A stretch of 64,000 bases of DNA from a virus. Its lineage: Duplodnaviria > Caudoviricetes. The position numbers were made by a program, and so were the translations under genes. The stretch is taken from positions 2,358-66,357 of the IMG/VR virus record IMGVR_UViG_3300025905_000003; one strand, written 5' to 3'. Below are positions 1 through 64,000 of this stretch, one piece after another. Under the pieces are notes generated by a model. It saw nothing but the letters and a program-made list of their open reading frames with translations. It was not told where the DNA came from and did not search any database. The first letter of the stretch is position 1, and each line of letters starts with the position of its first letter.

Positions 1-161
1 CGGCAATCGCGTTGCTTAACTTCACCTGAGGCGATTTTAGTTGCTAGATCAACCACAAAGTCCAACCCATAAGCTTCGATCATAGCGTTTAGATCATACT
101 CAATAGTGAAGATGCGAGCGCGGTAGCCCTTGGCTTTGCTGATACCTTTTGCGCGTGCCAT
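1..161 (-). CDS. hypothetical early protein, runs off the window edge (MARAKGISKAKGYRARIF...)
   Basis: ATG at 161 preceded by AGAGGG SD; frame open to position 1. Confidence 0.55.
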   Translation of the reverse strand, partial: MARAKGISKAKGYRARIFTIEYDLNAMIEAYGLDFVVDLATKIASGEVKQRDC

Positions 162-191
162 TGTCGTGTTCCCTCTAGGTTTGTATATAAC

Positions 192-341
192 TCAATAATA
201 CTGTTTGCCGTTGATGTCAACAACTATGTACTTATACCCACCATAAATATTATCTAACTTGTCGGCCCGTGCGCGTGCGCGCTTAAGGGTTTGGTAGCAA
301 CCCATCCGAGCCTTAGTTGTGCGATCGATCACAAAGAACAT
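192..341 (-). CDS. small hypothetical early protein (MFFVIDRTTK...ADKLDNIYGGYKY)
   Basis: ORF track 192..389; the better start is ATG 341 behind an AGAGGG SD. Confidence 0.6.
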   Translation of the reverse strand: MFFVIDRTTKARMGCYQTLKRARARADKLDNIYGGYKYIVVDINGKQYY

Positions 342-378
342 AGTTTGCTTCCCTCTTAGCTGGTTACAGCGTAGCTGT

Positions 379-483
379 TTAGATGACATAGACCATACGG
401 GCTATGTGGTTGGCTTCGCTAGTCTTAACGCCACACGCGCGGAGCACAAAGAAAACTAGCAGATATAGGTGATTGCGGCGCAT
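379..483 (-). CDS. 34-aa hypothetical protein (MRRNHLYLLVFFVLRACG...)
   Basis: Read by hand; GAGGGAG SD before ATG 483, TAA at 379-381. Confidence 0.45.
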   Translation of the reverse strand: MRRNHLYLLVFFVLRACGVKTSEANHIARMVYVI

Positions 484-618
484 CGGTGTTCTCCCTCGGT
501 CGAATCAATCTTACTATTAGACAGTAACACAGTTGTATATAACTTGACAAGCAAAATTATGGGCGTTGATTATAATTGTTTGGCGTGAGCCGATTTGGGG
601 GCATGTTGCATGCGCGAG

Positions 619-915
619 GTGACAGAAAGTGCAAGTGACACATTGCTATATTACTCCTCCGGCAAAATATGCCTGTATTCTCCCTTTGTTCTTCATTAAC
701 TCTTATATAAGACTACTTTTTACCTTAAATAGTAAAATATGTGTCACTTGCTGTCACTTCACTTTGAATAGCCGCTGTTTATAAGGGTTTCTTTGAGGTG
801 ACAGATCCGGCGCGAGCGCGTCACTCGTGACAGAAGACGTGTCACCAAGTTTAGAACTGTTCTAAAAAGAGGTGACGCAGTGACACAATGCATTTTTGTT
901 AGACTAATGTGTCAC
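619..915. repeat. cluster of 11 GTGAC/GTCAC pentamers with a 13-bp inverted repeat
   Basis: GTGAC at 619, 635, 798, 827, 872, 880; GTCAC at 743, 753, 820, 841, 911; GCAAGTGACACAT 631-643 inverted at 739-751; TTTAGAAC-T-GTTCTAAA palindrome 850-866. Confidence 0.85.
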
Positions 916-970
916 TCGCCTTTTTGAACAATGTATTTGGTGCACTGCAATAATATGTTTTAATGTCCCA

Positions 971-1434
971 CTCGTATATACAACTAATGGGTTTTTACAC
1001 ATTATAATGTATATACAACTCACAACTATTGCGCTCGAGTTGTATATACAACCGTTGTCAAATCACATTAACGTGATGCTGCAGTGCAACTTTCCATAAC
1101 GTATGTTATGCGAATGGCGATCAATTTATTGTGATAATAGTTAATAACATATTAATACTGTGCCACATGAGTTGTATATACAACTCGCGTCAAATCACAT
1201 TAAAGTGATAAAAACCAGTTATTATTCTCTTGACTTGGCTTTTATGTTGTAACACAGCAACACAGTGTATATACAACTCGTGCTGCTGCGTTGCACAATT
1301 GTATATACAATTCGCATAATATGGATTATGTAAAATTGTAGATGCAATACCGCATTGCGAGATCACATATATTTGATAATATTGCGCTGCAGCATCACAA
1401 TAATGTGATTTGACATTAGATGTATATACAACTC
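971..1434. repeat. array of 7 palindromic GTATATAC-core sites (consensus GTTGTATATACAAC) including a 41-bp unit in 2 direct and 1 inverted copies
   Basis: 14-mers at 971, 1006, 1039, 1171, 1264, 1298, 1419; 41-bp unit at 1037-1077, 1169-1209 and inverted at 1394-1434. Confidence 0.9.
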
Positions 1435-1506
1435 GTGTGGTATAAATGCAATAGTCAAGTAAAAAGTGAAGTTTTATATGCAACTCGAAAAAGAAAAAAA
1501 GGTAGA

Positions 1507-1532
1507 CCCCCATCCCCCCCTTAGACCCCCCC
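1507..1532. repeat. poly-C/poly-G tracts (C5-AT-C7-TTAGA-C7)
   Basis: Read directly; TAGACCCCC occurs twice (1503, 1522). Confidence 0.85.
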
Positions 1533-1895
1533 TAGCCAGAAATTTACTAAATCCCGATAGAATGCTTGATAAAAATTTTATCTATACAATAAACGAACCT
1601 ATCCTAAAATATGGTTTTTAGGATAGTCTAACAACCTCTAGACCCTAACTGGACACACTCGATTTTTGTCCACTCTTTACATTACGACGACGAATCCCTC
1701 TTGCAACCTATAGAGAGCTGTGGTAGCAACAAGGCGTGAACCCACAGGTATTAGATGTCGGGGCACCAAAACAAACATGGGAACCATGTGTCGGAGTAGT
1801 ATTGTGCCTGAGCAGACCCAGATGGAACAAAGTCGAGGCACCTTGCCTAAAGGTGGTAGATTAGGCGTGACAACTAACTTCAACCGGAGAATACC

Positions 1896-2495
1896 ATGTT
1901 TGACGGTACAAACGTAAGGTTAGAAGCTATAGCTAAGTCTATAGTGACAATGCTACATAAGGATGACTATAACGCAGGAATGCATTTTCACGAGGTAAAA
2001 AGTAAACTAAACAAAGAAGAGTGGGTTAATCTTATAAAGCTTCTAGAAAAAGAGATTACGGAGGATAGGATAGATAGGTTATTGACTATCTTCGAAAATT
2101 GGAATGCATCAATGTCTAATCCTAAATTGAGGGTTATAATAAGAAAGGATATGAATTTTACGATAAAGCATTCAAATCCAGATCAGATAATTAGGCTGGT
2201 AGAATCAGGTATTTTAAAATCAACTGATTGCCACGATGAATATAGGATTAAGATTAGGGAAGATAGTTTGGGGGTAGATCCAGCTAGGGACGTATTATGG
2301 AATGAGAAAGATGGTGTGTTTGGTAGAGGGATATCTAGTACCGGCAGTGGCTTAATGAATTTAGAGATGTTAGAAATGAAATATAAAAAGAAAGAAGACA
2401 TACCTAATTTATCTAGGTTAGAAACTCACGGCATGCAATTAAAAAGGTTATTAGAGAGGTTTGAAGAGTTAATGGAAAAAATAAATAAGAAATAG
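1896..2495 (+). CDS. hypothetical protein, 199 aa
   Basis: ORF with GGAGA SD; followed by a hairpin terminator. Confidence 0.75.
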   Translation: MFDGTNVRLEAIAKSIVTMLHKDDYNAGMHFHEVKSKLNKEEWVNLIKLLEKEITEDRIDRLLTIFENWNASMSNPKLRVIIRKDMNFTIKHSNPDQIIRLVESGILKSTDCHDEYRIKIREDSLGVDPARDVLWNEKDGVFGRGISSTGSGLMNLEMLEMKYKKKEDIPNLSRLETHGMQLKRLLERFEELMEKINKK

Positions 2496-2502
2496 ATAAA
2501 CA

Positions 2503-2525
2503 AGGGAGTAGTGCGATTACTCCCT
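2503..2525 (+). terminator. hairpin between convergent genes
   Basis: AGGGAGTAGT-GCG-ATTACTCCCT stem (one G-U). Confidence 0.6.
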
Positions 2526-2622
2526 ACCTCACATTCAAAACAGTTACCATAAACCCTGTCACAACAAAAGCAAGTATAATCATACCCGCTACTATTAGTG
2601 CTGTGATTATAACTACTTTCAT
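2524..2622 (-). CDS. 32-aa single-TM peptide (MKVVIITALIVAGMIILAFVVTGFMVTVLNVR)
   Basis: Read by hand; GAGGG/AAGG SD; one hydrophobic helix. Confidence 0.5.
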   Translation of the reverse strand: MKVVIITALIVAGMIILAFVVTGFMVTVLNVR

Positions 2623-2635
2623 CCTTGAGCCCTCG

Positions 2636-2725
2636 TTAGATTAAATTCACAAGATAGATGACAGCTAAGAAGGTAATAACAAAATATATACTTATAAGTA
2701 CTATACCTGTTATGTACCACCACAT
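2636..2725 (-). CDS. 29-aa single-TM peptide (MWWYITGIVLISIYFVITFLAVIYLVNLI)
   Basis: Read by hand; AAGGA SD; hydrophobic. Confidence 0.5.
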   Translation of the reverse strand: MWWYITGIVLISIYFVITFLAVIYLVNLI

Positions 2726-2729
2726 CTCG

Positions 2730-2804
2730 TTAGTCCTTTTGCATGTGCACTATAAACCAAGCTGCTATTGCACCAGCTACTAACGCGAACACATCAAAGC
2801 TCAC
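2730..2804 (-). CDS. 24-aa hydrophobic peptide (GTG start, SFDVFALVAGAIAAWFIVHMQKD)
   Basis: Read by hand; weak SD; packs tightly against the next ORF. Confidence 0.3.
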   Translation of the reverse strand: MSFDVFALVAGAIAAWFIVHMQKD

Positions 2805-2835
2805 ATCTATAAACACAGTGTACTCGTGCTTCATA

Positions 2836-3057
2836 CTACTGATTCCTTAGTATATCTATTTGCTTTTGTTGGTTCTCTACAATCCTGTTTAAGTCTTCTA
2901 TCATCTTTTGTTGGTATTTAACAGTATTTTCTAATACAGAAACTCTAGCCTCTAACTTTGTGCAGCGTTCTTCACATTCTTTAAGTCTCTTAGCTAAGTC
3001 GTAGTTCCTACCTATTAATTCTGCGTTTTCCTTCATTAGTTCTTTTACTTTACTCAT
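2836..3057 (-). CDS. coiled-coil hypothetical protein
   Basis: ORF track; heptad pattern. Confidence 0.7.
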   Translation of the reverse strand: MSKVKELMKENAELIGRNYDLAKRLKECEERCTKLEARVSVLENTVKYQQKMIEDLNRIVENQQKQIDILRNQ

Positions 3058-3068
3058 AGCACCCTCTA

Positions 3069-3257
3069 CTATACCAACTCAGCAGCTAACTGGTTAATCT
3101 TAATAACTATACTGTCCCACTGCGTCATAGATTTTTCTAACTCTTCTATGTATATAAGCATGGTCACTTTGTTAGTAAAAGAGATAGTACTACTACCTCC
3201 ATTAGCGTACTTAACCTTCACAGTGTAGATTAACTTCATTCGAAGCACGCCCTCCAC
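3069..3257 (-). CDS. hypothetical protein
   Basis: ORF track; tightly packed early operon. Confidence 0.6.
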   Translation of the reverse strand: MEGVLRMKLIYTVKVKYANGGSSTISFTNKVTMLIYIEELEKSMTQWDSIVIKINQLAAELV

Positions 3258-3460
3258 TCAGGAGTAGTAATATACACTAAACAATCTCTGGGCATAACTA
3301 GTATAATTAACACCCATGTAACAAGAGCTACTAAACTTAAAATTAAAAAGAGCTTTTCTCTCTTTGGTTGGTACATACCCAGAGCAAAGAACAAACCAGC
3401 TAGACCCATCACAGATATAGCCAGCGACATAAATAAAACTTCAGAGCTTCTAGGTAACAT
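3236..3460 (-). CDS. small two-TM membrane protein
   Basis: ORF track; two hydrophobic segments. Confidence 0.6.
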   Translation of the reverse strand: MLPRSSEVLFMSLAISVMGLAGLFFALGMYQPKREKLFLILSLVALVTWVLIILVMPRDCLVYITTPEWRACFE

Positions 3461-3473
3461 TTAATCCCTCCAT

Positions 3474-3695
3474 CTAATATATCTGCTTCGTAGTATCATC
3501 GGTCTCTCCATTTAATATCTCTATCATTGCTTTGTCTACTGTTAAACCTCTAGGGTTAGTACATTTCTCAAGGGCGGCGCTGGCGGGTAAGTTTTCTTTT
3601 CCACATAGAATACATTTACCCACGAAAGGCATACCTTCACCCTTTATACTAGTTCTTTCTACATAGTGGAACTGCGCCACAGGGAAATCGCTCAT
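3474..3695 (-). CDS. small Cys-containing hypothetical protein (CILC motif)
   Basis: ORF track; GAGGAGGG SD. Confidence 0.7.
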   Translation of the reverse strand: MSDFPVAQFHYVERTSIKGEGMPFVGKCILCGKENLPASAALEKCTNPRGLTVDKAMIEILNGETDDTTKQIY

Positions 3696-3706
3696 ATTAG
3701 TCCCTC

Positions 3707-3726
3707 CTCTTAGCCGGTTACGGCGT
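3707..3726 (-). promoter_or_regulatory. 20-bp intergenic motif, copy 1 (minus strand ACGCCG-TAAC-CGGC-TAAGAG)
   Basis: 19/20 identical to 4882-4901; both lie just upstream of a start codon. Confidence 0.55.
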
Positions 3727-3815
3727 GGTTTTCACCTATGCAGCGCTGTTATAAAAAAGGCTGCGCAGATAAATAACACTGGCAGCCAGATCCAGTCGAG
3801 TTCTATCATCTTTAT

Positions 3816-4076
3816 TTATAAACCTTTAGTCGCCCCCAACACAGACCACATAGAAGTAGTCTGCATATTGGTGATAGCTACTGCGAACTCCCGAGCCGCA
3901 GGAGTAGCATGTCCTTGGCGCTCGCACTCACTAATAAAAGCAGCGGCCAAAGTCTTTAACCTTGTAACAGTCATTAAAGCACTTGGGTTGAACTTGTGCC
4001 TAATAGCTTCTAACGCTGTTTCACTAATCTCTACTTCTTCAGTTTGGCCAACGCCAAAATCAAGAGTTACTTTCAT
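3816..4076 (-). CDS. Acb2/Tad1-like helical-hairpin protein, candidate nucleotide-signal sponge
   Basis: FNPS...LKTLAAAFI...REFAVAITNMQTTSMWSVLGAT resembles the R-x-x-A-x-A-x-T-x-x-[EQ]-x-x-x-MW-x-V-x-x-A motif of this family. Confidence 0.55.
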   Translation of the reverse strand: MKVTLDFGVGQTEEVEISETALEAIRHKFNPSALMTVTRLKTLAAAFISECERQGHATPAAREFAVAITNMQTTSMWSVLGATKGL

Positions 4077-4324
4077 ATTTTTACTCCTACATAGGGGACT
4101 GTTTCTATTGTAATAGTTATTTTCACTTGGTCGTGTTTTTTAAAACCTTCCTCCTCTTTTAATTCTACTTTACCTAGATTAATACCATTGGCCCAGTGCT
4201 CCCAACCGAACAACTCCAGTTGAACCACTTGGTGGTCGACTATAGTTAACTTACCCAAAGGGTATATACCCCATCTTATGAAGGTTAATCCAAACCTTCC
4301 TGAAGGCGATACAGCCGAACACAA
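4073..4324 (-). CDS. hypothetical protein (true start probably the internal TTG of LGKLTIV)
   Basis: ORF track. Confidence 0.5.
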   Translation of the reverse strand: MCSAVSPSGRFGLTFIRWGIYPLGKLTIVDHQVVQLELFGWEHWANGINLGKVELKEEEGFKKHDQVKITITIETVPYVGVKI

Positions 4325-4490
4325 TCGGGGGTATAACCGCCGGCCATGTTACAAGCATACCAACCAAGCATAATCCCGCGATGATCCAGCGATATGTCAT
4401 ACCTTCTTCCAAAGTCATCTTGGGGTTTTCGTCTTTACCTAAGATATCGTCCCAAATGTACATAGGTAATTTCTTTAGGTCTAGACCCAT
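4251..4490 (-). CDS. small membrane protein
   Basis: ORF track; hydrophobic central segment. Confidence 0.6.
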   Translation of the reverse strand: MGLDLKKLPMYIWDDILGKDENPKMTLEEGMTYRWIIAGLCLVGMLVTWPAVIPPIVFGCIAFRKVWINLHKMGYIPFG

Positions 4491-4671
4491 TACGCTTCTC
4501 CATTTGTCTAACGCGACGTCTCATCTCGCGAGTGCGATTATAAACTAAGTGAAATCTACCCTTTCCTCTTTTTACTTTTGGCACATAATAAATAGGGTGA
4601 CCCTTCTTAGTGGTTCCCCACACTTGATGATTACTTATAAACTTGTAGTTGGGCCGCTCGTAGTTAATCAT
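4435..4671 (-). CDS. basic hypothetical protein
   Basis: ORF track; overlaps the upstream stop codon. Confidence 0.55.
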   Translation of the reverse strand: MINYERPNYKFISNHQVWGTTKKGHPIYYVPKVKRGKGRFHLVYNRTREMRRRVRQMEKRNGSRPKEITYVHLGRYLR

Positions 4672-4874
4672 TTCTTTTGTTTCTTTTTACTCAACCCATA
4701 CTCAGCTAATCGCTTAAGTTCTCTTTGGCGCTTAAGTTTGCGCTCGTGCGCCACAGCGGCATGTTCAAGCTTACAATCAGCCATTAGGCAGGTTAGATAT
4801 TCTCCATACCCAGCCCCACAGACTTCACAATAAAAAGGCTCGCCATCGTAGGGATTGGGTATATTGATCATCAT
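4668..4874 (-). CDS. small Cys-rich hypothetical protein (CEVC...C...C)
   Basis: ORF track. Confidence 0.6.
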   Translation of the reverse strand: MMINIPNPYDGEPFYCEVCGAGYGEYLTCLMADCKLEHAAVAHERKLKRQRELKRLAEYGLSKKKQKK

Positions 4875-4881
4875 TTATTTG

Positions 4882-4901
4882 CTCTTAGCCGATTACGGCG
4901 T
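4882..4901 (-). promoter_or_regulatory. 20-bp intergenic motif, copy 2
   Basis: CTCTTAGCCGATTACGGCGT versus CTCTTAGCCGGTTACGGCGT at 3707. Confidence 0.55.
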
Positions 4902-4905
4902 AGCC

Positions 4906-5118
4906 TCATTCTGTTTGGACTTTGCTAGCTAGTTTGTTACAAGTATTACATACTTGCCAGATACCTATGCCGCCCCCCATCATACCATAGCCGTCTAATA
5001 GATCTTTACTACCACACCATGGGCATTTATCTACTTGGCGATTTGGCACAGAGGGATCTTGAGTAGCACTGTCTAAATGTATAGTTATTTTCTTTTCTTC
5101 ATCTTTGATCCAGGGCAT
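4906..5118 (-). CDS. zinc-ribbon protein (CPWC...CNTC)
   Basis: Two CxxC pairs. Confidence 0.65.
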   Translation of the reverse strand: MPWIKDEEKKITIHLDSATQDPSVPNRQVDKCPWCGSKDLLDGYGMMGGGIGIWQVCNTCNKLASKVQTE

Positions 5119-5121
5119 AGC

Positions 5122-5316
5122 TCACCTCAACTGAAACCTACCATCTATAAACACTGCATAGGGTCTAACCCATATCCTATGATCATCTAAGCTTATATAT
5201 ACTACCACTCTTTCGCCGGTGGGCTCATATATAGCATCAACGGTTAGTACTCTATAGAGGTTACCTTTTCTGTGTTTGTATACGCTCCCTACTAATACGT
5301 TTTTTAGTTCAGGCAT
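5122..5316 (-). CDS. DUF1653-family protein
   Basis: YKHRKGNLYRV...TGERVVVY...WVRPY..F pattern. Confidence 0.8.
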   Translation of the reverse strand: MPELKNVLVGSVYKHRKGNLYRVLTVDAIYEPTGERVVVYISLDDHRIWVRPYAVFIDGRFQLR

Positions 5317-5365
5317 AAACTAAGCCCTATCATGAAGTAAGTAGCACTAACGAGCAGAAGGGCTA

Positions 5366-5587
5366 TCATGAGAATGTTTGCTCGTCGAATCTAGCTTTAG
5401 GAGCTTCATTGACTACATGAACTGGATGCCAAGTAGTAGAACCTAAAGCATCATTTTTCCATTGTTGATGAAGAACATTAAAAGTAACTGTATGGTCTGA
5501 ATGTAGTTCTGTGCCGTTTATGGGAAAGAAAGCAAAAAACAAGGTAGGCACAAATCCTGTTTTAATTAAGTGTTGATACAGTTCCAT
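5366..5587 (-). CDS. hypothetical protein (MELYQHLIKTG...)
   Basis: ORF track 5366..5692; likely start ATG 5587 downstream of a promoter and AGGGG SD. Confidence 0.55.
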   Translation of the reverse strand: MELYQHLIKTGFVPTLFFAFFPINGTELHSDHTVTFNVLHQQWKNDALGSTTWHPVHVVNEAPKARFDEQTFS

Positions 5588-5621
5588 ATACTTTTCCCCT
5601 ATAAAAAGTTTCGTCGTTGAC

Positions 5622-5649
5622 ATTATACATATGGAGCAACCAAAGTCAA
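5622..5649 (-). promoter_or_regulatory. sigma70 promoter of the leftward early operon
   Basis: TTGACT-N16-TATAAT on the minus strand. Confidence 0.65.
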
Positions 5650-5654
5650 GTGGT

Positions 5655-5739
5655 GGCGCGGGGCCGTGACTGGTTGCAGATCCAACCTCCAAAGACCTTG
5701 CCCTCCATGGTGGTAGGTAACTCCCGGCGGCTCCGCGCC
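5655..5739 (+). ncRNA. GC-rich three-way-junction RNA/DNA structure just upstream of putative terS
   Basis: 12-bp closing stem 5655-5666/5728-5739 plus two internal hairpins; mismatches are G-U on the plus strand. Confidence 0.45.
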
Positions 5740-5757
5740 TTTATTATATAAAGTCAA

Positions 5758-6231
5758 ATGAAACAGTATAGTAAAAAAAGAAAAAAGCGCTTAGATAGAA
5801 CTGTTACGCTTGCCACAGATGTATTATATACAACTATGGTAGCTTACCATAACGAGCATAAAATATGTTTACAGTATATGATAGACCTCGTTAAGACTAA
5901 CAATACCAACTTACCACAGCTCAAGCAATTATATATGTTAATGAACAAAGCTGGCGAGGTAGCGATAGACTGTGCCCACAAGTTAGCGCCGTATCAGTCT
6001 CCTAAGCTGGAGAGTATAGAGGTAAGGAACCAAGTCGAGCATCGGTTCGTTATACGCTCGCCAGAGAAGGCCAAGTCGATAGAAGAATGGGCTAAGATGA
6101 CTGGTGCCCAAACAATAGACTATGATCCTAACTCAAAGAAAGAAAATACTATACAAGAACCTGTGCCTTCAATACATGACTATGATGAGGAAGCGGATGA
6201 AATAGATACGCAAAAGCGTCTCTATAACTAG
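5758..6231 (+). CDS. putative terminase small subunit
   Basis: A-x-D-x-A-x-K-LAPYQSPKL-x-S-I-E and RFVIRSP...EEW motifs typical of TerS; first gene of the late operon. Confidence 0.6.
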   Translation: MKQYSKKRKKRLDRTVTLATDVLYTTMVAYHNEHKICLQYMIDLVKTNNTNLPQLKQLYMLMNKAGEVAIDCAHKLAPYQSPKLESIEVRNQVEHRFVIRSPEKAKSIEEWAKMTGAQTIDYDPNSKKENTIQEPVPSIHDYDEEADEIDTQKRLYN

Positions 6232-6246
6232 TAGGAGTAAGCTTCC

Positions 6247-6450
6247 ATGGAAGGTCTTATTGCACTTCTTATCTATGTGTGTATCTTAGCCTTAGTTATA
6301 TATTTAGTTATCTGGGTACTGGGTGAACTGGGTATTGCTCTGCCTCCTATGGTAATTAAAATTATCTGGATCATTGTTACTTTGATTGTAATTTTAATGT
6401 TAGTTCAGGCGTTGCCTGGTTTAGGTTTACGCTTTCCAAGAATGGGTTAA
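6247..6450 (+). CDS. small two-TM membrane protein
   Basis: Two long hydrophobic helices; AGGAG SD. Confidence 0.75.
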   Translation: MEGLIALLIYVCILALVIYLVIWVLGELGIALPPMVIKIIWIIVTLIVILMLVQALPGLGLRFPRMG

Positions 6451-6463
6451 CTAGGAGATTTCA

Positions 6464-6736
6464 ATGCCCTACGACCGTCGTCCTGACTTCGCGCCTATAG
6501 CCTTTAATTTTGTTGTTGTCTCAGTCTCGGTTAGTTCCGAGGCGTCGGCCAGGGCTGCGGGCGTAGGGCCATTCGCTGGGTTGTTCTTTAGGACAACTAC
6601 CTCAGTCACAATTGTGAGCCCTGACAATCGTTCGTCCTTGCTTATGAGTGACGTTGCTGCTAACACTACCATATGGATTGCGGGTAACTTCTGCAGTCTA
6701 TTGGCTACCGCAACAGCGGTGTTCGCACTAACGTAA
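6464..6736 (+). CDS. small virion protein, possible divergent head-spike-base paralog
   Basis: Size and beta-rich pattern resemble 7039..7311; AGGAG SD. Confidence 0.5.
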   Translation: MPYDRRPDFAPIAFNFVVVSVSVSSEASARAAGVGPFAGLFFRTTTSVTIVSPDNRSSLLMSDVAANTTIWIAGNFCSLLATATAVFALT

Positions 6737-6745
6737 GGGCAACCA

Positions 6746-7039
6746 ATGGCATCTATCAGTTTCTCGTTTGTGGACAGCACGAACGGTATTAACACTATTT
6801 CTTATGATGTAGACGAGGCAGACATGGCTCGTCTTTATGTTGCTTTCAAAGGGGCCTATAGAGAGCCCTTTGATCCTGAGAAAGAAGAACCTACAGCTGT
6901 TCCTACGCCTAAAGAAGTACTAAATAATCTCTCTAATAGTTTGTTAAATTTTATTCTCAGTAACGTACACGAAATAGAAAAAGACACAGCTTTAGCTAAT
7001 TTAAATATTCAACCTATTAAGGTCAAGGATATCAGATAA
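6746..7039 (+). CDS. hypothetical virion-associated protein
   Basis: ORF track; translationally coupled to the next gene. Confidence 0.7.
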   Translation: MASISFSFVDSTNGINTISYDVDEADMARLYVAFKGAYREPFDPEKEEPTAVPTPKEVLNNLSNSLLNFILSNVHEIEKDTALANLNIQPIKVKDIR

Positions 7040-7311
7040 TGCCCGCCGCTGCTGGACCTACTAACTTCTCAGCTGGGAATGTTACAGCTCCAGCCTATGA
7101 TGGCTTTGTAATTACTCCTAGTAATGCTAATAACTTAGCTACTATGGCTAGAAGTATATATGTAGGTGGCGCGGGTGATGTAGCCTTAACTACTCCCGGT
7201 AATACAGCTTTAACGTTTATAGGCCTGACGGCGGGAAGTATACTACCTGTTATGGCTATTAAAGTATCTTCAACGGGCACAACTGCAACCAATTTAATTG
7301 GACTAGTATGA
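7039..7311 (+). CDS. head spike base protein, RcGTA Rcc01079 family
   Basis: PAYDGFVITPSN...RSIYVGGAGDVAL...F.GL.AGSILPV...V.STGTTAT.LIGL matches the family pattern. Confidence 0.85.
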   Translation: MPAAAGPTNFSAGNVTAPAYDGFVITPSNANNLATMARSIYVGGAGDVALTTPGNTALTFIGLTAGSILPVMAIKVSSTGTTATNLIGLV

Positions 7312-8477
7312 GCTTAGTTAGCTTCTCTCGTGGACTATGGTGGCCCGAACAACAAGGGGTAGCCGGCACGTTTACTAATACTACTTTAAATGCAGCAGGA
7401 CTGCAGAATGCTTTTTACGGTAGATGTTACATACAAGGGCGAGCAGCTAATAAAGTAATATCTGCAGCTGGTGGTGGGCAAGTAGGTATATTAGCGGGGG
7501 CTGTTACGTTCGCTAACGGAGGTACTACTATAGATTTAGGTATTCAGAATATGACTAGTGCCACTGCTCCTACACCATCTGGCGTATTTGATGTTAAACG
7601 TACACTTACCGGGGGTGTGGATACTATAGTAAATGGGTTAAATATGTTTGCCCTTAATACTTCAGGCACTAAAACTATAAGTAATGGTGATGTAATAGCT
7701 ATAGTAACTAGTATGACAGCTAGAGGCGGTGTTGATAGTGTAGCTTTGCAAGGCTATAACAGCACCTCTATGTTTATGCACTATAACACTAACCAAGCTA
7801 TTTTTCCGTCTTCATCTGTTTTTAATGGAGCTACTTGGGGGGGCGGTGGACAAGGAATTATGCCATCCAGTTTCATTATATTTGATGATGGAACATTAGG
7901 ACATATAGAAGGTTCTTATTTCGGAACAAATGTTTTTGATAGTAATTTCTCTAGTGGAACTAATCCTAATGAAAGAGGATTAATATTTCAAATGCCGTTT
8001 GCGTGTAAAGTAGATTCTTTTATGTTTTCGGGTTCATTAGGTAGTGCTGGTTTATCTGATTTTATAATGAGTTTATATTCTACACCGCTTGGTACACCAG
8101 TTGTATTATCTTCTGTTACTTTTATTGGGGGCCAAGGGGGGGCTGTACCATTTGGTACAGGCATGGTGGTATTAAATTTACCTTCTGAGATTACTTTAAC
8201 GGCTAATACAGATTATTGTGTAGCTATTAGAGCTACAGGATCTGGACCTATTTCTTTAGATACAATGGTTTTATTTAATCAATCTCATAGAGCATTATTA
8301 TTACCAGGCGGAACTACAGTTAAAAAAGTTACTCGCAACGGTGGAGCTGGTGCATTTACCGCGGAAAATCCAGCTGTAACTTTATATTCTATGGGTGTTA
8401 GAATATCTGCTGTAGATACTGGCGGTGGAGCTGCTGCAGGCGGTGGAGCTGGCTTAAAAATGGGATTATCAATATGA
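7308..8477 (+). CDS. putative head spike/fibre protein, Gly/Ser/Thr-rich beta protein
   Basis: Directly follows the spike base gene, as rcc01080 does in RcGTA; fibre-like composition. Confidence 0.55.
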   Translation: MSLVSFSRGLWWPEQQGVAGTFTNTTLNAAGLQNAFYGRCYIQGRAANKVISAAGGGQVGILAGAVTFANGGTTIDLGIQNMTSATAPTPSGVFDVKRTLTGGVDTIVNGLNMFALNTSGTKTISNGDVIAIVTSMTARGGVDSVALQGYNSTSMFMHYNTNQAIFPSSSVFNGATWGGGGQGIMPSSFIIFDDGTLGHIEGSYFGTNVFDSNFSSGTNPNERGLIFQMPFACKVDSFMFSGSLGSAGLSDFIMSLYSTPLGTPVVLSSVTFIGGQGGAVPFGTGMVVLNLPSEITLTANTDYCVAIRATGSGPISLDTMVLFNQSHRALLLPGGTTVKKVTRNGGAGAFTAENPAVTLYSMGVRISAVDTGGGAAAGGGAGLKMGLSI

Positions 8478-8665
8478 GTGGTGCACATAAATATCATGAA
8501 AAGACCCCTAAGAGCGTAGAGAAGTCTCCTAAGATCCATAAAGTAATGCATGAATTTAAACATGGGACGTTACATAGTGGCTCCAAGAAAGGCCCTAAAG
8601 TAACTTCTCGTAAACAGGCTATCGCTATAGCTATTAGCGAAGCAAAAACAAGTAAGAAAAAATAA
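8474..8665 (+). CDS. DUF6496-family small basic protein
   Basis: KVMHEFKHGTLHSGS..GPKVTSRKQAIAIA.SEA. Confidence 0.85.
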   Translation: MSGAHKYHEKTPKSVEKSPKIHKVMHEFKHGTLHSGSKKGPKVTSRKQAIAIAISEAKTSKKK

Positions 8666-8731
8666 TAATTTTATTAGCTAGTAACTTTTTAGGTTGTATA
8701 TAGTTTAGTCAAGAACACATAGGAGATTAAA

Positions 8732-9121
8732 ATGGCTAAGCGGGATAGTAAGAAAGATGTGTCTTGGGGTGGCGCTCCTAAGATGAAACACGGCCAACAG
8801 GGTAAAGGTAGCCAGACTAGCGGCGGTGCCCATAGTTACCATAAAGATAATAATTTAGACGTGTCTTGGGGCGGTGCTCCTAAGCCGAGTAGATTTCCTG
8901 GCCAGAAGTGCATGAGTGTTAATCGAATTATGACTAAAAATACTAGTGGGAAGCTGAAGACAACGCATGGCGTTGTGCCTAAGAGCCCTCTCAATAGTAC
9001 TAACCATAATACTATGTCTGGTTCGCATAAGGTTGGCTGTGACGTTAGGAATTTCCACAGCCATCCAGGGCAGTATAGCGGAATTAAAAATGACACAAGA
9101 CACGCGCCAGCCAAAAAATAA
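8732..9121 (+). CDS. basic Lys/His/Gly-rich protein with duplicated DVSWGGAPK
   Basis: AGGAG SD; 27-nt repeat at 8756-8782 and 8858-8884. Confidence 0.7.
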   Translation: MAKRDSKKDVSWGGAPKMKHGQQGKGSQTSGGAHSYHKDNNLDVSWGGAPKPSRFPGQKCMSVNRIMTKNTSGKLKTTHGVVPKSPLNSTNHNTMSGSHKVGCDVRNFHSHPGQYSGIKNDTRHAPAKK

Positions 9122-9572
9122 CTTATCTAGGCGTAGTTTCTTTAGATTAGTAGGTGGCGGGATAGCTACGGCTGTTCTCGCGCCTTATGCATTGGCCAAA
9201 GGCGTAATAGAAGTACCTGTTGAGTTTGGTTGGACGTGGTATATAGATAAAGTTAAATATCCAACCTCGTTGCATGGGCTTATTACTAAGACTTTACAAG
9301 AAAATACTCAAAAAATAGTAGAAAATATAGAAAAAAGTAACACTCTCTTAGCAAAATTACCTGCTGGAGAGAAAATTCTACTAAAATTTGAGCAAATTAC
9401 GCCCGAAGAGCAAAATAAACGTATGATTGAGCGCCTAAACCAGCGCCACAAGGCAAAACAAGCTAAAAGATTACAACATAAACCTTATCTTTTGGGCAGA
9501 ATGTACGAACCTACCCCAGAAGTTAGTTGTTTTTACGAAAGTTACGAGGATTTGGAGAAAAAATATGGGTAA
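9090..9572 (+). CDS. protein with a twin-arginine (Tat) signal peptide
   Basis: MTQDTRQPKNNLSRRSFFRLVGGGIATAVLAPYALA; start refined from ORF 8967..9572. Confidence 0.6.
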   Translation: MTQDTRQPKNNLSRRSFFRLVGGGIATAVLAPYALAKGVIEVPVEFGWTWYIDKVKYPTSLHGLITKTLQENTQKIVENIEKSNTLLAKLPAGEKILLKFEQITPEEQNKRMIERLNQRHKAKQAKRLQHKPYLLGRMYEPTPEVSCFYESYEDLEKKYG

Positions 9573-9915
9573 AGCTGCGATAGGCGTTTCTGTTGCTGGC
9601 GGAACAGATACTAATGCCCCGGATGATATTAAAAATGCCAAAAATTCTAAATATCCTCCGAAAAAAAGCTGTCCAACTGGTATAGATCCAGAGTTCCCAC
9701 AAAAGAACTTTGTTAAGACTAGTTTTGACAATAAAGGCCAAAAAGACGAGTATTATAAGTACATGTACGGCGATTACATGGTAGATAGTCGTATGACAGG
9801 ACGTCAAGCATCAGAAAAGAAGGCCCATAACGTTCATGGGTATAAATCTTCAGAGAAACAGGGCAGACTTAGGCTTAGTGGCTCAGGTAGGGCTCACCAA
9901 ATCGGGAAAAGATAA
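9565..9915 (+). CDS. basic hypothetical protein
   Basis: ORF track; GGAG SD. Confidence 0.7.
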   Translation: MGKAAIGVSVAGGTDTNAPDDIKNAKNSKYPPKKSCPTGIDPEFPQKNFVKTSFDNKGQKDEYYKYMYGDYMVDSRMTGRQASEKKAHNVHGYKSSEKQGRLRLSGSGRAHQIGKR

Positions 9916-10232
9916 TGCCAGCGAAGAAAAAGGTAAAAAAGAAGGCCCGTAGGGCCGTCAAGAGGTATAAAATCATGTATAAATGTGTGTCTAAGAGGCA
10001 AGGAATTAAGAGATATGTAACACAAGAGAAAAACGAACACGGTGCCATGAATGACATATGGCAAGATATGGCTGTTTGGGAGCTTATTTTTAATTATGAA
10101 GCTGTCCCAGAGAACCAATATCAAGTTCCAAATGGCATTTTGCACGTTAATCATGTTATTAGCCTGACAGATACACATTTAGCTGATTGCTATACGGTTG
10201 GTGGTATGTACGATAAGCTGCCGGGCGTTTAG
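9915..10232 (+). CDS. hypothetical protein with a Lys/Arg-rich N-terminus
   Basis: ORF track; coupled to the previous stop. Confidence 0.6.
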   Translation: MPAKKKVKKKARRAVKRYKIMYKCVSKRQGIKRYVTQEKNEHGAMNDIWQDMAVWELIFNYEAVPENQYQVPNGILHVNHVISLTDTHLADCYTVGGMYDKLPGV

Positions 10233-10233
10233 T

Positions 10234-10461
10234 ATGCTAGTATATATTGGTCGCGACAAAAAAGGTATAAGACCACGTACGCGTCAGTTGGATGCTATAA
10301 GAAAAAGAGGAATTATATTAAACTGCGATCATATACCTATTTACACTCATGGATATTTAGATAGAACCGCTACTGTAGTACCAAGAACTTTCGAGGAAAG
10401 TAAGTTATACAGTACAAAACGCGTTAGGCCTGTTAGATATGTCCGGGCTGGCCAGAACTAA
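10234..10461 (+). CDS. basic hypothetical protein
   Basis: ORF track 10198..10461, start refined to ATG 10234. Confidence 0.5.
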   Translation: MLVYIGRDKKGIRPRTRQLDAIRKRGIILNCDHIPIYTHGYLDRTATVVPRTFEESKLYSTKRVRPVRYVRAGQN

Positions 10462-12064
10462 AATAAAATATATAGATGTATGGAAACCTAACGCGGGTCC
10501 GCAAAGCTGGCTAATATCTTGCCCAGTATTTGAAACTTTATTCGGAGGCGCTCGTGGCGGTGGTAAAAGTGATGGGGTACTCGGGGAATGGGCAGACCAT
10601 GCATCTGAGTATAACGAAAATGCTATCGGATTATGCGTCCGTCGTGAGCGTACCCAATTAGTCGAGCTTATCGAACGATCGAAAGTATTGTATCTTCCTC
10701 TTGGCGCTAAGTTTGGCGAACAAGATAAAGTCTGGCGGTTCCCTAACGGCGCTAGGCTCCGATTTGCCTACTTAGAAAGCGATAATGATGCGCAGGCTTA
10801 TCAAGGCCATTCCTATACGCGCGTCTATGTGGAAGAAATGGGGACATTTGCTAATCCAGAACCTATCTTTAAACTTATGGCTACTCTTAGGTCTGGCGCT
10901 GGGGTTCCTTGCAGGTTCATTGCTACAGCTAATCCTGGTGGACCTGGACATTCTTGGATCAAAGCCCGTTATATTGATCCAGCCCCTCTCGGAATGAAGA
11001 TTATAACCGAGACACGCTATGATGACCTTACTAAGCAAAATATTAGCTCACAAAGAATCTTTATACCATCTAAGCTCACTGATAATCCTTATATTAATAA
11101 TGCTGACTATATTGCTCGTCTCTACTTGTCTGGGAATGCGGAGCTGGTAAAAGCATGGCTTAAAGGGGATTGGAACGTATTGCTTGGGGCATTCTTTCCC
11201 GAATTTGATGTGAGGAAACATGTCATCAGGCAATTTAAAATCCCACGGCATTGGACTAGATTTATGTCGATGGATTGGGGCACCGCTACGCCGTTTAGCG
11301 TTGGGTGGTGGACCGTCGTACCCGATGAATTTGATGCCGGGTTGGAAATATACAAAGATCAATGGCAGGCTTACCCTGGTCAAAGCGACCTCACCGGAAT
11401 TACCTATCTCCCTAAGGGATCTATTATTAGGTATAAAGAATGGTACGGCTCAAGAGGAGCCGCCACCAAAACAATCTCCACCACAGAAAACATGAATGTA
11501 GGGCTTAAATTAACTGCTGAAGAAGTGGCTCAAGGCATAAACGAGCGCGAGATTACTGAGCCTAAAGATATAACTACTGGCAGGCCTAAAATAACTTACC
11601 GAGTAGCTGATCCTAAGATGTTTACTTGGGACAGCGGGCCGTCTATATCTGAAAGAATGTCTAATAAACCCTACTATATTAACTTAGTAAAGGCAGATAA
11701 TAAAAGAGTTCCTAGGGCGGGCGCCATGGGTGGATGGGATATGCTGCGCGCTAGGTTAAAGGGCGATGGCGTATCTCCAATGATTTATTTTATGGAGAAC
11801 TGCACAGAAGCTATAAGAACCCTCCCTTTAGTTGAGCATGATCCTTTAAAATTAGAAGATGTAAACACAGATGCAGAAGACCATGCTCCAGATGAAATAA
11901 GATATGCCTGTATGTCTAGGCCTTATTCTATTACTACCCAGAATGATATAATCAGGCGCACGTTACGCATTAAAGATAATACTATAGGCATAACAGACGA
12001 CTTAGATGAGTTAATGAAATTACCAGATGGTGGTAGTAAATATTATAATCCGAGAATACTTTAA
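10439..12064 (+). CDS. terL: terminase large subunit
   Basis: Walker A FGGARGGGKS, Walker B VYVEE, ATANPGGPGH, nuclease MSMDWG and DHAPDEIRY. Confidence 0.95.
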   Translation: MSGLARTKIKYIDVWKPNAGPQSWLISCPVFETLFGGARGGGKSDGVLGEWADHASEYNENAIGLCVRRERTQLVELIERSKVLYLPLGAKFGEQDKVWRFPNGARLRFAYLESDNDAQAYQGHSYTRVYVEEMGTFANPEPIFKLMATLRSGAGVPCRFIATANPGGPGHSWIKARYIDPAPLGMKIITETRYDDLTKQNISSQRIFIPSKLTDNPYINNADYIARLYLSGNAELVKAWLKGDWNVLLGAFFPEFDVRKHVIRQFKIPRHWTRFMSMDWGTATPFSVGWWTVVPDEFDAGLEIYKDQWQAYPGQSDLTGITYLPKGSIIRYKEWYGSRGAATKTISTTENMNVGLKLTAEEVAQGINEREITEPKDITTGRPKITYRVADPKMFTWDSGPSISERMSNKPYYINLVKADNKRVPRAGAMGGWDMLRARLKGDGVSPMIYFMENCTEAIRTLPLVEHDPLKLEDVNTDAEDHAPDEIRYACMSRPYSITTQNDIIRRTLRIKDNTIGITDDLDELMKLPDGGSKYYNPRIL

Positions 12065-12837
12065 TGGACCCTAATGAGTTAGTATTGCAGGCCCTTGAGC
12101 AAGCCAAGGCTATGCACCCTAGCGTGGGAATGCCTGCTCAGCCTCCATCTACTGGCAGTACATTAAAAGATTGGTTGTTACACTCTTTAACATATGGCGG
12201 GCAAGGATTTAAAGCAGGACCTAGTGTTGGAACAGGTATGCCACCCGGTAGAACTATGATGCCGGGGGGAGTTGGAATAACACCTAAGCCTGCTGGTCAA
12301 ATGTTACAGGGTGCTCCTCCTCCAGAGGGTATAACTACACCTATGTCTAATATGAATGCTGCCACGCCTCCTACTATGGGCAGTAATACAGATATGTTTT
12401 CAGCTGCCAGAGCTGCTATGGCTAGGCCTCTTGATCCAGTTGCGCCTAGTCCTGATCAATTAATGGGAATGAAGAATAGTATCCCTCCTAATCCTTTTGA
12501 GAGAGATAATCCAAATCTATTAAGTCGTAGGGGTATGCCTACTATTTCTCCTGTTCAAGATAGCTATTTTGAAGGGGGATTAAGACCGGCAAACGACGCG
12601 GGGCCGCTTAATATACATAATAATCCCGAGGGCATGACACCAGGGAATAAACAAATAAATGACTATATTCTTAAACATTTAGGTAGCGAAGCAGGTGGGC
12701 CGCAGAAATCTGCTTATGATATAGCAGTTGAAAAACAAATAAGGGATCAAGAACTTAGTAAATCAGTATCTAATAAAACTGGTATGACTATGGATGAGCT
12801 TATAAAATTACTTAATCCAGAACCTCCGACACAATAA
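12064..12837 (+). CDS. Pro/Gly/Met-rich disordered protein, probable internal virion protein
   Basis: ORF track; position between terL and portal. Confidence 0.65.
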   Translation: MDPNELVLQALEQAKAMHPSVGMPAQPPSTGSTLKDWLLHSLTYGGQGFKAGPSVGTGMPPGRTMMPGGVGITPKPAGQMLQGAPPPEGITTPMSNMNAATPPTMGSNTDMFSAARAAMARPLDPVAPSPDQLMGMKNSIPPNPFERDNPNLLSRRGMPTISPVQDSYFEGGLRPANDAGPLNIHNNPEGMTPGNKQINDYILKHLGSEAGGPQKSAYDIAVEKQIRDQELSKSVSNKTGMTMDELIKLLNPEPPTQ

Positions 12838-14375
12838 TGGACAAAGAGCTATTACAGTATATTCTGTCCACTTTAGAAGACCCTAATAAGCAGTTAATAA
12901 ACTCTACCCAGGGTTTAGCCAATAAACTTACGTCTCAAAAGAATGTAGTAAATAGTTACGCAGACGCAGGTAAACAAGCTAGTAGATTTGCTAACCCTAG
13001 ATTACCTGATAATGCTCCTCCTCCAATCCCTGACCAAGTTAGGTTCTCTAAGCCTGGAATGCCTCAAGCTGCAGCTAATATGCCTCCGGTTGCCGATAAT
13101 ATACCTACGCCTCTTCCTGAACAAGGTAGGTTTGCTAAGCCAGGATTAGATTTAAGGTCAGCTGGCGTGCCTTCTCCTCCAGAAGGTAAATGGGCTCATA
13201 GTGATTTTTATTCTAGAAGCCATCAACCTAGTGTATTAGAACAAAATAGAGGCTCTTATGGTAGATTAGCTACTGATCCAGCTAGAATGTTAGATGTATT
13301 ACAAACAGCTGGTAAGGTAGCTATGGCTCCAGTTAATGCAGCTGATAGATTAATGCAGCGGGGGCCAACACATCCAGGAGATATAGATAGTGGCTTTGTT
13401 AGAGATGCTTTGACAGCGGGTGGAATTACATTAACTGGAGCGGCTGCAATACCAGAAGGCACAGCTTTAGGCGCAAGCGGTGGAAGAATATTAGCTAGGC
13501 CTAGAGTAGCTGATTATATAAGAAAAGAATTAGATAAAGGTATTCCACCTAAGAGAATAGCTCAAAACTTAAACGAGAGACATGCTGAAGAATTACCTGA
13601 CGGAGATTTTATTAAAGAAGTTCAAATTAAGAAGTTTAGAGACCCAGATTATCAAAGAGTAAGAGATACCGATAAAACTATGTTGGATATTAGCCAACGT
13701 GGGCAATATGGTGGAAGAGGCAGAACTTCAGGATTTAATAATCCAGGTGAAGCTGTTACTAGTTTACAAAAAACTCCTCCACCTCCTGGTATGGGTGGTA
13801 ATTTACCGCCACCTGAAACTCCAACTATGTCTGTCGACTTAGTAAAAAATTGGATGAAAGATGCGGGCATTCCTATAGTAAAAGAGAATAACGTAGGGGG
13901 AACTAATTATCTTAAATATAATGTCCCAGGTAATCCACCTAGAAAAACTCCAGGTACGCCTAAGTATGAGACTACTCCTTATGTAAGAATACCTAGCGAT
14001 ACTCATATAGGCAGGCTGCCCAGGTTTAATGAAATGGGTGGGAATTATTTAGATACGGGTAGTACCATAGGTAATTTCTATAATAGACCTAATATGGATA
14101 AACCTGCTTTTGATGTCGCGACTAAAAACGCGTCTGGTGGGTCTTATTCTGATCCACAAAATTTATTTGATGCCTTAAGGTGGAGAACTTCTAGAGATCC
14201 TAAAGGTCAGTTTTTAATTCCACCAGGACAAGAACCTAGAGGTATAATTAATAAAGTAGAGCCTCCTCAGGCTCCTACTCCACCTGATCCTAATCAATTA
14301 CAATTATTATCTGGCGGATTACCAATTAATCCTGATTGGATACGTCAAATTTTGAGTAATAATAATGGCACGTAA
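12837..14375 (+). CDS. multidomain Pro-rich protein, probable internal/ejected polyvalent-type protein
   Basis: Disordered N-terminus, hydrophobic Gly/Ala segment, HTH-like ADYIRKELDKGIPPKRIAQNL, C-terminal globular part. Confidence 0.6.
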   Translation: MDKELLQYILSTLEDPNKQLINSTQGLANKLTSQKNVVNSYADAGKQASRFANPRLPDNAPPPIPDQVRFSKPGMPQAAANMPPVADNIPTPLPEQGRFAKPGLDLRSAGVPSPPEGKWAHSDFYSRSHQPSVLEQNRGSYGRLATDPARMLDVLQTAGKVAMAPVNAADRLMQRGPTHPGDIDSGFVRDALTAGGITLTGAAAIPEGTALGASGGRILARPRVADYIRKELDKGIPPKRIAQNLNERHAEELPDGDFIKEVQIKKFRDPDYQRVRDTDKTMLDISQRGQYGGRGRTSGFNNPGEAVTSLQKTPPPPGMGGNLPPPETPTMSVDLVKNWMKDAGIPIVKENNVGGTNYLKYNVPGNPPRKTPGTPKYETTPYVRIPSDTHIGRLPRFNEMGGNYLDTGSTIGNFYNRPNMDKPAFDVATKNASGGSYSDPQNLFDALRWRTSRDPKGQFLIPPGQEPRGIINKVEPPQAPTPPDPNQLQLLSGGLPINPDWIRQILSNNNGT

Positions 14376-17082
14376 AAAGAAATCCGTCGAAAAAGAATAT
14401 AATGACCAAGATCATCCTGATGATGGCGGTAAACTTGAGGCTGGCCCAGGTCGTGAGAGCTTTAAATTAGCTCAATACTGGAAATCTCAAGTAAATGCAT
14501 ATGATGAAGCTTCTGCGCGTTGGGTAAAACGTGGGAACACAGTTATTAAGCGTTTTAGAGACGAACGCAGCCGTTTAAGTGAAGAAGGTCAGCGCCGCAT
14601 GAACCTTCTTTGGACTAATTATAAGATTATGAAGCCGGCGGTATTTTCTAAGTGCCCTATTCCCATTATTGATAGAAAATTCTTAGACCGAGATGTAACA
14701 GGTAGGCTATCTTCTCAGATATTAGAGCGATCTGTAAAGAACCAATTAGATACTAATGGTTTCTTTGATGCGGTCAATATGGCCGTTGGTGATAAACTAT
14801 TGCCTGGTAGAGGCGTAGTTTGGATTAGATATGTCCCAGAAATAGGTGAAGGTGTTAGTATATCAGCGCCCACCAAAGATGGCGCAGCAGATCCTCTTTA
14901 CAAGATAGAAGAAGAATTTGGCGATGATGAAGATACCGACGAAGAAGAAAAACTTGAAGAAACAGGGGAAGAAGTCTTATCGGAAAACACAGAAATCGAC
15001 TATGTTGATTGGCGGGATTTTTATGTCTTCCCAGTTAAGGCTAGGAATTGGAAAGAAGTACAAGCCATCGGCAAAAAGACTTACATTACTAAGAAGGAAG
15101 CCAAAAGAAGGTTTGGAGAAAAGATAGGCGAGGCTCTTAAACCTGATACAGAGCCCCAAATATTAGGTAATGCTGAGCGTCAAACTTATTCTGAAACTGC
15201 TATTTTCCAAGATGCTAACGAGCGTAACATAGTTGTATATGAAATCTGGAATATCTCAGATAAGAAAGTATATTGGCATTCTTCAGGTTATGATTATTTA
15301 TGCGACATAAAGGAAGACCCGTTAAAGTTAACTGGGTTCTTCCCAGTACCTAAGCCTTTATTCTCGACTATGACTAATGATACTTTATTCCCTGTTCCTG
15401 ATTATATGGAATGGCAAGACCAAGCTATTCAAATTGATGAATTAACGCAACGTATAGCTATGCTTACTAAGTCTTGTAAGGTAGCTGGTACATACAACGC
15501 AGCCGTGCCTGCTATTAATCGTATATTCAACGAAAGTATAGAGAACGAATTAATTCCTGTAGATCAGTGGGCTATGTTCGCCGAAGGCGGTGGCCTAAAA
15601 GGCGCAATAGATTTTATTCCTATTGATCAAGTACAAAAGTGCATAGAGACATTACAAAAAGTTCGCCAGCAAGCAATGATAGATTTAGACCAAGTAACTG
15701 GTTTAAGTGATGTTCTAAGAGGCACAACTGATAGCAGAGAAACACTCGGCGGTTTAAAATTAAAGAATAACAATGCTGGTACAAGATTATCTGAAGACCA
15801 AGAAGAAATATCTAGGTTTTGTAGAGATGTTATAGTCTTAGTTTCAGAAATTATATGTAAGCATTTCTCAGATGAGACTATTATACAGAGCTCGGGTATC
15901 TTGTTTGAGGACGCACTGCAGCCAGATACAATAATGCGGGAATGGTTAGAAGTTAATGCTCCCGAGCAAGCCCCATCGCAAGGCCAAGGACAGCCACCAC
16001 AGGGGCAACAACCACAACCGGGGGGAGGACAGCCACAGGCGCCAAAACCCATGATAGCGCCAATGCCGAAGCCTGGAATGCCTCCGCAGCCAGGTTCGCC
16101 ATTAGCACCAATGTTAGCGCAGCTCCAGGCGTCTAATGTTATTCCGTTTAATCCTTCTGCTCCTCTACAGCCGCAACCAACTATGTTGCCGCCGCAGCCA
16201 CCTGACCCTGAAGTTTTAATAATGCAGAAGGTGGATAAGGCTATTAAATTACTAAGGGACGACGTACCGCGAGGCTACCGCATAGATATAGAGACAGACA
16301 GCACTATTTTTGGAGATAAATATCAAGAACGCCAAGACGCGACAGAGTTTATTGCTGCTTTAGGTGGTTTCTTTAAACAGTTTGAGACGATTGCTCAGAG
16401 TGCGCCACAGGCTCTCCCATTATTAGCTAAAACTCTCCAGTGGGGAGTTAGAAAGTACCGCACTGGGCGTGATTTAGAGAGCGAAGTTGATAACTTTGTC
16501 GCCAAAATGACTAAAATGGCTAAACAGATGGAGGATAATCCACCTCCGTCGCCAGAAATGGCTAAAGCTCAGTCTTCTATAGAAATAGAGAAAACAAAGG
16601 CTGGAATACAAGCTCAAAACGATCAGCGCGACCAAGAACGTATGGAAAGGGACGATCAGCGCCAATTCCAGATGGATCAGGCTAAAGATCAGCGTGAAAA
16701 AGAAAAAATGCAGATGGAAATGCAAATAGAGCGCGAGAAACATCAGCTTGAACGCGAAAAAATGCAAATGGATATGCAATTAGCTCGCGAAAAACATCGT
16801 ATGGAGCTTGAAAAGTTACACGCTGGTATTCAAGCAGATCAGCAAGAGCACGCATTAGATGCACAAGCTCAAATTACTGAGCATCAATTAAGCGCACAAA
16901 GCCAACACGAAGAGATAGCTGCAGAACGCGAAAAATCTCATATGCAAATGCAGAATGAGAGATATAAAGCAGACGTACAAAAACAAACATTAGATCAAAA
17001 ACAAGAAGCTAATGAAGCAGCGCATAAATTAAAGATGAAGCAACAGGCTCAGAAACCTAAACCGAAGAAAAAGGCTTCCTAA
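14365..17082 (+). CDS. portal protein (905 aa) with long C-terminal coiled-coil barrel
   Basis: W.KRG..V.KRFRDE, NLLW.N...MKPAV, D.LLPGRGV.W, DYV.W.DF, PL.L.GFFP.P.P, IETDSTI patterns of Bcep22/P22-like portals. Confidence 0.9.
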   Translation: MARKKKSVEKEYNDQDHPDDGGKLEAGPGRESFKLAQYWKSQVNAYDEASARWVKRGNTVIKRFRDERSRLSEEGQRRMNLLWTNYKIMKPAVFSKCPIPIIDRKFLDRDVTGRLSSQILERSVKNQLDTNGFFDAVNMAVGDKLLPGRGVVWIRYVPEIGEGVSISAPTKDGAADPLYKIEEEFGDDEDTDEEEKLEETGEEVLSENTEIDYVDWRDFYVFPVKARNWKEVQAIGKKTYITKKEAKRRFGEKIGEALKPDTEPQILGNAERQTYSETAIFQDANERNIVVYEIWNISDKKVYWHSSGYDYLCDIKEDPLKLTGFFPVPKPLFSTMTNDTLFPVPDYMEWQDQAIQIDELTQRIAMLTKSCKVAGTYNAAVPAINRIFNESIENELIPVDQWAMFAEGGGLKGAIDFIPIDQVQKCIETLQKVRQQAMIDLDQVTGLSDVLRGTTDSRETLGGLKLKNNNAGTRLSEDQEEISRFCRDVIVLVSEIICKHFSDETIIQSSGILFEDALQPDTIMREWLEVNAPEQAPSQGQGQPPQGQQPQPGGGQPQAPKPMIAPMPKPGMPPQPGSPLAPMLAQLQASNVIPFNPSAPLQPQPTMLPPQPPDPEVLIMQKVDKAIKLLRDDVPRGYRIDIETDSTIFGDKYQERQDATEFIAALGGFFKQFETIAQSAPQALPLLAKTLQWGVRKYRTGRDLESEVDNFVAKMTKMAKQMEDNPPPSPEMAKAQSSIEIEKTKAGIQAQNDQRDQERMERDDQRQFQMDQAKDQREKEKMQMEMQIEREKHQLEREKMQMDMQLAREKHRMELEKLHAGIQADQQEHALDAQAQITEHQLSAQSQHEEIAAEREKSHMQMQNERYKADVQKQTLDQKQEANEAAHKLKMKQQAQKPKPKKKAS

Positions 17083-17477
17083 TGGTTAGCTTTGTATATA
17101 AACCCGAATGTCCACATGCCAATTCTAATGGTTTTGTAGACAAGGGAACCTATTACCAATGGTTATATCATAAAACTCCTGATAATCGCATGACTATTGG
17201 TAATAGAGTAGTAGAATTTAGATTTATTGCTGATGAAATGGCTCCCACTAGGCATATGTGCAATGGGCAATATTACACATCTAAGAAAAAATTCCGAAAC
17301 GAAACTAAAGCCCGTGGCTGTGTTGAGATTGGTAATGATACTGCTCCCTTACTTAAGCGCCGTGATCCTCAAAAATTGGATAAACGACAACGCCGTGAAG
17401 ATATTAAAAAATCTATTTACGAACTTAAGAATGGCAGGGACATTAAAACAGAAATGAAGCAATTGAAGTACGATTGA
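17082..17477 (+). CDS. conserved head-module protein
   Basis: TSKKKFRNETKARGCVEIGND pattern, as found between portal and scaffold in such phages. Confidence 0.7.
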   Translation: MVSFVYKPECPHANSNGFVDKGTYYQWLYHKTPDNRMTIGNRVVEFRFIADEMAPTRHMCNGQYYTSKKKFRNETKARGCVEIGNDTAPLLKRRDPQKLDKRQRREDIKKSIYELKNGRDIKTEMKQLKYD

Positions 17478-17505
17478 TAACGCAATTATCAATTGACGGG
17501 CTGCG
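17473..17505 (+). promoter_or_regulatory. palindrome ATTGATAA-N5-TTATCAAT abutting TTGACGGGCTGCG upstream of the scaffold-capsid genes
   Basis: Read directly; the 13-mer recurs at 20454. Confidence 0.5.
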
Positions 17506-17527
17506 CACTTTTAAGGATATCTAGGGC

Positions 17528-18772
17528 ATGGCAAAAGATACAAATATGGTCGAGTCCGAACAGGTTATTCCTGGTAAGGACGATGGGCAGACCGAAGCTC
17601 CGAAGGACGTTCGTAGCTCTATTCGCGAAGCTATGAAGGAAGTAGCTGAGAAAGAGGAGCCCGATGGCGAGGTCGAGGCCAGCGACGAAAAAGAAGAAAA
17701 AAGTGAAGTACGAAAAAGTCGCGATAAGAGTGAAAAAACCGATACTGACAAAGACAAAGCTTCTTTGGCGACAGAGAAGGATGAAAGTGACAGCGACGGG
17801 GCTAGTAAAGACGAAAAAGACGAAAGCGATACTAGCGCTGATAAGAAGCAGGATAAAGGCCCTAAACTCGAACCAATCGGCTATTGGAAGACTAAAGGCA
17901 AGGCCAGCTGGGACAAGTTACCCACTGATGTTAAAAAAGATATTTTAGCCCGCGAGAAAGAAGTTTCCGACGGGTTTCAACAGATTTCTGAGCCCTTAAG
18001 AAGGGCGAGGGAGCTAGAGCAGGTACTAGCACCGCGTGCCGAAGCTATTCAAAAGTACGGCGCATCTCCTGCACAAGTAGTCAACCGATTATTCCAATGG
18101 ATGGAAGCGCTAGGACACCCCAATCCTAGTGTTAAAGTTAATTCGTTCAAAGAATTAGCTACATCTTTTGGCATTGATATTAATCAGTTGGCCTCTGGTA
18201 GTTCTAGAGCTCAAGACGCTGAAATAACGGAGAAGGACGCATTAGCAGCTCAAAATCAGGTTCCCGAGTGGTTCAATCAATATGCATCCACAGTAAACGG
18301 CGAAATTGGCTCAATTAAGCAGACGTTTGAGAAACAACAGAGAGCGTCAGCTGAAGCATTAGTGCTAAATTGGGCTCAAGATAAACCTCATTTTGAACAG
18401 GTTCGCGGATTAATGTCTCGGTTATCAAGTCCGGGACCTAATGGCGAGCCGGCTGTTGTACCATTAAAAGGCGGTCAAGTAGATTTAGACGGAGCCTATG
18501 AGGCGGCAATTAAACTTCATCCCGAAGTCGCAGCTCAAATTCAACAGGAAGCTGCAGAAAAAGCTGCCCAAGAGGCTAAGGATAAAGCTGCGAAGGATGC
18601 TAAAGAGAGAGCGGCAAAGCTTGCTAAGGCAAGAAATGCGTCGTCTAGCATTAGACCCGGTGCGCCATCCATGGGCGCCTCTACTCCTAATAGACCTTTA
18701 AATGGTAAATCTAATACTCCTACTTCTGTTAGAGATAGCATTAGAGCCGCAATTGAAGAGACCAGGGGTTAA
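17528..18772 (+). CDS. capsid scaffolding protein
   Basis: Acidic disordered N-half, W..LP.....I..RE motif, C-terminal SVRDSIRAA; precedes MCP. Confidence 0.85.
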   Translation: MAKDTNMVESEQVIPGKDDGQTEAPKDVRSSIREAMKEVAEKEEPDGEVEASDEKEEKSEVRKSRDKSEKTDTDKDKASLATEKDESDSDGASKDEKDESDTSADKKQDKGPKLEPIGYWKTKGKASWDKLPTDVKKDILAREKEVSDGFQQISEPLRRARELEQVLAPRAEAIQKYGASPAQVVNRLFQWMEALGHPNPSVKVNSFKELATSFGIDINQLASGSSRAQDAEITEKDALAAQNQVPEWFNQYASTVNGEIGSIKQTFEKQQRASAEALVLNWAQDKPHFEQVRGLMSRLSSPGPNGEPAVVPLKGGQVDLDGAYEAAIKLHPEVAAQIQQEAAEKAAQEAKDKAAKDAKERAAKLAKARNASSSIRPGAPSMGASTPNRPLNGKSNTPTSVRDSIRAAIEETRG

Positions 18773-18807
18773 CTAAGGTTCAACCCGTTCCTTAGTGAGT
18801 AATTAAA

Positions 18808-19839
18808 ATGGCATTTCCCAACCTGTCGGAAGTCGTTACTACTACGCTCCGCAACCGTACGGGCGTTTTGCAAGATAACGTATCCCGAAACAACGCCTTA
18901 CTTGCTCGTCTGAACAAGAAAGGTCGCATTAAGACATTCTCTGGCGGTCGTACGATCGTTCAGGAATTAAACTATGCCAACAACACTACCTTTACGTGGT
19001 ATTCTGGTTACCAGACTATCAACATCAACCCGAGCCAGGTATTCACCGCAGCTGAATTTCCAATCCGTCAGGCCGCGTTAGCGGTTTCTATTTCCGGTTT
19101 GGAAGAGTTGCAGAATGCTGGCGAGGAAGCCATTATTGACCTGCTTGAGAGCCGCGTCGAAAATGGCGAACAGACCTTTATGAACGGTCTGAGTAATGGT
19201 GTTTATGGCGATGGTTCGGTTGCAGGTTCTATTGGCGGTCTCCAGCTGTTAGTAGCACTTAGCCCGTCTACTGGTACTGTTGGCGGTATTGATCGCTCGC
19301 AATGGGCTTTCTATCGTAACTTAGTATTCAGCGCACTTACTAATGGTGGTTCTCCCGCCAACGCTGGTAATATCCTTGGTTATATGGATAGCCTCTGGGT
19401 ACAGCTTGTTCGTGGCCGCGATTTCCCTGATTTGATCGTGGCTGACAACAATATGTATAAGTTCTATCTCCAGGCGTTGCAGTCAATTCAGCGTATTCAG
19501 AGTGAAGGCGGCGCTCCAGATTTAGCAGAAGCCGGCTATCAATCTTTGAAATACATGAATAGCGACGTTGTGTTAGATGGTGGTTTCCAAGGGTTTGCGG
19601 GCGATCCGTTACCCTTCGAAGTTGCTAGCTCTGGCACGGCGGTCGGCGGTGTTCCCACCTCGTTTATGTATTTCTTGAATACCAACTATATCCATTGGCG
19701 CCCGCATGCTGCGCGCAACATGGTTCCTCTAGACCCGGATCGTTTCTCGGTTAACCAGGATGCCATGGTCCGTATGCTCGGATGGGCTGGTAATATGACC
19801 CTTAGCAACGCTTTCTTACAAGGCCTGATCGGTACGTAA
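18808..19839 (+). CDS. major capsid protein
   Basis: TTTLRNRTG.LQDNVSRNNALLARL..KG.IKTFSGG..I...L.YA pattern; GC-richer codon usage. Confidence 0.92.
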   Translation: MAFPNLSEVVTTTLRNRTGVLQDNVSRNNALLARLNKKGRIKTFSGGRTIVQELNYANNTTFTWYSGYQTININPSQVFTAAEFPIRQAALAVSISGLEELQNAGEEAIIDLLESRVENGEQTFMNGLSNGVYGDGSVAGSIGGLQLLVALSPSTGTVGGIDRSQWAFYRNLVFSALTNGGSPANAGNILGYMDSLWVQLVRGRDFPDLIVADNNMYKFYLQALQSIQRIQSEGGAPDLAEAGYQSLKYMNSDVVLDGGFQGFAGDPLPFEVASSGTAVGGVPTSFMYFLNTNYIHWRPHAARNMVPLDPDRFSVNQDAMVRMLGWAGNMTLSNAFLQGLIGT

Positions 19840-19882
19840 TAGGTCAGTAAGGAAGAGTTATAGGTTCATAGGAGTATTTAAA

Positions 19883-20446
19883 ATGACCTTATTTACTAAC
19901 TGGTACTCGACTGACCCCCAAATCGGTGATGATTTGCAGTTCGTACATAGCTTCTTTTCGACTGCATCTTTTCCTGAATATCCTAACGTAGGTACTGGTG
20001 CGGAAGGTTACCGCCTCGGAAACCGTACTCAGGGTATTGGTGGCTCAGAGTGGATGTTTGTTCAGGCATCCACGACTGTTACAGCTCTTAATGTGGTTGT
20101 CATTGACAACACGTTTAAAGCTAATAACATTACTTCTGCTCTGGCTGCGTCTTCGGTTTACTCTTATGGTATTGCTCACTTTAAGAGTACTCTTGCAGAT
20201 GGCGGCACAGGTGGTAACGGTGACTACTTCTGGGCGCTTATGTTAGCTCGCGGCGGATTTAGTGTTCAGATTTCCCCGTCAGCTACTCGTGGTGTTCAGT
20301 TGTGGATTTCCGCAACTGCAGGTGCATTAACCGCTAGCGTTAGCGTGATCGCGGTTAGAAATATCTTTATCGTCACGGCGGCCGGTACGTCTGCGGGCGT
20401 AACTGCTGAGTTCGTGATGGATGGATATATGATTACGTCTACCTAA
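19883..20446 (+). CDS. capsid decoration/cement protein, Ser/Thr-rich
   Basis: Immediately after MCP with AGGAG SD; G..G.EW.FVQA pattern; about 40 of 187 residues are Ser/Thr by hand count. Confidence 0.7.
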   Translation: MTLFTNWYSTDPQIGDDLQFVHSFFSTASFPEYPNVGTGAEGYRLGNRTQGIGGSEWMFVQASTTVTALNVVVIDNTFKANNITSALAASSVYSYGIAHFKSTLADGGTGGNGDYFWALMLARGGFSVQISPSATRGVQLWISATAGALTASVSVIAVRNIFIVTAAGTSAGVTAEFVMDGYMITST

Positions 20447-20453
20447 TAATAGG

Positions 20454-20466
20454 TTGACGGGCGGCG
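20454..20466 (+). promoter_or_regulatory. TTGACGGGCGGCG motif upstream of the first maf-like gene
   Basis: 12/13 identical to 17493-17505. Confidence 0.4.
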
Positions 20467-20488
20467 AAGGGAGAAAGGTTATTGTTTT

Positions 20489-21403
20489 ATGGATACGCAG
20501 ACCCCACTGGCAGACCTAAACAATGATCTTTCTTCTTTTAGGAAGGTTGGCGGCGTAACTACAGTCGCCGCCACCCCTTCCGACGTTACATTCGAGAATA
20601 TTAAAAAGAACATTAAATTACCGTGCGTTAGGTTTCAGAAACTACCTGAGTTTAAGAAAGTAAAAGGCGAAAATAGGATTGCTTTAGTAGGTGGCGGGCC
20701 TAGTGTTACTAAATATATAGATAAAATTAAAGAATATAGAACAATATTTGCGTGTGGTTCTTCTCATGATTTTGTACAAAGGCATGGAATTATTCCTAGG
20801 TATGCCGGTATTTGTGACCCTGATCCTGTTAGCATTAATTATTTTAAACATCCCCACCCAGAAACAACTTACTTACTTGCTTCCGGCTGTGACCCCAAGA
20901 TTTTTGAACATCTTAAAGAGTATCCGATTGTTATGTGGCATTGCCATAGCGACGATTATAATGATAAGCTTGCTCAAATTGAAGATCACTATGAAGGAGT
21001 AGGGGGCGGTTGCACTATTGGACTAAGGGCTATTTGTTTGTCGGTTATGTTGGGTTATAAAAATATAGACTTCTTCGGGTTTGATAGTTGCTTAAGCGAT
21101 GAGCAATCTTATGCTTATGATCTATCAACTCAAGAGGAAAAAGATTCTCAGGGCGAGGTCTATAAACTTAAGATAGGTATGGACTGGAATGGTCCTAGTG
21201 AGAAAACCTATTCTTGTTTGGGTTATCATTTAGCTCAAGCAGAACACTTTAGAAAGTTCTTGGAGGCTTATCCAGGTCTGATTAATCCTACTTTCTATGG
21301 AGAAGGATTATTACCAGACTTAGTAAGAATGATATACCAAGAAACATTAAAAGCAGATTTAGCGAGTGGGCTAAAGAAACAGCAAGAGCAGGTAACACAA
21401 TGA
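20489..21403 (+). CDS. maf: Maf/DUF115 (MAF_flag10) family glycosyltransferase 1, putative nonulosonate transferase
   Basis: IALVGGGPSV, ACGSSHDF, GI.P.YAG..DP, YLLASGC.P, GGGCTIGLRA..L..MLGYK.I.FFGFDS. Confidence 0.8.
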   Translation: MDTQTPLADLNNDLSSFRKVGGVTTVAATPSDVTFENIKKNIKLPCVRFQKLPEFKKVKGENRIALVGGGPSVTKYIDKIKEYRTIFACGSSHDFVQRHGIIPRYAGICDPDPVSINYFKHPHPETTYLLASGCDPKIFEHLKEYPIVMWHCHSDDYNDKLAQIEDHYEGVGGGCTIGLRAICLSVMLGYKNIDFFGFDSCLSDEQSYAYDLSTQEEKDSQGEVYKLKIGMDWNGPSEKTYSCLGYHLAQAEHFRKFLEAYPGLINPTFYGEGLLPDLVRMIYQETLKADLASGLKKQQEQVTQ

Positions 21404-22167
21404 GTGATTTTCGCACAGCTACGGGTATTGATTGGAACGCTGGCGGTTTATCGGGTGTCGTTAAATATGGCGACGATAGTAACCTTCTAGTTATGTTTTA
21501 TAATAGGTCTGTTCAGGTTGCGTCTGATCAGGGCCGTCCTATTCACAGAGACGAGATTTATATTAAAATTCAGCAACCGGGCGAGATGCTGAATATCATT
21601 GATAGGCCAGCAAATGACGGAGATAAGCAACGTTTTCGTCAACAATGGTCGAATTTCGTGCATGATCGTACCCAAGTTCCTGAGGGAACCCCAATTGATT
21701 TATTATTTCCCAATCACCCTTCTGTTGCCGCTAATTTGCGTGCTTATGGCGTCTTCACTATTGAGCAATGTGCAGCTCTTTCAGCTAACGCTATTGATAC
21801 TGTTGGCCGTGGTGGTCAGGAATATGTAAATAGAGCCAAAAAGTATATAGACAGCGCCACTAAAGGTACTGCTTTCCATAAGCTTCAGCGCGAAAACGAA
21901 GAATTAACTCAAAAAACACGTATTCTTGAGCATCAAGTTCAGCAAATGCGTGATCAATTAGATCGAATGACGTTAAAGGTAAACGATCCTATTCGCTCTA
22001 GCCTTAATCCCCCGCAAATTCAAGGGTATGACGTTCAATCTGAACGAATTAATGCCAATGCTCCCACTAAAATAGTCCGCCAACGAGCCCCTAAAGTAGA
22101 AGAAGCGATTACTGATCCACTTGGCGGTGGTGGTGGGCAGACTATGGAAGAAATGATGCGTGATTAA
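21400..22167 (+). CDS. conserved head-module protein (GRPI..D..YIKI..PG...TIEQ.A.L)
   Basis: Pattern seen after MCP in Bcep22-like phages; possible HhH and coiled coil. Confidence 0.7.
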   Translation: MSDFRTATGIDWNAGGLSGVVKYGDDSNLLVMFYNRSVQVASDQGRPIHRDEIYIKIQQPGEMLNIIDRPANDGDKQRFRQQWSNFVHDRTQVPEGTPIDLLFPNHPSVAANLRAYGVFTIEQCAALSANAIDTVGRGGQEYVNRAKKYIDSATKGTAFHKLQRENEELTQKTRILEHQVQQMRDQLDRMTLKVNDPIRSSLNPPQIQGYDVQSERINANAPTKIVRQRAPKVEEAITDPLGGGGGQTMEEMMRD

Positions 22168-22988
22168 TGTCTACAAAGATAGATGGTGTAAAAATAGATC
22201 CTGCCATACCTACAGAAGTAGTTAGGCAGAACGTTTTAGACGCTAGGCGCTCTAATATTGAACCTATTAATAGGTGCTTAGCTTGGCGCGAGGGAAGGCC
22301 CATTGCCGTAATAGGTGGTGGGCCTTCTCTTAAGGAATATCTACCTGAATTAAACAAGTATCAGACTAATTTAGCTTGTGGTTCTGTGCATGATTATCTT
22401 GCTCAGAATGGAGTTATACCTAAGTTTTGTATTCTCTGTGACCCTGATCCGGTCATGGCAAAGTATCTTATCAACAGCAATTCCTTTACTACCTATCTAG
22501 TGGCTTCTCAATGCGATAAAGAAGTATTCAAGGCCCTGTATGGTAAGAAGGTCTATATCTGGCACTGTGCAGGTGATCCTGAGTTTGACTTAGAAATGTT
22601 CCCGGATAAGTCTAATATAATACCGGGAGGTTGTACAGTTGGTACGCGAGGCATTTTTGCAGCTATCGGAATGGGGTATAAGATTATTCACTTATATGGC
22701 TTCGATAGTTGCGTTTGGGAAAGTGAACATCATTCCTATCAATTTGCAACAAAGGAAGAGAGAATAGGCGAACTAACTGAAATTAGTTTGGACGTTCCCG
22801 GCGGCAAAAAATATTTATGCGCGGGATATATGCTAGCTCAGATATTTGAATTTCAACAAATTTTAAAGATGTATGCAGGTAAAATAGAGTTCAAAGTATT
22901 TGGCGGTGGACCTCTATCTGAAATTTTAAATTTCGGGGAGGAACAAGTCAAAGAGCAATTGAAGGTAAAAGATAATGGCAACTCCTGA
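22167..22988 (+). CDS. maf: Maf/DUF115 family glycosyltransferase 2
   Basis: IAVIGGGPSL, ACGSVHDY, GV.P.F..LCDP, YLVASQC, PGGCTVGTRG..A..MGYK.I.LYGFDS; clear paralog of 20489..21403. Confidence 0.8.
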   Translation: MSTKIDGVKIDPAIPTEVVRQNVLDARRSNIEPINRCLAWREGRPIAVIGGGPSLKEYLPELNKYQTNLACGSVHDYLAQNGVIPKFCILCDPDPVMAKYLINSNSFTTYLVASQCDKEVFKALYGKKVYIWHCAGDPEFDLEMFPDKSNIIPGGCTVGTRGIFAAIGMGYKIIHLYGFDSCVWESEHHSYQFATKEERIGELTEISLDVPGGKKYLCAGYMLAQIFEFQQILKMYAGKIEFKVFGGGPLSEILNFGEEQVKEQLKVKDNGNS

Positions 22989-23400
22989 AAATCTTATGGG
23001 CCTCGGATTGGCTCATTTATTGGCCGCTCGCGTTGGTATTCGTGTGCAGGCTGTCACGGTACAGGGAACGTCTGCCGGCTCTGCTAAGCAGCTTGGTGGC
23101 TTTCCTGCGCTTTATTTTGTCAACGCCTCTAATTCTGGTTCTGGTGTAGCGCTTCCGTTAGTTGGTGGCGATGCATTTGATCGTGGTATTGCGTTAGCTG
23201 ACCCTGTGATTGTAGCTAATACGTTAGGTGCTACTATCTATGTTTATGCTAATAATAATGCTGCAGGTTCGGCGGTTACTCTATTAGGTGCTGGTGCCGC
23301 TAATACTGGTACTACAGGCGTATCGGTGGCCTCTAACTTTAATGCCATCTTCCAGCCTATTACTGTTAGTACTTGGATCTTTACTAAGGTCAGCGCTTAA
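22975..23400 (+). CDS. small Ala/Gly/Ser/Thr-rich virion protein
   Basis: MATPENLMGLGLA..LA..VG N-terminus; structural-module position. Confidence 0.7.
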   Translation: MATPENLMGLGLAHLLAARVGIRVQAVTVQGTSAGSAKQLGGFPALYFVNASNSGSGVALPLVGGDAFDRGIALADPVIVANTLGATIYVYANNNAAGSAVTLLGAGAANTGTTGVSVASNFNAIFQPITVSTWIFTKVSA

Positions 23401-23432
23401 TAGGCTGTACCCCCAACTAAGCGGGGTTTACT

Positions 23433-24413
23433 ATGCCTTTTGGCAGTCAAAAAACACTATTACAAATGACGCAAATTGCGTTAGGTGAGCTGGGCTTGCC
23501 CCAGCCATCTAGCGTTGTTGGTTCTAGTGATCAGTCTACTATTCAAATGTTCGCCTTTGCTAATCAAGAAGTTGATGAGCTTATGGGCCGACATGATTGG
23601 ACCTTTTTGCAAAAAGAATACAATTTAGCGGTAACTCCCCCTGTTACTCTTACTGGGACTACTACAACTAATAGCGCGACTATAACAAACATATCAAGTA
23701 CTACTAACTTAGTCGCCAATTATATGACAGTTTCGGCTAGTAATATCCCCGTTGGGGCGAGAATACTAACTATAGATAGTCCTACAGCTGTAACCCTTAA
23801 TATGCAATGTACGTTAGGTGTAGTTGGCGGGAGTATAGTTTTTGCACAAGATACATATCCAGAACCTGCTGATTTCGACCGCTTTATTAACCGTACTTGG
23901 TGGGATCGTACCAATAGGTGGGAATTACTCGGGCCGGATAGTCCTCAACTTGACCAATGGCACAGGTCAGGTATTATTGCCACAGGACCGCGTAGGCACT
24001 TCAGACAGTTGGGGGCATTACCAAATAACTACCGATTGTGGCCACCTCCCGCTGAAATTACATCTCCGATACAGTTAGTATTTGAATATATTTCTAATCA
24101 GATTGTGTTTGTAAACGGAGCAGTTAGCGGTAATCCTCCTAATATGTCGTTCCAGTTTGCTAATGATGCAGACATACCAGCTTGTGATAGTCGAGCTGTT
24201 ATAATGGGTATGAAATGGCGCTTTTGGAACCAAAAAGGGTTTGATTGGACTAGAATGCGTGCCGACTATGACGCATATGTAGAGCGTTTAATATCTAGAG
24301 ATGGTGGTCGAGAAACGCTCCAGATGGCTAAGCGCCAAAATCCAATATTTATTTCCCCTGCAAATGTTCAGGATGGGTTCTTCCCTGGACCTGTTGGACC
24401 TAATACAGGCTAA
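23433..24413 (+). CDS. head-tail adaptor / tail tubular protein A
   Basis: ELGLP.P..V.GS.D...Q.....N.....L....DW..L pattern. Confidence 0.8.
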   Translation: MPFGSQKTLLQMTQIALGELGLPQPSSVVGSSDQSTIQMFAFANQEVDELMGRHDWTFLQKEYNLAVTPPVTLTGTTTTNSATITNISSTTNLVANYMTVSASNIPVGARILTIDSPTAVTLNMQCTLGVVGGSIVFAQDTYPEPADFDRFINRTWWDRTNRWELLGPDSPQLDQWHRSGIIATGPRRHFRQLGALPNNYRLWPPPAEITSPIQLVFEYISNQIVFVNGAVSGNPPNMSFQFANDADIPACDSRAVIMGMKWRFWNQKGFDWTRMRADYDAYVERLISRDGGRETLQMAKRQNPIFISPANVQDGFFPGPVGPNTG

Positions 24414-26104
24414 TGGTAGACTATACACAAAATAAATATTCAAGTGATTGGGGCAATAAAGGTAGCTACCTAGATAAAGACGTAGCTATTAAAATAATCC
24501 CTGCACCTGTAGGTGGTTGGGATGCGCTCTCGCCTATTGCAGCGATGGAGCCTAAATATGCTGCATCTATTACTAATTGGGTGCCTAGAACTGGCTGGCT
24601 AGAGCTTCGAGGCGGTTATAACACTTGGTGCCAAGGGTTTAGCACAGCTGCAGTTAATAGCCTAATGGTTTTTAGAGCTCTTAATGGGAATAATAGACTA
24701 TTAGCTGCTACTGGTACTCAAATATGGGACGTTAGCAATTATGGGCTTCCTGTAATTAGTTCAACTGGTAGAACATCTAGTAAATTTCAATATACTAATT
24801 TTTCTCCAAGCTTGAGCGGTATTAATTTTCTCATAGCTGTTAATGGTTCTGATAGCGGGTTTATAACATTTAATGGTTCTACTTGGAACACTATAAACCC
24901 AACGGGTGTAGGAGCATCTATATTTGTAGGTATAAATACCTTTAAAAGAAGATTGTGGCTTATACCTACCAACTCTACTATTATATATTATTTAGCATCG
25001 GATGCTATTTCAGGGGCAGCTACAGCATTTGATTTAGGGCCATTCTTATCTAAAGGTGGTTTCTTGATGGCAATGGGTACTTGGACGTTAGACGGTGGCC
25101 AAGGCCCAGATGACTTAGCGGTATTTGTGAGTTCAGAAGGGCAGTTTGTTATATATAAAGGGACGGACCCTGATAATGTTAACTCTTGGAGCCTTGTGGG
25201 TGTTTTTGATCTTCCTAAGCCTATTGGGAGAAGATGTCTTAAGCGGCTTGGATCGGATTTAATGTATATAAGTGAAGTAGGAGTTTTACCTATATCGGCT
25301 TCTCTGCCTTATGATCCGGCAGCCACTAGAACCGTTGCTATTACTAATAGAATACAGAACTCGGTTAACATAGCCATTACTAATTATCAGAATAACTTTG
25401 GCTGGGAGTTTATATCTTTTCCACAGCAAATGTTGTATATACTAAACATACCTCAAGTTGAGAACAATACCCAAGTACAGTACGTGCAGAACTCTCTAAC
25501 AGGAGCATGGACGCAGTTTACTGGATGGGACGCTAATACTTTTGAGGTATTTAATGGAAGTTTATATTTTGGAGGCAACGATGGCTCGGTTAATCTAGCA
25601 TATGCTGGAGGTCTAGACTTAGTTGGGGGAATAAATGCCGACGTTAAGTGTGCGTTTAATTATTTAGATGAGCCTGGTAGAATTAAAAACGCCGGTATGA
25701 TTAGACCTTTCTTAGTCGCAGATGGGACGTTAACGCCCACAATTCAAATAGATGTAGACTTTGCAGATACAGCTGTTTCTGCGCCGGTTACTATTCTAAC
25801 GCCCTCTGGCGCCTTATGGGATGTATCTTTATGGGATGCGACTACTTGGTCTAGTGGCATTATAACAGTTATTAATTGGCTAAGTTGTAATGCTCTAGGA
25901 ACTGCTTTGGCTGTTAGAATGATTGTTAATCTAATTGGTGGTGGAGCTAGTTCAAGTGCGTTATCTACGAGCGTATTCGATACTGGAGTCTTTGACACTG
26001 CTGTTTTTGATGGAAATGGTGTTACTACTCGCAGCGGTGCAGGTGTTCCAACACTTCAGATAATGTCGTTTGAATTATCTGTAGAGTATGGTGGGCCAGT
26101 ATGA
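24413..26104 (+). CDS. tail nozzle / tail tubular protein B (P22 gp10-like)
   Basis: IPAPVGGWDA..P...M...A....NW.P..G....RGG; beta-propeller-like body; WD/FD pentapeptide repeats near the C-terminus. Confidence 0.85.
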   Translation: MVDYTQNKYSSDWGNKGSYLDKDVAIKIIPAPVGGWDALSPIAAMEPKYAASITNWVPRTGWLELRGGYNTWCQGFSTAAVNSLMVFRALNGNNRLLAATGTQIWDVSNYGLPVISSTGRTSSKFQYTNFSPSLSGINFLIAVNGSDSGFITFNGSTWNTINPTGVGASIFVGINTFKRRLWLIPTNSTIIYYLASDAISGAATAFDLGPFLSKGGFLMAMGTWTLDGGQGPDDLAVFVSSEGQFVIYKGTDPDNVNSWSLVGVFDLPKPIGRRCLKRLGSDLMYISEVGVLPISASLPYDPAATRTVAITNRIQNSVNIAITNYQNNFGWEFISFPQQMLYILNIPQVENNTQVQYVQNSLTGAWTQFTGWDANTFEVFNGSLYFGGNDGSVNLAYAGGLDLVGGINADVKCAFNYLDEPGRIKNAGMIRPFLVADGTLTPTIQIDVDFADTAVSAPVTILTPSGALWDVSLWDATTWSSGIITVINWLSCNALGTALAVRMIVNLIGGGASSSALSTSVFDTGVFDTAVFDGNGVTTRSGAGVPTLQIMSFELSVEYGGPV

Positions 26105-26553
26105 TCCATACTGTCTATGGTAGCGATAAAGACAGTATAGGATTAATGATTGCAGGACACTTTATTAGAAACACAGGCTATCCTATTACGCCTCCATATT
26201 TTGCTATGGGCCTAATAAAGGATTATAAACTAGTAGGGCAAGCTATATTTAATGATTACACCGGGGCAAATATGGAAATACATCTACATGCTCCTCAGTT
26301 TATAACCAGAAAAACTATACGAGATGTATATAACTTTGTGTTTAATATCAATGGTTGTGAGCGATTAACAGCTAAACCGTTTAAATGTAACGAAAAGCTT
26401 TTGCATATACTAGAGAGAATAGGTTTCGTGTATGAGTTTACGCAAGAGAAATATTATAAAGAAGCTGACGGGACAATTTTAGATGCTCTGGTTTATAAAT
26501 TAACACGGGAAAATATACCTAATTGGGTTAAATTAAATGCCGAAAAGTCCTAA
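26101..26553 (+). CDS. GNAT-fold virion assembly protein (T7 gp13/DUF2824-like position)
   Basis: GNAT-like pattern; conserved position between nozzle and ejection genes. Confidence 0.7.
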   Translation: MIHTVYGSDKDSIGLMIAGHFIRNTGYPITPPYFAMGLIKDYKLVGQAIFNDYTGANMEIHLHAPQFITRKTIRDVYNFVFNINGCERLTAKPFKCNEKLLHILERIGFVYEFTQEKYYKEADGTILDALVYKLTRENIPNWVKLNAEKS

Positions 26554-27376
26554 GGCTCCTACTCCGCCACCTGTAGCTACTACTGTTCCAGCGGATCAGG
26601 CTGCTAAATCTTTAGCTTTTAAAGATACGATGGCTGGAGCTACTATTGGTCAAGATACGGCAATAGGTAGCTTAGACTATAAAACTGAAATAGATCCAAT
26701 TACAGGGCAGCTTAAATATAAAGCTAAAACTGCTTATAATCCCAATGAACAACAAATACTAGAAAATCAAGAAGCACAAAAGCTTGGTCTTGGAGAGACC
26801 GGGCAGAATATGATTGAAAATTCTTCAGATATGTATAGTGCTCCTCCTGATTTTGTTAAACAGGCAATGGGCATTATTGATCCTTTGACTGGGCCAATGA
26901 ATGCTGCTTGGGAAAAGTTTATGTCACCCGAGCGTGAAAACCGTAGAACTCAATTAGCTAATCAGGGCATTACAGAGGGCAACCCTACTTTTGATAGGGA
27001 GATGGCTAAGGTAAGTAATCAGCAGAACCTGACAAAAGGGCAATGGCTGGCTCAAATGGAGCCAGCTGCATTCCAACAAGCACAGTCTCAGTATGAAGAA
27101 CCCATGAATATAATTCAAAAAATCATGGGTATGACTAGCCCAGCAGACCTAAAGAGCCAGTTTGTTAATACTCCTCAAGCTACTGAGGGCGCTACAGATG
27201 TTTTAGGGGCTTATAAGACTAATTTCGACGAGCAATTCCAGAATTATCAACAAGAAGTTGCTCGGCAAAATGCTATGATGAGTATGTTTACAGGATTAGC
27301 GGGGACTGCAATGAAATTACCTACTATGCCTTGGAATATGGCTAGTTTACCTACCTCGTCATTTAGTGGCGGATAA
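26537..27376 (+). CDS. DNA ejection / internal virion protein
   Basis: K.PK.P.PP N-terminus, Gln/Asn/Met-rich helical body. Confidence 0.7.
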   Translation: MPKSPKAPTPPPVATTVPADQAAKSLAFKDTMAGATIGQDTAIGSLDYKTEIDPITGQLKYKAKTAYNPNEQQILENQEAQKLGLGETGQNMIENSSDMYSAPPDFVKQAMGIIDPLTGPMNAAWEKFMSPERENRRTQLANQGITEGNPTFDREMAKVSNQQNLTKGQWLAQMEPAAFQQAQSQYEEPMNIIQKIMGMTSPADLKSQFVNTPQATEGATDVLGAYKTNFDEQFQNYQQEVARQNAMMSMFTGLAGTAMKLPTMPWNMASLPTSSFSGG

Positions 27377-27767
27377 GATGCCGAAACCAAATGGCGCACC
27401 TATTGAATTACCTGGTATAAAAGGATCGCAACCTAATATTTCTGATAGTGTGGCTCAAGTATTGGATGCATTAAAAAATCCTAGTTCAGGTGTCATGTCT
27501 CTGGAAAGTAATCCATCTTCGCAGCAGCCTAATTGGGGGGCTCATTCAGGAACAGATTTATCTGCAAACCCTAACAATAACTTTATGTTACAGGCTTTGG
27601 GAGGACAATCTCCGGGATACGATCCTAATTCTTCTCCGCAAGTTGGAGTACCTAACGCTAACACTCCAGCTATTAATTCTCAGACAACTCCTAGCATTGG
27701 TAATATGCCTCAAGCTAATCAAGGTTTACCTTTATCCAGTAATGCTGTGGGCCGCCCTTATGCCTAA
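27366..27767 (+). CDS. small disordered internal virion protein
   Basis: ORF track; Pro/Asn/Ser-rich. Confidence 0.6.
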   Translation: MADKMPKPNGAPIELPGIKGSQPNISDSVAQVLDALKNPSSGVMSLESNPSSQQPNWGAHSGTDLSANPNNNFMLQALGGQSPGYDPNSSPQVGVPNANTPAINSQTTPSIGNMPQANQGLPLSSNAVGRPYA

Positions 27768-29913
27768 TTCAGTAGATGATGTCTATGGCTCAAATGTTGG
27801 CGTAAATTTTGCTAAGATGATGGCGGAAGCCTTATCTAAGCAGGGCAATTATGTGCCTAATGCTGATATGGCTAAGCTGCCAGGCTCTTGGATGTACGGC
27901 GTTCCAAATATACTTAGCGCCTTAGCTGGTAACCAGTATAGAGACATAGCAGGCTCACAAGATAAAGTTCTTAGAGATAGGATGACTGATCCTAATGCGC
28001 AACCCGGAATTAAAAGTTATGGATATCCGGCTAGTCAAGTACAGGGTCCGGCTGCTCCTCAAGGATCATCTAATAAAGTAGCATCTTTAAATCCTTCTGC
28101 TACAGAGCCTTCTGGTGATAATATATCGACTGCTTCTTTGCCGCCAGAAAATATAACTGGTCAGAACACTGGAGTAACTAGTGAATTTTTAGATAAAGTA
28201 AAAAGCATAGAAAATAATACAGGTAATCCTGCTTATGTTAATGAATATGGATATAAAGGTGATTATCAATTTTCAGATGAAGAAATAGCAAAATATGGTC
28301 TAAGCGGTGGAAGGTGGAAAGATCCTAAACTTGCTAGAGAAGCAGCGGCTAGAAGATTTACAGATTTAAATAATCAATATAAAGCTGCGACAGGTAAAGA
28401 TGCTGACCATGGTACTCTTTATTTGATGCATCAGCGTGGTTTTGATGGGGCTATGAAAGGAATACAAAACCCAGATAAACCTGAATGGATTAATATGCTC
28501 AATACAGGGGAAGGTCGAGCTAGATATGATAAAGATCCCCAAAGTGCAATAGCTTGGGCTCAGCGTGCAGTGTGGGCAAACGTACCAAAAAAAGATCCAA
28601 CCAGAATACAACTACAAAAACAGTATGGAAAAGAATGGTACATGAAAATGACTTCAGGTCAATTTCAACCTATATGGACTAAGAGGTTTGGAGGTACCAA
28701 TCCTGCATCTAATGAAGGTCTTTCTCCGAATGCGTCTCTTACGGGTCAAGAAGGACAACCCGAGTTAGCCGGCGGTCCAACTGCTGACACTATAGATCAA
28801 ACTGAGCAGGGTGCTGTAAGCGCTCCAGGCGCCGCGCCTATTGAAACTGGCGCTACTAAGACGGCTCAAGCCTTTCCAACTACGCCTACAACCGTGGGGC
28901 CTCAGGGCGCAATTCCGCCGGCAAATCCAATAGAAAGTGATGCGCAGTTACAGGCTAGATTAAGGTATTCTGATGATCCAGATAAAGTATTAGAAAGTTA
29001 TTTAAAGCGTAAAGAAGGCAGGGAGTACGAAACTGCTACCGGCAAACAAACCGTTACGCCTACAACTCCAGGGCAACAGCCTATTGTTACTGAGCGGGAT
29101 ACTAGAGCATTCCCTCTTTCTATTGGCGATCTACATTTGCAGCTTATCCCGAACGGACAAGGCGGATTTAGTGCTGCATTGCCAGGAGGCGGAACTAAAG
29201 ATTTTAAGAGTTTAGATGAAGTTTGGAAGTGGGCACAGGAAGGCCATGCTAGAGGAACAGAATTGAATACAAGAGCTGAGAAACAAGCTACACGTTATGA
29301 AGACATTAAGGGCCACGCTGAGCAAACATATCAAACTACTGCAGATAGAGGAACACAATTAAAGTTAGCTTCCCAGCTTGTAAACGATCCTAAATTTATT
29401 TCAGGTTCGTTTAAAGATCAAAGAGAAATGATTAGTAAATTTTTTACTACGCTTAAATTAGCACCTCCTGGTAGTGGTTCAGATGTTACACAAGCGTTTG
29501 TTAAGTTGGTAGCTGGTAATATTCTTGATGATATTAAAAGTCTAGGAGGTCAAGGACTAGGTCAAGTACGCCAGAAGGAAATGGATATAATTGAAAAAAT
29601 GAATGCTACACCTAATATGTCGCCTGGAGCAGTTAGAGCTGTTGTAAACCTTATGCAAAAAACTAATGATAGAATGCAAAATCATAATGATCAAGTATTA
29701 GATTATGCTGCTGAGCATGGTGGTAATGTAGATGCTGGTTTTTACCGTAAGATGCAGAAATTTTATAGAGATAATCCTTTGATATCGCCCGAAGAAATGG
29801 CTAATTATAGAGAGCTCTTTAAGCTTGATAAAGATAAGGGAACCACTACCACAGAAGGCGATACTAAAAAGAAATGGAGAATAAACGAGAAAGGCGCATG
29901 GGAATTTAAATAA
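27760..29913 (+). CDS. large ejection protein with a lysozyme/transglycosylase-like domain
   Basis: FLDKVKSIE..TGNP......YKG.YQF resembles the SLT/lysozyme core; start refined to ATG 27760 (ORF track 27490). Confidence 0.7.
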   Translation: MPNSVDDVYGSNVGVNFAKMMAEALSKQGNYVPNADMAKLPGSWMYGVPNILSALAGNQYRDIAGSQDKVLRDRMTDPNAQPGIKSYGYPASQVQGPAAPQGSSNKVASLNPSATEPSGDNISTASLPPENITGQNTGVTSEFLDKVKSIENNTGNPAYVNEYGYKGDYQFSDEEIAKYGLSGGRWKDPKLAREAAARRFTDLNNQYKAATGKDADHGTLYLMHQRGFDGAMKGIQNPDKPEWINMLNTGEGRARYDKDPQSAIAWAQRAVWANVPKKDPTRIQLQKQYGKEWYMKMTSGQFQPIWTKRFGGTNPASNEGLSPNASLTGQEGQPELAGGPTADTIDQTEQGAVSAPGAAPIETGATKTAQAFPTTPTTVGPQGAIPPANPIESDAQLQARLRYSDDPDKVLESYLKRKEGREYETATGKQTVTPTTPGQQPIVTERDTRAFPLSIGDLHLQLIPNGQGGFSAALPGGGTKDFKSLDEVWKWAQEGHARGTELNTRAEKQATRYEDIKGHAEQTYQTTADRGTQLKLASQLVNDPKFISGSFKDQREMISKFFTTLKLAPPGSGSDVTQAFVKLVAGNILDDIKSLGGQGLGQVRQKEMDIIEKMNATPNMSPGAVRAVVNLMQKTNDRMQNHNDQVLDYAAEHGGNVDAGFYRKMQKFYRDNPLISPEEMANYRELFKLDKDKGTTTTEGDTKKKWRINEKGAWEFK

Positions 29914-30950
29914 TGGCTGGGTATAAATCTGTACCTGTAGAAGGTATTCCAGGCGTTACTACTGTAGATGTTCCTGATGATTGGTCAGACGAACAGATAG
30001 CTACGGCTTTAAAAGCCCACCCTGCGTACAAAAAAGAGAGCGGTAGAGGATTATTAGGGGACGCGGCTAGAGAAAGAACTCTCGGATTTGCCAATGAAAT
30101 GGCTAAGGGAGTTCCTATAGTAGGTAATCTCGCAGATAGATACGAAGAACATACAGGACATCCTTACGGCAAAGAACTACAGAGAGATTACCCTCTAACT
30201 GCTACCGGAGCCAGAATAGGAGGCGGTTTATTATCTAGCGCTCCTATAGCGGGTGGAGTAGCCGCTTCTACAGGTCCAGGGCTAATACGTAATATAATGG
30301 CTCAAGGGGGCACATTTGGTGGACTAGGCGTAGCAGATAAAATAGCTGAAAAAGGGCAAGAGGCTACACCAGAGGATTTAGCTTGGTCAGGTGGATTAAA
30401 CGCTATAGGTGGGGCAGCGGGGCCTTTAATAGGTAGAGGATTTTCGCCTTCTCTTCCTAGAGCCCCTACACATGATGAATTAAGCGCTGCATTCGAAGCG
30501 GCTGCAAGGGGAAGAGGTCCCGGCCCTCGCTATACAAAAACAGATTTAAAAGGCACTAAAGATGATCCTTTTGGGTTTCATGTAGACGAGGCTCGTAAAG
30601 CTAAGTTTGGGCATATAGCAGATGTATTAGAAGATATGGAAGGTGAAATATCTGGATTGCATCAACCTCCTTCTAGCCATGTATTAGATACCCTTGTTAA
30701 TACGGGTACTGGCGCTGTAGCGGGCGGATTAGCGGGGCATTTAGGGGGTAGTGATGCTATGTTAGGTAGTTTAGCGGGTGGATTATTAGGTAGCCATGTA
30801 GGACCAGCTGTAAGAAGTGCAGTAGGTAATTCTGCATGGTGGAACAATACTAAAATACATAATCACCCTAATATTCAGGCTATTTTAGATGCGCTTGGGC
30901 CTAGTATAGTATCTAGTCAACCTCCAGGGGAAGAATTACCTCAGCAATAA
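29913..30950 (+). CDS. ejection / inner-membrane channel protein
   Basis: Gly/Ala-rich hydrophobic stretches; last gene before the fibre genes. Confidence 0.65.
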   Translation: MAGYKSVPVEGIPGVTTVDVPDDWSDEQIATALKAHPAYKKESGRGLLGDAARERTLGFANEMAKGVPIVGNLADRYEEHTGHPYGKELQRDYPLTATGARIGGGLLSSAPIAGGVAASTGPGLIRNIMAQGGTFGGLGVADKIAEKGQEATPEDLAWSGGLNAIGGAAGPLIGRGFSPSLPRAPTHDELSAAFEAAARGRGPGPRYTKTDLKGTKDDPFGFHVDEARKAKFGHIADVLEDMEGEISGLHQPPSSHVLDTLVNTGTGAVAGGLAGHLGGSDAMLGSLAGGLLGSHVGPAVRSAVGNSAWWNNTKIHNHPNIQAILDALGPSIVSSQPPGEELPQQ

Positions 30951-31208
30951 TTCGTGATAAATCTTTCGATTGATGTTGTTTCTAAGCCTATCTTCCTGTC
31001 GTTTGTTAAAAGTATCTATCCGACCCATAAGACGAGTCATGAGAAAAAACATAAATATACTTAGCCCAAATAGAGCTAAACTAGTAGTAGATATGGCTAA
31101 TACAAAGAGTATTCCAGACGATATAACGCAACATATAGCTAAGAATAAAAACACTGCATTAATCAAACTTACTAGAACCGTTTTTAAAAATCTCAGAAGG
31201 CCTAGCAT
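30936..31208 (-). CDS. antisense-oriented two-TM membrane protein
   Basis: AAAGGG SD, two hydrophobic helices, TTGACT-N17-TAGTTG upstream on the minus strand. Confidence 0.55.
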   Translation of the reverse strand: MLGLLRFLKTVLVSLINAVFLFLAICCVISSGILFVLAISTTSLALFGLSIFMFFLMTRLMGRIDTFNKRQEDRLRNNINRKIYHELLLR

Positions 31209-31270
31209 GGTTAACCCTTTCTTAAGATATGTTTCAACCCTACAACTAGCACGTTTGAAGGTTCAAGTCA

Positions 31271-32197
31271 ATGCCTCGTAACGCTAGTGGCGTCTATTCA
31301 TTGCCGGTAGCTTCGTATGTTGCTAATACAACTATACGCTCTACCGATATGAATAGTAATTTATCAGATATAGGCTCCACGTTAACAACGTCGTTAGCTA
31401 CTACTGGCGTCTCGACTATGACGGGGCCTATTAAACTAGCAGATGGGTCCGCTGGTGCGCCTTCTTTAAGTTTAGCTAGTGATACTACTACAGGTTGGTA
31501 TAGGTCTTCTGCTGGTGCTTGGACGTTTGTATCTACTGGTAGCGCTATTATTACTTTGGGGCCTACGTCTGTTAGTATGGGTACTTTAACGGTTGCTAAC
31601 TTAACTGTTACAGGTACTTTCTCCGTTGCTGCTAACCGAGTTGTGGGCGAGGTAGTTGACTATACAGGTGCAGCCGCTCCTGCGTTATGGTTGTTAGCCT
31701 TTGGTCAGGCTATATCTAGAACCACGTTCTCTAGTTTGTTTGGTGCCATAGGCACTACATACGGAGTTGGTGACGGCTCTACTACTTTTAACGTACCAGA
31801 TCTAAGAGGTCGCGTCACTGCCGGCAAAGATAATATGGGAGGCTCGGCAGCTAATAGGTTAACCAATCAACCGGGTGGTATAGATGGTTCAACTTTAGGC
31901 GCAGTAGGTGGATTACAAACTCATCAGCTTACTACCGCACAGTTGGCTAGCCATACACATACAGGTACTACAGGAAACAATGGAAACCATAGCCACAACT
32001 ATAACGCCTCAGCTTGGAATTTAGACGTAGCAAATAAAGTTGGTGGTTCTATCTTTGGTGTTTCTACAGCGTCAACTACAACAACAGATGGTAACCATGC
32101 GCATACTTTCACTTCGGATGCATCGGGATCAGATGGATCTCATAACAATGTGCAGCCTTCTATTATCTTAAATAAAATAATCTACGTAGCGGTGTAA
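31271..32197 (+). CDS. tail fibre with phage tail-collar domain
   Basis: GE...Y.G..AP..WL...GQA.SR.....LF..IGTTYG.GDGSTTFN.PDLRGR. Confidence 0.9.
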   Translation: MPRNASGVYSLPVASYVANTTIRSTDMNSNLSDIGSTLTTSLATTGVSTMTGPIKLADGSAGAPSLSLASDTTTGWYRSSAGAWTFVSTGSAIITLGPTSVSMGTLTVANLTVTGTFSVAANRVVGEVVDYTGAAAPALWLLAFGQAISRTTFSSLFGAIGTTYGVGDGSTTFNVPDLRGRVTAGKDNMGGSAANRLTNQPGGIDGSTLGAVGGLQTHQLTTAQLASHTHTGTTGNNGNHSHNYNASAWNLDVANKVGGSIFGVSTASTTTTDGNHAHTFTSDASGSDGSHNNVQPSIILNKIIYVAV

Positions 32198-32198
32198 T

Positions 32199-33359
32199 AT
32201 GGGCTTTAACTCGCAAGGCGCCTACGCACAAATAGCCGGTGCTATTACAGCTGCGCCTGGTCAAACTATTCAAAGCGCCGTATGGAACGCTATACATACT
32301 GATTTAGGATTAGCTCTAAGTCAGGGTATGCAGGAATTTATGTATTCACCTGCTAATAGAAATTTATTATGGATGAATGGAGGCTTAGAAGTATGGCAAC
32401 GTGGCGCTGATAGTACTTCTAACTTTTCTGTACTCGCTGCTAATACTGCTTATACTGCGGATAGATGGTATTTAACTACAAGCGCTAATCAAAATAGTAC
32501 TGTTTCATTTCAATCAGGGTTGGTTAGTCAATCTAGATCTTCTGCCAGAGTACAAAGAACTAACGGGCAAACTGGCACAACTACTATGTATTTTGCTTAC
32601 CCGTTAGATACAGACGAAATAATTAGAATGAGAGGTAAAAACGTTACATTAACCTTTACTATTCAAGCTGGAGCTAATTGGTCTCCCACCAGCGGAACAA
32701 TTGGCGTAGCTATACCTATTGGGACTGGTGCTACTCCGGCTAAGCGGGGAGGTACGCCTTATGCTGGTGAAGTATTTGTTATAAATACAGCATTTAACTT
32801 AACTCAAGGTGGAGCGGCTGTAACCATAGCGGTTAATAGTAGTGTTACTATTCCTACTAACGGTACTCAAGCAGAGGTATTATTCTTTTGGAACCCAATA
32901 GGTACAGCTGGTGCAAACGATTGGTTCCAAATAGACGACGTACAATTAGAGGTTAACGCTGCTCCTAATTTTACTTGGATACCTACTGCTTACGATAGAA
33001 TGACTTTCCCGCAGATGCTAGAGGGCTGTAAGAGACATTATCAGAAAACTCCTCCTCTTGGTACTTTTGCGGCGCAAGCTTGTGGTAGGTCTAATTCGTT
33101 GCAGGTTATATCTAATGCAGCTAGTAGAGTAGGAATATACTGGTGTTATTCTGTAGAGATAAGAGCTACAGGAACAATAACAGCTTTTAATCCTGATGGC
33201 GCTAATAATAATTGGCAGAATATAACTGCTGCGGCTACGTCTGCAGTTACTATAGATACGTCTACACAAGGCTCTAAAGGTGTGTTTATATTAGCTGCTA
33301 CAGCTGGAGCTACTGATCAGTTATTTATAATACACGCTATGGTTGATGCAGGTATCTAA
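32199..33359 (+). CDS. tail fibre/receptor-binding protein A (CBM-like)
   Basis: N-terminal anchor like 31271; NRNLL.MNG..E.WQR...YTADRW. Confidence 0.8.
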   Translation: MGFNSQGAYAQIAGAITAAPGQTIQSAVWNAIHTDLGLALSQGMQEFMYSPANRNLLWMNGGLEVWQRGADSTSNFSVLAANTAYTADRWYLTTSANQNSTVSFQSGLVSQSRSSARVQRTNGQTGTTTMYFAYPLDTDEIIRMRGKNVTLTFTIQAGANWSPTSGTIGVAIPIGTGATPAKRGGTPYAGEVFVINTAFNLTQGGAAVTIAVNSSVTIPTNGTQAEVLFFWNPIGTAGANDWFQIDDVQLEVNAAPNFTWIPTAYDRMTFPQMLEGCKRHYQKTPPLGTFAAQACGRSNSLQVISNAASRVGIYWCYSVEIRATGTITAFNPDGANNNWQNITAAATSAVTIDTSTQGSKGVFILAATAGATDQLFIIHAMVDAGI

Positions 33360-34522
33360 TGGCTTTTGATACTACCGGTACGTATATACAAGTAACAGGC
33401 GCAACTACAGCTGTTCCAGGTGCCGTAGTTCAGAGTTCTATATGGAATAGTATACATACTGATTTAGGGGGAGCGTTAACTCAGTATATGCAGGAGTTTA
33501 TAGCTCAGCCATCTAATAGAAATATAATATGGATGAATGGTAGTTTTGAAATATGGCAACGAACTACCGGGTTGTCTCCTGTAGTTAACTTGACAAGCCC
33601 TGTTATATCTTATACTGCGGATAGATGGTATGCGCTCATAGATGTTAATGAAGATAGTACAATAAATGGTGTTGCGGGATTAGTCTCTCAATCAAATTTT
33701 GCTTATAGATTTAGGCGTAATGCTGGTCAGACTGGAACTGCTTCATCTATGCTTGGTTTTCCTTTTGGCCAAGATGAAGTAATTGCAATGAAGGGTAAGA
33801 ATGTTACTTTATCTTTTCTTGTTAAGGCAGGTGCTAATTGGTCGCCCGCTAGCGGTACTTTAACTATGTTTCTTTTTACTGGAACAGGCGCAGGAGGAGC
33901 GGCTAGGAGGGCAAATGTCCCTTATACAGGCGAATTAACACCAATAAGTACTACTGTTAATTTGACGCCTGGGGGACCTACTATTGCTGTAGCAGTAAAT
34001 AGTACTATAACAATACCTACTAATATTACTCAAGCTGAATTGGCGTTTTTATGGAACCCCACAGGTACAGCTGGCGCAGCTGATGATTTTACAATTGATG
34101 ATATACAATTAGAAGTACAAAATTCTCCTTCTACTTGGATAGCTACTGCTTATGATAGAATACCTTTTCCTCAGATGCTTCAAGGATGTAAAAGACATTA
34201 TCAGAAAACTTTTGACTATGCTGTATTTCCTGGGGCAGGATCAGGCAGAGGTAACGCTCTATCTGTAATAGCAGGAGCTGCATCTAGAACAGGTATATAT
34301 TGGAGATATCCAGTAGAAGTTAGAGGTACAGGAACAATAGGTCTATTTAATCCAGATGGGGGCAGTGCTAATTGGCAAAACACGGTCTCTGGAGCATCAT
34401 CTACGTCGACAGTAGATACATCTACGCAAGATAGCAAAGGTGTATTCATATTATCGGCTACTGTAACTGCAATAGATCAAGTACTTATTATTCACGCACA
34501 ACAAGCGGCAGGGATAACATGA
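33359..34522 (+). CDS. tail fibre/receptor-binding protein B, tandem paralog of A
   Basis: Colinear similarity to 32199..33359 along the whole length. Confidence 0.8.
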   Translation: MAFDTTGTYIQVTGATTAVPGAVVQSSIWNSIHTDLGGALTQYMQEFIAQPSNRNIIWMNGSFEIWQRTTGLSPVVNLTSPVISYTADRWYALIDVNEDSTINGVAGLVSQSNFAYRFRRNAGQTGTASSMLGFPFGQDEVIAMKGKNVTLSFLVKAGANWSPASGTLTMFLFTGTGAGGAARRANVPYTGELTPISTTVNLTPGGPTIAVAVNSTITIPTNITQAELAFLWNPTGTAGAADDFTIDDIQLEVQNSPSTWIATAYDRIPFPQMLQGCKRHYQKTFDYAVFPGAGSGRGNALSVIAGAASRTGIYWRYPVEVRGTGTIGLFNPDGGSANWQNTVSGASSTSTVDTSTQDSKGVFILSATVTAIDQVLIIHAQQAAGIT

Positions 34523-35076
34523 CAACTCAAGAAGAAACTATTTCTAACCTAGAAGTAACTCCAATACTAGAGATAGACGTTAACACTGGAGAAGCCCCTA
34601 GAATTATAGATAAAACTCCTAGAGAGAAGCGTATTCCTAAGCCTTTACCACTTGACGTAGTTCAAACAGTAACTAAAATAGTTACTGAAGGAGGAGCTAA
34701 ACTCTTAGACACAGATATAAGGCTACCCCAAGTTATAGCTACGGTTATTAGACCTGATCAAGTACCTTTTGCAGGTGCTGCAGATAATCCTGATATTATT
34801 AAACAAATAATATCTTTAAATGTATCTGGAGCTGTCGTTAATGATCAATTAGTCCAAGGCCCAGCTTACCAATTAGAGAAGCTAGGCGTAGGTGTATACA
34901 AGGTAACCCATAACTTAGGTACGGATGGGTTATGTCTGAGTATAGGGCCGTTACAGCCTATATGTAGCCTTCTCATAAGAGAAAACCACACTCACTACTT
35001 TGTAGTAGAAGTTAGTGTGGACGGAGTACCTACAGATATGGGGTTTGTTTATACCCTAGCTAGGGTAATTTCTTAA
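34519..35076 (+). CDS. tail-associated hypothetical protein
   Basis: Coupled to the fibre gene; G.G.Y.VTHNLG motif. Confidence 0.6.
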   Translation: MTTQEETISNLEVTPILEIDVNTGEAPRIIDKTPREKRIPKPLPLDVVQTVTKIVTEGGAKLLDTDIRLPQVIATVIRPDQVPFAGAADNPDIIKQIISLNVSGAVVNDQLVQGPAYQLEKLGVGVYKVTHNLGTDGLCLSIGPLQPICSLLIRENHTHYFVVEVSVDGVPTDMGFVYTLARVIS

Positions 35077-35416
35077 CACCCTCGGCTTTCTTCTGGGCAA
35101 GGTAATCTGCTACTGTCATCTTGGGGGGTGCTACTACCTCGGGTTTTTTATTTATAAGCTCTAAGATGATTTTCTGTAAAAACTCAGTGTTTTTATCTAT
35201 GGATTCTCTGTATCTTTTGAGCTCTTGTTTAGCTATTAATAGCTCGCCCTCTAGCTCAGCTGCTCTTTTCTTAAAGTCGTCTTCCTCATAGGGTTCTTCA
35301 TCGTAGTCTTTACGGTTATCATAACCGTTGCCTTTGTTGACATTAGATTGAGTGGACACTTTGATTAGCTCCTTGCCCTTTTTCTTTTTCGGATAGTAAC
35401 TAGTCCAGAATGCCAT
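35060..35416 (-). CDS. coiled-coil hypothetical protein
   Basis: ORF track; AGGAG SD. Confidence 0.7.
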   Translation of the reverse strand: MAFWTSYYPKKKKGKELIKVSTQSNVNKGNGYDNRKDYDEEPYEEDDFKKRAAELEGELLIAKQELKRYRESIDKNTEFLQKIILELINKKPEVVAPPKMTVADYLAQKKAEGVKKLP

Positions 35417-35426
35417 TGTATTTCTC

Positions 35427-36923
35427 CTAGTACTCTACATCCTTCACAGTTTCTACTAACCACTTCTCCTCTAAATTCCATTCAGTATGTCTATTTACTC
35501 TCTCGCTCCATATCGCCCGTAAAAGATTTAATTCAGGAAATACATATATTCTAGACTTATTAGTCCTACTTGGAACGATACCCAATACTTTCATAAAACT
35601 TGCTAGGCCTCTGCTTGTTATAGTTTTATAGCTAGGATCTAAGTTATGTATATAAGACATTAAGTTTCTAGAAGTTATAGTATATTCACCCTTATAATTT
35701 ATGGCTCCTGGGAATGTGCCTTCTTCTAGGAGTTCTAATATACAATATTTTACCTTAGGTAATGTTAAACTTATCTGTTTTTTCAATTCTTCGGTTTCTG
35801 GAATATTATCTCTAGGCGCCCATCTGTTTAGACTTATATGCAATAGATCATATAACATGGCTCCTAAACCATCGCCCTGAATTTCATCCCAAATATCAGT
35901 AAAGTATTTGTTTCTAATATAATCAGCGCAGTCCCCTTTGGCATACTTATTATCTATCTCGTTTATAAAATATCTTCTTTCGTCTTCGGTTGCGGGGATA
36001 ACCCAATCAGAGTTAGTAGACATAGTTATATGCAAGCAGTTCTTGCATATTTTTAAATTTCTGAATTTAGCTTCTATAGCTAGCGTTGGCTCGGTTATGA
36101 GGTTTTTCAAAACACCCTCAACCTCTTTATCCCCTGGATAGTAAGCTTCATCCGCATAGAGGTATGTAGAGAACTCTAGATGTTGGTTGTACTTACCAGT
36201 TAAATGTTCCCTATTAGCCACAACTAACCCATGTCGGCCAAAAAGTCTAGCCATACTTTGCAGAATTACGCCCTTGCCTGTGCCTTTTTTGCCCTTAAAG
36301 ATCAGTGCAACTTGTGCAGGCTTACCCGGATACTGCACAGCATATGCAAACCAGCGCATGACGTACTTAAACTTTTCTTTGTCTGAGTTACAGAGTATCC
36401 TGTATATATGTGTTCTTGTCTTCTTCCATGAACCTTTCTTAGGCTGTACTGCTAGCCCTTCCCACATATTAAAGTAAGCATCGTTCTCTAGGATATACTC
36501 GCCCGGTTCTTTCTCGGGCTCGAAAGTAGTTGTTTTATATGTTCTTCTATGGGCGTGCCCTAGCCACCAATCCCCCATCCTCATGAGGCTATCTTTGCCT
36601 GATTTAGTACTGGCATCAACTAGAGTATTTTGGTAGATAGTTTTGATGGCTTCGGGTAGTATATACTCGAATATTTTCTTGCCAAAAACCTCATTGTAGA
36701 CTTTGGCAAGGATCATAGGCTTGCCGCTGATACTATCTATAAAAGCATACTTATCGTTCATTCGTTTGAGTTCGGGCTCGTGCTCTTCAGCTATGTCCCT
36801 AGTCTGAAAATGCGTACCTGTTGTTAGTATATCTTCGCTGTTGCTAGACAGCTGTTTAGCTATACGTTCGCGTTGTTTTTGGAGATTGATCAGATTGTCA
36901 TCTGTCATAACATAGATAACCAA
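35427..36923 (-). CDS. SF3/D5-like helicase (DUF5906-type NTPase)
   Basis: Walker A G.KGTGKG, Walker B YADEA, LKNLITEP, M.TN..WV.PA..DERR. Confidence 0.9.
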   Translation of the reverse strand: MVIYVMTDDNLINLQKQRERIAKQLSSNSEDILTTGTHFQTRDIAEEHEPELKRMNDKYAFIDSISGKPMILAKVYNEVFGKKIFEYILPEAIKTIYQNTLVDASTKSGKDSLMRMGDWWLGHAHRRTYKTTTFEPEKEPGEYILENDAYFNMWEGLAVQPKKGSWKKTRTHIYRILCNSDKEKFKYVMRWFAYAVQYPGKPAQVALIFKGKKGTGKGVILQSMARLFGRHGLVVANREHLTGKYNQHLEFSTYLYADEAYYPGDKEVEGVLKNLITEPTLAIEAKFRNLKICKNCLHITMSTNSDWVIPATEDERRYFINEIDNKYAKGDCADYIRNKYFTDIWDEIQGDGLGAMLYDLLHISLNRWAPRDNIPETEELKKQISLTLPKVKYCILELLEEGTFPGAINYKGEYTITSRNLMSYIHNLDPSYKTITSRGLASFMKVLGIVPSRTNKSRIYVFPELNLLRAIWSERVNRHTEWNLEEKWLVETVKDVEY

Positions 36924-37984
36924 ATATCATTAAGGTCCGCATACTTGCCATTTGGTTTTTTAATAGGATCTATATGCAGCTTGTCTATCACCAATCCAAG
37001 CTTAGCACTAGCATCTAAGTTTTTTAGTAGCTTGTTATAAGAGTTTTGCCCCGCTGGATCAGGGTCAGCTGCGATTATTAGTTTTTTAACTTGGCCTGGT
37101 GGCTTCAGATTAGCGACGTTAGAGCTAAATATTCCACACCAAACAAATTTAGCTCCCATTACTCTTAGAGTGAGAGCATTCTCGGGTCCTTCAGCAATGT
37201 GTAAAGTACTATCTAATTCGCCAAACCAGATGCCTGCACCCTTAATAGAAGCGAGAGCCATTTTAGGGTTCTCGACGTCTGCCTTGCGCTTGCCATCAAA
37301 GTTTAAGAATATCCTATGTATGGCTACTAAAGGACCCTCATAGGAAGTTTGAACTTTAAAGAGTATAGCGGGAAAACTCTGCCTAGTGGGAGAATATACT
37401 ATATGGGGGTGAAATCTTATGTTCTTTTCTTTTATATAAACCTTACGGGTCTCTAAGTAGGTTTGCCCAACTGAGCCCTCTAAAGGATGATACTTAGAAC
37501 TCTCCCATAGGTCGTTAGCGTATTTTCTTATTTTCTCTGCTTTTTCAGTTAATTCTTTCTTTCTTCTTTCGGCTGCGTCTGAAGCTGGGTTTATGTATTT
37601 CTCTGATCCGACAATAGCTCGAAGGTCATTATTAAGGTATTCTGCTGCTTCTTTATAGTTGTTAAGACGGTATATTCTTTGAGATAGTCCAATAACATCA
37701 AATCCGACTTTAGATTGAGAGTTTTCGGCGAAGCCAGTATAATCTGACTTGGTAAACCCCTCGCCAAGAAGTTTGAAATCATTGTCTGTAAGAAAAGTTC
37801 CAGCGAAATCAGCGCCCCTTCCTTTATTAGAGTTGAAGCGACATGAGCCGAAATTCCTATCTTGTCGCCATGTCGCAAGTAAGTCGTATTCATGTTCCGT
37901 TATCTTTGTAAATTCTATTTTCCAGAGGTCTAAGAGAAGTTCGAAGTTTGCGAGTGCCTTTTCTCGCAGTGTATCGTACTTCAT
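36905..37984 (-). CDS. TOPRIM-domain primase
   Basis: YL..R...., AIHR.FL..DG..KA...PKM.L, IAEG.E.AL, IAAD.D.AG. Confidence 0.85.
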   Translation of the reverse strand: MKYDTLREKALANFELLLDLWKIEFTKITEHEYDLLATWRQDRNFGSCRFNSNKGRGADFAGTFLTDNDFKLLGEGFTKSDYTGFAENSQSKVGFDVIGLSQRIYRLNNYKEAAEYLNNDLRAIVGSEKYINPASDAAERRKKELTEKAEKIRKYANDLWESSKYHPLEGSVGQTYLETRKVYIKEKNIRFHPHIVYSPTRQSFPAILFKVQTSYEGPLVAIHRIFLNFDGKRKADVENPKMALASIKGAGIWFGELDSTLHIAEGPENALTLRVMGAKFVWCGIFSSNVANLKPPGQVKKLIIAADPDPAGQNSYNKLLKNLDASAKLGLVIDKLHIDPIKKPNGKYADLNDIWLSML

Positions 37985-38027
37985 ATGTCTACGCTACCCC
38001 TAAACAGGCTATTTAATGGCCCGTACC

Positions 38028-38056
38028 TTGACAATATAGCCTGACTGACTTATAAA
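38028..38056 (+). promoter_or_regulatory. sigma70 promoter of the nrdJ leader
   Basis: TTGACA-N17-TATAAA. Confidence 0.75.
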
Positions 38057-38062
38057 GGGGTT

Positions 38063-38351
38063 AGACCATAACAGCGATGCCTCGCGGTTGTGTCCACCTC
38101 CCTCTCAGGCCCTCCAGCAACCCGCTGTGAGGGCCTTCCTTTTAACCATAGCCCAAGTCACACCGTGCCGGCAAGGCGCCAGCCCTTGGGGCTCCTAGAG
38201 GCGTGCAGACCCTATTGCTTGTGTGTCGGCCTTGGGCTACACTCGCCTCTTGGGTCTAGGGTCCTCTGTGTGCGTCCGCATTGCGGTGCAATTCCGCAGT
38301 CCTCATAGCGGGCTCTAGCCCCCTAAAAACCATAAAAGCCGAGGCATCAGT
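38063..38351 (+). ncRNA. ~290-nt structured GC-rich 5' leader of nrdJ
   Basis: Closing stem 38076-38084/38340-38348 covers the GAGG SD; several hairpins; T-loop-like hairpin 38282-38298. Confidence 0.55.
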
Positions 38352-40112
38352 ATGTCTATGTTTTCTCCTACCAAGGGCGAATTTTACCCAAATTTGCCAA
38401 ATCACGAACTAGCTTATTATGATCAACTTCATCAAGAAAAATACAGAGACGAAGGCCAAACTAAAGAAGAACACCAAAAAACAATTGCAACCAACTTAGC
38501 TAGTAGTGATATACATAAGTCTTTTTTATATAACAGTCTAATAGAAAACAGATTTCTGCCTGCTGGGCGTATTCAGGCGGCAACCGGGGCAACTCAACGT
38601 GAAGTATCTCCCTTTAATTGTAGTGTGTCCCAGCATATTGATGATAGTATGGATAGCATCATGGCTGCACTCAGTAATGCTGCCAAGATATTGCGCCTTG
38701 GGACTGGCATTGGTTACAATTTTTCTAGTCTGCGTCCTCGCGGAGCGGAAATTAGGAAACTTAAAACGGTCTCGACAGGACCGTTAAGCTTTATGAAAAT
38801 ATTTGACATTATGGCTAGCACTATTGCTAGCTCCGGCCATCGCCGTGGCGCACAAATGGGGATAATGAATGTCAGCCATCCAGATATCGAAGCATTCATC
38901 GACGCTAAAATGTCAAAGGATGCGTATCGCCAGTTCAATCTATCTGTTGGGGTTAGTGATTCGTTTATGGCCGCAGTCCATTATGATGCCGATTGGCCTC
39001 TTATTTTTAACGGCCAAGTATATAGAACAGTACGAGCTGCTCAGCTTTGGGAAAAGATTACTAGAAACGCATACGAGAGCGCCGAACCCGGTATTATATT
39101 TATAGACCGTTTAAACGATCAAAACAACTTACACTATTGCGAAACTATTGAGGCAACTAATCCCTGCGCCGAACAACCTCTTCCCCCTTATGGTTTGTGC
39201 TCGTTAGGTAGTTTTAATCTGGTAGGGTATGTAAATTTAGATAAAGAAGGCAACCGTGTATTTGATGCTAGTCTATTTAAGAAGGATATACATGCTTGGG
39301 TTGAAGCTTATGATAATATTTTTGATAATGCTATTTACGCTATTCCCGAGCATAAAGAAGAGGCTATTTCAAAACGCAGGATAGGCTTAGGATTTACCGG
39401 CATAGCTAACGCTATTGAATGGCTATGCGAGGAACCCAACTATGGCGAGCCAGAGTTTTGTAGTGTGTTGGACAGGCTGTGCGATACTCTTAAGACAGAG
39501 TGCTATAAAGCCTCGATTAAATTGGCAAAAACCCGTGGGCCTTTTTCAAAGTACGGTACTGACTATTTACAGAGCAAGTTCGTCAAGTCGCTTTCACCGT
39601 ATTTGCAAGACCAAATTATGTTTCACGGCGTTAGAAATTCCCACCTTATTAGTTACGCGCCCTGTGGAACTATTTCACAATGTGCACATAACGTTTCTTC
39701 AGGCGTGGAACCCGTTTTTTACTATGAAATGAATAGAGATGTTTACATGAAAGAGGGTAAAATAAATGTTACTCTCAAAGATTATAACTACCGTAAGTTC
39801 GATTTTAAAGGTAAGACACTTAATGATTGCTCTGTTGATGATCATATGCGGGTCGCTACTACTATACAGCGCCACTGCGATAGTTCAATTAGTAAGACAG
39901 TGAACGTAGCTGCCGGTTGTACATACGAAGACTACGCCAAAATCTACGTTAAAGCGTTTGAATTAGGTTTAAAGGGTATTACAGTTTATAGGCCTACTCC
40001 TCTTAGGGGAGCTGTAATAGTAGAAACTAAGAAAGAAAAGTCTGCTTATAACGTCCTTACTGATAGTTTTGTGTCTCCCTCTAACTGCGCTAATGGCGCT
40101 TGTTCTCTCTAG
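38352..40112 (+). CDS. nrdJ: class II (adenosylcobalamin-dependent) ribonucleotide reductase
   Basis: RFLPAGR, FNC, RRGAQMG, FN.SV, TNPCAEQPL, APCGTIS; no NrdB/beta-subunit gene in the window. Confidence 0.88.
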   Translation: MSMFSPTKGEFYPNLPNHELAYYDQLHQEKYRDEGQTKEEHQKTIATNLASSDIHKSFLYNSLIENRFLPAGRIQAATGATQREVSPFNCSVSQHIDDSMDSIMAALSNAAKILRLGTGIGYNFSSLRPRGAEIRKLKTVSTGPLSFMKIFDIMASTIASSGHRRGAQMGIMNVSHPDIEAFIDAKMSKDAYRQFNLSVGVSDSFMAAVHYDADWPLIFNGQVYRTVRAAQLWEKITRNAYESAEPGIIFIDRLNDQNNLHYCETIEATNPCAEQPLPPYGLCSLGSFNLVGYVNLDKEGNRVFDASLFKKDIHAWVEAYDNIFDNAIYAIPEHKEEAISKRRIGLGFTGIANAIEWLCEEPNYGEPEFCSVLDRLCDTLKTECYKASIKLAKTRGPFSKYGTDYLQSKFVKSLSPYLQDQIMFHGVRNSHLISYAPCGTISQCAHNVSSGVEPVFYYEMNRDVYMKEGKINVTLKDYNYRKFDFKGKTLNDCSVDDHMRVATTIQRHCDSSISKTVNVAAGCTYEDYAKIYVKAFELGLKGITVYRPTPLRGAVIVETKKEKSAYNVLTDSFVSPSNCANGACSL

Positions 40113-40151
40113 AGAGCCTTGCATCAGCAACTAGAGGATTGCCTTTTTCGG

Positions 40152-40180
40152 TTGACACTCCCCAGGCCCCATGCTAGACA
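40152..40180 (+). promoter_or_regulatory. sigma70 promoter, alphaproteobacterial-type -10
   Basis: TTGACA-N17-TAGACA, with GC immediately before the -10 (GCTAGA). Confidence 0.6.
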
Positions 40181-40206
40181 GCAGGCTGACGAGTTGGGGA
40201 ATAGTC

Positions 40207-40698
40207 ATGAGTGAAAAACTAAAATTCAAGACTGCGCTGGAACAGCTAAGCAGCACCATAACCGACGTTATGGTTACTTTCGACGGTATCCCTTCTACAG
40301 ACCTCCCAACCCTTCTTAAAGCATTCGCTGAGCTAAGAGATAATAAAAAGCGCTTAGAAGAGCTTTTGAAGTCGATTACCCTCCTCTATACCACGTTAGA
40401 TAATAAGGTCATACCGGATGCCTTCGAAGCTCTCGGCTTTGATAGTGTTAAATCATCAGGAAGAAATTTTATCTTGTCAACGCGAATTAACGCGAACATT
40501 ACGGAAGATAAACGTCCCGCTGCCCATAAATGGATCGAAGAAGAAGCAAAAGTACCAGAGCTTATCCAATCAAGAATTAATCCTAAACAACTCTCTAGCT
40601 TTGTTGCTGAGTACTTTGAAACAAATGGGAAATGGCCTCCTGAAGATTTAATATCTGTTCATAAACAGAATTATATTCAAGTGAGGAAGGCCACATGA
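40207..40698 (+). CDS. conserved replication-module hypothetical protein
   Basis: ORF track 40171..40698, start refined behind a GGGGA SD. Confidence 0.7.
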   Translation: MSEKLKFKTALEQLSSTITDVMVTFDGIPSTDLPTLLKAFAELRDNKKRLEELLKSITLLYTTLDNKVIPDAFEALGFDSVKSSGRNFILSTRINANITEDKRPAAHKWIEEEAKVPELIQSRINPKQLSSFVAEYFETNGKWPPEDLISVHKQNYIQVRKAT

Positions 40699-41063
40699 AT
40701 GAGCTATCTTCCCCAATTATCACCTCTGATAGCTTATATGCCCAGGCTAGCCCTGATAGCTTATATATTTGGCTTATGGATGCTAAGCCAAATGATAGGT
40801 TTTTGTATTACAGGGGCTATAACTTGGTTGACTTCATATTAGCCCGTGAGCTTAGAAAAGCTGCATATAAATTAGCTACTCAAGGTAGAGTATACTTAGT
40901 CCAAAGTAGATGTTTACAATATGATGGTATGTTTAACTATTTTGTTATTAAATCTAGTCATCCCCCGGTCTTTAAGTTAATCCCTTATTCAGACGAGAAA
41001 CTAAAACAACTGGGCAAGAGAGTGGTAGAAACGGAGTTACATCATGGCCAGCAAGTCCACTGA
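40695..41063 (+). CDS. hypothetical protein
   Basis: ORF track; coupled to neighbours. Confidence 0.7.
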   Translation: MNELSSPIITSDSLYAQASPDSLYIWLMDAKPNDRFLYYRGYNLVDFILARELRKAAYKLATQGRVYLVQSRCLQYDGMFNYFVIKSSHPPVFKLIPYSDEKLKQLGKRVVETELHHGQQVH

Positions 41064-41910
41064 GGTAGTAAAACCAAAAGTCAATTCTAGTATGGTGCCG
41101 CTATCCTTTGATAGCGCGCCTGACTATCTTCCCGCCAAGCTAGAACAATCAGGCTTAGAAGGTCTAGGCAAAGACGATATTAAAACACCTAGGATACTTC
41201 TCTTGCAAGGCTTGAGCCCACAGCTGGAGAACTTCCCTAATGCAAAGAAAGATACCTTTTGGCATACGGGTCTTAATCTTCCTCTTGGCAGTGATTTCTT
41301 ATTCGTCCCTGCCCTGGTTAATAAGCGGGTAATTCTATGGCGCCCGCGTACGGATGAAGGCGGTGGTATACTAGCTTTTTCCGTTGACGGACGAACCTGG
41401 GCGACGGGTGGTAATCAAGAGTTTCGTGTACGTCTAAAGGGAGTGAAAACACCAGTTATCTGGAAGACTGGGAAAGACGTGGCGTCTTCGCGCCTAACCG
41501 AGTTCGGGTCAGCTAATCCCGATAATTCGGATAGCCCGCCAGCTGCAACGATCTCTTATGAGTATCTGTGCTATCTTCCAGCGCTCCCTGAACTTTCCCC
41601 CTGTGTTTTAGGTGTATCTAAAACTGGGCTACCAAATGCTAAGGGGTTTAACACTTCTTTGGCTATGATGGTAAGACAAGGTAAACCTATCTCGTGTTTA
41701 ATGGTTAGGTGCTTCGCTCAGAAAGAAAACAACAACGATGGGGAATGGACGACACCAAACTTTAAGCTAGAAGGGTATGCATCTAAGGATGTATATGAGG
41801 CCGCTAAGAAGCTTGCAGAAACATATGCCGATTATAAAGTTGAATATAGTCAAGACGAGCTAGATAAAGCTGCAGGTGTAAAGACTAACGACGACGAAAT
41901 TCCATTTTAA
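41044..41910 (+). CDS. single-stranded DNA-binding protein (phage type)
   Basis: GLEGL...D...PR..LLQ..SPQ N-terminus; acidic DDEIPF C-terminal tail. Confidence 0.7.
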   Translation: MASKSTEVVKPKVNSSMVPLSFDSAPDYLPAKLEQSGLEGLGKDDIKTPRILLLQGLSPQLENFPNAKKDTFWHTGLNLPLGSDFLFVPALVNKRVILWRPRTDEGGGILAFSVDGRTWATGGNQEFRVRLKGVKTPVIWKTGKDVASSRLTEFGSANPDNSDSPPAATISYEYLCYLPALPELSPCVLGVSKTGLPNAKGFNTSLAMMVRQGKPISCLMVRCFAQKENNNDGEWTTPNFKLEGYASKDVYEAAKKLAETYADYKVEYSQDELDKAAGVKTNDDEIPF

Positions 41911-41911
41911 T

Positions 41912-42030
41912 TCGCTGGGTATGTCTCCCTCACGTACCTAGCGATAGAGGAGGGATAGGGTAAGCGTCTTCCCCCGCTGGCGAGCTAGAGTTTCCCCCCG
42001 GACTCTTTTAGCTCCCTCTATCCCTCCTCG
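41912..42030 (+). ncRNA. GC-rich structured intergenic RNA
   Basis: 10-bp hairpin 41912-41944; 12-bp stem 41947-41958/42017-42028 enclosing two hairpins. Confidence 0.45.
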
Positions 42031-42059
42031 ATTTCATTAAATTGTTACGGGAGCGTATT

Positions 42060-42320
42060 ATGTCATTACTCAGGTGCGTTGCAAAGTTGGTTAGGCGAGT
42101 AGTGGGTCGTACTATGAAGAATGGTAGAAAAATGGGACATTCCGCACGTAATGGTAATGCAGCCTCCCCATATCAAAAGTACAAAAAGAAACCGTTTCGT
42201 TATAGTCAGGCTTACTATGACTGGCGCAACAGTGTCATGCGCAGCAAACCCTCGACTAGTAAAAATTACAAATCAGATAATCGTAATGGTGTAAGGAAAA
42301 TGAAGCTGGCAGCTGAATAG
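42060..42320 (+). CDS. basic hypothetical protein whose stop codon abuts tRNA-Leu
   Basis: ORF track 42042..42320; GGGAG SD before ATG 42060. Confidence 0.4.
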   Translation: MSLLRCVAKLVRRVVGRTMKNGRKMGHSARNGNAASPYQKYKKKPFRYSQAYYDWRNSVMRSKPSTSKNYKSDNRNGVRKMKLAAE

Positions 42321-42405
42321 CGCTCTTGGCGAAACTGGTAGACGCAAGAGACTTAAAATCTCTCGGGTAACTCCCTTGCCGGTTCGATCCCGGCAGAGCG
42401 CACCA
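42320..42405 (+). tRNA. trnL: tRNA-Leu(TAA) with encoded CCA
   Basis: GCGCTCT/AGAGCGC acceptor, AGAGA-CTTAAAA-TCTCT anticodon arm, long variable arm, GTTCGATCC T-loop, ACCA end. Confidence 0.95.
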
Positions 42406-42421
42406 AAGTAGAGGAAATAAA

Positions 42422-42904
42422 ATGAGACAACGCGACGAAAACCCATCAGAAACTACAGCTATCGTTAGCACAGTAGGTTTGATAGCTTTTGTTATTATTG
42501 GACTTACTACACTTGGGATGTGGGGCTGTCCTAAGTATGATGTATATATGAAAGAAATGGCTGGGCATGCCGCATACTCTCAAGCAGAGAGTACACGTCA
42601 GATTAGAGTATTAGAGGCGCAAGCTAAACTCGATTCCGCTAAGCTTGAAGCCGCCTCAGATGTAGAGCGCGCTAAAGGCGTTGCTCAAGCTAACGAAATA
42701 GTTGTTAAAGGCTTAGGTGGCCCTGATAATTATTTACGTTGGAAATATATTCAAATGCTCGAAGACCATGGCAAGTCTGTACATCGAGAGGTTATTTACA
42801 TTCCAACCGAAGCCGGAATGCCTGTAATGGAAGCCAGTAGGCTTAAAAATACCCATACGCCTGCTATTCCGGTTACTACTACTGATATAAAGGCGAAACA
42901 ATAA
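42422..42904 (+). CDS. membrane-anchored coiled-coil (SPFH/band-7-like) protein
   Basis: N-terminal TM; AE..R.I...EA.A...A....A....ERAKG.A.AN; IYIPTE.G.P..EA. Confidence 0.75.
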   Translation: MRQRDENPSETTAIVSTVGLIAFVIIGLTTLGMWGCPKYDVYMKEMAGHAAYSQAESTRQIRVLEAQAKLDSAKLEAASDVERAKGVAQANEIVVKGLGGPDNYLRWKYIQMLEDHGKSVHREVIYIPTEAGMPVMEASRLKNTHTPAIPVTTTDIKAKQ

Positions 42905-42911
42905 GAAACTC

Positions 42912-42986
42912 GGACCCGTAGCATAATGGTAATGCCGGCAGCTCATAACTGTCTCTATCTGGGTTCAATTCCTGGCGGGTCCACCA
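42912..42986 (+). tRNA. tRNA with CAT anticodon, probably Ile2 (lysidine) rather than Met
   Basis: GGACCCG/CGGGTCC acceptor (G1-C72, so not fMet; C4-G69 and C5-G68 as in TilS substrates), GGCAG-CTCATAA-CTGTC, GTTCAATTCC, ACCA. Confidence 0.9.
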
Positions 42987-44822
42987 ATGCCTGATATTGA
43001 AAAGTTTTTTCGTATTTTAAATGAGACTAGAGAACCCGCGTACGATGTCGAAACAAGTGGACTTGACTGGAAAAGATGTTTTGTATGCGGCTATTCTGTG
43101 TCAGACGGCAGTGATGCTGAGTATATACCTGTTCGACATGCTGGGGGAGGAAATATTTCTTGCATTGAAGAATTTGAGCGTACTCTTGGCCGTGATATTG
43201 CTCGCCACCCTGGAAAAATTGTCGGTCATAATATAAAATTCGATATGCATTTTTCAGAGAACCATGGCATTAAACTTGGCGACAAGGTTAAATGCACAAT
43301 GGCTCGGGAAGCTATTATCGATGAAAATAGGAGGTCATACAGCCTTGAAAACGTATGTAAATCCTATGACGGAGTTACCCCTAAGCTGGGTAAAGACTTA
43401 TATATACACATTGCCAATCAATTTGGATGCGCACCTACCCGTGATAGTATGGGCTTGTTTTATCGCTTGCGTGGCGACGATCCCGTGGCCGTGGATTACG
43501 GTGCAGGGGATACATTATCAACTAGCCAATTGGCAATGGCTCAAGAGAAAAAGATATACGAACAAAGGCTAGATATCGTTACAGATATGGAGCATCACCT
43601 TACTTATGTGCTCCAGAAAATGGAGCGCAGGGGAGTAAGGGTAGATCCCGAAAGACTTGTTCAAGTAAACAACGAAGTCGGGGAAATGTACTATAAAGCG
43701 CTTTCCCAGATTAAAGTAGAAATAGACGAGTATGGGGTAGAAAAAGGTATTAATGTTAGATCAGGTAAAGATCTTAAAGAATACTTTGAAAGTTGTGAAA
43801 TAGACGACTGGCCAATGACTGCGCCTAGTCAAAGATTTCCTAATGGGCAACCTTCCTTCAATAAAGATTTTCTCAGCTCGACAGCTGAAGGTTTGGCGAT
43901 CTTAAATGTTAGAAAATTAGCTCACTTAAAGTCTTCTTTCTTAGAAGTATTAGACGATTATATATACAAGGACAAAATACACACTACGTTTAATCAAACT
44001 AGAGGCGAAACACATGGAACTCGTTCTGGGAGGCTTTCTAGTTCTTGGCCTAATATGCAGCAGGTTCCAAAACGCGATAAGCAACTTGGTCGTATATATC
44101 GCCGTTTGTTTGTCCCTGATCGAGATTTCTTTTATATTGAGTACGATTATTCTCAAGCTGAACCAAGACTTTTTACTCACTATTCTCAGGAGCCGGCTTT
44201 TCTAGAAGGTTACAGAAAAACACCCTTTATTGATATGTATGATATCATTGGGTCGTATATACACCAACCACGCGACAGATGTAAGACTATTGGCCTTGGT
44301 ATTATGTATATGATGGGAGCAGGCAAGTTAGCTCTGCAGCTTGGTATAAGTTATGACGACGCTTTAGATATCCTAAAGGACTTATCAGCGCGATTTCCTA
44401 AGATGCTTGGACGTGATTATAATAATCCAGGTTTTACGGAGAAAGCCGCGCAAGTGGCACAGAACCGCAGCTATGTTAAAACAATTCTTGGCCGTCGTTC
44501 TCGCTTTGATAACCCTAGATTTGCTTATCGTGCTGCTAACCGGATCGTACAAGGTGGTTCTGCGGATATTCTAAAATATAAGATTGTACAAATAGATAAC
44601 TACTTAAAACAAAATAACCTAGAAGAAGTCTGTCATATGTTATTGAATATTCACGACGCAGTGGTATTTCAGATACATAAAGATTATGAGCATTTAGTCC
44701 CTATTCTGGCTTCTATGTTTGAAGATGTAAATGGTCCGCCGTTTAATTTATCTGTTCCGTTTGTAATGGACTATAAGAAAGGCTCAGATTGGTCGGAGGC
44801 GACATATGGAACAGGAGCCTAG
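42987..44822 (+). CDS. polA: family A DNA polymerase with 3'-5' exonuclease
   Basis: Exo I DVETSG; motif A DYSQAEPR; motif B KTIGLGIMY (Leu at the E. coli 762 position); motif C IHDA. Confidence 0.95.
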   Translation: MPDIEKFFRILNETREPAYDVETSGLDWKRCFVCGYSVSDGSDAEYIPVRHAGGGNISCIEEFERTLGRDIARHPGKIVGHNIKFDMHFSENHGIKLGDKVKCTMAREAIIDENRRSYSLENVCKSYDGVTPKLGKDLYIHIANQFGCAPTRDSMGLFYRLRGDDPVAVDYGAGDTLSTSQLAMAQEKKIYEQRLDIVTDMEHHLTYVLQKMERRGVRVDPERLVQVNNEVGEMYYKALSQIKVEIDEYGVEKGINVRSGKDLKEYFESCEIDDWPMTAPSQRFPNGQPSFNKDFLSSTAEGLAILNVRKLAHLKSSFLEVLDDYIYKDKIHTTFNQTRGETHGTRSGRLSSSWPNMQQVPKRDKQLGRIYRRLFVPDRDFFYIEYDYSQAEPRLFTHYSQEPAFLEGYRKTPFIDMYDIIGSYIHQPRDRCKTIGLGIMYMMGAGKLALQLGISYDDALDILKDLSARFPKMLGRDYNNPGFTEKAAQVAQNRSYVKTILGRRSRFDNPRFAYRAANRIVQGGSADILKYKIVQIDNYLKQNNLEEVCHMLLNIHDAVVFQIHKDYEHLVPILASMFEDVNGPPFNLSVPFVMDYKKGSDWSEATYGTGA

Positions 44823-45003
44823 GTTCTACTACGTAGATACTATTAGAGATAAGAACGGTAAGCTCAGATCATGGGAAGCTCATAACGAGCTATCTCTAAT
44901 AGAAGATAAATTCAAAGCGGGCAGCTGTATGTATTTTAATTTAGTAGATGTAGTTAGATTTTCTAAGCGTAAGCGTGAGATTGACAATGAAAACGGAAGC
45001 TGA
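44806..45003 (+). CDS. small hypothetical protein
   Basis: ORF track; overlaps both neighbours. Confidence 0.55.
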   Translation: MEQEPRFYYVDTIRDKNGKLRSWEAHNELSLIEDKFKAGSCMYFNLVDVVRFSKRKREIDNENGS

Positions 45004-45523
45004 TTTTAAAAAATCCTTCAAAATGTCGGTGAAGAACCAGCGAGGTTACGCCATGAGCCTGGCAGCTCCAACATTTGCGGGGCTTCCAGACTTGTATATA
45101 ATCATGCCTGAGTATATGCCAATCTTACTTGAAGCTAAATGGCTCGGGGAAATAAAACGGGATACTTTTTTTAGGAAAGTACCCTTTACTGAAATGCAAA
45201 TGCATTGGATAGATAAATGCCATAATATTACTCCCTATTCAGCTATGGGACTAATAGGGTTTATATACAAGAAAGAGATCCATGCTGCATTGGTTGCACA
45301 TGGTACTCCATTGTTTTATACTTTTACAAATTCGTTCTTGACAACGTGCTCTTATGTCAAGTATGATCCCGCGTTGAGTACTAAAAGGTTTGACGTTGAA
45401 AAGCTTTTTTCAAATGTCCCTATCCCTAAAATAGGCAACGCGAAGAAATATGAATTATCAACCGACATCTCAGACATCTATGACTTTGACGGATGCGCGT
45501 CAACTTTGGCCGTTCGACGTTGA
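44987..45523 (+). CDS. VRR-NUC/PD-(D/E)xK nuclease (resolvase-like)
   Basis: E..F, G.PDL, LLEAK, Q..W. Confidence 0.8.
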   Translation: MKTEADFKKSFKMSVKNQRGYAMSLAAPTFAGLPDLYIIMPEYMPILLEAKWLGEIKRDTFFRKVPFTEMQMHWIDKCHNITPYSAMGLIGFIYKKEIHAALVAHGTPLFYTFTNSFLTTCSYVKYDPALSTKRFDVEKLFSNVPIPKIGNAKKYELSTDISDIYDFDGCASTLAVRR

Positions 45524-47012
45524 GCCTCGCGAGGTTCAATTAGAAGCACTAGCTGCTGGCTTTGGAAAACCTGGCTTCGCGTATTTCATGCGCCAGCGGT
45601 TAGGCAAAACATGGACCGCCTTCGCTGAGTTTACAATCCTTAGACAACAAGGCAAAGTAGATTGGTGCGTGATAATCGCGCCCAATTCAATCAAGGATCA
45701 ATGGCGTGAACAGATTGAAGAGGTATCTCCATTCATACCTATTTGTATTTATTCTAGCCAGAGGAAGGATCAAACAAGGCACTTCTTTAGTAGAAATAAA
45801 AAAGGTGGAGTATTTATTATCAACTACGAAAGTCTGCGTGTCTTTCTTGAAGAATTTGACATGCTGGAGTTACAAGATACCCCAATCTTTGATACTAAAC
45901 GTACTTACGTGGTGGCAGACGAAAGCACCAAAATCAAGGACCCAAAGTCCCGTATGTGTAAGGCAGCGCTCGGGTTCTCTCGTGAGTGCGCATATGCTCG
46001 TGTTTTATCTGGTCGCCCTACCGCAAATAGTCATGCCGATATGTGGGCACAGCTTAAATTCATCAAAGCTACAGAGCTTAATTTTCATCAGCATAAACAT
46101 CGCTACGTCGTTATGGGTGGGTATCAGGGAAGGCAATTCTTACGAAACGTAAATACTAGTATACTTCAGGCTCATATGAAGCCGCATATCTATATAGCCC
46201 CTGATAAATACCTAACTGGGTTCAAGAAAGAATACGAGCCCATGCGCCGGGTTGTTCTTAACCCTGGGCTGCAGAGCATGTATAAGCGAATGGAAGATGA
46301 TTTAATCTTTGAGCTTAACAGCGACACAAAGATTACAGCTCCTATCGCTCTAACTAGATATCTTAGATTACAGCAGATTTCTTCTGGCATTGCCGGCGAT
46401 GAAGACGGCAATCAGCATAATCTTGTTGAACCTAAAGACAACGCTCGCATAAGAGTTGTTAGAGAAATACTAGAGAGCGAGATAGATCACAAGGTTATTA
46501 TACCCTGTAGGTTCAGACTAAGCATGAAGAACCTATATGATACGCTTCTTAAAGATGGGCATAAAGTCTCTGTTATGATGGGCAATATGGGCAGCGAAAG
46601 AATAGAAGAACAAAAGAAAAAGTTTAACGAGGGCGATAATAATATTATGCTTGCTCAGTTACAGGTGTTATCTTTTGGGCATACTTTGCCGGGACCTGAT
46701 AATAACCCTTGTGATAGTATGATCTATTACGAGAACGATTTTAGTTTACTTAATAGGATGCAATCTGAAAGCCGTCCCGAGAAATTCGGTAGAGATGTGC
46801 CTATATCCTACTATGATATGTATGCTTCTAAGATGGACAGACATATGCTAAGTGCGCTTATCCGAAAAGACAGAGCTGGCTTAGACTTAATGGGCTATGC
46901 GAAGAATATGGGCCTTAGGCCTGATTTAGGTGAAGACCCTAAACAGCCTCCTAAAAATGATTTTCCTGAATTAGATATATTGGAGGAAAACGAAGAAACA
47001 TCTGTCGACTAG
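45450..47012 (+). CDS. SNF2-family helicase
   Basis: RLGKT, NYESL, VADES..IK, LSG.P..N, Q.E.R. Confidence 0.9.
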   Translation: MNYQPTSQTSMTLTDARQLWPFDVEPREVQLEALAAGFGKPGFAYFMRQRLGKTWTAFAEFTILRQQGKVDWCVIIAPNSIKDQWREQIEEVSPFIPICIYSSQRKDQTRHFFSRNKKGGVFIINYESLRVFLEEFDMLELQDTPIFDTKRTYVVADESTKIKDPKSRMCKAALGFSRECAYARVLSGRPTANSHADMWAQLKFIKATELNFHQHKHRYVVMGGYQGRQFLRNVNTSILQAHMKPHIYIAPDKYLTGFKKEYEPMRRVVLNPGLQSMYKRMEDDLIFELNSDTKITAPIALTRYLRLQQISSGIAGDEDGNQHNLVEPKDNARIRVVREILESEIDHKVIIPCRFRLSMKNLYDTLLKDGHKVSVMMGNMGSERIEEQKKKFNEGDNNIMLAQLQVLSFGHTLPGPDNNPCDSMIYYENDFSLLNRMQSESRPEKFGRDVPISYYDMYASKMDRHMLSALIRKDRAGLDLMGYAKNMGLRPDLGEDPKQPPKNDFPELDILEENEETSVD

Positions 47013-47065
47013 ATAAAGGCATTAGCAGCTAGAACCAAATCATAGTACTGTTGTAACACAGTATT

Positions 47066-48667
47066 ATGACCGCGGTTAAAGCCACTGAACAATTTATTAA
47101 TTGGTTAACTGGCAAACCTATAGCGTTATTCGATGCTCCGAATAGCGCTTTTAATCCCTCAGGGTCTACGCATTCGCCGGGTCTTGTACCTGATCCAGGT
47201 AGTACAACTAATAGTGTTAGGTTTTTACGCGAAGATGCTACTTGGGCGCTGCCCACTTATACTATTAACGTAAAAGACTTCGGGGCTAAGGGGGATAGCA
47301 GCACTGATGACACAGCTGCTATAGCAGCTGCTTATAATTCTCTTGTGGCTAGAGGACACGGTGGGGTTATATATTTCCCCGCTGGAGATTATGTGTTCTC
47401 TAGTTTTCCTACCTTAAGTGTCCCAAGCATAATAATTAAAGGCGAGGGACGTTCTGCTAGAAACGCTTCTCTACTTGCATTTGGAACTACTCTCAGACCA
47501 ACTAATTCTACCGGCGATGACATAACCATAAACGAACAATATATATGGTTAGAAGACATAGCGATTATACCCATTGTAAGAAAGACTTCAGGCTTCGCTG
47601 TATCATTTAATAGTGTTAGTTTCCAATGTGGAATGAATAGAGTACTAATCCAAAACGCATATAATGGCATCAATACCGCAGGTGGTTCAGAGATACATAT
47701 AAATGAAGTACATACCCGGAGTATGCTGGGTATTCGAGGTATAAATACTTTCTCTACTACGGGTCTCTTTGGTATTACTATAGATAAGTATGTAGCAGAT
47801 AATCCCTACCCATTGCCCTATGGGCCTGTTAAAACTTGGGCTATTACTACAGCGTTTACTGCTAACGATATTATATTTAATAATGGTAATATTTATCAGT
47901 GCACAACAAGTGGAACATCTGCTGGTGCCGGTACAGGCCCAAGTGGATTACCTCTTACAGGGTTTAGTGCACAAGATGCTTTTAGTGAATTAATTATAGA
48001 TAATACTGTTAGGTGGAAATTTGTAGCTAATAGCTTAACTTGGATAGTATTCGATTCCAAGTCGTTTTCTATTAGAATGAATAACGTTATTACAATAAAT
48101 GGACTTCATGGCGTACTAACAGAAGACACAACTAATTCAGGTATAACTACTAGGCCCAACTGGGTATTTGCTAATAATCTAGAAACAGATCATACATTAC
48201 AAGAGGGTTTAGTTCTTAATAGAGGTTGTGATTTTTATGCCGTTAATTCTTGGTTTGGAAGCTCTCTAACTACTAATGGTATTACAGTAGCAACTACTTA
48301 TACTGGAGCTGTACAGATTACCACTAGTAGAATAGCTGGTAACTTCCAACATGGTATATTAGTACAAGCTGGGCCTAAAGTATGTAAGTTTACTAATAAT
48401 TTGGTTCAGAATAATTCAGTTGGTGGAGCTGGCTCATTTCATGGGATAATTATAGCTGCTAACGCTACTGACTTTGTAATAACGGGCAACCAATGCGGAA
48501 CTGATCCCAATATAGGTTCAGGTAATAACCAAGGATTTGGTATTATTGTATTGGCTGGTACATCTGATAGATACATTATAGCTCATAATCTTGTATCGGG
48601 TAATATTTCACCTGGAGTAAGTGATGGCGGTACAGGGGTAAATAAAACAGTAGCGTCTAACTTCTAG
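47066..48667 (+). CDS. tailspike / right-handed beta-helix depolymerase (pectate-lyase-like)
   Basis: GLVP.P.....RFLRED.TW anchor; INVKDFGAKGD..TDDTAAI..A; GG.IYFPAG.Y; repeated beta-helix rungs. Confidence 0.85.
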   Translation: MTAVKATEQFINWLTGKPIALFDAPNSAFNPSGSTHSPGLVPDPGSTTNSVRFLREDATWALPTYTINVKDFGAKGDSSTDDTAAIAAAYNSLVARGHGGVIYFPAGDYVFSSFPTLSVPSIIIKGEGRSARNASLLAFGTTLRPTNSTGDDITINEQYIWLEDIAIIPIVRKTSGFAVSFNSVSFQCGMNRVLIQNAYNGINTAGGSEIHINEVHTRSMLGIRGINTFSTTGLFGITIDKYVADNPYPLPYGPVKTWAITTAFTANDIIFNNGNIYQCTTSGTSAGAGTGPSGLPLTGFSAQDAFSELIIDNTVRWKFVANSLTWIVFDSKSFSIRMNNVITINGLHGVLTEDTTNSGITTRPNWVFANNLETDHTLQEGLVLNRGCDFYAVNSWFGSSLTTNGITVATTYTGAVQITTSRIAGNFQHGILVQAGPKVCKFTNNLVQNNSVGGAGSFHGIIIAANATDFVITGNQCGTDPNIGSGNNQGFGIIVLAGTSDRYIIAHNLVSGNISPGVSDGGTGVNKTVASNF

Positions 48668-48675
48668 GAGTATAC

Positions 48676-50031
48676 ATGCAAACCCCTTGGCTAGATTATT
48701 TAATTAAGCTACAAAACCAGGGATTTAAAGAAGTACCAGGGCCAGAGAGCAACCCTAAAATTATAGCATGGGCTCACGGACCAGCTCACTACCCTGATAT
48801 GACAGACGATAGCACTACGCCATGGTGTGGAATAGGCATGGCTGGTGTATTTAGCGACGTGGGTATGGCTAATAAGATCCCTGCGGCACCGGCTGCAGCT
48901 ATAAGTTGGATGAGGTGCGGTGTACCTTGCAAGCCTATGGTCGGAGCCATAGCTATATTCCCTAGACCAGGCGGTAATCATGTAACGTGCATTAGGGCTA
49001 TTAAAGGTACTGTATGGGAATGTATAGGATGCAACCAAAATGATAGCGTCACGACATCAACGTTTCAAGCTTCACAGTGTAAAGGGACACGTTGGCCAAT
49101 GGCTGAAGATGTAATCATTGCTGCGCCCTCGCAGCCAACACAAGAAGAAATCAGATACTCAGAGCTATTAAAGCAAATGCAGGTATTGCCTGAATGGCAA
49201 CCAATTATAGACCGCACAGCTAACTTAATAATAGCTAATAGAGCTAAATACGAAATAGTAGAAACTATGACTGCTGTTCCTTGGGCCATAATAGGTTGTA
49301 TACATTACAGAGAGAGTGATTTAGATTTTAAGACACATTTACATAATGGGGATAGTCTTAAAGCTCAAACAATACATGAGCCTGCCGGCAGACCTCCTGG
49401 CGACCCTCCTTTCGAATGGACATATAGCGCTACAGACGCCATTGTACATGAACACTTAAATGGTAAAAAAGACTGGACGTTAGAGAATATTTGTGACCGC
49501 TGCGAACGTTATAACGGTCTTGGATATCATAATAAAGGCGTGCCGAGTCCCTACCTCTGGAGCGGCACTAACTTGTATATAAGAGGCAAGTACGTAGCAG
49601 ATGGCGAATATGATCCTAGTACAGTAGATAAACAAATAGGGGTTATTCCATTGTATCTAAGAGTAATGGCCTTAGCGCAAGATACTAGAATTAGAGAAAG
49701 CTCTAGAAAACTAGTAGGCATCGCATGGATGCGTACAGCTATTAAGACTTTATTTACTACTATCGGTGGCTTATTTACTTTGAATACTTTCAGTATTTTT
49801 AAAGAATGGTTTACAATGGCTAGCGGGGTAATTGACGCTAAGATGTTAATTGCTCTATCGGTGGGAGCCGCAATAATGTGGATCTTCATCAATTGGTTAG
49901 ATAAACTAATGATGCAAGATGCTAAAGGAGGAACTTGGGTTCCCTCTGGAATAGCTAATGAAGTAGCTAAGATTGAAACACCAGTGGACACAAATGGAAA
50001 TCCTGACCCAACTTCAAACCCAGTTCAATGA
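48676..50031 (+). CDS. modular endolysin: CHAP-like TIGR02594 domain + lysozyme-like domain + C-terminal TM helices
   Basis: PWCG...GNHV...GCNQNDSV; HYRES..DF.THLHNGD, ERYNGLGY, SPYLWSGT..Y..GKYVADG. Confidence 0.8.
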   Translation: MQTPWLDYLIKLQNQGFKEVPGPESNPKIIAWAHGPAHYPDMTDDSTTPWCGIGMAGVFSDVGMANKIPAAPAAAISWMRCGVPCKPMVGAIAIFPRPGGNHVTCIRAIKGTVWECIGCNQNDSVTTSTFQASQCKGTRWPMAEDVIIAAPSQPTQEEIRYSELLKQMQVLPEWQPIIDRTANLIIANRAKYEIVETMTAVPWAIIGCIHYRESDLDFKTHLHNGDSLKAQTIHEPAGRPPGDPPFEWTYSATDAIVHEHLNGKKDWTLENICDRCERYNGLGYHNKGVPSPYLWSGTNLYIRGKYVADGEYDPSTVDKQIGVIPLYLRVMALAQDTRIRESSRKLVGIAWMRTAIKTLFTTIGGLFTLNTFSIFKEWFTMASGVIDAKMLIALSVGAAIMWIFINWLDKLMMQDAKGGTWVPSGIANEVAKIETPVDTNGNPDPTSNPVQ

Positions 50032-50446
50032 ATGGCTACCATGGGCAGCGGGAGCGGCGGGTTTAACCGCTCTCCTTTCCTGGCTTCCAGGTGGTGGCGC
50101 GATTGTAATTGTTTTAACCTCTGCTTTACGGTTTTTGGCTTCTTTGTTTGAAATGATATCCCCACTAATTAATGCCCTCTTTAGTGGGGTTATTTGGTTA
50201 TGGAAAACTGTATTTCTGCCTGGGTTGCTAGATATCTTAGACAGCTGGGTGACTATAGTTACTGTGCTAACTATGGGAGCTATAATGTGGTTTGCTTTTG
50301 TATCTAGATATGAACTCCAGGCCTCAGGCGGAAATAAAGAATTAGCAGTCTGCCAGAAATCCTTATCGCAATGCAAAGCTGTATCCACAACTAAAGAGCG
50401 TCCGGCTGAGGCTGATACGCCGTTTCCCTGGCTATTCTGGCGATAG
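49994..50446 (+). CDS. multi-TM lysis-cassette membrane protein (holin or spanin-like)
   Basis: Three to four hydrophobic helices, overlaps the endolysin end; start refined from 49973. Confidence 0.55.
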   Translation: MEILTQLQTQFNEWLPWAAGAAGLTALLSWLPGGGAIVIVLTSALRFLASLFEMISPLINALFSGVIWLWKTVFLPGLLDILDSWVTIVTVLTMGAIMWFAFVSRYELQASGGNKELAVCQKSLSQCKAVSTTKERPAEADTPFPWLFWR

Positions 50447-50512
50447 GGTGGTATGGGTGGCCTCCTGACCTCGGGGAAGCCCCACAGCCTCAAATTTCGC
50501 AGGGAGAAGGCC

Positions 50513-50815
50513 ATGGCATTGGCGAGGAAGCCATACAAGGACATGACCCTTGATGACGTTCGCGCGTTGATAAGGCAAGTCAAGGAAGAAGGCCTAAAAA
50601 TACAGTCACACTATAAGAAGCTTGAGCTTTACTATTCAGACTGGGAAGATGATTTAAAATATGTGGACGATATTATTGCTAAAGTATGTGAAGACACGGG
50701 CGTTGAGAAAGAAGCGCTAGAGACTGAAGATGATGATTTTTCAGAGTTTCTTGAAGATGACACTTTGAAAGAATCCAATAATGGGGAGACGTATGGCTTA
50801 TTAGACGAACTCTAA
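50513..50815 (+). CDS. acidic-tailed hypothetical protein
   Basis: AGGGAGAAGG SD before ATG 50513. Confidence 0.65.
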   Translation: MALARKPYKDMTLDDVRALIRQVKEEGLKIQSHYKKLELYYSDWEDDLKYVDDIIAKVCEDTGVEKEALETEDDDFSEFLEDDTLKESNNGETYGLLDEL

Positions 50816-50825
50816 GGCATACAAA

Positions 50826-51152
50826 ATGGTATTTGATCCTAGCATCACAGTAGGTAATATACTAACCATCCTTGCATTAGCTACTAGTGCCTTTATATTT
50901 ATGTATCGCTTAGAAGGAAAGTTATTACTCGTGGCCACAAAACAGTCTGACTTTAATGCTCGTCTAGAAAAAATAGACAATGAACTAGAAAAACTAACCC
51001 AAGTAGCTATAGAAATGGCTCGCCAAGACGAGCGTATATCTGCCCAAGATATGCGGTTAAATATGATGGCCGCAAGGATAGATGCTTATGCCCATAATAA
51101 TGGTACTAATAAGCTTCGACGATCGAATAAAAGTTCTCCGGGTTCGATATAA
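50826..51152 (+). CDS. single-TM plus coiled-coil lysis-cassette protein
   Basis: FDPSITVGNILTI...TM followed by heptads. Confidence 0.65.
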   Translation: MVFDPSITVGNILTILALATSAFIFMYRLEGKLLLVATKQSDFNARLEKIDNELEKLTQVAIEMARQDERISAQDMRLNMMAARIDAYAHNNGTNKLRRSNKSSPGSI

Positions 51153-51588
51153 CATAGGTATACTGTATTATTTCTTCCCCTTCTTTTAGTGTGCTTTGAT
51201 ACTTAAAGCCGTTATTCACAAAGAAAGCAATGCTGCCACTATTTAATGGGGCGATATTAGCATAAATAAGCTCTACGTCTTCGAATGTTTTGTATATAAA
51301 ATTCAAAGCTGCTGTCCCTACGCCCATATGGTGGCATTGTTCTTTTATAAATATACCTATGTTGTCTTCTTTGCCTAGGTAGACTGAGCCCACTAGGTCT
51401 TCTCCGTAGGCTATAACCCACCAACCTTTATATGGGTTAGAAGTGACAAAGTTCTGGTGCATAGTATATGAAGGCATCTCTTTATGAGAGATGTTCATAT
51501 ATGGTTTACGTTCAGCTAATAATAAATATAAAAACCTAGTAAACTCTTCATTGTGGTCTATATCATATACATCGTGGAAGTCCACCAT
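51106..51588 (-). CDS. pseH: GNAT N-acetyltransferase, PseH-like
   Basis: LY.LL.ER....NISH..MP.Y..H..FV...PY..W, IGIFI......G.G..A, AN..P.N..SI.FF...GF; last gene of the pse operon. Confidence 0.7.
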   Translation of the reverse strand: MVDFHDVYDIDHNEEFTRFLYLLLAERKPYMNISHKEMPSYTMHQNFVTSNPYKGWWVIAYGEDLVGSVYLGKEDNIGIFIKEQCHHMGVGTAALNFIYKTFEDVELIYANIAPLNSGSIAFFVNNGFKYQSTLKEGEEIIQYTYVISNPENFYSIVEAY

Positions 51589-52217
51589 TATTTATCCTTC
51601 TTTTTCTCGAACAACCAGAATGTTACATTATCTAGACCAGTGGTTTTTTTCCACATGAAGCCATATCCCAAGACCATCATATTGGGGCAAGCTTCTAGCC
51701 ATTTAGAGCCATAGTCGTCTAACCAGAGGGCGCTTTTTTCGCCTCTGTAGGGTATAGGTCTAGTCTCGGGAGCAAAGTACTCCACGCATAAAATCCATCT
51801 ATTAGAGGCTGTATATAGATGTTCCATTACATGCTTTAAGTGAGCCGGATGCACATGGATCAAAACTCCATATGTCATCACAAGGTCAGCCACAGGTGAA
51901 GTCGGCAGATCAATCACATCTACAGTCTTACAATTTTCTGTCAAGGCCAATCTTGCTTTTTGGTTAATTTCCGTCGCATACAGACTAAGTGCTTGATTAT
52001 ATTTTGGCCCTAATATTTCAAAGGCTCGCATATTGGGGCCTTGTCCCGCGCCTAGCTCGTATATACTCTTGGGAACAGCTCCAGTGTGCCCATAGATAAC
52101 CTTTAATATACCCTCTAGAAAAATAACTCTTCTTTGTACTTCTTTATCGTTTAGTTTATTACGCTCTTGGTAGAAATCTCCAAAAGGGCCTTGCCACAGA
52201 TCAGTTTGTTCCGTCAT
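51588..52217 (-). CDS. pseudaminic-acid-biosynthesis-associated SAM methyltransferase
   Basis: W.G.FGD.Y..RN, ELGAG.G.N, DLV.T.GVLIH..P, EYFAPE....YRG....L...D.G. Confidence 0.85.
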   Translation of the reverse strand: MTEQTDLWQGPFGDFYQERNKLNDKEVQRRVIFLEGILKVIYGHTGAVPKSIYELGAGQGPNMRAFEILGPKYNQALSLYATEINQKARLALTENCKTVDVIDLPTSPVADLVMTYGVLIHVHPAHLKHVMEHLYTASNRWILCVEYFAPETRPIPYRGEKSALWLDDYGSKWLEACPNMMVLGYGFMWKKTTGLDNVTFWLFEKKKDK

Positions 52218-52875
52218 GTTTTTTCTTTCCGGTTGCATCGCAGGTTAGACATACCATAGGTGCTCCATAGCTATCTGTAAAGGAGCCCTGACCATTACAA
52301 TTATCACAAACTAAACGGTGGTTCTTATATAACGCTTTAGCGTCTTCTAAAGCATTATGGGGAATTTCAGAAACAAATATATCAGCTGTGGTAATTAATA
52401 CCATAGTAAGGGATTCTATTAACTTATAAGGTACTTTATTATTAGGGCCTACAGAAAACAATAAACCTAGTAAGTTTGTAAAATCTTCAGGCCAGTCACC
52501 ATAAATAGTATAACCTTCATGGTTATTTAAATATTCTTGTAATTTTACTCTTATATAAGACTCGTTGTCTGCATGTTTTCCTAGGAATGGTATAACATTT
52601 TGCCTTACCCAGGGGTCAAGTCTTTCATTCTTAGATAGATCTAACCAAGCAGTAGATACTAAATAAAGATCATCTTCTTTTTGATGTGGATTATGTAAAG
52701 CTATACTGATAAATGCTCCATATGTGCTGTTAAATTCACAGTCTAAGTATAAACACTTTTCTTTTATTATAGGTGGAGTATTACCAGCTGCTTGTTGTCT
52801 CATACTATCATCTATGTATTTTTTGTCTTCTTGTAATTCTTTCATTACTTCTTTATTCTCCTCCGTGAATACCAT
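52201..52875 (-). CDS. DEDD 3'-5' exonuclease-like protein with C-terminal CxxCxGxG zinc finger
   Basis: YLDCEF, ISIAL, DPWV..NV.P.L, DW..D, HNALEDA; CDNCNGQG...CLTCDATG; start refined from 53034. Confidence 0.75.
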   Translation of the reverse strand: MVFTEENKEVMKELQEDKKYIDDSMRQQAAGNTPPIIKEKCLYLDCEFNSTYGAFISIALHNPHQKEDDLYLVSTAWLDLSKNERLDPWVRQNVIPFLGKHADNESYIRVKLQEYLNNHEGYTIYGDWPEDFTNLLGLLFSVGPNNKVPYKLIESLTMVLITTADIFVSEIPHNALEDAKALYKNHRLVCDNCNGQGSFTDSYGAPMVCLTCDATGKKKHDGTN

Positions 52876-53572
52876 CTCCGACTTCCTCTTTATCTTTGTT
52901 AGCTTCGGCATCTTTTTCCAACCTTTGAATGTCTTCTGGGTAATCCACACACCAATTCTTTTTACTTTCGTCTTGTTTTTGTTTAACGTTGCCCTTCTTA
53001 ACTTCGGGAGTGTTCTGCATCCAAGGTGTAACATGCTCTAGCTCGTATATAGTTTCTGCCATTACGGTAGCAGCTTCCAAGGTATCAAACGTAAAAGCTT
53101 CACAGTCTAATCCTTGGGGATAACTTCTTTCAGGGTATACGTTAGAAGCGTAATCTAGCTTTCGCCATATTAATAACTGTAATACCTCTGAGCATACTTT
53201 AGGGTCTATAAAAGGACAGTCAGCTGTTATGCGCATAATAACATCGAATTTAAAAAACTTCGCAGTGTCATAGTATCTTTTTAAAACATTATGCTCAGTG
53301 CCACAGAAGTTCTGTACGCCCATCTGCGCTGCTAGTTGTAACATTGGCTCGCTGGCGACAGTATCGGGAACCGCAACAACCACGGTTAGCTTAGACTTCT
53401 TAGGGCCTCTTATAAACTTAGCGCGCTCTATAACGTGCTGCAGAACAGGCTTACCCAACAAAGGATACATACTCTTGCCGGGAAACCTTATGCTGGTCAT
53501 TCTAGCTTGAATAACAATCCCAATGCTAAGAGGAGGTGGCGCTTTCTTTTTGAGCTTTATTATGTTGCTCAT
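52853..53572 (-). CDS. pseF: CMP-nonulosonate cytidylyltransferase (SpsF/PseF type)
   Basis: IQARM.S.RFPGK, G.E..VL.RY, RITADCP..DP, VD...D. Confidence 0.88.
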   Translation of the reverse strand: MSNIIKLKKKAPPPLSIGIVIQARMTSIRFPGKSMYPLLGKPVLQHVIERAKFIRGPKKSKLTVVVAVPDTVASEPMLQLAAQMGVQNFCGTEHNVLKRYYDTAKFFKFDVIMRITADCPFIDPKVCSEVLQLLIWRKLDYASNVYPERSYPQGLDCEAFTFDTLEAATVMAETIYELEHVTPWMQNTPEVKKGNVKQKQDESKKNWCVDYPEDIQRLEKDAEANKDKEEVGDGIHGGE

Positions 53573-53874
53573 CTTCCATACTCATACTTCATTTTAAGTT
53601 CATTAGCTGTGTATTTTTCTTCTAGCTCATGCATTATATCTGTAATGTGTTTAATGTGTGTGTTTCTATGTTTAGGTATATCTTTGTCTTTCTGTAAAAT
53701 CTCCCATGTCTCATTAAAATAATCATCTGGATTGACATAACTTGCTTTTTTCCATAAAGCATATGATCTATTTCTAATGGTAGTTTTTATAATATCTCTT
53801 AATGTATTTTCTTTTGAAGCCAAAGAAAAATACACATTATCTGTCTTTGATTTTTTTCGGAACCATTTAAACAC
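53569..53874 (-). CDS. hypothetical protein
   Basis: ORF track; overlaps both neighbours. Confidence 0.6.
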   Translation of the reverse strand: MFKWFRKKSKTDNVYFSLASKENTLRDIIKTTIRNRSYALWKKASYVNPDDYFNETWEILQKDKDIPKHRNTHIKHITDIMHELEEKYTANELKMKYEYGR

Positions 53875-54583
53875 GGGCTGGTATCCCCATTGAATACAAA
53901 GCTCTAGAGCAATCTTTGGGGGTTATGTCTGTATATAAAAACATAGAGCCAGCTGCAACAGCAGAGGCGCCATTCGATAAAGCCAATCCCATGTCAGACA
54001 CAGCCCCACAGCCACCTAAGGCGATTATTGGAATAGAAACAGCTCTAGAAACATCGTGTATTAATTCTTGGTTATATCCTTCCATTTGACCGTCGAAAAC
54101 CATATCAGTTAAAAGTATTTCCCCACAGCCTTCCTCTTGTAATAAATTAGCAGCGGCCATTGCTGCTACATTGTTCTGTTCCATGCCGTAGCTAGGCCAA
54201 TCTAAAACTCCCACTATAGCTTGTGATCCAAATTGATGCGCAGCTTTAGGTATAATACTCCAATTTCTTTTAATCGCTACTTTATCGGCTCCGTTACTGA
54301 GGGCCGTGCGAATATGATCAGTGGAGTAAATACCACCACCATATGTAACAGGACAGAAAAGATTATCACACCAACTACGAAGTTTCTCAAAGTTTGGTTC
54401 TCTCTTTTGGTCAGTAGCAGTTATATCAATTATTATTAGTTCGTCTACGTTACGACCCTCAGTAACGCGGATATACTGCTCCATGGTTCCCAATCGCCTA
54501 TAGGGGCGACCAAAAGCCACAGGCTTCACGCACTGGCCTGTACCATCAGTTAATAACACTGGTATGACACGATGTTTTAACAT
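53867..54583 (-). CDS. HisF-like cyclase subunit of the acetamidino-sugar system (WbuZ/HisF2 type)
   Basis: ML..RVIP.LL, VDEL...DI.A, P.TYGGGI, GADKV, G.GEILL.....DG...GY, P.IA.GG, A.AVAAGSMF. Confidence 0.88.
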   Translation of the reverse strand: MLKHRVIPVLLTDGTGQCVKPVAFGRPYRRLGTMEQYIRVTEGRNVDELIIIDITATDQKREPNFEKLRSWCDNLFCPVTYGGGIYSTDHIRTALSNGADKVAIKRNWSIIPKAAHQFGSQAIVGVLDWPSYGMEQNNVAAMAAANLLQEEGCGEILLTDMVFDGQMEGYNQELIHDVSRAVSIPIIALGGCGAVSDMGLALSNGASAVAAGSMFLYTDITPKDCSRALYSMGIPARV

Positions 54584-55131
54584 TAGAATGTTAGATGCTT
54601 GCAGTGTTCAAAAGCGGCTAGAAACATCTGCTCTGCTTCTATTGGCGACCAATATCTAAGCTCAATAGGTATAGGTGCTAGTCCCATGTTTGCTTGATTA
54701 AATCCCCATTCTACTTTGCATTTATTCATGTTCTGTTCGCGCTCGGTTAGTAATAATCTTTTATCTATATCTTCTATGTATTCAGGTGTAACAGGTGAAG
54801 CGAGCTTAAACTTTTTATATACTAAACTAGTTATATGTTTATCTATCCCTTTAAACTCTGTGATTGATCTTTTAACAGGTCTGGGAATGTCTCCTGTGTA
54901 GGCTTCGGCTGCGTCGTGTAATAACCCATACATCATATATTCGTCTCTAGAGCTTAAATATACTAAATAAGAATGCTCCGCTACGCTGTAAAACTTCTTA
55001 CAGTGCCCGTTAAATCTACATATAAGCGATAGCGCATGCGCTATATCATATATGTCTATATCTTCTAACTGCATATCTAGGGGATACACAGCTCTGCCGG
55101 TATATGTCTGTATCCAGTCGCCTTTACGCAT
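54583..55131 (-). CDS. HD-domain phosphohydrolase (YfbR/YfdR-like)
   Basis: I.TYTG, DIAHALS..CRF.GH...FYSVAEHS, LLHDA.EAY.GD...P.K. Confidence 0.9.
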   Translation of the reverse strand: MRKGDWIQTYTGRAVYPLDMQLEDIDIYDIAHALSLICRFNGHCKKFYSVAEHSYLVYLSSRDEYMMYGLLHDAAEAYTGDIPRPVKRSITEFKGIDKHITSLVYKKFKLASPVTPEYIEDIDKRLLLTEREQNMNKCKVEWGFNQANMGLAPIPIELRYWSPIEAEQMFLAAFEHCKHLTF

Positions 55132-56248
55132 TGCGTAGGGTATCCTTAAATTTGGGTTTAGGGACCTTGCCAGTCCTACACTCGAATAGTTCTTTATTCG
55201 CGAATTTATTACAGACTGCTAGAAACTCGTCTATAGTCATGTCTATACGTTCTAGGATACATCCGATGGGCTTACCCAAATACGTGGTAGGATACTTCCC
55301 ATCATATAAGAGAACCATTTCCTTACCTTCATCCCTCGTAATTCTACCTCGTTTGATGTGATTGTTAACGAGATCAGTGCATCTTCCAAATCCAAACTTG
55401 AGATACTTAAAATAATCGTGGATGCCGGTTTGATAGTTATCAAGGTTTTCATAGTCATACCCCACGCCCTCTACAGGGCCATACCATGTTTTAAACCCAT
55501 GCCTAGATGATATGATTGCGTTTTCCAACCCGTCCCAAGGAAAAAATTGGCCTAGCCAGACGCAATTTGTAGTTTTGTCGGTTAAATCTGGATACGTATA
55601 TAATTCTAGTTCTTGACGCGTGGCCATACCAAGGTCTATAAGGTCGGTTACTCTTAACCCATTTAGTCCGCCAAATTCTTGTAGCCATCGGTTTGTTAAC
55701 TTTATAGCTTGTTGCGCCTTATGAGGCCCGCCATACTCTTGCTGTGGGTTTTCACCATATATAATCAAAGGTATATCTAACTTTACAGACATAATAATAG
55801 GTATAGTGAATATAGTTACGTGCTCAGCCCAAGATATGTCACCAATTTCTTGTAAAGTATACTTATTGAGTTTACGGCGCAGCCTATTATTTGTATTAAC
55901 TTCAATAATATCAACCCCAAGGTTGCCAATATTATTAAGGTTGTCCCTACCAATGCCAGACAGATCATCAGTAGTAGCACATAAAGCCAATGGATTAAGG
56001 CCATATTCCTTTGCCTTTATAACTTGGTATGTACTGTCTTTGCCTCCCGACACGGGTATAATACAGTGATACTGATATTTATCTTCTAGTCTTTTATTAC
56101 ATAAGTATCTAAATTCTTTTTCTCTGGCTTCCCAATCTATCTTTACACGGTTCTTATAGGCTATACATGCGCTACATTCGCCCGTTGCAGGGTCAAAATA
56201 TAAATCAGGCTTAGTATCAGGATATAAACAAGTACTACAGTATTTCAT
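55124..56248 (-). CDS. pseA: N-acetyl sugar amidotransferase (PseA/WbuX/PtmG family)
   Basis: M.YC..C..P.T.P, PP-loop IPVSGGKDS, GD......H, GEN...EYGG, Y.KY.KFGFGR. Confidence 0.88.
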   Translation of the reverse strand: MKYCSTCLYPDTKPDLYFDPATGECSACIAYKNRVKIDWEAREKEFRYLCNKRLEDKYQYHCIIPVSGGKDSTYQVIKAKEYGLNPLALCATTDDLSGIGRDNLNNIGNLGVDIIEVNTNNRLRRKLNKYTLQEIGDISWAEHVTIFTIPIIMSVKLDIPLIIYGENPQQEYGGPHKAQQAIKLTNRWLQEFGGLNGLRVTDLIDLGMATRQELELYTYPDLTDKTTNCVWLGQFFPWDGLENAIISSRHGFKTWYGPVEGVGYDYENLDNYQTGIHDYFKYLKFGFGRCTDLVNNHIKRGRITRDEGKEMVLLYDGKYPTTYLGKPIGCILERIDMTIDEFLAVCNKFANKELFECRTGKVPKPKFKDTLRNA

Positions 56249-56544
56249 ACTATTTTACCTAATTCTCTCATCTTTTGGAGTAACACAGTCATAGCATTAT
56301 AGAAAGACTGAGTATCTTCTATTGTCATAAGTACTGCGTGCGTTGCATGATCTTTATTTAACGTTTGGTTTTTCTCTACAAAAGTGTATCTAACAACTGT
56401 TGATTTATCGTTAAGAATGGGTGTAAGATATACACCCTGCGCAAACTGAGCCCTTATCTTGTATATACCCTCCATAAGCTCTCTGTCGTAAGCAGAGATT
56501 TCAACTGGTTGGCCCGGTTTATTTGGTTTTTTGTTTTTTCTCAT
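56245..56544 (-). CDS. hypothetical protein
   Basis: ORF track; overlaps both neighbours. Confidence 0.65.
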   Translation of the reverse strand: MRKNKKPNKPGQPVEISAYDRELMEGIYKIRAQFAQGVYLTPILNDKSTVVRYTFVEKNQTLNKDHATHAVLMTIEDTQSFYNAMTVLLQKMRELGKIV

Positions 56545-57572
56545 GATAAATGCTCCACTTTTAACGCGGTTCCTGCTTTAAGTTTCATAGTAGCCCTGTG
56601 CCCACTAATTACCCAAGTAAGCTTAGAAGCCTCCATTCCTAAGCCTGGTCTAATAGATCTGACGTTACCCATTGTAAACGCCTCGCCCTCTTCTATGTCT
56701 CTAACAACATAAAGAGAACGTCTAAACTGTCTAGAGGGTACTTCTTCGGGCAATACAGTTCTAAAAGTAGCCTCGGCTGCTTGCCGGCAATACATACAAT
56801 AAAGTTTAAATTCGTGGGGATGTAGCGAAAAACTTTCATCCTCCGAGTGCGTCCCCTGCAAGGCTAGGTGTTTCTCAAGCATTACAGCCCCAAGGGCGGC
56901 AGCGAGCGGGCCGGCAATGATCCCCCTAGTGTGATCCGAGAAGCCTACAGGGAGCCCGAAAACGTCCCCTAGCGTCTTAATCTTGTGAAGGTTGCAGCGG
57001 TCTAACTTAGTAGGATAGGCAGAGATACAGTGTAATAGAATTACGTTTTCTGGATTGCAACACGCCACAGCGTCTTCTATCTCAGGGATGCTCGCCATAC
57101 CTGTAGATAAAACCATAGGCTTATTTTGTTTTGCTATGTGTCTTATCAAAAAAGTATCTGTTAGCTCAAAGCTAGCTATCTTAAAAGCCTCTAGTTTTAT
57201 GTAGTTAGGAGCCCAAGGTGAGAATACACTAGCAAAAATAGGTATGCCTATAGTTTCTGCATGTAAAATTAATTCTCTGCCCATCTGGTAAGTTGTTTGT
57301 GTTTTCTCATATAAATCATATAAGTTTCTGCCCGCCCATGTGCCCTCTAAGATATCAAACCCATTAGCTAAAGCCTTGCCTCGGTCTACTTTAATAGTCA
57401 TATCATCAGGTGTATATACTTGTATCTTTACCGCGTCGGCTCCTGCGGCCTTGGCTTCTTCTATGAGAATTTTAGCTTGAGATAGGTCACCCTCGTGATT
57501 GCACGATATCTCTGCTACAATAAAAGGATGTTTATCGTGGCCTATATCTTTACCTAGAAAGCTAGTTAGCAT
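56541..57572 (-). CDS. pseI: pseudaminic acid synthase (NeuB family) with SAF domain
   Basis: IVAEIS.NH.G, GADAVK.Q.Y, W.G..LYDLY, KIASFE, STGMA, LHC.S.YP, G.SDHT, EKH, D..FSL.P.EF, FRRSLYV. Confidence 0.92.
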   Translation of the reverse strand: MLTSFLGKDIGHDKHPFIVAEISCNHEGDLSQAKILIEEAKAAGADAVKIQVYTPDDMTIKVDRGKALANGFDILEGTWAGRNLYDLYEKTQTTYQMGRELILHAETIGIPIFASVFSPWAPNYIKLEAFKIASFELTDTFLIRHIAKQNKPMVLSTGMASIPEIEDAVACCNPENVILLHCISAYPTKLDRCNLHKIKTLGDVFGLPVGFSDHTRGIIAGPLAAALGAVMLEKHLALQGTHSEDESFSLHPHEFKLYCMYCRQAAEATFRTVLPEEVPSRQFRRSLYVVRDIEEGEAFTMGNVRSIRPGLGMEASKLTWVISGHRATMKLKAGTALKVEHLS

Positions 57573-57778
57573 TAATACCACCTAAGCGTGTTGTATATAA
57601 TAGCTGCTATCACACATATCATTATAACAGTTAACGTTATAGGCCATAACAATACAACACTCATTAAGAATAGTCTTTCTCCAGGTCTTTCGTTTATGTG
57701 CCAAGATAAGTCTACTAGCTCGCAAACTAGTATGATCCCTGTTAAATAGATAAAAGTATATATAAATATCTCTAGCAT
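57572..57778 (-). CDS. small two-TM membrane protein
   Basis: ORF track; hydrophobic; overlaps pseC end and pseI start. Confidence 0.55.
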   Translation of the reverse strand: MLEIFIYTFIYLTGIILVCELVDLSWHINERPGERLFLMSVVLLWPITLTVIMICVIAAIIYNTLRWY

Positions 57779-58442
57779 TCTTCGTCGGGCTCCCCACCAC
57801 AGGCTTTAATCTTTGATAGATCTGGGTAGTCATCGTTAGGTAATGGTAAATTATGCTTAGGTAGATGCATCATTCTGACTAGGCCTTCAGCGGCTATTTC
57901 AGGTGACATATACATATGATAGCCGGTTATCATGCCCGTGTCGTCTTTGGGAGGTATGCCTTCTGTGCGGCCATCAAATCTGGCTTTTCTAAACCACCTA
58001 TCAGCGACAGCGTTAGCATGTAATATAGCGCCACCTTGCTGTATGCCTAACGTTTTTGACCAATGGAAAGAAACACAAATCATAGGGAAATCACCCTCCC
58101 CCACCAATTGAGGCCCTACCCTGTTACATACGTTATAAAATAAATTTTTCCACATATTAGAAGTAAATAATCTAGCGCTATCATAAATATTAAGAGGCTT
58201 AAGTTGGTATATACCATTCCATTCTAAGTTCTCGAACTTAGGAACACCTCCAGCATGGATAATCTGCATGGGCACACTACAATAGGTCTTACAGGGGATA
58301 GTGATAGCCATACCATTAAGATGCTGATACTTAAGAGCAAGAAATAAAGCATTGCTACAACTGTTAACTGCCACGGCCAAGGGAGCCCCAGTGTATTCAC
58401 ACAACGCTTTTTCAAAGTCTCTAACAATTTGGAAAGCATTCA

Positions 58443-58443
<1 letters not shown>
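57772..58443 (-). CDS. pseC: short DegT/DnrJ PLP aminotransferase, PseC role
   Basis: FE..L.EY.G...AVAVNSC.NAL.LAL, D(SA), SFH..K.L....GG.I; only 223 aa. Confidence 0.75.
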
Positions 58444-59649
<1,206 letters not shown>

Positions 59650-59653
<4 letters not shown>

Positions 59654-59910
59654 AACTCTAAGTCCTCGTTAGGCGTTGATGGGTCTTCACCGGGAGGATA
59701 CCAGCGAGTGCGCGGCACAGCTCCCCCGGTTAAGGCTTCAATTCTACATGCCATAGGATAGGAGGGATTAGCGATGCCTTGGGCGATCATTCGCGGATAG
59801 CCTATAGAACATGGGACTAGGCGAGCAAAGGCTGCATAGCTCATTTCCGTGACTTCTAGCCATTGCTGCAAGGACATGCCCGGTAATTCGGGCTCTTGGT
59901 CAAATCGCAT
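59650..59910 (-). CDS. Cro/YdaS-like HTH transcriptional regulator
   Basis: L..WL.....S...FA..V..S......I..G...PS...A..IE..T.G.V. Confidence 0.8.
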
Positions 59911-59936
59911 TCACCCCGACCACTAAAACTATTCGC

Positions 59937-59979
59937 CTCGTATATACGAGTGATAGACCATCCCCCGTTATGCTGTCAA
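59937..59979 (-). promoter_or_regulatory. promoter of the cro-like/pse operon with a palindromic operator over the start site
   Basis: TTGACA-N18-TATCAC; perfect palindrome CTCGTATATACGAG at 59937-59950. Confidence 0.6.
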
Positions 59980-59984
59980 GTGGT

Positions 59985-60230
59985 TTATTCTTCAAAATCG
60001 ATCAAATCGAGAAACTCGTTATATTCAAGCGAATTAAGATAGGTTTCTATCTTGGCGCACGCTTTATATGGGTTTCCCGAAGTATTTATATTAGTTATAT
60101 TCTGAATGCATATACGACCAACATATAAATTATAGTCTCTTGATTTTATATTAAACGTGCGCTTTATATTTTTTGCGCCGCAGTGGTCGCATTCTCTAAC
60201 GTGTTCATCAATTCTAACTTTTATTTTCAT
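59985..60230 (-). CDS. small Cys-containing hypothetical protein (CDHC...C)
   Basis: ORF track. Confidence 0.65.
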   Translation of the reverse strand: MKIKVRIDEHVRECDHCGAKNIKRTFNIKSRDYNLYVGRICIQNITNINTSGNPYKACAKIETYLNSLEYNEFLDLIDFEE

Positions 60231-60247
60231 CTTGCCCTGCCTCTATA

Positions 60248-60287
60248 AATAGTGAAGCGCGCCACTTGGACGCGCTCCACCACTATT
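60248..60287 (-). terminator. hairpin terminator after 60309..60929
   Basis: Minus-strand GTGGAGCGCG/CGCGCTTCAC stem with flanking AATAGTG/CACTATT. Confidence 0.55.
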
Positions 60288-60308
60288 ACCCTAAATGAGA
60301 GAGAAAAC

Positions 60309-60929
60309 TTAGAGCAATGAGTCCAGGTCGTCTTCTTTGTCGAGTTGGATGCGCTTGGACTTGATTTCCTGATAAGACTTCTGGAACAGCGGCTTGGCCA
60401 TCAGCTTTTTAACGTACTCGGTACGCTCGGCCTTGGGCATGCTTTCCAGTTTAATCTTAAAGTTAGCCTTTTGGTCCTCCGTCATAGCTTTAACGGCCGA
60501 ACCCTTAGCATCCGTGTGGCCCTTCTTTGCCTTGAATGCCATGGCAGCGGCCATTGCATCCACATAAAGGCTAACGTCCAACTTCTTACCAGGACCCTTA
60601 CCCTCGGCAGCCTTGGCATACATCTTACCCTCGACGAGATCCTTGTAAACCCCATCGATAAGGGTAATCATGTTGTCGTTTTCGTCAGCATGGTTATTAA
60701 CATGCTGCTTTGCCTTCGTGGCGAAAGCATACATAACCAACTGATGCTGAACCTCGGTAGGAATGTGCGACAGCGAGTAAGTCTTTTTCTCGCCAGTCTT
60801 GGTTGCAGTGATAACTACGCCAGTAACGCCCTTCGGAACCCGCTTGAAGTCCTCTTTCGTCGCGTCAGCAAATGCTACCGCGATCGGACCCTTGTTACGC
60901 TCGCCCTTTGGGGCAGTCTGAGTTGCCAT
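60309..60929 (-). CDS. Lys/Ala-rich hypothetical protein with GC-richer codon usage
   Basis: AGGAGAG SD; visibly GC-richer than its neighbours. Confidence 0.8.
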   Translation of the reverse strand: MATQTAPKGERNKGPIAVAFADATKEDFKRVPKGVTGVVITATKTGEKKTYSLSHIPTEVQHQLVMYAFATKAKQHVNNHADENDNMITLIDGVYKDLVEGKMYAKAAEGKGPGKKLDVSLYVDAMAAAMAFKAKKGHTDAKGSAVKAMTEDQKANFKIKLESMPKAERTEYVKKLMAKPLFQKSYQEIKSKRIQLDKEDDLDSLL

Positions 60930-60996
60930 TTTAGTCTCTCCTAGTTGGTGTCATGTCTAAGTCGATAATTGAATATAGTCCCTCAGGTGATTTGCG

Positions 60997-61416
60997 TCAA
61001 CTCATTTTGACAGGATTTTCTATTATTTCTTTGATTGACGGGTGCCCCACAACCAAATCAAGAAAAGGCTCCATCTTGACAGCCTTGTGTTGCATTTCGG
61101 GCCGCTCTATCTCAAACCGGGGAAGAAACATCATATAGAAATAGTATTGGAGATATTTTCTGGCCAGCTCTGCCCTGGATACTTTAATTTTGCCATCTTT
61201 ATGGGGTTTATATACAATATAGCCTTGTTGCTCCAAGTCGTGTGATATATACAACTCGTGCTTTAGCCAAAATCTCACGTTTTCTATTTTCTTATATTTT
61301 CCCTCGGCTGTTAATTCTCTGTAAAACTTTTGCTCTGGTGTCTCATTGCTAGGAATGTTAGAGGCCCCTAGGCCATCTAGCATATCGTCTAGGTCTAGAT
61401 CAAAATCGTCGTCCAT
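60997..61416 (-). CDS. hypothetical protein with acidic N-terminus
   Basis: GAGGG SD before ATG 61416. Confidence 0.65.
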   Translation of the reverse strand: MDDDFDLDLDDMLDGLGASNIPSNETPEQKFYRELTAEGKYKKIENVRFWLKHELYISHDLEQQGYIVYKPHKDGKIKVSRAELARKYLQYYFYMMFLPRFEIERPEMQHKAVKMEPFLDLVVGHPSIKEIIENPVKMS

Positions 61417-61448
61417 AGCTGTCCCTCGGCTAGAGTTGTATAACGTTC

Positions 61449-61664
61449 TTACCATCTGCCCCTTAGAACGTCAAGGGGAGCTATACGCTTGAACCTAACT
61501 TTCTTGTCAGGGTATGTATATTCAAGATAACACTTAACGTTGGACAAGTCGTCTGCTTTGCTAAAGAGTTGTGCATACCTCCCGCCTTCGGGCCGCCAAG
61601 CCCAGACGCGGGCTTTCTTATATACAACCCCTTCGGGTTGATTATTAATTAATACTTTATACAT
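61449..61664 (-). CDS. hypothetical protein
   Basis: ORF track; AGGAG SD. Confidence 0.65.
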   Translation of the reverse strand: MYKVLINNQPEGVVYKKARVWAWRPEGGRYAQLFSKADDLSNVKCYLEYTYPDKKVRFKRIAPLDVLRGRW

Positions 61665-61890
61665 TGAAGCTCCTATTTCTTTCTAGTTTGGCTTGTTCTG
61701 TATAATACCCGCCCCATAAATAGATAGCATGGGCTAGGTCGCTGCGAGCATCACTCTCAGGTAAACACTTAATACCTAAAAATATAAAGTAGCAGCCAAC
61801 GTTAGATCTAATCTTATATACATTACGAAGGACTAAGTTTCTAGATCTAATCCAAAGAATATATACAACTAGAATTAGGTCCCGTGCCAT
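61657..61890 (-). CDS. hypothetical protein
   Basis: ORF track; GAGGGAG SD. Confidence 0.5.
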   Translation of the reverse strand: MARDLILVVYILWIRSRNLVLRNVYKIRSNVGCYFIFLGIKCLPESDARSDLAHAIYLWGGYYTEQAKLERNRSFNV

Positions 61891-61905
61891 AGTTGTAGCT
61901 CCCTC

Positions 61906-62754
61906 TTAAGTTTGATTATGCCTGTGCTTGTTTATCATACCTTGCACCCACTGTACAGGGTCCGTAAGCATTAACGCGTTGGCAAGGTGGCCACCTGTGA
62001 TTAATACGTCTTGTGGGTCCATGCTAACTACTTCTCTAATACGGTCGCCATAATCTGGGCGATTGGCGCCGCGCGTATCATTAAACATCCAATTAACATA
62101 GCCTTTCCTACCGCCCGCCATTGCATCTACTGCGGCATGGCTAAGCCTACGGGAGTAGCTTACGCTTGTAAGCATATAAACCGCGCGGCCAAGGTCCATA
62201 GGCCTAGAGGCAACGCGCACGATTGGCACATATACTTCATTGATGGGACGGCTAGAATGATGCATCGGTGTAATGGTGTATAGATCTACAGGTCTCATGC
62301 TTTCCATTGCCAACACGAAAGCTAAAACCGCGATACCACGGTTAATAATCTCGCGATCACTAACGCCAGCCGACACGGTTGTCTCTACATAAACAGATAA
62401 CGGCGCCACAGCGTTAGGCTCTTCTATCCAGCCTCGGTTATACATGCAATCAGGCCTACCAGCTATCACAGCTGGTACGTTTGGGATAAAGCCAACCACT
62501 GAAGACTGCATAATAGGCTTAGCATTAGTTAAAATATCATCTATCTCTAGTTGGGATATAATTTGCTCGGCTCGCGCTAGATGCTCAGTTGAACCCTTAG
62601 TAAGGATGTCGGCTGCAACCTTCATAGTCTTGCCAGCCCAAGAATTATAGTCCCCTGAACGGTCTATATCTGGGTTTTGCTGCCATTGGTCGATAATCCA
62701 ATCACCATAGGCTTCGGGACTATCAAAGTGTTTGATGTCTACTATTGGTTTCAT
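61906..62754 (-). CDS. vWA-like partner of MoxR ATPase
   Basis: VVGF.PNVPA.IAG.P..M, RG.A.LA....L pattern; directly downstream of the AAA+ gene. Confidence 0.7.
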   Translation of the reverse strand: MKPIVDIKHFDSPEAYGDWIIDQWQQNPDIDRSGDYNSWAGKTMKVAADILTKGSTEHLARAEQIISQLEIDDILTNAKPIMQSSVVGFIPNVPAVIAGRPDCMYNRGWIEEPNAVAPLSVYVETTVSAGVSDREIINRGIAVLAFVLAMESMRPVDLYTITPMHHSSRPINEVYVPIVRVASRPMDLGRAVYMLTSVSYSRRLSHAAVDAMAGGRKGYVNWMFNDTRGANRPDYGDRIREVVSMDPQDVLITGGHLANALMLTDPVQWVQGMINKHRHNQT

Positions 62755-62755
62755 C

Positions 62756-64000
62756 TCACGCCCTCTTAGCCTTCAAATCATCTAAGGTAGCTTGTAACAC
62801 ATGTACCAGCGTATTGCTAGGCCTAACTTGGTCCCACTGCGCCTCAGTCATACCCTTTTTGAGTGTGCTGGCCATTACGCGGTCAATACTCAAGCCGGCT
62901 TCGATCAGTGAGCAACCATATATAGACGCGCGTGGCGTGATCATGACGTTTTTAAACGAGCGCGCTGCGACATTAGACCTAACTTCGCGCACGATATCAA
63001 GCCAATCACTGATTGGGCACAGTGCAGCCTCTAGAGCCTCATCAAGCGGCCAATCCAACATATTGAAACGGTCTAGTGTGGCAACGTCTAGCCTATTGCG
63101 GCCAACGTATTCGGTTCCGCCACCTAGGCCCGTAGTATTGGCGCCGGCAATTATACAACAGTCCTTATGGCGGGCAATCATGCCGTCAGGAAAAGAGCAC
63201 ACGCCATTGGCCAAGGCGCCATTTAGGGCTAGAGCTGCGCCGGGTTGAAACCCATCTATTTCGTCTAGCATCATTACTCCGCCGTGTTCCCAGGCTTGGC
63301 GGAACATGGTGCCTTGGTATTTGCCGTGCGCGTCCATATAACCGAGTACCTGAAACCCAGTCTCTAGGTTAGATTGTAAGTAAAAGTTTAAACCTAACGC
63401 GTTGGCGACTATCTTCGCGGCTGTAGTCTTACCTGTGCCCGGGGGGCCATACAACCAGATATTAGACCTATTACCATTAACGCGCGCTTGCACCATAGCT
63501 AGTAAGTCTGGGAAGTTTTTGTGTTGTATGCCCAGCGCTTTAACAAACGTTGAACCCTCTTTAAGTTCAACGATAGTCGGGCGATTTTCTTGGATTTTAG
63601 CTATTTCTTCAGTTACATAAGTCTCTATGAGTTGTTGCGCAGCTTCAAAGCGTTCTTTTAGATATTGCTTGGACGCGTAGTCTTTTTGCTCTAGCTGGGT
63701 ATTGGTAACATACATATGCAGCACGCTGTTCATAAGGCGAACAACGTCAGCCTCGTTTATCTTTGGGCCATTGTCAGTTGTATCTGCGTTTTCTTCTGCA
63801 GCTTGTTCCGCCGCGTTCTCTTCAATCCGATCAAAGTCAATAGGTGGGCTATTGGTATCATCAAGGTCATTCAACATATCGTCTAACTTGCCCAGCGACC
63901 TATCGCCCATAACTTTATTTTTATTACGCGAGCCCTGAGGGCGACCACGGCTCTTTAGTTCGCCGCGTTGATACTTATCGCGCACGCGAATGTGGGCAAC
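62756..64000 (-). CDS. MoxR/CbbQ-type AAA+ ATPase (CobS-like), 5' end beyond the window
   Basis: GPPGTGKT, G...MLDEID, IAGANT.G.G...YVGRN.LD.ATLDRF, TPRAS; frame open to 64000. Confidence 0.9.
   Translation of the reverse strand, partial: VAHIRVRDKYQRGELKSRGRPQGSRNKNKVMGDRSLGKLDDMLNDLDDTNSPPIDFDRIEENAAEQAAEENADTTDNGPKINEADVVRLMNSVLHMYVTNTQLEQKDYASKQYLKERFEAAQQLIETYVTEEIAKIQENRPTIVELKEGSTFVKALGIQHKNFPDLLAMVQARVNGNRSNIWLYGPPGTGKTTAAKIVANALGLNFYLQSNLETGFQVLGYMDAHGKYQGTMFRQAWEHGGVMMLDEIDGFQPGAALALNGALANGVCSFPDGMIARHKDCCIIAGANTTGLGGGTEYVGRNRLDVATLDRFNMLDWPLDEALEAALCPISDWLDIVREVRSNVAARSFKNVMITPRASIYGCSLIEAGLSIDRVMASTLKKGMTEAQWDQVRPSNTLVHVLQATLDDLKAKRA

Follow-up and report, generated by a model that had tools for sequence, protein, structure and literature searches.

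The nrdJ locus

The window, a stretch of 64,000 nt analysed as a whole, makes up most of a viral record of 66.4 kb with direct terminal repeats and a GC content of 41.6%. The interval described here is flanked by a leftward primase gene (DUF7146/Toprim, 36905-37984) and a rightward ORF (38352-40112) that encodes NrdJ, with a TIGR02504 (NrdJ_Z) score of 459 bits against a cutoff of 400. The gene is of class II, and the premise of the first-pass annotation that its product depends on adenosylcobalamin (AdoCbl) holds. Its GAGG Shine-Dalgarno (SD) sequence sits 6 nt before the ATG. The longest GC island of the window, 38061-38340, precedes the gene with about 60-65% GC versus 41.6% for the phage. 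The leader as a whole folds more stably than shuffled sequences (z = -3.0), and in its centroid fold the ends are closed through a helix between an anti-SD segment and the SD. The features of the locus, all on the + strand, are:

38028-38056, +: promoter P1, with -35 TTGACA (38028-33), a 17-nt spacer and -10 TATAAA (38051-56), predicted by sequence match
38067-38092, +: anti-SD hairpin with arms 38067-38075/38084-38092, 9 pairs and one A.G mismatch, from covariance model (CM) alignment A8
38076-38084, +: anti-Shine-Dalgarno segment, pairing with 38340-38348 (16/16 leaders, flank covariation)
38093-38106, +: single-stranded C-rich linker, of the UCCCC-AGACUG type in relatives, conserved in alignment A8
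38107-38143, +: intrinsic-terminator-like hairpin with a U-tract, UUCCUUUU, to 38143 (compensatory changes, U-tract)
38144-38214, +: GC-rich (65%) spacer, 68-75 nt long in most relatives, with no detectable structure
38215-38243, +: candidate internal promoter P2, with TTGCTT (38215-20), a 17-nt spacer and TACACT (38238-43), from conserved promoter positions
38244-38250, +: second GCCUC copy nearby (CGCCTCT) that could pair with the SD, located at the predicted P2 start or immediately ahead of it
38251-38339, +: remaining 5' UTR, with variable hairpins (including 38282-38298), a C-run (38319-38323) and an A-rich unstructured linker (38325-38338)
38340-38354, +: target CGAGGCAUC (SD GAGG) and the AUG start codon at 38352, read in the window, with pairing across leaders
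38352-40112, +: nrdJ, class II adenosylcobalamin-dependent ribonucleotide reductase (RNR), 586 aa (PF02867; TIGR02504)

The rightward operon of nrdJ also contains tRNA-Leu(UAA) (42320-42405) and tRNA-Met(CAU) (42912-42986), the latter ending one base ahead of the next large ORF (42987-44822). Further short GC-rich islands lie at 15921-16140, 28791-28940, 50371-50570 and 56811-57010 (0.60-0.64 GC in 120-nt windows). Four close NrdJ relatives (P0038, P0065, P0067 and P0078; 786-916 aa) carry intein, LAGLIDADG or HNH domains (PF14890, PF14528, PF13392) and are intein-invaded versions of the same nrdJ gene.

Homologous leaders in related phages

Relatives of NrdJ with 58-84% identity are numerous in metagenomes. 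We collected 15 distinct homologous leaders from IMG/VR, JGI, ENA, NCBI and Logan contig DNA, which together with the window gave 16; the IMG/VR relatives were retrieved by an alignment-based scan, a single-protein pattern scan having given none. Gene order is identical across the 15 homologous leaders, and a GC-rich block stands ahead of nrdJ in every one. A first alignment of five leaders had a mean column identity of only about 50%, and MAFFT alignments of the module at the head of the leader were structurally inconsistent at the first hairpin and were replaced by an iterated CM. This model, R2, was started from three relatives and iterated to 13 with the window left out. It matches the window at 38065-38144 with 36.3 bits (E 2.4e-6). 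Four complete genomes have a single copy each, and this always lies ahead of nrdJ.

The module appears to be confined to this nrdJ clade in the data searched. Among about 150 loci whose RNR genes are more distantly related, including RNR loci at 38-49% identity, R2 detected no module. The best 7 CM matches among 100 of 120 viral loci, together with one in L089, are ordinary terminators with no anti-SD hairpin. DNA pattern scans of IMG/VR and GTDB returned, among the matches listed, chance GC-rich sequences and no module members outside the nrdJ clade, and BLASTN of the leader against GenBank phages gave no match.

A predicted promoter, two hairpins and a U-tract at the head of the leader

The first-pass annotation had placed a consensus promoter about 290 nt upstream of nrdJ, and this is borne out: P1 is near-consensus, and its predicted start near 38063 lies about 289 nt ahead of the ATG at 38352. 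The layout TTGAC(A/G), invariant 17-nt spacer and TAnnnN recurs in 16/16 leaders, with or without an overlapping upstream ORF, and a promoter-scan tool calls P1 in L004. As would be expected of a small-RNA gene, the module thus has a promoter of its own directly upstream, as far as sequence prediction goes. The -35 of P1 lies within a palindromic TTGACAA/TTGTCAA (window 38000-38035), which places a back-to-back divergent minus-strand promoter ahead of the primase operon; this reads TTGTCA/17 nt/TATAAT in L005 (2126-2154; 11/12) and TTGTCA/17 nt/TAGCCT in the window.

When the first ~90 nt of each leader were folded, the same architecture emerged throughout: a hairpin of 7-10 bp with an 8-13-nt loop that holds the anti-SD, a C-rich strand of 10-15 nt and a strong GC hairpin. 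The 8-nt loop of the anti-SD hairpin in the window, GAUGCCUC, spans 38076-38083. All of its stem pairs (9/9) have changed on both sides among the relatives, 90.8% of cells are paired, and the loop core GCCUC is near-invariant in alignment A8. The linker that follows has no cognate target within the leader (permutation 4055/5000), and its conservation is not explained under a small-RNA model.

The second hairpin consists of an outer stem (38107-14/38129-36) and an inner stem (38115-18/38124-27); 8 of its 11 pairs show compensatory changes and 94% of cells are paired. U7 tracts stand behind the GC hairpin in most relatives, the tract of the window being interrupted (UUCCUUUU), and a scan tool independently calls terminators in L003, L005 and L085. 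A GC-rich hairpin with compensatory changes and a U-tract, interrupted in the window, is the ending that a small-RNA gene would have. The outer stem, AGGCCCTC/GAGGGCCT, had previously been noted as lying inside a riboswitch-like structure; the stem is real and conserved, and it is the stem of an intrinsic terminator rather than the interior of a riboswitch. No antiterminator alternative to it was found in the folds of the relatives.

For the module as a whole, 92.7% of cells are paired and 17/20 pairs have changed on both sides in a 14-sequence CM alignment, whose pair counts lean towards the structure of the model because the alignment was fitted to it. None of 500 shuffles reached the observed values, a count that, like the other shuffle counts given below, is not a probability since the 16 leaders are related; slid controls gave 41-54%. 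The folding z-score is about -4.9 in every homologue. G.U pairs number 15 versus 2 for A.C, so that the RNA lies on the + strand.

Nine relatives carry a small ORF of about 58-86 aa with the motif PYE..Y...R..E....LG..LT between the primase gene and the module (L166:1002-1223, L165:1002-1208, L167:1005-1238, L163:1027-1287, L084, L002, L094, L003 and L085), the window being without it. Its Leu-Thr is encoded by the -35 TTGACA of P1. In several relatives the stop codon of this ORF is the UGA inside the anti-SD loop (GUGAU), and a terminating ribosome would therefore sit on the anti-SD.

From the terminator to the start codon

The spacer behind the terminator has a GC content of 63-74% across the leaders and a mean folding z-score of -0.3, versus -4.9 for the module. 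It is absent in L003, L004 and L085, and in these a second promoter follows a run of T: directly in L004, after 4 nt in L003, and in L085 directly after a second T-run about 40 nt past the terminator. This arrangement is as expected for two adjoining transcription units, to judge from the predicted elements. The constant length and GC-richness of the spacer and a conserved GCCC(U/C)C just 5' of the P2 -35 are unexplained. Rho loading at the spacer (a rut site) was considered; C exceeds G in only 10/16 leaders, and this reading stays speculation.

About 70 nt beyond the module lies candidate promoter P2, with a predicted start near 38250. The promoter-like element is conserved in 12/16 leaders. 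In the anchored alignment of these 12, TTG is present in 11/12, the extended-10 TG in 10/12 and both A2 and T6 of the -10 in 12/12, and the 17-nt spacing is invariant while the sequence of the spacer varies, a pattern typical of sigma-70 promoters. The scan tool calls P2 in L171, where it reads TTGACC/17 nt/TAGAAT (10/12 match), and in L005 and L085. The P2 of the window is weak, with a 7/12 match and no extended-10 TG, and the extended-10 P2 pattern showed no enrichment genome-wide in the window. The conserved P2-like element would split what had appeared as a single leader into two probable transcription units. The complementary TGCCA/TGGCA around P2 was examined as an RNA stem and rejected: its 3' side is invariant and its 5' side varies and breaks pairs, so that there is no covariation.

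The remaining 5' UTR of about 100 nt is moderately structured (mean z -2.3). Its hairpins differ among relatives; the C-run and the A-rich linker recur. Three inner elements proposed at first sight, namely the AGAGGCG/CGCCTCT stem, the GACCCTA/TAGGGTC stem and a "T-loop-like" TGCGG-loop-CCGCA hairpin (38282-38298), do exist in the window; by eye, the two stems have no conserved counterparts in the relatives and the hairpin is not conserved there. A leftward promoter-like site on the minus strand (38329-38358; TAGACA, 18 nt, TATGGT; 9/12) overlaps the nrdJ start and would yield an antisense transcript over the whole leader.

That the GC-rich block instead encodes a small protein is scarcely credible. 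ORFs of 68-86 aa are called in several relatives, and one of 72 aa in the window (38090-38308), but they differ in frame and position, indels are not multiples of three, and the high GC content creates open frames by chance. All-against-all BLASTP gave only short matches of at most 31 bits, which track conserved nucleotide blocks and come from overlapping frames. The called small ORFs are not conserved as proteins, and the protein-coding reading of the leader was rejected.

Pairing between the loop and the ribosome-binding site

In the window, GATGCCTCG (38076-38084) is the perfect complement of CGAGGCATC (38340-38348) over 9 contiguous bp; at the RNA level, GAUGCCUCG would pair with the ribosome-binding site of nrdJ, CGAGGCAUC. 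The exact SD 8-mer (38341-38348) occurs once on the + strand of the window. Within a single genome such a match is unremarkable, as an 8-mer and its complement were found in 41 of 100 shuffles, and the test was therefore taken to the relatives.

Pairing of the SD region, with 6-15 contiguous bp, is present in 16/16 leaders, and the anti-SD lies 10-35 nt past the predicted start. The GCCUC/GAGGC core is near-constant, and the bases flanking it change together. At the second flank position the pairs are A-U (6), U-A (3), G-C (3) and C-G (1), and at the third they are G-C (7) and U-A (3). In L085 and L118 the helix is lengthened on the other side, and L003 has a different helix of 15 bp that reaches the AUG. 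When partners were shuffled among phages, the observed flank pairing was reached in 0/5000 cases, again a count and not a probability; several independent switches in the flanks of loop and SD are evident despite the relatedness of the leaders. The energies of cognate loop-SD duplexes are also better than those of non-cognate ones (11/20000 permutations).

After the costs of opening are deducted, the net loop-SD energy is favourable in 14/16 leaders, at -5.7 to -15 kcal/mol. The two exceptions are the window, with only -2 kcal/mol, and L167; in both, the longer transcript has its SD already covered by a second local GCCUC copy, which raises the cost of opening the SD to 6-10 kcal/mol. The second copy of the window, CGCCTCT at 38244-38250, is not conserved; L167 holds an analogous one past its terminator (1269-1503), where AUGCCUCAC pairs with GUGAGGCAU, the counterpart in the window being CGCCUC.

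The first-pass annotation had proposed that 38076-84 pairs with 38340-48 and covers the GAGG SD, and the comparison across the 16 leaders, with its covarying flanks, gives us high confidence that this helix is real. That the helix represses translation of nrdJ is likely as well. Since the covariation backs the pairing, translational control by occlusion of the SD is the best reading of this part of the leader.

It would be a different matter if the parts were unrelated, with the terminator ending an upstream small-ORF unit, P2 serving as the nrdJ promoter and the complementarity of loop and SD having no function. The conserved small ORF does end at or just before the hairpin in 9 relatives, so that the terminator could serve it. 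However, the window and six other relatives without the small ORF still keep P1, the hairpin and the terminator, and covariation between the flanks of loop and SD would not be expected if pairing were not under selection. We therefore regard a chance assembly of this kind as improbable.

A ligand-sensing riboswitch as an improbable reading

The first-pass annotation had suggested riboswitch-like translational control, possibly of a new class. Of this proposal, occlusion of the SD is supported by the covariation described above; a ligand sensor and a new riboswitch class are not supported. A riboswitch sensing AdoCbl, a dNTP or NTP, or a new ligand and controlling access to the SD would fit a B12-dependent gene and a long, GC-rich, conserved leader with an occluded SD. 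The Rfam comparison that had been suggested as a check speaks against it. A cmscan of 37950-38420 against all 4227 families of Rfam 15 was empty at E values up to 10 except for one minus-strand junk match. At the gathering score, the whole window and the 15 relatives gave tRNAs only and no family on the leader, cobalamin models included. The earlier remark that a B12 box is not recognisable was correct. A phage-associated nrdJ RNA motif was said to have been described, and the phrase "nrdJ motif" was not found in the literature searched.

A riboswitch would further be expected to show a conserved core that pairing leaves unexplained, along with exclusive platform structures, and the leaders show neither. 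Of their structured units only the hairpin plus terminator is conserved, and its invariant loop bases are accounted for by pairing with the SD. There is no conserved multi-helix core outside the 80-nt module, the inner hairpins differ in every relative, and no terminator/antiterminator switch was found. We consider a riboswitch very improbable. As the loop is the exact complement of the nrdJ ribosome-binding site, the element most likely turns translation off by pairing instead.

A probable small-RNA gene at the head of the nrdJ leader

The comparative analysis shows two hairpins, a loop-SD helix with covariation, and conservation of both promoter-like elements and of the U-tract. A dedicated consensus promoter, a structured RNA of 80 nt and a conserved terminator would be explained most simply by a small-RNA gene with a loop antisense to the ribosome-binding site of the gene that follows. 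On balance, we think it probable that the head of the leader is such a gene, whose anti-SD loop represses nrdJ translation in cis on read-through and probably also in trans. The existence of a discrete trans-acting small RNA, taken by itself, we would put at an even chance.

From these elements we infer where transcription starts and stops, what the pairing does and how its action divides between cis and trans. The host RNA polymerase would start at P1 and produce an RNA of about 80 nt, roughly 38063-38143, with most transcripts ending at the GC hairpin and U-tract. The mRNA of nrdJ would probably be made mainly from the weaker internal P2 and, starting there, would lack the anti-SD. The loop GAUGCCUC could then pair with CGAGGCAUC, 3-11 nt ahead of the AUG, and keep 30S subunits off. 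In cis, any transcript that reads through the terminator would carry the anti-SD and should be translationally silent; in trans, the free small RNA would probably bind the mRNA from P2. As a result, NrdJ synthesis would be delayed or capped. A seed of 8 bp acting in trans would call for high levels of the small RNA or for a chaperone. The copy in the window is the weakest in several respects, given its interrupted U-tract, its P2 with a 7/12 match and no TG, and a predicted net energy of -2 kcal/mol.

Alternatively, the element could act purely in cis. All nrdJ mRNA would then come from P1, the hairpin and U-tract would be a leaky attenuator or pause site, and the loop-SD helix would close a leader of about 290 nt and hold translation down until a protein, the ribosome, temperature or processing opens it, with "P2" being a conserved RNA- or protein-binding motif. 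The centroid fold, which closes the ends of the whole leader through this helix, is in line with such a scheme, as are the weak P2 and imperfect U-tract of the window and the GC-richness of the whole interval, which suggests transcription and selection at the RNA level. However, the U7 terminators of the relatives are strong and have no antiterminator alternative, the conservation of P2 is promoter-like with no covariation in TGCCA/TGGCA, and the 70-nt spacer is unstructured and dispensable in L003, L004 and L085. We regard purely cis action as rather unlikely and favour the small-RNA gene.

A more specific version of the small-RNA gene can be put forward tentatively: a free-standing RNA acting in trans on nrdJ mRNA from the internal promoter, whose loop, together with the flanks of its SD target, may have diversified into phage-specific "lock and key" pairs, as in the c4 heteroimmunity of P1 and P7. 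We hold this to be possible but somewhat doubtful. If it is true, each phage would throttle its own ribonucleotide reductase and not that of a co-infecting relative, and a virus would for the first time be seen to control its nucleotide supply by a specificity-coded RNA.

During infection, the supply of DNA precursors is governed by ribonucleotide reductase. To our knowledge, this enzyme is controlled either by proteins (NrdR and the transcription programmes of phages) or, in the case of bacterial genes, by B12 riboswitches. The RNA family described here is conserved among uncultured phages of soil and groundwater that form a clade with sizes of about 62-66 kb, and through it nrdJ translation would be tied to an 80-nt RNA dedicated to this task. 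To the few regulatory RNAs known from phages it adds a well-supported case, one in which natural covariation defines the pairing. Moreover, the compact cassette of two promoters, one terminator and one 8-nt loop is suited to direct reporter work.

Comparison with known systems

Like the cobalamin riboswitches on RNR genes, the element described here is a leader RNA element of an RNR gene that could occlude the SD; unlike them, it has no cobalamin match, no B12 box and no conserved aptamer. The closer parallels are with antisense RNAs. The c4 RNA is encoded ahead of its target, the icd-ant operon, and on the same strand; RNase P excises it from the leader, and it uses two loops. Loop and target of c4 have co-diversified between phages, giving each phage its own specificity, and Rfam holds a C4 model. 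In P1 and P7, the loops are complementary to the ribosome-binding site of the downstream ant operon (PMC12197685). The nrdJ RNA likewise lies upstream on the same strand, and its single loop is complementary to a ribosome-binding site and covaries with it. In contrast to c4, it has its own predicted promoter and intrinsic terminator, with no tRNA-like processing site after the hairpin, and its target is an enzyme of nucleotide metabolism and not an antirepressor or immunity circuit. The two share no homology in sequence or structure, and no Rfam family matches the nrdJ module.

In phage T4, the genes e, soc and I-TevI have an SD-sequestering arm only on transcripts from upstream promoters (PMC3014915). 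For e, soc, 49 and I-TevI, these longer transcripts are poorly translated, and a promoter between anti-SD and SD gives rise to translated mRNA (PMC3014915). Candidate P2 of nrdJ is likewise located between anti-SD and SD; the promoter-like element is clear in L171, L005 and L085 and weak in the window. However, the two T4 arms lie next to each other and fold into a simple local hairpin, and the T4 anti-SD has neither a promoter nor a terminator of its own, whereas the nrdJ arms are 256 nt apart and the anti-SD is placed in a hairpin loop and packaged as a unit from promoter to terminator. In this packaging the nrdJ RNA resembles bacterial and prophage small RNAs with Rho-independent terminators, for example sar of P22, which acts on ant: a length of about 70-90 nt, an exposed seed, a terminator hairpin with a U-tail and pairing to a ribosome-binding site. 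Unlike the nrdJ RNA, which is encoded upstream on the same strand and pairs over only 7-11 bp, sar is transcribed from the opposite strand with full complementarity.

With no match in Rfam and no description found in the literature searched, the nrdJ module appears to be an undescribed family of phage regulatory RNAs that would work by a known principle. Judged by its sequence and predicted structure, it is a member of neither the c4 nor the T4 family and seems to combine the principles of both.
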